The notes beneath the pieces are model-generated. The model did no database searches. It was not told the origin of the DNA and was given only the letters and a program-made list of their open reading frames with translations. From Perkinsus olseni (lineage: Eukaryota), in contig JABANN010000378.1 in the NCBI GenBank assembly GCA_013115125.1, positions 1 through 34,141 of the forward strand: DNA of 34,141 nt, read 5' to 3'. The position numbers and the translations under genes are program-made. Within the stretch, counting starts at the first letter, position 1; each line of letters begins with the position of its first letter. Positions 1-34,141 of this stretch are shown in pieces.

Positions 1-198
1 GAGATACCACACGCGCAAGTATCCGCACGAAGTTTTCCTTACGACGTTTCCCACTTTTGCAACTGACTGGCGAATTCCGATAAGTCGGTCATTGTCGAGT
101 CGGAGCTCTTCCATCCCTGAGTGCCGTCGCTCACCAACTCTTCTGACTCTGAGCGGCACCCGTACTCACTCATTTCGGTACGTTGCTGAATCCGTACT

Positions 199-270
199 TA
201 CCCGTACCGGGGATTGAACCTGCGCCCTACGGGTGATAGCCGAAGATTCTAACCATTACGCTACGGTGGA
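199..270 (-). pseudogene. Degenerate tRNA-Glu/Asp-like sequence (anticodon position reads ATC)
   Basis: Reverse complement is 72 nt: TCCACCGTAGCGTAATGGTTAGAATCTTCGGCTATCACCCGTAGGGCGCAGGTTCAATCCCCGGTACGGGTA. It has A-box-like TAGCGTAATGG, B-box GGTTCAATCCC and anticodon arm TTCGG-CTATCAC-CCGTA, resembling tRNA-Glu. Acceptor, D and T stems contain several mismatches. Confidence 0.7.
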
Positions 271-682
271 AAGGTTGGCGGCCACGGACCTCCATGCGCT
301 GCGACTTCGTAACATGGCATTTTCTCTATCAAGCTGCATGAAATTTCGTCTTCCCTCTCGTGCATGCTGCGCATTTCGCTTTCATCACTCATGGTCTTTC
401 ATACAGCACTACTAGGCTCAATTCCTAGTAACGGCATCTCTTCCCTTCCCGCAGATTAGTGGAACAATATCGGGGTCTCCATAACAAACTGATACGTGTC
501 CCGTCGAAAAATCTCGGTGGATATCGTGTTGAGGTCCGGGTCCGAGTACACTCTTGCCATCGCCAGCGACTAGGCAGGTGGGTTGAGCGGCTTACGAGCA
601 GGCGAGCCTTTTCAGTGGATTCGTACCCCGACATTAATGTTCATTCTTTCCCCATCAGTGACTATCTTAATGCAATCCACGA

Positions 683-1920
683 TTGCCTGGGATGGTTGAA
701 GGGAGTACACTGATAGTGGGCGCTGCGAACAATAATACCGCGAAGGAGCAGAAATGTATTGCCGCCTATATAATCCAACTCTTCGGTCGTACTAGCAGAA
801 ATACTCGCGCTTACGGGAACTCGGCCATTAAGTGTTTTGAAGAATTGCGAAACCAGGAACGGGAACGCCTCGCAAATAATCAAGGGGACCCTGTGAATCG
901 GAACCCTACTAGTGGTGGGCAACAGAATGTTAGAGCTGCCGGCAGTAATAGTGTTGGTGCTGGCGGTAATGAGCCTCGTAATGTTGTGATTGACATCGGG
1001 CGCGTTCCAAGAGAATTGCGGAATGAGGATATTGAAGTTGGCGATGGGATTTCGTATTCATTGCTACAGGATATTATTAACGAGGTTAAGTGGCGTCGGC
1101 CAGCTGGTCGCTCAAAAGATAAATCTGGTACTTTCACATGCAGTATTAAAAAGGCGGGTAAAGGGTCGAAACCAGGGCCAACGTTCCGTAGTAAATGGAA
1201 TGCAATCCGGCACATCGTGAGTACCTACGGGGATAGTTGGAAAGAGTCAGTTGTCCTAGCTGGGGGTGCCAATTGTGAATTCCGGGACGTGGAGTGGGGA
1301 CTCCCAGATGGTATCGTCACCCCTAAGTACAGACAGTCTCGCAATGCCACTGACATAGCCGCCATTCGCCTGGGGCATTATTACATTCGTACTGATCCTA
1401 TCACCTTTTTTTATTTAGGTGATAAATTCGCCCGAAAAGTAGCCCGGGGAGATGGAAACTGTTTATTTTCTTCTGTCGCAATTCATCTGTATGATGAGAA
1501 GGTCTTCAACGTTCTTCGCAGGCACAGCATCAGCGCCGATAGTGCACCCCAATACCTGAGAGACCGATGTTGTGATGAACTGAGCCACGGTGTAACGGAG
1601 GACCACAGTGGTCCGACCACTGGCAGTTATTTCTAGAGAGTGATGGCCCATGGTTGGAGCAACATGGCTTTGGTGACCCACAAAGTTTAACGCTACAACA
1701 ATATGTGGGAATAATGAGGAAGGATAGTACTTGGGGAGGCGGATTGGAGATTTGGGCGTTGAGTATTATACTTAAGCGCCAAATAGTAGTCTTGGTTGAG
1801 AAAGACCCTATCATGCACGTCTTAGCTCACCGGGTAGACACGGGGAACTTTGAAACTTCCATCCCCCTGACGCTTTTCTACAACGGCAATGACCATTATA
1901 ACGCTCTCATTCCTCGTTGA
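683..1920 (+). CDS. OTU-family cysteine protease/deubiquitinase, split across two frames (47-nt intron or frameshift at ~1590-1638)
   Basis: ORF 683-1636 ends with the OTU Cys box ARGDGNCLFSSVA and LRDRCCDEL. ORF 1654-1920 supplies YVGIMRKDSTWGGGLEIWALS and the His box FYNGNDHYNAL. Removing GT...AG 1590-1636 (or 1592-1638) joins the frames. True start codon uncertain. Confidence 0.8.
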
Positions 1921-1956
1921 TAATACATTTTACGCCCATCAGTATCCAGTATAGAC

Positions 1957-2257
1957 ATGCGCTAACCGTCAGGATGTCTGCTATTATTGGCATGCGCTAA
2001 CCCTCAGGATGTCTACTGATATTCAAATGCGCTAACCCTCAGGATGTTTGATAACATTCGAATGCGCTAACCCTCAGGATATCTACTGATATTCAAATGC
2101 GCTAACCCTCAGGATGTTTGATAATATTCGAATGCGCTAACCCTCAGGATGTTTGATAATATTCGAATGCGCTAACCCTCAGGATGTTTAATAATATTCA
2201 GATGCGCTAACCCTCAGGATGTATAATAATATTCAGATGCGCTGAACCACAGTATCC
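1957..2257 (+). repeat. 35-bp minisatellite, 8 full copies plus 1 degenerate copy
   Basis: ATGCGCTAACCCTCAGGATG(T) starts at 1957, 1992, 2027, 2062, 2097, 2132, 2167 and 2202, with a degenerate copy at 2237. The remainder of each unit varies (ctactgatattcaa / ttgataatattcga / ataataatattcag). Confidence 0.97.
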
Positions 2258-2349
2258 TGTTGCGTTTCGAGTGATATGATAAATTAACCTGCCGTTGTAC
2301 TTTGTTGCTTGGACGTACGCACGTTGTAGTTATTCACCCCTTCCGAATA

Positions 2350-3073
2350 ATGTCCCATGCCTCCAAGGAATCCGACGCATCCGTCGAAAATGAAGGCTGT
2401 ATATCTGTGAAAGTCGACAGCATAAAGGCCATAGGAGACGCTGTCGACCGCGCAATGATTACTCTAAGATCCACATTGGAGGCGCTCCAAAGTCTGAAGG
2501 AAGTACTGCCGAGCGCTAGCGCCGAAAGGAGCCCGGAAAAAGGTGATAAATCGGAAGTGAAATGTTATGTGTGTAAAAAACCAGGGCTGCGGTACAACAT
2601 CAGCAGACATTTCCGTGATATGAACCGAAGCTACTACGATAAAGGATTAACAGGTTGGGTGCTGGGCGATGGTAGAATTCACTACACAAGATCCAAGAAT
2701 CAGCGGCAATCCCCGACAGGTGAGACAAAGAGAATCAATAACGAAGCATCGTGCTGCACTTTCAGATACGGCGAGTATTCCTTCAACCAACCCGGCGCGG
2801 ATTGCCGGTAATAACACCCTTACCATGGCAGATAAGGCCGAAGAGCCCGAGTCTGAGAAAGTGGCCCCTTCCACTGAGAGTGTGGGCCCCTCCGCGGAAA
2901 GTGTGACCCCTTCCACTGAGGGTGTAAGCCCACCGGCTGCCGGTGTCGAGCGTGCAACTGGAAGCCGTGATCTTATGTCACGAGGAGAGGATGAACGTGC
3001 TACAGAGCCCCAGCAGAGCAGAAGGCAGGACACCATATCCAAAGCTGAAGTCCCTAACAAGCGACTAAAGTAA
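2350..3073 (+). CDS. Hypothetical protein with degenerate C2H2-like finger; two overlapping frames (2350-2811 and 2669-3073)
   Basis: ATG at 2350, a coiled-coil-like stretch, then CYVCKKPGLRYNISRHFRDMN. The second frame has 7-aa PSTESV-like repeats and ends in basic PNKRLK. How the two frames join is not resolved. Confidence 0.4.
2861..2929 (+). repeat. 21-bp tandem repeat, about 3.3 copies
   Basis: gtggccccttccactgagagt / gtgggcccctccgcggaaagt / gtgaccccttccactgagggt / gtaagc; encodes VAPSTES-VGPSAES-VTPSTEG. Confidence 0.85.
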
Positions 3074-3196
3074 GACAATAACAGAGAATGAAATGTATTA
3101 GATTACTCATTTTTCGCAGGAATATCCAAGAATTAAGCTCCTCTGAAGATGGAGCTATAGTACCAGTGGAAAAGAAGAAGAGACAAACGTAGTATT

Positions 3197-3620
3197 ATGT
3201 GCTTGCAGGACCCCACTGCATCACTCACGGCACGATCTGGTTTGTCGAGGGAGGTGGAGACATTGCAGCGGGCAGAGTATGAGCGGCCTGAGGTGGCCTA
3301 CAACTCCGCTTGTCGCCGACATCAAGTCTTGGCTAGAGTAAACACCCTAACTACCCTCCCTTCCCTCCCTTTCTGCACGAACACCAATTTTCTGGGAGCG
3401 ACTATTCGCGAGTTTTAATTTATGGCCACTGGGGGGAGCTGGTGAGCCAGATGGCTTCAGTGGGAAGTTCGATATTGAAGCTTGACGCGTCCAAAAAAGC
3501 TTCCAAACAAGTACTGGAAGCTGGGTCGTCGGCCTGGCTCGTCAGTGTTTATAACGAAATCGGTGAAGTGCCACTTCAGAAGTGGTGAAGGCGGTTCTCT
3601 GCATTGCTTGGCACTGATCA
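3197..3620 (+). mobile_element. Decayed remnant of a putative DUF6729-type/MULE-like transposase
   Basis: Fragments SLTARSGLS...ETLQRAEYERPEVAYNSAC and, in another frame, SVGSSILKLDASKKASKQVLEAGSSAWLVSVYNEIGEV. From memory these resemble the LTxRSG and ILKxDxxKKxxK...W...VxNExGxV motifs of DUF6729-associated putative transposases. Frameshifts and stops are present. Confidence 0.45.
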
Positions 3621-3858
3621 CTGAGCAGGTACGGTAATAGTAAAATTCGGAGCGACGTGAACCTCTGCGACGCAGAGTCTGCGTCCACGATGCCCAGCAA
3701 GGCGCCCACAAAGCAAGTCGCGATTTAATTCCTAACACGCGGAACAGTAGTACTCAGTTCCAGTTTAATCAGAGCCACCAGAAGAACAAGAGAAAGTGGC
3801 CCAGTAAAGTCGTTCGGGCGGTTCCACGAATAACGCTGTAGGCAGTATTCGTAATCTG

Positions 3859-3995
3859 CACTACTATCCAGTACCGCAATGCGCTACAGTACCATCCAGT
3901 ATCAGTTCTTTATACAGTACCATCCAGTACTGCTATACTGCTATTCCGTGCAGTACCATCCAGTATTCGTAAAGGATGCAGTATAAGGATGCAGT
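3859..3995 (+). repeat. Short dispersed repeat CAGTACCATCCAGTA x4, followed by AAGGATGCAGT x2
   Basis: Copies at 3859 (degenerate), 3887, 3915 and 3951; spacing 28, 28 and 36 nt. Confidence 0.8.
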
Positions 3996-4570
3996 GTCAA
4001 TGACACTGTATCATGTAATACTAGCGAAGCTCACAGTCACATCCATTATTCGTACTGCAAGCTCATCGTATTGTTGATTTTGTAGTTGCCTAAGATTCAT
4101 CTGTCGGTCGGGTTAATAGTTCGGTCCATGGACTCCTATTTTTGTACTTCATTTTTATCATGAGTACCGACCTATCAACCGGGAAATCGTCTCATTGCGA
4201 GAACCGTGACGTGGATGGGGGAGACAAGGATGATGAGGTTGCGGTCGTTCGATCCACAGCTGTGTACCTAATACGCAATTTGTATTAGGCTACTGGCAGC
4301 AGTAGCGGGAGCCAAACAACATCACCGTTAGAGTTCTCAAGCCTGGAACTGATAGATATCCCCCCTCTCAATTTAGCCAGAGCAATTGCCGAGGAGCAGC
4401 GAAATAGTCCCATCATCGCAACCGTCGAAGAAACCTTACCAAGACAACCGGGGAGAGCCACTACATTCTGACCCGTTGGAGTATGCATCATCACTGATGA
4501 TTCATCAGTCTCCGTCTGGTACGTATCGCCGATACGATAGCGTTATACGCTACAGTCGTTACAGAGGAGG

Positions 4571-4599
4571 GGTTGGCATCGTATGATACGATGCCAACC
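4571..4599. repeat. Perfect 14+1+14 palindrome
   Basis: GGTTGGCATCGTAT-G-ATACGATGCCAACC. Confidence 0.95.
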
Positions 4600-4984
4600 T
4601 GATGATACGATTCGTATCGTTCCTCCCAGCCCTGAAGTCAAGCCCGAGTGGCTCAATGACGTGAGTGTCAAGGCTAGCGCAGGTAAGTCTTGGGCAATCT
4701 TGCGCTCGCCCTCTCCGCCCTCTGACTCGCAGGTAACAGCTGTTACTAACGGCTGACATCAAGGAGTACAAAGTACAGTGGAGAAAACTGGGGTCGAGCT
4801 AGCCGCTGCCGGAAAAGATGGCGACTCCTAAGTCCCCAAAAACGACGCGTTATCCGCAGTGACCAACGGCGCGGGTAGTAAAGGACAAACAATCAAGTAA
4901 GGAGAGAGTTGTTGGGATTACTACCTAAGGGCTTTCATACCGGTTTCATACTCTTATAATATAAGACTTATATGTTTGTTCGCG

Positions 4985-5027
4985 GGCTCAGAATCTGAAC
5001 TCAGAATCTGAGTTCAGATTCTGAGCC
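4985..5027. repeat. Perfect 43-nt palindrome (21+1+21)
   Basis: GGCTCAGAATCTGAACTCAGA-A-TCTGAGTTCAGATTCTGAGCC, internally built from TCAGAATCTGA units. Confidence 0.95.
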
Positions 5028-6283
5028 TCAGATGTCAACGAAAAGAAGTGCCACTCAAGCCTAGTACGGTCTGCTTGCCTGCGCTGTCCTTGTGGTGAGC
5101 AAAATTGAACTACCAGACGAGGATGTTGTCTTATTCAATGTATCGGAATATCTTAACAATACTCTGAAGGCATAAAGCCACCCGGCTTCGGAGGCTCAGC
5201 GACGGGACCAATCCTTGAGAGAATATGAGAGACAAGTACAGCAAACCTGGAAACCGAATGCATCTATCAGATGCCATCTGATTCCTTGCTAAAGAATCCT
5301 TGGTGCACACTTTTGGTTTATTTTCACATTTGTGGTCTTCGGGATTCTCTTTCAGACATTATGTTCGGTGATCCATGGGTTGCCGTGGGTGTGGGCAGAG
5401 CCCGAGACTTCTGAAATACCATCGGTTGCCAGGCGACGAAGATGTTGCCGGCGACAACAGTCGACCCCGACAGTCGGAGTCCGACTCCATAGACAGCGAG
5501 AGGGCGGTAGCTCCCGACGAAAATACTGAGCAACGAGGGGAGCAGGTGGAACCCGGCCACAGTACTCAGCCAGAGAGAGTTGGCCCCCAACGACAATTCT
5601 GATCAGGGGCTACCGACGGAAATTCTAACCGAAAGGTAGCTCCCGATGGAAATTCTAGGCAACAAGTGGATCAAGAGAAAATTTATGTTACTTATGGTGA
5701 TATCATTCATCGGATTCGTAGTTGCTGTATTTATACTGGGCATCCTTAGGAGATGAAGTAGAGAATTTCCGATTAGAGTGCGGCATCGATGAATCCCATT
5801 TAATGGCCATCCATTGCATGGGAACATGAGGGTGGTACTGTAAGAGTTGGTAGCAAAATATCGTGGACGAATGGCAATCTCTTTCTTGTCCATGGGTATG
5901 AGTAGTTAGAGTACCACTGAACTGTCGTGCCAATATGCAACGTGACGCCGATGGTGTACGAAGAGGTGGAGTCCCAGGTCCCCCATAATTTATGGGCCCT
6001 AAATTCCCGCTACAGTCGCTGTCAGCCGCAAGGTCTGCACCGGTCTGGAACTGAAAAGCCCTACTCAGCTTTCCGTCGACTCTGGTGAGGTTTCTGCTCT
6101 ATAGCCGTCACCTTGAGGGCCCCTCAATGAGGGGGCGGGATGTTGAGGAGTCATATATTGACTGTAGAGGAGTAGTAAGGGTGCAGTGCACCCGGTGCAC
6201 GATGCCGTAGGGCCTACAGTCTTCAGTGTAGACTGGCCGTTAGCAATTGTCATCATAGGTTTATGTACGCAGTGCGTACTACG

Positions 6284-6330
6284 CACTCATTATCCGAGGT
6301 TCTAGACTTTAGAACCTCTGATAATAAGTG
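6284..6330. repeat. 21-bp inverted repeat (2 mismatches, 5-nt loop)
   Basis: CACTCATTATCCGAGGTTCTA-GACTT-TAGAACCTCTGATAATAAGTG. Confidence 0.9.
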
Positions 6331-6367
6331 GCTACAGGACTCCTCTGAGGAGAGGTCGTTTTCTGAG

Positions 6368-6386
6368 GTAGCCATCTGGCCTCAAG
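6368..6386 (+). other. Spliced-leader relic
   Basis: GTAGCCATCTGGCCTCAAG versus the Perkinsus SL ACCGTAGCCATCT(T)GGCTCAAG: a one-base insertion relative to the 21-nt form. No GT donor follows. Confidence 0.6.
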
Positions 6387-7517
6387 TTGCGATCTTGAGT
6401 TGTGCTGCAGCCTGAAACGGAAGGCGACACCTACAAGGTAACATGAATGATTCGCTGGCATTGAGTTGACAGCTATAAATGACCATCAAAGAAGCGCTCT
6501 AGGACCATATTATATGGTCCATATCTCCATCGCTCACATTATGGTAGTATCATAATCGATGAGCACGGAGTGGTGACCACGAGAGTAACAAGCAACATCG
6601 GTCTCACCGGACTCATGGCGAAAAACCGAAAAGTTCCACGGTGGAACTTCCATCATCAGGGTCAAAACCATGAACTAACTCGGTATGAGACTGATCTGTT
6701 AGTCTGACGAAAGGAGGCGTCGATCTGCGTTCCAAGGTACTGATGAGGTCAGATGAATACCTGATGATCGCGGCGCGATCCCTCTTAGCGGGGACTCGCC
6801 GCCTCCGAGGCGGCCTCCCCGGTAAGTGTCGGCCGCCGACAATGTAGAGTTGCTCAAGCGATTCATAATACAGTCCCATACCGACGATACCCAACACGTA
6901 CACGTGGAGCATAGAATTTCTGTCAGTTCCTGTGACAGAAACTGTGCTAGAGGAGCACATGGAGGGATCTTCCTGGGGGGGCATCTGGCATTGACATCAG
7001 TTGAGTACCGGGCGTAACATCCTTCCCGCTGAGATTTCTCGGAAGAATGTCGTCAACAAGTTCGTAAGTTACAGGAGATCATCCGGAGTACAGGACTTTC
7101 TTCGAGTCAATATCCCTCGGAGGGAGGATTATTCGGGGAATATATCGTAGGAGAGATTCCCTCCTACCGTCGCATGACAACGTTCGAACTAAAGAGTATC
7201 GAGTAGCCTCAGCGAATCCTGTTGCATGCAGAAGCACAACCCGGCGTCGCTAGCTGCAGAGAGCGTAGGACGTACGCCGTAAGGTCAAAGTTGGACCGTC
7301 AAATAGCACGCTCACATTTCGCCCTTGAAAAATGTGAACTAGTCCTGACACGCCGCGTTATCTCGATTGAGTAGCGTCAGAGGGTGGATGCTTGCTGCAG
7401 TCGGTAGCATCAATCATCTACTCTCCCACCGGCCTCCCAGCTTAGTGAATTCCATCAACTAGATTGACTCCAGCGCAACTATCCGTACCGAAAAGTCGCG
7501 CTGTACAGTCAATGCTC

Positions 7518-7532
7518 CCATCTTGGCTCAAG
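7518..7532 (+). other. Spliced-leader relic
   Basis: CCATCTTGGCTCAAG is the exact 3' 15 nt of the 22-nt Perkinsus SL. An ATG follows about 22 nt later, at 7555. Confidence 0.65.
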
Positions 7533-8499
7533 TACAGTTTGAATCGTCATCATCATGAGCGACCAGGTGGGTCGCTCCCGGTGACTCCTCTGAGTCTAGC
7601 TCACACCAATTACCATCAGTCTGTGCCGAAAAACAGTACGCAAGCTGAGAATGGCCCGACTGATACCGTGATGCACTTGGAGAGCTTTAGCTAGTTGTCA
7701 AACTGCTGGAAGAGTAGTTGATTCCGATGTAGCACGGCAACACTGTGTAGTAAAAATCTGAGCCCCGCAGAGCCGGCAGTGCAGGCTGGGTGATGTAACG
7801 CCGCTTTTCTGCGATGAACATCCATGACAACTGGTCCGAGTGGGGAGCCCTCAACAGTTAGTTGTATGATTATAGTCTACTCCGACCATCGTCACCACTC
7901 TGAATCCCAACGGAGGGCGACATAAACACTGACTCATTGCAACACACACTACCACAGGACTCCCGTCCTCATGCCTCCTGGAATGGTATGGCAAGTGCTG
8001 ATTTGAAGTTTCGCGGTACGCTAGCTGGTGCTCTTCATCACAGAATGCCATTGATAGTTGACCAGATTAATGCAAACTTCTGCTTATTGAGTAACTTTAA
8101 ATTCTCGATTCTTGAGTAACTACTGAACTCAAGTCGACTTAATCTAGATATGGTCACAATTGTGTAGGCAGCAATAGCAACATAGCTCAAAGAAAAGAAA
8201 CTCAACAATCATCATATGGATGCAGATAGTACCACGCTCTGCAGGCCGACCCCGTAGTTATTGTCAGTAAGTATAACAGCATCAGCAACCACCGCACGCA
8301 AGTCATCGACGACAAAAACAGCAAGAATCATGAAGTAGCGCCGCAGGACTCAACCCGATAGCAGTATGAGCAAACTGGCACCTTCAGCGTCGCCTCTGCT
8401 ACCTTGTACTAGTACCATAAGCATTATCTATCATTACTACGACTACGCTACTAGGAACATTGAGACCTGCTTCTACGACCTATTATCATTATGATCAAC

Positions 8500-9416
8500 C
8501 AACAAAAGCTAAGAAAAGGGGCAGGAGGTGACTGCCATTAACAAATTCAAGATGCTCGCTACATGTGCCGCGAACGCTCCCGTCACGTCAACATCATCGG
8601 CATCAGACGCTGTGGTGGAACGACTCCGCCAGATCGCCATCGAGATATAGTTCTTGTTGTTGCTGTTATGGGACCAACGAACATAAGCATTCTCAAGAGG
8701 ACATGGCTCACATCTAGTGTTTCTTCATATTGATACACCCACCATCTGGAGAACCAACCTCCTCACGACCTGTGTAGGAAAGGTGTAGGCACCAGTCAAA
8801 GTGTGAGAGAAAAAACTCCCATCATCAAATGACTGAGCAGAGCGCCGGCTTCTCGGTTGCAGAGAGGACAACTCTATAATAACAGAAAAACCAGTGTGGC
8901 ACGCACGCATGTGCTAGATTGTGAACGAATACCCTGTAGTAATGCCATGACCATCAAGACCAAACGCAATCATGGTGTTGAACTATCCGGCCCAACGGAT
9001 TTCGACGAATAATAAATACAGTATCCTTAACTGTGGCTCAGGGTTGCGATACAGCAGGAGATAGAGACGAGCAGAGCAAACAACCACATGACTGATCCAC
9101 GCTGGATCGGTCAAGCATAAACCACCATTTGTCAACCATTTCCACATTAGAACGACGACGGGCCACAACCAGCACCTTACCGACCACTTCGAAGGAGTAA
9201 CCATGGTGTCGTTGAAGAAGTAGCGGTATAGCGGGTGAGCGGTTAACTACATTTGGTATATAGTCTCGAACGATGAGAATCCAAGACGAGGCGACTGAAT
9301 GCAGTCACCAGCGGGTCACTTCAAAGGCATGTGCCACACAGAACCACCATGAACAGTTCCATTGAGCGACCAGGTCCATCACAGGAAGCCACTGGGAGAC
9401 CCGCGTGATCTGCAGC
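8500..9416 (-). CDS. Putative exons of an unidentified multi-exon gene; boundaries uncertain
   Basis: AG/GT-bounded in-phase segments LQITRVSQWLPVMDLVAQWNCSWWFCVAHAFE, LTAHPLYRYFFNDTMVTPSKWS and FNTMIAFGLDGHGITT. Could be a continuation of the gene at 10166-11197. Confidence 0.3.
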
Positions 9417-10165
9417 TATTTACAACAGTAAGACGATTGAGTGACGGGAATAGTGAGTGGTGTAGCAAGGCCCCCCCCGAGCAAATACACTGGGGCGACT
9501 GTGGGAAGGAGTTACAACTTGAGATCAGAAACAGGACTCTCAACGATTGTTGCAGTGACGTATGAGCATCAGCGCATCCGGCGAAAGAGAGCAGACGCAC
9601 AGAAGCGACGGTCGTTCTGAGAATAGTAGTACTATACCAGACGAAGGAGAAGAGGACAACCGATAATAAATAGTACAAAGTAGCAGGAGAAAAGGGTGTG
9701 AGAAACAATCGCTATTGGCGTCGATGGCGAGATGACATACACCAAGTGAAAACGAATGATGGTAGCAGCGGCAAGGAGGGGGATAGCATGCGGCACACGC
9801 CGTGCGGGGTGCTAAACCCCAGGCACAGTCGTTGCTGATAATGCCGATCACAAACGGAGGCCAAGAGCTAATAGGTATAAGTGACACCGATATTCATAGC
9901 ACACAAGGAATAACCGCGAAAACCAATCGGTTAGATTTAGTTATGATGAGAGTATTATAGCCATAGTAGAAGTACGATAGAAGTCATAGCAGCAACAGTT
10001 GCTTGGAGAAGAAGAACCATACGATAATGAGCCTTTCATGACACTAGCCAAGAAAAGGTAAAGCAGCGGCATAGATGACCACAGTAGCGGCCAATAATAG
10101 AGCGCTACCAATGGGAAACCATATACACAACCAATACAATCACAGGCTGCTTGAACACCACCGCT

Positions 10166-11197
10166 CTAATAGGATGCACCCACTACACTACGACGACCTC
10201 GCGTTTGTGCAGCAGCAGAGACCATAAACCTTTGTCTCGCATCACCATAAGTCGGGTTATAAACACTAGTAGGGCCATGACCCATACCGGTCGTGAAGAG
10301 AGAAGGAACCGAACGAACGGACTGAGGGGCCCTCGGAACCGCTGGAGAGAATCCTGCAGTGGAATAGGATGATGACAACCCTCTCGAGTATTGCCGACCT
10401 CCATACATACTTGGGGCCGCCGAGTACACCGAGCCCAGTTCGGCTGATCTGCCGCGACTAAGGGTGGACATATTGCCACCGTATCCTGCTACACTCATAT
10501 TTCCACCATTATTCAGAGAATAGAGACTGCGGTTCGACTGAGCTCGGTAGAGTCCGCCATAGCGATAACGCCTACTCCTTTTGGGATCCCAAGGTGCCAC
10601 TACAACTGGTGTAGTGATACTGGCACCACCTGTACTCCCAGTATTATTGCTCCGCTGTCCGCTACGAGATGGGGGTGTAGGACCATCAATAGCAGCAGAC
10701 TCAGCAGAAGACGACGAGAAGGAAGAGTCATGGTCACGACGACGATGACGTCGTTGCTGTTGGTGACGGCGACGATGGTCACGTGACTTTGACGTGCCAC
10801 TGTTACTCGACACTTCTCGGCGAGTGTCATTCGATTCTGAGGACGACGACTGAGCTTGTGAGAATGTTGCGGAAGAAGCTGTTGCCGTTAACGGTTGTGC
10901 ACCTGATAATAATTATGAGGAAAACGCAGCAAAGTCGATATCATTGCCTCTCTTAGCAGGACCTCTCTCCTTTGTGGTGCTGTTGATAGTTGTATTGGTT
11001 GTACTTGCCGTCGACGCCGAGAGACTGGCATCAACTCCGGTCGCCCCTTCTCCTCCGACACCAGCAGCAACAGCTGCAGCAGCCTTGGTTTTAGTATTGA
11101 GTGTAGGGGATGAAGCAGTTGTTGGTGATGATGCAGTATCCGATACAGGATCCGAGACAGTCGCCTCTACCGGAACTTTACTCGAGCTGCAACCCAT
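10166..11197 (-). CDS. Low-complexity Ser/Thr/Arg-rich protein with N-terminal myristoylation/palmitoylation motif
   Basis: Starts MGCSSSK. A 45-nt GC-AG intron (10947-10903) joins ORF 10913-11197 in frame to ORF 10166-10813. The 3' end may splice further. Confidence 0.65.
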
Positions 11198-11719
11198 TTA
11201 CAACTTCAGGTTTACTGCCAACAGAGCTTAAAAGTAACGAAACAACAGGCCCACCGAGTTATATGCCACTACGACAACCGGCCTTGAGCAACCAAATAGA
11301 CTCCACAGATACTGTTGCGCACGGCAGAGGACACTAGGATGGCATCCCAACCCGAAAGTCAAGCCAATAGGACCAAGGAGGAGCTAGGCACACAAAAGTT
11401 GTGTGAAAGTAGACAATCCCAAAGAGCATTTCTAGCGATGGTGACTCCTATGCCACATTCCAACGACGTGAGAGTTACTACCCGCGGGCAACGAATATCT
11501 CTTACATGACGGACGAGGAGGACGAGAAGGAGCGTTCACCCATCACCCTAGCCGAACAAATAAAACTAAAGTCATCGCAGAAAAACGCTAGTTGTGTGAT
11601 TCTAGGGGGATCGTAGCCCCCTACAGTATAGAGTGGTCTTGAACATGGTATGACGACACTTATGTTGAAGCTATCAAAAGGAAATGATGGAGAACGATGT
11701 GACCTCTACACATGCATCA

Positions 11720-13737
11720 CAAGGTTAGCTCTGGAGTTCGGGTAAAGTTTGTAGAAGATGAAGATTCTTCACGTAGAAGTCGGTTTCCGAGGCCTCCTTA
11801 GGCCTGTGTAGTGGCAAATAATCCGCATTGCCGCCTGAAAGACATGAGATACAGAAGTCTGTTGAAGCCCAAAGATATTACTTCTTTGTCCACGCGCAGT
11901 CGTGGTCCATCAGAAGTAATCTCGGCACGGGCCTTAGCACCTTCATCTGAACCAGTACCTACCGGCTGCGTTGGCTTGGCAAGTGGGGAGCTCAAGGGTG
12001 GTAATTCGCATTGAGGCAGCAATGGTGCATTGCCAGGCGAGCTGGCGACAGCGAGCTGAGAAAAGCTGACGCAAAAAAGAGGGAAAGGTCCATCTCACTT
12101 GAGGCGCTGGGGTATGCTCCGGAGTCGTAGCAAGCTTGGAGTCCTCTGACTCTCTACCGCTAAGTACTGCCGAGGGCGGGCTCTCCAGAGTAAGGATTAG
12201 GGCCTACTGAACCGAAGTCACCGGGCGAGCCACTCGTCCCAGGCACCTACTCCTTCGCCCCATTCCTTTTCACTCACTTGGGAACTCTCAGAATTCCCCA
12301 AACTACACCCGATCAAAGGTGCGTATGTTTTACTTCGTGTATTCCCCCGGTCACGGGCGTTCTCCTTTCGACCGCGGTTAACTTTGCCAGAGCCCCCGCT
12401 AGCCCAGTCGCTCGTCGGTGACCCGCCCGAAGAACAACAGTTGTCAACCTGACGCAACGCACTAAACGACGACCGCCGAAGCAACAACTCCCCTGGGGAT
12501 ACTCTCCTCTCTCAAATTCTTTTCCCTTCCGGGTTGAGCCGACCTCACTTCGGCCGGCAAAGTTTCCCCGTCGTTGGGAGTACCGATGATGCTCCTTAAC
12601 GGAGCTCGAAGTGCCCCCATCGGAGTATTCCCATCTTCGCGTATACGCATGACCTCGGACCCCACCGCCATACCCATGTATACCTCCATCTTGGGTTCGA
12701 GCCGAGTGCGGGGCGGCCAGGCGCGAGCCCGTATCCACGCCACGGGAGGGAGACGGCTGAACAGGGTTTCTCGAGCCTGTCTGGGGCATATCAAGATGGG
12801 CGATCCCACTAGTCACTAAGCTACGTACAATAGCATGTAACAGGACAACACGAGGATCTATAGATGCCCCCCGAGAGGTGAGTGGTTCGAACAGCCACAC
12901 TCACCGACAACTCGACAACGAACTGCAAACAAACCATTGTAGGCGGATCGGTCTGATACAGACCTCCACTCGCGATGTATCACAAATCAGCTTGATAAAT
13001 GATAGAATAGAGGGAAGAGCATGTCTGAGACGGCGCCTTCCTCACGGCAGGGAGACAAGCAGCCATCTCAGCGGTCCAAGCTCTCGTAAGAACACACGAA
13101 TCAACGTTTCCAAACGCGAGGCATCATCTAGTGGAAGAACCAGTCGAGGATTCTTGAGTAGAACATCGTGGATGGAGAGGCCTTGACGCCATTCGATAGT
13201 TCTTCTTGATGACAATCTTGCCACAACCTTCTGCGATATCAGAATCTACAAAAATATTGAGCATGAAATCTTCATCATGAAGCTGCTTTACTTGAGCAAG
13301 ACGGCAATGCGTGAACCACTTGCCAACTTCTGCCATCTGAAGCACTACGTTGATCAGAGTATACAACGGGTTCTCGTCTCGGGACTCGTTTGCACTTCAT
13401 TGACATTTCATTTACAAAAGCGGCGGCGAGAGATTGCTGAATACGATTCATACGGGGCCCAGAAGCTCACATTCGAGAGGCAAAACCCACCGATTGAATG
13501 GGCTCAGGATTGTATTTGGAACGATGGAAGACACTTCCCATCATTACTCTGTTTAGGACTACACCGCAGAGTGGCTAGTTATTGCAGTCTGCACTCTTCA
13601 GGCGGGAGCTTGGCACCGAATACCAGGGGAGCCCCGAGGGGCACAAGCATTCCTGATAAATGGTGAAGAAGCAGTAAAGAGCTACGAGCAGTAACAGCTA
13701 AGACATCCAGCCTACCTTCTTGGGAGTAGCCGCTCAT
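11720..13737 (-). CDS. Hypothetical multi-exon protein
   Basis: ATG at 13737 (MSGYSQE) followed by a series of GT-AG-bounded open segments, e.g. ILISQKVVARLSSRRTIEWRQGLSIHDVLLKNPRLVLPL. No family recognised; 3' end approximate. Confidence 0.4.
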
Positions 13738-14069
13738 CGTCGGTGATTACATCAGCTTATTGAGCAGAAGTTGCCGTATGTTGACCGAGAACTACAGTAG
13801 TATGAATACGTCATTTTCTGCGCAACAAGCTAAACTCGGTACTCTCCATAGCTATTACTGTGACAGTGGAATCTAGCTAGAAGCAAAGAATAAGCGAGCG
13901 AGAGACAAGGAAGCGCGGGGAAGCGCGCTGCCGCACCTCCTGAGGGGGGCGCCCCCTGAGAATGATGCAACACAACAACTATTGGGCTGCGACAAGCTAT
14001 CCATGAAGAGTCCTCATATACGCCAGACGCCGGTTCGTCATGCCAATACACAGAAGGTAACACACTGGT

Positions 14070-16093
14070 CTAAAACACCTCACCAAATAACTGGCTGTAG
14101 GTCCTTTTGATCCACTCGTTCTCAATGGTGTAGCTCCCGGGGCCCGGAGTTTCGCTCACAGCGGCAGAGCACCCGTCCGCGAGGCCAAAGGCTTGGAAGC
14201 GACGTGTGGATGATGCGAAACCGATAGTCGCTCCGGTATTTATACCACTACCACATCCCCTCTCTGCCTCAGCAGCACTAGTTCCGTGGCATTCGGGAGC
14301 TTTCCGCGAATAATAGTACCCAGGACCAGGAGAAGAACCTTTGGAAGCATTGCCTTCGAAGAAGCGTGGCTCACGGCTAAGAAAGCCCGACCTGACGGAC
14401 TTCCGCGGGGCCCGATGAAGGAGGGCACCGTTGGATCCTTGTGGTTTGTTCGCATGCTCAGCAGAGCACAAAGCCCTCGTGGTCATGGCCGAACCGAGAG
14501 CTTTATCACTGGACTCTGGCGTTGTTGCATCCTGCATTAAATGGAAGCGCTTCGCTCTCGAGCGAAACGGCGCCGGATGGAAGGATTCCGTGGTCTTGGC
14601 CATTCGATCGCGCTTTCTCCGCGTGGCAAAATCATCGACACATGCACCATCTACATTCCCCGACGTTGCCTTTTGTGCGAGATGTAGGGTGTAAGCCTCA
14701 GCGACCCCAGTCGTGTCGCTCTGCGACCCCCTTGTTCCAAATCTGCTCACTGTTGAACCGAATCTTGTGTGACTAGATTTTGCGCCAACACCTGCCTGGG
14801 AGCCGTGACTAGCATCCCAAAGATTACTCAATACATAATGACCAGGACCGGGTTCCCTCGACTTCGAATCATCAACTCTGTTGGTCAAGCAGTTCGACGA
14901 GAATTTCCAGCCAGCACCCAGGTTCCTGCGACGGTTGGTATTATATTGGCCGGGCCCAGGAGATGACTGCACAGTGTATACGAAGCGGCGGGACATAGAC
15001 CCAAAGCAGGCAGAGCTCGAGCTGGTACAGTGGGGTGACGTATGCGTACCTGGTACATAACAAAGAAATATCGACTAGACTCATAGGCGTGACAGTGAAA
15101 GGAGGGGTGCACAGCCGGCAAGGTACGGAAATGCGCACGCCAGCTGTGATATACACCCCGTTTTGCGATTTGCGGCCACAAGACCCACCTCGTGGTGAAG
15201 CCTCGTAGTGGCCTGGGCCGGGGGTCGGCTGACCTTCCTCGCGTACCTTTCCTCTACTTCTACACGAAGGCTGCGTGAAGACGCTGTGCTGCTTACAAAA
15301 CCTTCGTAACCCGGTTCTCTCTGCGCCAGGATTGTAATAACCTGAGTAGGGCTGTAACTGACTCACTCTCCCCTTGATGCTTACCTGGTCCGGGATATGC
15401 TGTTCCTCCGCGATTGGAACAGATACTTTCCCGCGGGCAAGTGCCAAAAGTGGTCTTGGTCTTCCGATCCTTACGGTTAGACCGAAACTTCATGGATCGG
15501 CTTAGCCCCGACCCACCCTGCAGGGCCGGGGACGGAGAGTCATAGGGGACCAAGTCACCCGTCGGCGACTCGCGGTATCCGTAGCTTTGATGGGGACGAG
15601 GGATGCTGGGCGCATTGTTGCGAATTTCTCCTGATTGAACCGAGGAGCGCGAGCGCCCCTGTGGCACTCTCGGCGAAGACAGCGAACGAATAAGCCCTCC
15701 ACCAAACGCGCGAGGAACTTCGTATTCTCCCGGACCGATGTTGTGTGGAGCCCGCCAGGGACGGAACCTTGGACCATGAGAGTTGAACGGGACCATCCTT
15801 CCTTCATTTTGTCGACGCTGTTTTAGCTCGTCAGCCCAAATACTACTACAGGAGACAGAATCTCGGGACTCCTCGATACTCGGCTCGGCAGAAAGGCCCT
15901 CAGAACATCTTTCCGTAGGGCTTGAACGGACAAACTTTGTCGACATGATGCCGAAAGGAGCATCCACGGCACGCTGCTTCACGGTGTAATCAGCATGCCC
16001 TAGGTATTTGCCAGGCCCTAGAAGAGGGAGCTCCGCAGTAGCCGTATTGACGTCGAAGTTAGAATCACGAGCAGATCGGAACACGAATGCCAT
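14070..16093 (-). CDS. Sperm-tail PG-rich (SHIPPO/ODF3/STPG-like) repeat flagellar protein
   Basis: Multiple PGPGxY repeats (GPGKY, GPGEY, PGPGHY, PGPGQY, PGPGYY, PGPGSY) alternating with F-x-S-x-x-x-RF motifs, across three ORFs that introns can join. Confidence 0.85.
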
Positions 16094-16592
16094 GTTATTA
16101 CCGCATTAGCAGTGGAAGAACAAGAGCTGGGCCAAGAGACGCAGGGAATTGGATTGTGAAGCAACTAATCCATCCCGATGGCACCGCGAAGGCCGAGAAA
16201 GATACTGGACACCTCACCCCAGCAACATACTACTAATCACAACCTTTAAGCTACACGAGCCCCGGCGGCCGCGCGGCAAAATCCTGATAAGGCTACACCA
16301 CGGAGGCACAGTCCGTCGCATGGCTGTCTCCCTCTCGAACGGGTCCACACTTTCACAGCATCAAGGGGGAAAATACCCAGCCTACATGGCATTCAGTATG
16401 TGCAGAAGTGTGACAGAAGAGACATTAGCCCTCCCCCGGACGTCATTATCAGCTACGAGGGGATGGAGAATGCGGCACTCACCACCCATTAGCAGCAGAC
16501 TCGTGGTGCCCCTGCCTAGTAACGCAAACTAAGCCGAGGCTACACAATGATTACAAAAAACCAGCTGTCAACATTGAGATGGCAGATAGACG

Positions 16593-17001
16593 TCACCATT
16601 TACGTGTTTGCTGCTTGTCAATGAATTGTTTCGGTGCTTGCCTCTCACCAGCCTTCGCTGCGGTCCCCGCTAATCCGCCGAGAGTACGGCCTGAACAGGG
16701 ACATCCGTTGACTACGGACTCATCGGTTACAGGAGTGTCGTGCGAATAAGAAGATAAGACCTTGGAATGTTTCCATTCCTTACGAAGCACGCCGTATAGC
16801 GATTACGCCCAGACCGCCGAATAGAAGCAAGAATTCGTTCAATAGTAGTTTTGCACTACCCAGTTTATCTGCAGCATCTGTCGCTCTCTTGCTAGATTGA
16901 TGTGCGAAGTACTGGAACGCCGGTGAGTCAACGAGAAACCGCCTGAGGTTCTCCTCCATTTCCCTCCCCATCATCCGCGTGAAGAAATAAAATGGGTTCA
17001 T
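16593..17001 (-). CDS. Small protein, possibly Mrx7/NCBP2-AS2-like
   Basis: MNPFYFFTRMMGREMEENLRRFLVDSPAFQYFAHQSSKRA...; joined through an 18-nt exon (GMETFQ) to GRTLGGLAGTAAK. Family resemblance (LxxSPxF) is from memory and weak. Confidence 0.5.
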
Positions 17002-17293
17002 TAGCAACGACGAGGAAGCAAGCCGATGACTGATTGTTGCGCTGAATCGATCAGCTAGGCGTGCGCAAGCAGCATAGCGAAAATCGATTAGGGCCTCGTG
17101 TGCTCCCTTTTTTCCCCTCCTGGCGGGACATGCGCCTCACAGTGGCGTGGAGAGGCATAGGAATGGGGATAGTTCGATAGTATAATTCGGGGAACTGTGA
17201 GTACGACTCTAGTGGTGTGGTTGTCACTATGTTACCGGGCTGGAGCGGTTGATTGTTGACGTTGTTGTTGAAGTAGCCCGCCACATTGTTGCC

Positions 17294-17686
17294 ATGAACG
17301 TCGATCTCCTCCATCCCGATCCCGAACTTGAGAAGTCCAAGCATAAGCTGAAGCGCTTGGTACAATCCCCCAACTCCTACTTCATGGATGTCAAGTGCCC
17401 TGGCTGCTCCCAGATCACCACCGTGTTCTCGTAATATACTGGGGGTTTTGACTGTATTATCCATAGGACCACTTCGCTGTGCGTGGTAGAATTTCGTTTA
17501 GATTCGTAGTGGTCGTGCTCACGTAGCTCACGCTCGTCTGTAAGCTCCTGTTTGTAATGGACTATCTCATGTTTTAGGCACGCCCAGACTGTCGTCCTTT
17601 GCGGTAACTGCAACGTGATGCTCTGCCAGCCTACTGGTGGTCGCGCTCGTCTCACTGAGGGTACTTCTTATCGTAGGAAGGATTAA
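17294..17686 (+). CDS. RPS27: 40S ribosomal protein S27 (eS27)
   Basis: Exon 17294-17430 [46 protein letters not shown]; intron 17431-17577; exon 17578-17686 [35 protein letters not shown]. Confidence 0.98.
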
Positions 17687-18148
17687 GCAGCTGAGTTGAA
17701 AGGACTTCTTATGCGCTCATTGGTATATTTACGTGTTGATGATCTCTAGCTACTACCTGTGGAGGAAGGTGTTTGCCTGCTGCAAGTTCCTACAGTGGTG
17801 ACTACAGTTTGCTTGCACTCTGACCGGTAGTCGGCGATCCTGTACACAACAAAGGCGGCTTCCAAGATTGGTTTGAGTGTTGTTGTGTTGCGTATGTGAT
17901 AGTTGATGGATTTAGAAGTATAAGTGTTGGTTGAAATGCTCAGCACACATCAATGAGATGTGTGCCACGTTGTGTATGAGAGGAGGGATAAGGTCTCGGT
18001 TGATGTTACGCTGCGTTCATAACTCGTGTGTTGAAATACACTGGCGTATCTCTCAAGCTTCGTTCACCACTCAGGAATCGCCATTATTAGGCAGGGAGAC
18101 TGGAACGCAATCCATAACGGTGAGAAGTAGGCTTCTTAGTGCAGATTA

Positions 18149-19455
18149 TCACTCAGTTCTTATCTTAGTACGTGGACGTCTCTTGTAGACTAGCTTAATA
18201 ATCTCATCGACAGTTTTCTCTACGCTCCAACCTGTGGAATCCATGACAACCTGATGGTATATGCGTGGCAACACCCTGTGAGAATGCTTCTTACTGCTCC
18301 ATCAGCAACCCTCAAGGGATCCAGCTTCCGAGAGAAGTCTGCCTGATCCCTCGCCTTGATATCAGCCAAGGTTCGAGCAAAATCGCCGCCTGAACGAAAT
18401 TCCCGTGGCAACGCGTGAAGACTACATCTGCTATGACCTATCTGCCTCTGACGACGGTGCGCCCTCTCCTCCGCGGAGGCATCCAGATAGACTTTGACCT
18501 CGGCATCGGGGAATACCACCGATCCTAACGAATGCAGTCGCTACTACCGAGGAGAACACTTCTCCAACCTCACTCAGAGCACCTGTATCCCGGCCTTCTA
18601 TAACAACCCCCTCCTTGCTATTCTGAGCCCTATTCCTCAGAGAGCCTACAACAGCAGCTCTGACTTGAGGGATCTGGGCTACCTTAGCGGTGAGTAGAGA
18701 GATCGGAGGTGACCTTATGGCGTCAGTAATGTCCCGGTTACCTGCCATACAAATGGATGCTTCACGCTCATGCCTGCACGCGCGACACTACCGACAAACA
18801 CCCTCTTGTCATCTGTGAAAATGACCTGGTCCAACAATGCTCGTATAGTCTCATTGGCCAGGGATTCAATACCACCCTTGATATCGCCCTCGTTGACGAA
18901 GAGAGCAATACTACGATAGAGGGCTCCACTGTCAAGCTTAGTGAACCTGCTCGGGCGAGATCCCTACGACGGGCATCCCTCCATAAGTCCTCTAAATTAC
19001 CCGCTCAACCTGTCAGCTAGCATCTCAGCAACCGCACTCTTCCCACTCCCAGCTGGACCGTCGATAGCGATAGTAAATGTCTTCTTTCTCTTCGGGATGA
19101 ACCTCTTCCGCAAGGATAAACCAGTAATTACGATACCAGCCATAATGGGAGCCAGCAGCCATGTAGGACTGATATGCAGAGAATACTTAGGCTGTTGCTG
19201 GGCAGCTGATACTACACCTCGAAGTGCACCTGTGGACAGCCATCATCGTGAGATATCTGACCTCATCATCAAACCTGAAGCTGCCGGAGGGAGGTGAGCG
19301 TTCGGCATAGCCGCTGTCTCAGGACTGCGTGAGACTTGCGTGAGTACGAAGCGCTGGAAGTGGGTGATGCACACTATCGCAAGGGCGATAAGAATAATCC
19401 CACCACGGCGACTATGGCGACCCTTCTGGTCTCTGCTAGGCGAGGCGAGAGCCAT
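18149..19455 (-). CDS. cmk: Bacterial-type cytidylate kinase with ~110-aa N-terminal targeting presequence
   Basis: TIAIDGPAGSGKS (P-loop), LDSGALYR, VAQIPQVR, VVIEGRDTG, VFPDAEVKVYLDASAEERAHRR, IKARDQAD...PLRVADGA, MDST. These are the Cmk motifs, interrupted by short introns. Confidence 0.92.
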
Positions 19456-19587
19456 TTATGGCAAAGGCGACGAAATGACGGACCTGTGGAGATTTGACAA
19501 CTGGCGACGCTATTCGGTAACACGACACAGATGGTGATTCTTCCACCAATAGTACACCGGTAGATGCACAAGCAGTGTAATGCATCT

Positions 19588-21107
19588 TCATCCATGACCC
19601 ACAGCATCTTCGTTAGGACTCGAATCATTGAAACGAGAATCCGCAGCATGCCTCTGATCAGGCCATTGAGCGAACTTAGAGTAATGAGAAGTCATCTCAA
19701 CATTGACCGCTCCTATATCCAGGGTCAATCCTTGAGTGTCCCGATTGAGTATCCGTTGCATGGCTGTGTTTACCCGCTTACGCATACCCTGGGCACCCTC
19801 ACTGAGGGTACCATCATCAACTACCTGCAATAGTCATACTCCTACCCAAGGATGCTGATCCTCGCGGTTCGACACGTCTTACGTCTCTTGTGGACGTGAC
19901 TCCATCGGAAGGGCCACAGTCCCCGCTCTGCGCTGCGCCAGTCGCGGTCCATGCTTCCACAGCCGACCCGAAGTCAGCCCCCTCCAGCATTCGAAGTCGA
20001 ACTATCTCGGCACAACGGAGGTCACGAAGAATCAGGGCGGTTTGTCTGATCAAGCAGCCACGGTCAGGTCCAGATTCGACACGGTAAGCTCACCTCGATA
20101 TGGCTACGAATGCAGGGAAGGACAGTGTAACTACAAAACCAATCCAGGAGGAGACGAACTCCAAAAGGAACCCCCCAAAGAATAATGCAATAGCGGCAAC
20201 TGTGTAACTAAGGGGCATTTGGTGTCGACCGCGTGACTTAGGCCCTCGCAATCCCTACAGAAGCAACAGCACAAGCATGAAGGTGGTCATTGCCTTGTTG
20301 CCACTCGCCATCAAGACAATGATCTCAAAGGCTTTTGTAACCTGAAACGACGAAAGCCGGACTCTCTCTTCAGAAGGTGATACCCTGAAGCGCCTTCAGG
20401 CCGAAGATATTACAAGTAGCCAGAGCGAGTGGGAGATGGCGATATGCATAAGCCAGTTAGCAGCGTTAGGTTCAACGAACTTCATACAGTTCACGATAAT
20501 CTGCCCTCCACCGGGGTTGAAGTACTCTCCGTGATCGCAGTCCACTGGATCCATATCCCGAGTGAAAACGGTCTCGAAGCTTAGGGGAGACGAGAAGCAG
20601 TCGAAGCCTCTCACGCATTCATCACCTGATAACAGGTTACTACCAGGTGTGCATGACACCATCACGGGACCTACCCGGGAAGTCACCACGAGAGTTAATG
20701 ACATAGTCGATGACACAGAACTGCCATAGATAGGACAGGACTATGCACATGGTCAAGCGTAGGTTCATTTTAGCCCTTGATCGTATGCCCTAGCAGGATT
20801 CGGATTATCGATGGGACAAGTAGGTGTGAGAGGGGAATACGGTACCTTCCCCATCGGCTCATCGGTTATATCGATGTTGAAACAATTTAACCTCCGCTTC
20901 TTCACTGTGAACATACCGTTATACAATAATGGTAATATGTGATACCTCGCCTCCATCACAAGTCCGAGAGTGAATACAAGGCCAATAGCGTTTATTGTAC
21001 TACCTTCTCAATGCTGCCTCTAACAGCACTAGCGAGACACACATCGCTCCTCCTAAGGTGAGAGCCAATAGCTGATACTCGAACCAGGAGAAGGTGTTCT
21101 CGGACAT
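19588..21107 (-). CDS. Hypothetical multi-pass membrane protein
   Basis: ATG 21107 MSENTFSWFEYQLLALTLGGAMCVSLVLLEAALRR; later hydrophobic exons (SYTVAAIALFFGGFLLEFVSSWIGFVVTLSFPAFVAI) splice in frame to ORFs 19817-20053 and 19588-19830. Confidence 0.6.
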
Positions 21108-21237
21108 TGTAGCGGAGAGAAAACAACGGGAGTTAGCATCGAACCTTCGGAGCTCATCATATCTACCGTGGTTACCATAGCCTCAACACAATCATCTTCT
21201 TATAGAAGAGAACGTTGCAGCCCTTACTGGAGTAGGA

Positions 21238-22198
21238 TCAATCAGCCATTACGACTCCAGAGTCACTTTTCCGCCATATACCATGCCGTACAGCGACCTC
21301 AGACGTTGTAATGAATCGTCGATGCCGGACATCCTCCTCCAGACAAGCTCGTCCCCAATTGTCGAAATCAATTGGGGATCGAACATCCATGATCGATGTG
21401 GCACCAGAAGTGAACACTACTCCATCACCATGACCAGCCCATCGGAGTATGTAAGCTCCTGAGAACGAATCATACCTCAGGGGGCTGATGCGACCCATAG
21501 GTTTGCTATATGTGGTGACCGGAGTGACGAGCATTACCCCTAGCGAGAATTTCAGGCCGTTGGTCGCCGAGGCTCCTCATGTAGCTGCCGATATCCAACT
21601 CTATTAATAAACCAGCTTTTCGGATCGCTTCGACCAATCCACGCTTCAGAGTGACCTGGAAAGCATCAAGACTGCCCTTTCAACGCTGGAGTGTAGATGG
21701 TCGAGCTACCTCTTGACGCCCAGAGGCTCCGTTTGGATTCAAATCTAGACATATAACATCAACTTGGCTTCGAAGCGTCTCATCACCAAGTAGTGTCCAG
21801 ATAACAGCGTCGCTCTCAGGTCGTATAGCAACAATATCATAACCCTGGAGCCTGTCTAAATGGCACAGGCTCTCAGACCGAGCCATACTCACAGTGACAC
21901 GATCCAGGGCAATGAAGGAGAATCCTCCTTCTTCCATAGAACCCAGGCCAAAGCTGTTCAGCTGCCTGAGCGCACGCTGCTCCTCTTCGGCTATCTGCCC
22001 CGGCAACCTAACCTCAGGTGAAGGCCTATTGATGGCTTTTCGTTTATGCGTAGATACAGCAGACTCTGTGACGTGCCGGTTGAGTGCGCACCCATGGTAA
22101 CCGAGTTCACATAGAGTCGTAAACATATCATGAGTTCCCGCTGTAACCCCTATGCTAATGTCAAAGCTCAGCCGGCACTGGGTTTCACGCCGCACCAT
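21238..22198 (-). CDS. RPP30: RNase P/MRP subunit p30
   Basis: LCELGYHGCALN, DRVTV, YDIVAIRPES, VDVICLDL, LKRGLVEAIRKAGLLIELD, VVFTSGATSIMDVRSPID; three exons. Confidence 0.85.
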
Positions 22199-22456
22199 CT
22201 AAAAGTAACAACAGCTGCATTGATGGAGTCGAAAACACTTGAGGGTTTGATTGCTCTTACTGCGGGTAGGATTCTGCACGCCTGTAGATTACGCCCTGAA
22301 CCCGGACTTGAACACGGCATCTCCTGCTACGTAGAAACTTGTTAAATTCGATGTGTTCAACTCAAATCATTCGTTCGCTCCATTTCCAGTTGTGCGAGGA
22401 TTCGTCAATTTGATACGGTGCACTGAATAGCAGAGAAGATATGCTGTCGACTGCTT

Positions 22457-25277
22457 TCAAGCTACTGATCCAGCCTCCGGTTTTACTCCAATTTTGGCTT
22501 TCATCTGCTCAACCTTCTCAGAGAGGTCTTTGTACAACCCTTCCGCCTCCTCTAGTTGAGAGGCCAGGTTATCATTGTAGTCCTGTGAATAAGTATTCCT
22601 ACGTACTCGCCCGGCTTTCCTAGATATGGACCACTACCTTCATCACTTGACACTTCTCCCTTAGCTGTTGGAGACGCCCCTCTCTACCCTCACGCTCGTG
22701 CCAGAAAGACTTTGACATATTCATCATCTAAATTGCAAATGGTAATGAACGAAAAGTATACACAAAATCAACAGTAGCTCCACCTGCTCCTGAATGGGCG
22801 GCTTCTCAGAAATCTCAGGAGGGGTCACAGCAGGCGCAACGTCGTCCCCATCACCATCCTCATCGCCAGTTGCCGAGTGCGATTTGTGCAGGGATTGTAC
22901 GGTTCCGTAGAACTGTTGGGCGTACACCTGAGCCATGCAACTCTCTAGCACCCGTTAAGGGCTTTTCCGCAGCATTACGTAGCCGTTCATCGATTTGAGA
23001 GGCTGCTTCGATTTGAGGGCCTCGTCGACATCAGTATCAGGAACGCCCGTACGCAGCCATGCCTCAGGAATGATCCACGATGACTCCTTTCGCGAATGTT
23101 GAAACACAAGAATCTGCATTGACAGCGAGTGCTGGAGTGGATAACTGCCTTGGAATGTAGTCACCTTCTCATCCGTATCCTTCATCGGTCCGTCAGGAGC
23201 CCATATATTCAATTTGCCTCCTGAGAATGTAAAATCGTGAGAGGAGGAGGAGAGCAGCAGTGACCTACTATTGAGCGAGACACTAAACCAACGGGTCTGA
23301 TGTAGTTGCTCCTCCTCCTTCTCCTTCTCCTCGCAATTCTCGTTGGTCTCTTCCGTCTCGCCCTTGACACCCTACCAAATGCAAGAATACGACCATTCAA
23401 CACCGCGAAGACTCCATGATGGGGTAGAAATTACCCAATCGCTAGTGTGGTTAGAATTATCAGAGTTCCTCAGTTTAACACCAACAGAGAAACCCTCCCA
23501 ACTACGGTCTTTAGAATCGCCCAAAAGGACTGGTCCACGGTCCTGAAAGAGAAGATATCAATGACGAATGTCAGACGAATGCGATCCACCTGCTTAGTTG
23601 CGTAGGTCGCCGAGATATAGGGAGTGTCTAGCTGCGACCAGGAGTCAAAATATAGTACTCTATCACCCTGTGTCACACACAGCTTCCGAGTAGGTATCTC
23701 ATCAACTGACGGAGATGACTGTCGTGCCTCTGCATCCAGCTGGTCTCATGCTACCCTCAGTCCAAAACTCCTTCGGAGAGCTTAGAGCAGTTGGATCGGG
23801 ATCTTGATACTCGTTCTCGGCCCTGGGATACTCCAAAACTAGTACGCCATTCTTGTCCTTTCCCATGCACATCTGAGACGCAGACGCACGCAGACGTCCA
23901 CGGGTTATCTCTAGGTAACCCTCGATCACTACCTTCACCGGCTCAAGTGCGCCATTGTTGGTGACATGCCCCCAGGTCTCTTGATCATCCTTTGCGTCCA
24001 AGCGAGGGGCGAATACCAGCCTCTCCATATCTCCAGAAACCACAGGTATAGTCAATGGCTTCGACCCCGGCACTGAAGGGATTCCAGCCTACCGATTCGT
24101 CACGATCCACTAGGCCCTACCTCTATTAAGGTACACAGTGAAGGTCCAAAGTGATGACGTATCGATTGAACCTTGATATAGTAATAGTATTACAATGATG
24201 GTGGAGAGAAGGCATGCCTACTATCGAACTCAGGTAAGTCCCCGATTGTGAACTCGAGCTGACCGACCGTAGCACATCTCACCCAAACATAAGTCTTCGA
24301 CCAGTCATCGGAGTATCTAAAAGCATGCATAGTCCCGCGAAGGCTATTGCTCGACTCACTCCATGTCGGCAACAGCATCCTCGTCATCATCACCATCAGC
24401 GTACTCCTCCGACTGCGGTTGATGATCGTCGGCTTCGTGTCCTGAAGATCACAGGTGTGAACAGTATACAGGTGTACACAAGTTTGCTGATGACCCGTAT
24501 AAGGAGGAGATGAACACCTACCAGAACCCTGCTTCCACGGATCTTCCTTCTGATCGTCGCTAGCACCATCTTTCTTGGTGTCCTCCCAATTCGTAGCACT
24601 CTTCCATTGATCTCCGTTGCCACTATCACCCCAAGTGTTACCGCCCTTCCAGCTATCTGCACCACCTACCAAATGGAACAACACTACAACGCCACCGCGC
24701 CTTTGAGAACATTACCTTGCTGCCCCTCTTTCCACTGACCGTTCCTATCGGCTTCCCAGGCTCCGTCAGATGAGCTCCACTTGGTATCCTCTTGGGGCTT
24801 GTCGCCAGAACCATCGCCGGTCTCGGTGGCTTCCCATGATTTTGAGTTAGACTCCTCCGCAGAGGAAGACTTCCAGTCGCTTCTGCGATTCCCCTCATTC
24901 CAATTGCTCTTGTTATCCTTCCACGACTTCCTGTTATCTCTCTGAACGAAGCGGAAGTACCAATATGTGGATGCATTGCACAAGTCGGTAAGGTCCAATG
25001 GCTTACCCAGCCTTTGTCGTTATCCTTCCATTCATTCTCACGGTCGCCGCCCTTCTTATTGTTCCACCCACGCGAACCTTTCCAGTTCTTCTCCCAGCCC
25101 TTGGCCTGATATCTGTCACCATACCCTCCTGAGAGAAGTACGAGACCAAGTGCCCAGACGCGTCAGCAAGGTGGAAAGCATAGGAGCAAAATGGTTGGGC
25201 ATGAGTCCGAGGGAGGGCAACCCATCGAACATACCTTCCTTCTTATCCTCACCCTGCTGCTTCCACTCTCTGGCCAT
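22457..25277 (-). CDS. Hypothetical protein with N-terminal Trp-repeat (GW/WG/xW-rich) disordered region and C-terminal coiled coil
   Basis: Spliced N-terminus MAREWKQQGEDKKEGGYGDRYQAKGWEKNWKGSRGWNNKK...KGW...SWKGGNTWGDSGNGDQWK; globular-looking middle exons; ends LEEAEGLYKDLSEKVEQMKAKIGVKPEAGSVA*. Could be two genes. Confidence 0.6.
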
Positions 25278-25481
25278 GGTTATAGTGATGACAGGCAAAC
25301 CAAAAAAGAGCTGCACATAGCGAATCTCGTCCCGATTCACCGAGTAGTCCGAGGCACACCAACAAAGGGGAACGCGACACAATCTCAGGCAAGTCATGTG
25401 ATGATGTTATGATCTCCCACAGAGGAGGCCGAAACTCTGATTGTTCAAATTAGAGATAAGTGTCATGCATCGGGTGTTAGT

Positions 25482-29553
<4,072 letters not shown>

Positions 29554-29711
29554 GCGGAACAGGAGTTCAAGGAGAGTCTTGGACGCAATAGCAGGTCTCG
29601 AGTGCACCCTCTGCCTCCCGATGCCCATAAGACGAACAATGCAAGGCCGTGAAGATCTACACTTAGATGAACCACAGATGAAAAACACTCGAAGGACTGT
29701 ATTGGATTTCG

Positions 29712-32571
29712 CTACTGCTCATCCTGATGTGTCTCCGTCATAAGGTACGATAATACCAGGACGGAGGTATTGGTGTTGCACTCAGGTTTGTCGATAGCAT
29801 GACCTTGTTGAGGGTACATATACACGTCCACTGAGGGGCAATGCCCATTCACTGATACTGCTTGAGCCCATCTGAGGGTTTTGCAACAATAGTAGCAGGC
29901 GATAATGAAGTCCTATGATAACCTTACCTTAGTCCCCCCATGTGAGGCACCCTTTGATCACTCTCACCGAGTAATAGAAGTACCGGCTTGTCAACATTCT
30001 TGGCAAGAGGAGTGGCAGAGACTTCTCTCATTCTATCGATTTGCTTCCTAGTCAAAGCTTGATAGTCGAAGTCTGGCGCACCCTCCTCCTCGCCAAAGGC
30101 CTCGACAAAGCACCACTCAGGTATGTCCGTAGTGAGACACTGGGAGAGTAAGTCTACTGCTGGGTTCCACAGGATGCCACATTGATACCTGAACGACTCA
30201 TAACTCTTAAGTTCTTGAACTACACCTCCTACCTTCCCCTCACTGATGCATCTGATGACCCCATCAGGTGCCCACACAGGAATCCACCATGGGAGCCACC
30301 AAATACGCTGACACCCTTGACCTCCTTGCCTGACCAGCGCCCGTCAGTTTGTCAATGATGCACTTCGGCGTCACCTGTATCGCGCAGTAGGTCCTGTTCA
30401 GCGTGTACCACTATGTCGTCACAATCAGCTACATCCATGGTCCCAGCATGACCAGGGAGGGCGTTGAGGAAATCCAAACCGAACGACGTGGACCCTCTGA
30501 GGGAAGAGACTGACCAATAACAGAGAAGCGAGGAGCGGCGCCCGCCATGACCTAACCTCACCTATAGTTGGGCAGCACAACAGCAAAGCCCGCCTGAAGG
30601 AGATAGGCCACCTCTCCGACGAATGCATTGGCACTGAAGCTGTGAGGGCCGCCATGCAATCTGGCAACTAATTGCTGATTCCATGCTTTCGGTGTAACTA
30701 GACAACCAGTGCATGACTCGCCTTGTACCAGGGATATTGTAGGGGGTGAGCCACCCTGAACGAACACGAGAAGCTATTAAAGGGGCGCAAGTTGATCGAA
30801 CCTACATTCCATTCTACTGGTGGCACTGCCATAACCTCGATGCAGTCCGATTCAGGATCGGATATACTCACGGACGAGATAGATGGACGATCTACGAGGC
30901 TTTGGGTCATAACAAGAGCCCGGCTGCTCTGGCCATCGCCCCCACCAACATCTAGGAGGGAGCACGAGTCTGACTGGCCATCGGGTGACTCAGGTCGTTT
31001 ACCCGGCCTGACAACGCGTGGCAACGGTCGGAGTGAATACGAGAAGGCCCGAGTGGGAGAGCCCACCATATATTTCTAACTATCTTTCCAGAATTAATAT
31101 CGACCACAAAGGTTCTGTAGGCGCCTTTGCTCTGCGTTGTCAGTATAACTTTATTGTTACCAGAGTTAGGTACCCAACGGATAAGGGAGCGGCTCTCCTC
31201 ATGCAGATGCAAAAACAGGCCTGAGATAGCGGGATCCTAACCGTCATACGACAATCGGTCACAACACGGACCTGTCCAGTTATCATCTCCTGTTATCGGT
31301 ACTTCATGATAGAGCATATTATTCGAGTCCAGAACATACAGGTCCATTGCAGTGATGTGAGTGGAGAAGCGATTCCGAGCCCCAACAAACATTACTCGTT
31401 CACCTAAGGAGTGGAATCGCTGGATAGAGAGCAAATTGAGGAGCAGCTGTATCACCATCTGGTGAAGGGTTGGGACCAATAGCCATGTACAGGCCCTCCG
31501 AGATGAGTTTCGGAGATACGGTACGAGCAGCGAAATCCCCTATGTAATAAATACTGCTAGGACGGTTGAAGCACACTGATAGACCCTCTCTAGCTAATGG
31601 TGTAGGGCCAGTGTGATAGACTGTTAGGAATAGCCCTCTACCCTTCCTACTGAAGGTAGTGAACCTATCGGACACAGGCTGTCAGTGACTGCAAACGATA
31701 AGGACAACCTACCCCAGGGTCTTGTCCTTCATAAATTCAGATCCAAGCCGTTGATTAATATCAATAAACTCGTCATCAGCGAGGGAGTAGATGTAGACGC
31801 ACGGCTCCTTTATACTAGTCAACTTCTCACCAAAGTTGGGATGATATCGAAACCGCGACAAAGGTGTGAGCTCGGCCGTCACATCTCCATCATCACCGCG
31901 ACCTGATCTACTAAGTAGACCAGTAACACAGCAAACCTCAATTGGTTATAACGAATCAACATTCGAGAGCCGACGTGGCATGTTGAGCCTTCTCCCAACG
32001 AACCTGTTCGTTTCTTGGCTTCACTAGTCGTAGGCTCAGTACTCCACCAGGTCTTCGGATACTTCGGAGGACGACGTTCTCCATGTATGAGAACATACGA
32101 TTGACCATACATGACAAGCTCACCGAATGGGCCGCCATTGCGAACCTCCAGGATATCTTTCGGGAGCTGCCTTCTCACCAACTGATGGCCACCTTCATAT
32201 ACCTCCAGATACAAGGTACTGTTGCCTCCGTTAGACGGATCTTTAGACTCGGTTGGACCAGCCGTGATCCGCGCCTCGCATGAATGCCCATCACTGCTGA
32301 AGGCCCATGCCTTCAACCGTTCGTCCACAGGAACATCCGGTAGGTCGAAAGTGCCTCTATCATCAGTACGAAAAACGATATGACGACAGAACTTCCGAGG
32401 TTCGAATTCCTCGAGGTCAGGACGCGAGAACAGAAGAGTTGCTGCTGAAGTGCCGCCGCCGCCGACGAAGTTGGCCGAGACGACCGACGCACTACTAGAC
32501 AGAATGCTCTTAACGATAGCAGCAGCCTTGTTCTCGATCTTAGCTGTTGGTGAAAAACTTTGGAATGGCAT
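29712..32571 (-). CDS. APEH: Acylaminoacyl-peptidase (acylamino-acid-releasing enzyme, peptidase S9C)
   Basis: LHGGPHS, PNYRGSTSFG, GGSHGGFL (catalytic Ser), NPAVDL...TTDIPEWCFVEA, LGESDQRVP (Asp), YPQQGHAID (His). Confidence 0.93.
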
Positions 32572-32715
32572 GACCTAGCCTAGATGGGTAAGAATTGCTG
32601 TTGCACCAGCATAGCTACCCCTCATTGAAACATATCACGCAAGACCACAAAGAGAGTGATTGCAGTGACCGAAACTACCATCATAACATCAGCTAACATG
32701 TGCTGCTGCTCGTCA

Positions 32716-33419
32716 TCATCGGCTAGCATCCAAGATCGCCGCTGGTACGCTTACTTTAACAATCTCATCATCATCAAGCCACAGTGTGACCTGGTCTCCA
32801 TCTGAGAATCGAGTACCATCATAGGATTGATCGAGGAAACCTACTCTTCAGAAACTTGCTCGCTTCTTTAACGTATTTCTGCGGCAATTCCTGCTGGTTG
32901 AACTGATCATCCTGCACGAAGAAAACCTTCTCGTCATTGTCCCAATACAGGATCTGGCAAGCTTGCTTCTCAACCTTCACAACTGAGATTCTCGGAATCA
33001 CCATACCACGCCATGAGCCAGGATACTCACCATTGAACTTAGCTGTCGTACTGCCCTTCCACCTCTCCGGCTTGTTTGAGGTTAAATTAGTATACTCGAG
33101 CTAACAGAGAAGGAGTGGCACAACGATGAGTGGAGAATGGTGACATTATTACCGAAACATGTGCCGCCTGTCTCCCTTGCTTAACTTGCCTAACATTGTT
33201 TATCTCCCAATACTCTGATGGACCATCCTCTTTCCACTTCTGCTTAATGATAGAACCCTTATCGATCTCATTAGCGGGTGTAACGACCGTCGCGAATGCC
33301 CGCGAGCAGGCAACACTCCGTAGAGGGCCGTTCAACCGTACGAGGACCCTGTTAGAGACGCTCGTGATCATACTTGAACTGGGTGCTAAAAACAGGCCTG
33401 GCAGCGTCACACGAGGCAT
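32716..33419 (-). CDS. efp: Elongation factor P-like protein, domains I-II only, with mitochondrial-type presequence
   Basis: Presequence ends ACSRAFAT, then PANEIDKGSII...VKQGRQAAHVSLEYTNL...VEKQACQILYWD...FNQQELP...FLKNGDQVTLWLDDDEIVKVSVP; four exons, stop at 32716-32718. Confidence 0.75.
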
Positions 33420-33888
33420 AGCACGAGGCAGATTCGAGTAAGCCGCGACAGCCCCCCGCAGTGAGCAGTATTCCGATACATCAAAGATAAAGACGAGCAA
33501 GAATGATACCAAACTCCATCATCTACGCGCCCAATAAGTGAATGAATAACAAGCTTCAAAATGCTTCGTGAGGGTCACTCGAATACAACGCAGTACATCA
33601 AATCTTGATCGAGCCGAAAGTGTCACTTTCCGTTCTTAGGCAGATTTGGCGGAGCGAAACGATGCGCGTTTCGCCATTTTCAATTTCTTGCATCACTCGG
33701 TGCTGGCCAGCGCGCAAACCACAGAACACTACTAGCTGTTAAAATCTCGACGAGCTCATGAGACTTTTGTACCACAACAAAGTAACTATAAAGAGATTCA
33801 TAACTCAAGAGTGCATCGATGAAAAACGGATGCAAGCAAGGATTGGTTACAGTTGGAGTAATTATTCGTGTTATTATTATTAGAGACG

Positions 33889-34119
33889 TCATTTTCGTCT
33901 GGCTCTTTTGCCTCTAGAAGGACCTCCTCGACGACCTCCGCCAGCATCAGCAGCATCAGGCTCCTCTACATCATAATTAACACACTTATCAGCGTCCAGC
34001 AGGCGAATGCCATATCTGATCAATACGGGATTGCCACAAGGAGATAGTCAAGCCCTCGCATTGTCATATACAGACCGTGCATTTTCGATAAGCGAAACAG
34101 AAATTTTATCAGTTCTTCG
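33889..34119 (-). CDS. 3' exons of an unidentified gene continuing beyond the window
   Basis: Spliced RRTDKISVSLIENAR|YGIRLLDADKCVNYDVEEPDAADAGGGRRGGPSRGKRARRK*. Confidence 0.5.
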
Positions 34120-34141
34120 CTATTAATTTAAGTATGAATCA

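Follow-up and report, generated by a model that had tools for sequence, protein, structure and literature searches.

What process could write a dense field of small palindromes, alike in geometry and unrelated in sequence, into a few kilobases of a protist genome? This question is raised by a stretch of Perkinsus olseni DNA (contig JABANN010000378.1, positions 1 to 34,141; the whole 34,141-nt stretch is called the window here), in which an initial annotation had noticed many palindromes with one-base centres at 3564-7577.

Palindromes with one-base centres are concentrated in one field

We counted perfect inverted repeats by arm and spacer length and confirmed the field. Bases 3501-7600 contained 27 repeats with arms of at least 7 nt and a spacer of 1, compared with 0.26 expected (mean of 100 dinucleotide shuffles, maximum 2), and 32 compared with 1.14 when arms of at least 6 nt were admitted. 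At arms of at least 7 nt, the even spacers 0, 2, 4, and 6 gave 1, 1, 2, and 1 repeats (about 0.25 expected for each), while spacers 3, 5, and 7 were raised (10, 6, and 7), counts that include the inner parts of longer spacer-1 palindromes. The enrichment over shuffles was thus restricted to odd spacers, the pattern that hairpins whose tip is a single base would give. The rest of the window (7601-34141, 26.5 kb) held 2 repeats compared with 1.77 expected and showed no excess, in agreement with the earlier impression by eye that the genic 8-34 kb lacks this density.

Every previously listed palindrome with arms of at least 6 nt was recovered at its position; 5467-5477 and 6807-6817, with 5-nt arms, fell outside this filter. 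The count added 6179-6193 and, beyond the range first described, 1600-1622 and 2931-2945. At spacer 1, the palindromes of the field had maximal arms of 7 nt (17 palindromes), 8 nt (6), 9 nt (2), and at least 10 nt (2), a distribution that is a fixed 7 with chance extension. Arm sequences were unrelated between palindromes, and in every chain the centre of the second palindrome was the last base of the first.

The basic unit is a 22-nt structure built on an 8-mer

The basic unit of the field was not the palindrome but a 22-nt structure, in which an 8-mer [1..8] has become [1..7][8'..1'][2..8] with a net gain of 14 nt. This structure contains two 7+1+7 palindromes with one base in common, whose centres are 8' and 1'; the information of the 8-mer is present in three copies, and both of its end bases occur only as complements. 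All 8 of the 8 exact chains fitted this single formula. The whole window held 8 copies without a mismatch, 6 with a single one, and 4 with two, compared with 0, 0, and 0.175 expected. They all lay within 1.6-7.3 kb, and no copy with up to two mismatches was found in 7601-34141. Most palindromes that appeared single were the 22-nt structure with one substitution.

For comparison we used independently built contigs of public runs, which came from three studies and of which X8 and X9 are two runs of another strain. The features are listed below, with no strand assigned; copies of the unit are called scars.

1600..1621, exact 22-nt scar that frameshifts the OTU-protease reading frame; formula match, present in X7, X8, and X9 (records 9, 16, and 23, 0 gaps)
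2931..2945, orphan 7+1+7 palindrome outside the range of the initial annotation; palindrome list
3564..3585, exact 22-nt scar common to the other strain; the deletions of X9 record 25 are all explained by 3370 and 3664
3663..3684, exact 22-nt scar; 14 nt missing at 3664 at all depth of X8 and X9
3993..4014, 22-nt scar with 1 mismatch (noticed earlier as a lone palindrome, 3992-4008); X8 and X9 carry it too
4487..4508, exact 22-nt scar; 14 nt missing at 4488 in X8 and X9
4522..4536, orphan 7+1+7 palindrome that departs from the 22-nt form by 3 mismatches; palindrome list
4571..4618, split scar whose parts share one 8-mer target; 4 nt of filler between a left palindrome (14-nt arms) and a right one (7-nt arms)
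4952..4973, exact 22-nt scar; 14 nt missing at 4953 in X8 and X9
4985..5033, compound scar, a 43-nt palindrome and a 13-nt one; 40 nt missing (4986 to 5027) in X8 and X9
5260..5281, 22-nt scar with 1 mismatch; present in X8 (record 20, piece 5027-5315, 0 gaps)
5282..5303, candidate old scar with 2 mismatches; formula match
5465..5486, 22-nt scar with 1 mismatch; present in X8 (record 21, 0 gaps)
5982..6003, 22-nt scar with 1 mismatch; present in X9 (record 28, 0 gaps)
6113..6134, exact 22-nt scar; formula match
6179..6200, exact 22-nt scar; formula match
6265..6286, exact 22-nt scar; formula match
6504..6525, 22-nt scar with 1 mismatch; formula match
6633..6654, 22-nt scar with 1 mismatch; formula match
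6766..6780, orphan 7+1+7 palindrome; palindrome list
6800..6819, 20-nt form whose inverted copy is 2 nt short; partial-form scan
6827..6841, orphan 7+1+7 palindrome; palindrome list
7113..7164, split scar whose parts share one 8-mer target, separated by about 30 nt of filler; centres 7119 and 7157 (arm lengths x = 6, y = 2)
7283..7304, candidate old scar with 2 mismatches, the last before the field ends; formula match

Three irregular sites each resolved to one 8-mer, with centres that are complements of its end bases. At 4571..4618, centre 4585 complements the last base of the 8-mer and centre 4611 its first base (arm lengths x = 14, y = 7). At 4985..5033, which the simple 22-nt operator alone did not produce, the outer centre pair 4993/5026 fits one 8-mer, and by hand the site reads as two events, of +13 and +27. 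A scan for partial forms gave one in the field (6800-6819), with short forms elsewhere at chance level. The full 22-nt form dominates, and the mixed spectrum of short end-joining indels known for hAT footprints was not seen. No seeding microhomology beyond chance was present around the exact events.

The density of scars was extreme, about 18 in 5.7 kb (or about 20 within 6 kb), compared with none in the 26.5 kb of 7601-34141. About 11.9 kb of this scar-free part lies under no open frame of at least 100 codons, indicating that coding constraint alone does not explain the contrast. Local hopping could account for the packing into 6 kb, as could a landing zone favoured by the element or a nuclease specific to the locus.

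Some of the 14-nt segments differ between strains

Nine run rows from the three studies held at least half of the words of the stretch. The contigs of X1 and X7 carried it without a difference, X7, a run not marked as a possible source, covering every scar, and the field had single-copy depth in X1. X8 and X9 lacked exactly 14 nt at three exact copies (3664, 4488, and 4953), where a single 8-mer remains, as well as the 40 nt at the 43-nt palindrome; the 14-nt alleles were clean and at full depth. A sequencing, amplification, or assembly artefact, at first hinted at by the regular 15-nt size as a k-mer effect and named in the initial annotation as a possible objection, is refuted by these observations as far as contigs can show, and we give it practically no weight.

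The initial annotation had suggested iterative fold-back synthesis for the A-A'-A chains. The absence of exactly 14 nt at 3664, 4488, and 4953, together with the single 22-nt architecture of the 8 exact chains, indicated instead that a chain arises in one step. The proposal of a process rather than a repeat family held, since each insert is copied from its own site. A dispersed repeat or MITE family was rejected: the arms are unrelated, no repeat family joins them, and depth is single-copy in X1.

Three of the 5 readable exact scars were absent from X8 and X9, compared with 0 of the 4 readable one-mismatch scars. At least 4 such indels were found in about 4 kb, beside about 1.3% substitutions. 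These results are best read as a process that is ongoing between strains of this organism, with the youngest scars differing between them. Gap arithmetic among the rows listed implies a private 14-nt gain in X8 and X9 as well. X8 and X9 (records 19 and 26) also showed an 8-nt gap at 3928, and X9 record 25 was deleted at 3370.

The OTU-protease frame gave the direction of change at one site. Excising the 14 nt at 1607-1620 joined the open frames 671-1633 and 1579-1917 into one frame of 411 codons; positions 1-39 of the OTU profile lie upstream of the insertion and positions 55-100 downstream, in different frames. This restoration indicates that the insertion is the derived state.

The scars are probably left by transposon excision

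We consider it probable that the units were left at donor sites by a cut-and-paste DNA transposon, which would belong to the hAT type or to a different 8-bp-duplication family with flank-hairpin chemistry. The transposon itself we infer from its traces, since the window showed neither an element nor a transposase. An 8-mer underlies each of the 8 exact and 6 one-mismatch structures, as expected of an 8-bp target duplication, and every palindrome centre is the complement of the duplicated base that would adjoin a transposon end, as expected of P nucleotides. In the sections consulted, hAT and P elements are described as making duplications of about 8 bp (PMC3706591), and flanking-DNA hairpins as being made by hAT, MULE, Transib, and RAG (PMC5499845).

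By what is known of these families, the element would insert at an 8-mer [1..8] and duplicate it, and excision would seal each flank as a hairpin (left, 1..7-8'-7'..1'; right, 8'..2'-1-2..8) whose tip is the complement of the duplicated base adjoining the element. The product suggests that the host would then open both hairpins away from the tip. The unfolded 3' tails would end in 8'..1' and 1..8; being complementary over 8 nt, they would anneal and the gaps would be filled, so that the outcome would always be the same 22 bp, with +14 bp. A tail joined without annealing might give the longer palindromes with filler (4571-4618, 4985-5033, and 7113-7164), and repeated insertion and excision in a gene-free stretch would leave about 20 scars of differing age. 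Hairpin sealing and opening at DNA breaks, already suggested in the initial annotation, thus comes close to the best explanation; the breaks, however, would be excision sites of an 8-bp-duplication transposon, which had not been considered.

The hAT target consensus is nTnnnnAn. Target position 2 was T, or position 7 was A, in 15 of 36 cases compared with 25% expected (p = 0.02), a weak signal; after symmetrising, A at position 2 occurred in only 2 of 36. A search of the window for terminal inverted repeats flanked by an 8-bp duplication gave nothing beyond 2 weak, chance-like matches, none of its 146 open frames of at least 75 codons contained a transposase domain, and no occupied allele, with an element at a scar 8-mer, was present among the strain-comparison rows listed. 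P-element footprints keep the terminal sequence of the element, leaving scars with a common sequence. P-element excision was rejected: the inserted 14 nt are local 8-mer copies, unrelated between sites and with no common terminal sequence.

The flip-duplication would also be the direct outcome of a mutational process that needs no transposon, either through a hairpin-forming nuclease at the locus (e.g., a domesticated transposase) or through a short template switch, in which a polymerase engaged in replication or repair turns back along the opposite strand for 8 nt before returning to its own. The empty search of the window speaks for such a process, as do events that are confined to one locus, uniform, long recurring, and seemingly present in both strain lineages, which is more locus-bound than random transposition. 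The mismatch classes from 0 to 3 likewise imply long-lasting activity at one locus, which we count against the transposon reading, together with the extreme density of the scars and the dominance of one long form where published hAT footprints are heterogeneous. Short template switches make perfect inverted repeats, as Loytynoja and Goldman reportedly described in 2017. Nevertheless, we consider a transposon-free origin unlikely. The three 8-mer copies with end bases present only as complements are simply explained by a prior duplication, and by our own reasoning we found no way for one nuclease reaction to make this product from a single unduplicated 8-mer. Template-switch mutations vary in length and switch points and are often seeded by nearby microhomology, whereas the exact events here lack a pre-existing microhomology as primer. 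A polymerase slip would not keep a length of 8 in 8/8 exact and 6/6 one-mismatch events, and the short template-switch signature was rejected on the same one-base turning geometry and length of 8 in 14/14 of them. It is conceivable, but doubtful, that the scars record a locus-bound and still active hairpin-making activity (a domesticated hAT-like nuclease or a homing element), with the same 6 kb or so broken repeatedly in both lineages and healed by a single deterministic pathway that writes the 14-nt flip-duplication.

The palindromes might also be functional elements under selection, for example RNA hairpins of a long UTR or sites bound by proteins, and the 14-nt differences deletions in the other strain. 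The segment 6236-7899 lies in an X7 contig with a spliced junction and may be transcribed; slippage between 7-8-nt direct repeats could delete exactly 14 nt, so that the strain data alone leave polarity unproven at the three polymorphic sites. However, the palindromes are unrelated in sequence, older copies decay by substitution (1, 2, and 3 mismatches), one copy destroys the OTU reading frame, and deletion leaves the origin of the 22-nt structure unexplained. We therefore regard selection for function as very improbable.

If excision scars are the correct reading, the window holds a natural trail of about 20 transposon visits, with each excision repaired to the same 22-bp product. The formula with its 14-nt gain would then be a searchable signature for counting earlier cut-and-paste events across the genome, also at places that no longer have an element, and the decay of the scars could date the events. 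It also suggests that, in this organism, hairpins made by a transposase are opened far from their tips and rejoined through annealing rather than by blunt end joining. Such scars break genes, as at 1600, and account for a sizeable share of strain differences. If a locus-bound hairpin activity were responsible instead, the structure would be a new, easily recognised protist mutational signature and a natural read-out of hairpin opening and joining.

Comparison with known systems

Like template-switch mutations, the present events are one-step, give perfect inverted repeats from local sequence, and appear as a clustered change or indel between close relatives. Template switches vary in length and switch points, whereas every event here keeps a length of 8 and the same one-base geometry at its two turning points.

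Transib and RAG duplicate 5 bp, and P nucleotides are usually 1-4 nt. The palindromic additions here resemble the P nucleotides of V(D)J joints and their relatives (Transib, RAG, and the MULE Muta1) in being templated by the flank itself, where a hairpin-sealed flank is opened off-centre by host nucleases, according to the relevant parts of PMC5499845; recombination signal sequences, in contrast to V(D)J, are absent. The same parts give duplications of 8-10 bp for MULEs and more than 90% precise excision for Muta1 in yeast.

The introner elements of Amoebophrya, as portrayed in portions of PMC7789003, also place many short inverted repeats of unrelated sequence in a myzozoan protist genome. 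Those repeats, however, are 8-20 nt long and stand at the two ends of an intron, with the intron between, and are neither one-base-centred palindromes nor 14-nt gains.

The closest parallels are the excision footprints of Ac/Ds (hAT) in plants, S. cerevisiae, and C. albicans, which excerpts of PMC5873905 describe, citing Lazarow 2012, Yu 2004, and Huefner 2011. In both cases the 8-bp target duplication is kept, and the palindromic insertions have as their centre the complement of the base beside each transposon end. Long palindrome arms are possible in both, reaching 20 nt for Ac/Ds in yeast, and Ac/Ds joints usually carry microhomology (85-100% in Arabidopsis, 88-89% in yeast) in the same excerpts. 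In contrast to Ac/Ds, about 20 scars lie here in 6 kb of natural sequence, with no element in view. The published hAT sets, as far as the consulted portions of PMC5873905 and PMC3499496 extend, are heterogeneous, with many and mostly short variants, whereas the present field is dominated by one product, a full inverted 8-mer between two 7-nt partial copies.

Palindrome counts in the field

We listed perfect inverted repeats over the window, using 100 dinucleotide-preserving shuffles as the control, and read 3400-7700 directly. The initial annotation had described a dense field of one-base-centred palindromes at 3564-7577, and the counts demonstrated that this field is real. With a spacer of 1 and arms of at least 7 nt, 27 inverted repeats were found in 3501-7600 (shuffle mean 0.26, maximum 2), and with arms of at least 6 nt there were 32 versus 1.14 in shuffles. 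The two tests that the annotation had named, a peak at spacer 1 and an excess over shuffled sequence, were both positive, while even spacers stayed flat, with 1, 1, 2 and 1 repeats at spacers 0, 2, 4 and 6 in 3501-7600 versus about 0.25 each. Spacers 3, 5 and 7 were also in excess, a count that includes inner parts of longer one-base-centred palindromes. Its remark that 8-34 kb lacks such density also held, since the same count gave 2 in 7601-34141 versus 1.77 expected. Outside the range noted earlier, a chain was present at 1600-1622 and a single palindrome at 2931-2945.

Maximal arm lengths at spacer 1 in the field were 7 nt (17 palindromes), 8 nt (6), 9 nt (2) and at least 10 nt (2), the spread that a fixed arm of 7 with chance extension would give. 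In each chain, the centre of the second palindrome was the last base of the first.

A 22-nt unit built on an 8-mer

Comparison with an allele 14 nt shorter gave the following rule: an 8-mer [1..8] becomes [1..7][8'..1'][2..8], 22 nt in length, where the prime denotes the complement read in reverse. The unit consists of two overlapping 7+1+7 palindromes, one centred on the complement of the last base of the 8-mer and the other on that of its first base.

Fits to the 22-nt unit in the window
Exact (n = 8): 1600, 3564, 3663, 4487, 4952, 6113, 6179, 6265
One mismatch (n = 6): 3993, 5260, 5465, 5982, 6504, 6633
Two mismatches (n = 4): 5012, 5282, 6792, 7283
20-nt variant: 6800-6819, the 22-nt form with an inverted copy shorter by 2 nt

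Under a first-order Markov model of the window, the expected numbers of fits at 0, 1 and 2 mismatches are 0, 0 and 0.175. All fits with at most two mismatches were confined to 1.6-7.3 kb; the window-wide scan returned none in 7601-34141. Partial forms of the unit were nearly absent. The initial annotation had listed both chained and single palindromes; most of the single ones fit the unit with mismatches, indicating that they are older copies of the same 22-nt structure.

We also searched for pairs of one-base-centred palindromes that could be placed on one and the same 8-mer by their centres and inner arms. Besides the eight exact sites, this wider search returned three irregular sites.

Irregular sites (centres of the two palindromes)
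4585/4611: left arm 14, right arm 7, 4-nt filler
4993/5026: outer parts of a 43-nt palindrome
7119/7157: about 30 nt of filler

Placing 4585/4611 on one 8-mer accounts jointly for a 29-nt and a 15-nt palindrome. The 8-mer operator by itself did not derive the 43-nt palindrome in up to three steps; inverse collapse had no solution, and an over-strict pruned forward search was also empty. By hand, rather than as a computed proof, the palindrome can be read as the outcome of two events: an imperfect scar (+13), and then a second event, extended by a 21-nt palindrome, on the regenerated 8-mer (+27).

Strain alleles and the artefact question

Contigs of four public sequencing runs were aligned to window 1-10000, and indel evidence was taken from 12 of the 26 rows of indels. 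Half or more of the words sampled from 3564-7577 were present in nine run rows, which came from three studies. X1, a possible source of the window, and X7, from a separate study and not flagged as a source, showed no differences among the pieces listed, which jointly span every structure discussed. X8 and X9, another strain under the same organism label, differed from the window by about 1.3% substitutions (e.g. 22 in 1648 letters). Among the indel rows listed, exactly 14 letters were absent from X8/X9 at full depth at 3664, 4488 and 4953, which are three of the chains in the initial annotation. In the listed rows, X8/X9 also lacked 8 letters at 3928 and 40 letters between 4986 and 5027, in the 43-nt palindrome; the +13 and +27 steps total this length. 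The structures at 1600, 3993, 5260, 5465 and 5982 were present in X8/X9 in gap-free records, and the 3564 scar was present by gap arithmetic. In records 18 and 25, the window span exceeded the record span by one letter with 29 gap letters, giving 15 deleted and 14 inserted; by this arithmetic, there seems to be a 14-letter gain private to X8/X9 within 3210-3702. Separately, an inverted repeat at 4262-4284 (8-nt arms, 7-nt spacer) reads as an 11-nt-arm one-base-centred palindrome with two substitutions, and X8/X9 contigs part from the window within it, at 4267.

A k-mer or assembly artefact was therefore rejected for the palindromes: contigs from three studies contain the stretch, with X7 identical in the pieces listed and X8/X9 differing cleanly by 14-nt alleles. 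Since these gaps are exactly 14 nt, gain or loss of a chain takes a single step, and the iterative synthesis earlier proposed for the A-A'-A chains was not borne out.

Polarity and age of the scars

Two open frames lie on either side of the scar at 1600-1621, in different phases.

671-1633, plus strand, upstream open frame
1579-1917, plus strand, downstream open frame

Deleting 1607-1620 produced a single 411-codon frame. Without alteration, the upstream piece matched OTU-protease profile positions 1-39 (E = 0.0019) and the downstream piece positions 55-100 (E = 1.1e-6). These matches, together with the rejoined frame, indicate that the 14 nt are a derived insertion splitting a coding domain. 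This copy was found in all four runs. The OTU-like cysteine protease frame at 671-1917 (plus strand), in its two phases, also occurs in an RNA-like X7 contig; unless splicing removes the scar, this frame is probably a pseudogene.

Among copies readable in X8/X9, 3 of 5 exact copies were absent, compared with 0 of 4 one-mismatch copies, so that scar presence by mismatch class fits the age order.

Other features of the window

The region 1-668, especially about 185-265, is high-copy, with summed X1 contig depth of about 6,400-8,800 versus about 90-100 for single-copy sequence. It includes a tRNA-like-looking stretch on the minus strand in which ARAGORN calls no tRNA, and is possibly a tRNA-derived repeat. 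A piece of about 40 nt at 3201-3240 has raised depth (about 1,400 in X1 for the bin 3007-3340) and is flanked by loose ends in each of the four runs, a pattern like that of a short dispersed repeat. No RNA run was listed among those containing the stretch, and X7 is only guessed to be RNA. In X7, the depth bin 6013-6346 reaches about 10,800 versus 5-170 around it, possibly because a very abundant contig matches there in part. An X7 contig skips 53 nt at 7899-7953, and the ends of the skipped piece, CT..AC, read GT..AG on the minus strand, which indicates an intron spliced from a minus-strand transcript; this contig reaches down to 6236, covering the right third of the field. Rfam (at gathering thresholds) and ARAGORN returned no matches in the window. 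A 334-aa frame had only distant SHIPPO-repeat matches (at most 37% identity). Split Pfam matches mark intron-rich genes on the minus strand at 14.0-33.5 kb.

Tandem arrays and split Pfam matches
1915-2299, tandem array, 35-nt units, about 8 registers
2840-2944, tandem array, 21-nt units, 4 copies, within an open frame
3857-3965, 17-nt motif, four copies, spacings 28, 28 and 36 nt, adjoined by an 8-bp tandem duplication at about 3921-3936
14073-15074, minus strand, SHIPPO repeat
18223-19242, minus strand, cytidylate kinase
21241-22198, minus strand, RNase P p30
26332-28209, minus strand, MCM
29927-30343, minus strand, peptidase S9
32822-33100, minus strand, EF-P-like OB domain

The perfect 8-bp duplication at 3921-3936 was rejected as a hairpin scar because its junction bases are not complemented. 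It is one unit shorter in X8/X9 and may be ordinary slippage.

A proposed origin by transposon excision

We consider it fairly likely that the scars are donor-site excision footprints of a hAT-type transposon, or of one from another family that combines 8-bp duplications with flank hairpins. The product holds three copies of the 8-mer information, with the inner end bases only as complements, which is the signature published for hAT excision (PMC5873905). hAT and P elements make duplications of about 8 bp (PMC3706591), and according to PMC5499845, hAT, MULE, Transib and RAG all produce hairpins in the DNA that flanks them, which enzymes of the host then open. Judging from the family, integration at an 8-mer would create a true 8-bp duplication, and the flanks would be sealed as hairpins with the strands 1..7-8'-7'..1' and 8'..2'-1-2..8. 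The form of the product suggests that these were opened away from the tip, leaving 3' tails complementary over up to 8 nt. By our derivation, annealing and gap filling would yield the exact 22-nt product wherever the nicks fall, provided that the tails overlap, and this would explain the dominance of one form. Tails joined without annealing would give the long-armed split forms.

The first nick of Hermes is offset by one nucleotide, and hAT elements prefer the target nTnnnnAn. In 15 of 36 cases the second target base was T or the seventh was A, versus 25% expected (p = 0.02), which weakly supports this preference.

Several results weigh against a transposon. Only two weak, chance-like pairs of an 8-bp duplication with inverted termini were found in the window, and no transposase domain was found among its 146 open frames of at least 75 codons. 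Scar density is also extreme and local, with about 18 structures in 5.7 kb versus none in the other 26.5 kb. About 11.9 kb of this scar-free part lies under no open frame of at least 100 codons, and it clearly includes introns (split Pfam matches of cytidylate kinase and MCM). Collapsing the recognised scars did not uncover a long reading frame in 3-7.7 kb, indicating that the field is non-coding either way. A transposon-free activity bound to this locus would be in keeping with the missing element and the confinement; we regard it as unlikely. If the scars are excision footprints, they may be clustered because one element hops over short distances, because the stretch is a preferred landing zone, or because selection removed lineages with in-gene elements.

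Comparison with known systems

In the literature searched, on Perkinsus as well as on excision footprints and with most subscription journals outside it, no description was found of a scar with the uniform order "target, inverted target, target", or of a trail of such scars. A repeat family was rejected, as the palindrome sequences are unrelated and no family joins them. P-element footprints should share element sequence, and the scars here are unrelated between sites; template-switch mutations should vary in length, which is fixed here. Introner repeats of Amoebophrya (PMC7789003) were rejected as an analogy because they measure 8-20 nt, lie at the two intron ends, and are neither one-base-centred palindromes nor 14-nt gains.

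In PMC5873905 and PMC3499496, hAT footprints vary and most of them are short. PMC5873905 also gives palindrome arms of up to 20 nt in yeast and microhomology at 85-100% (Arabidopsis) and 88-89% (yeast) of joints. The usual heterogeneity of hAT footprints is not seen here. Two of their defining features are seen: a duplication of 8 bp, and palindromes whose centres are complemented end bases. The closest known counterpart of the scars is the hAT excision footprint.
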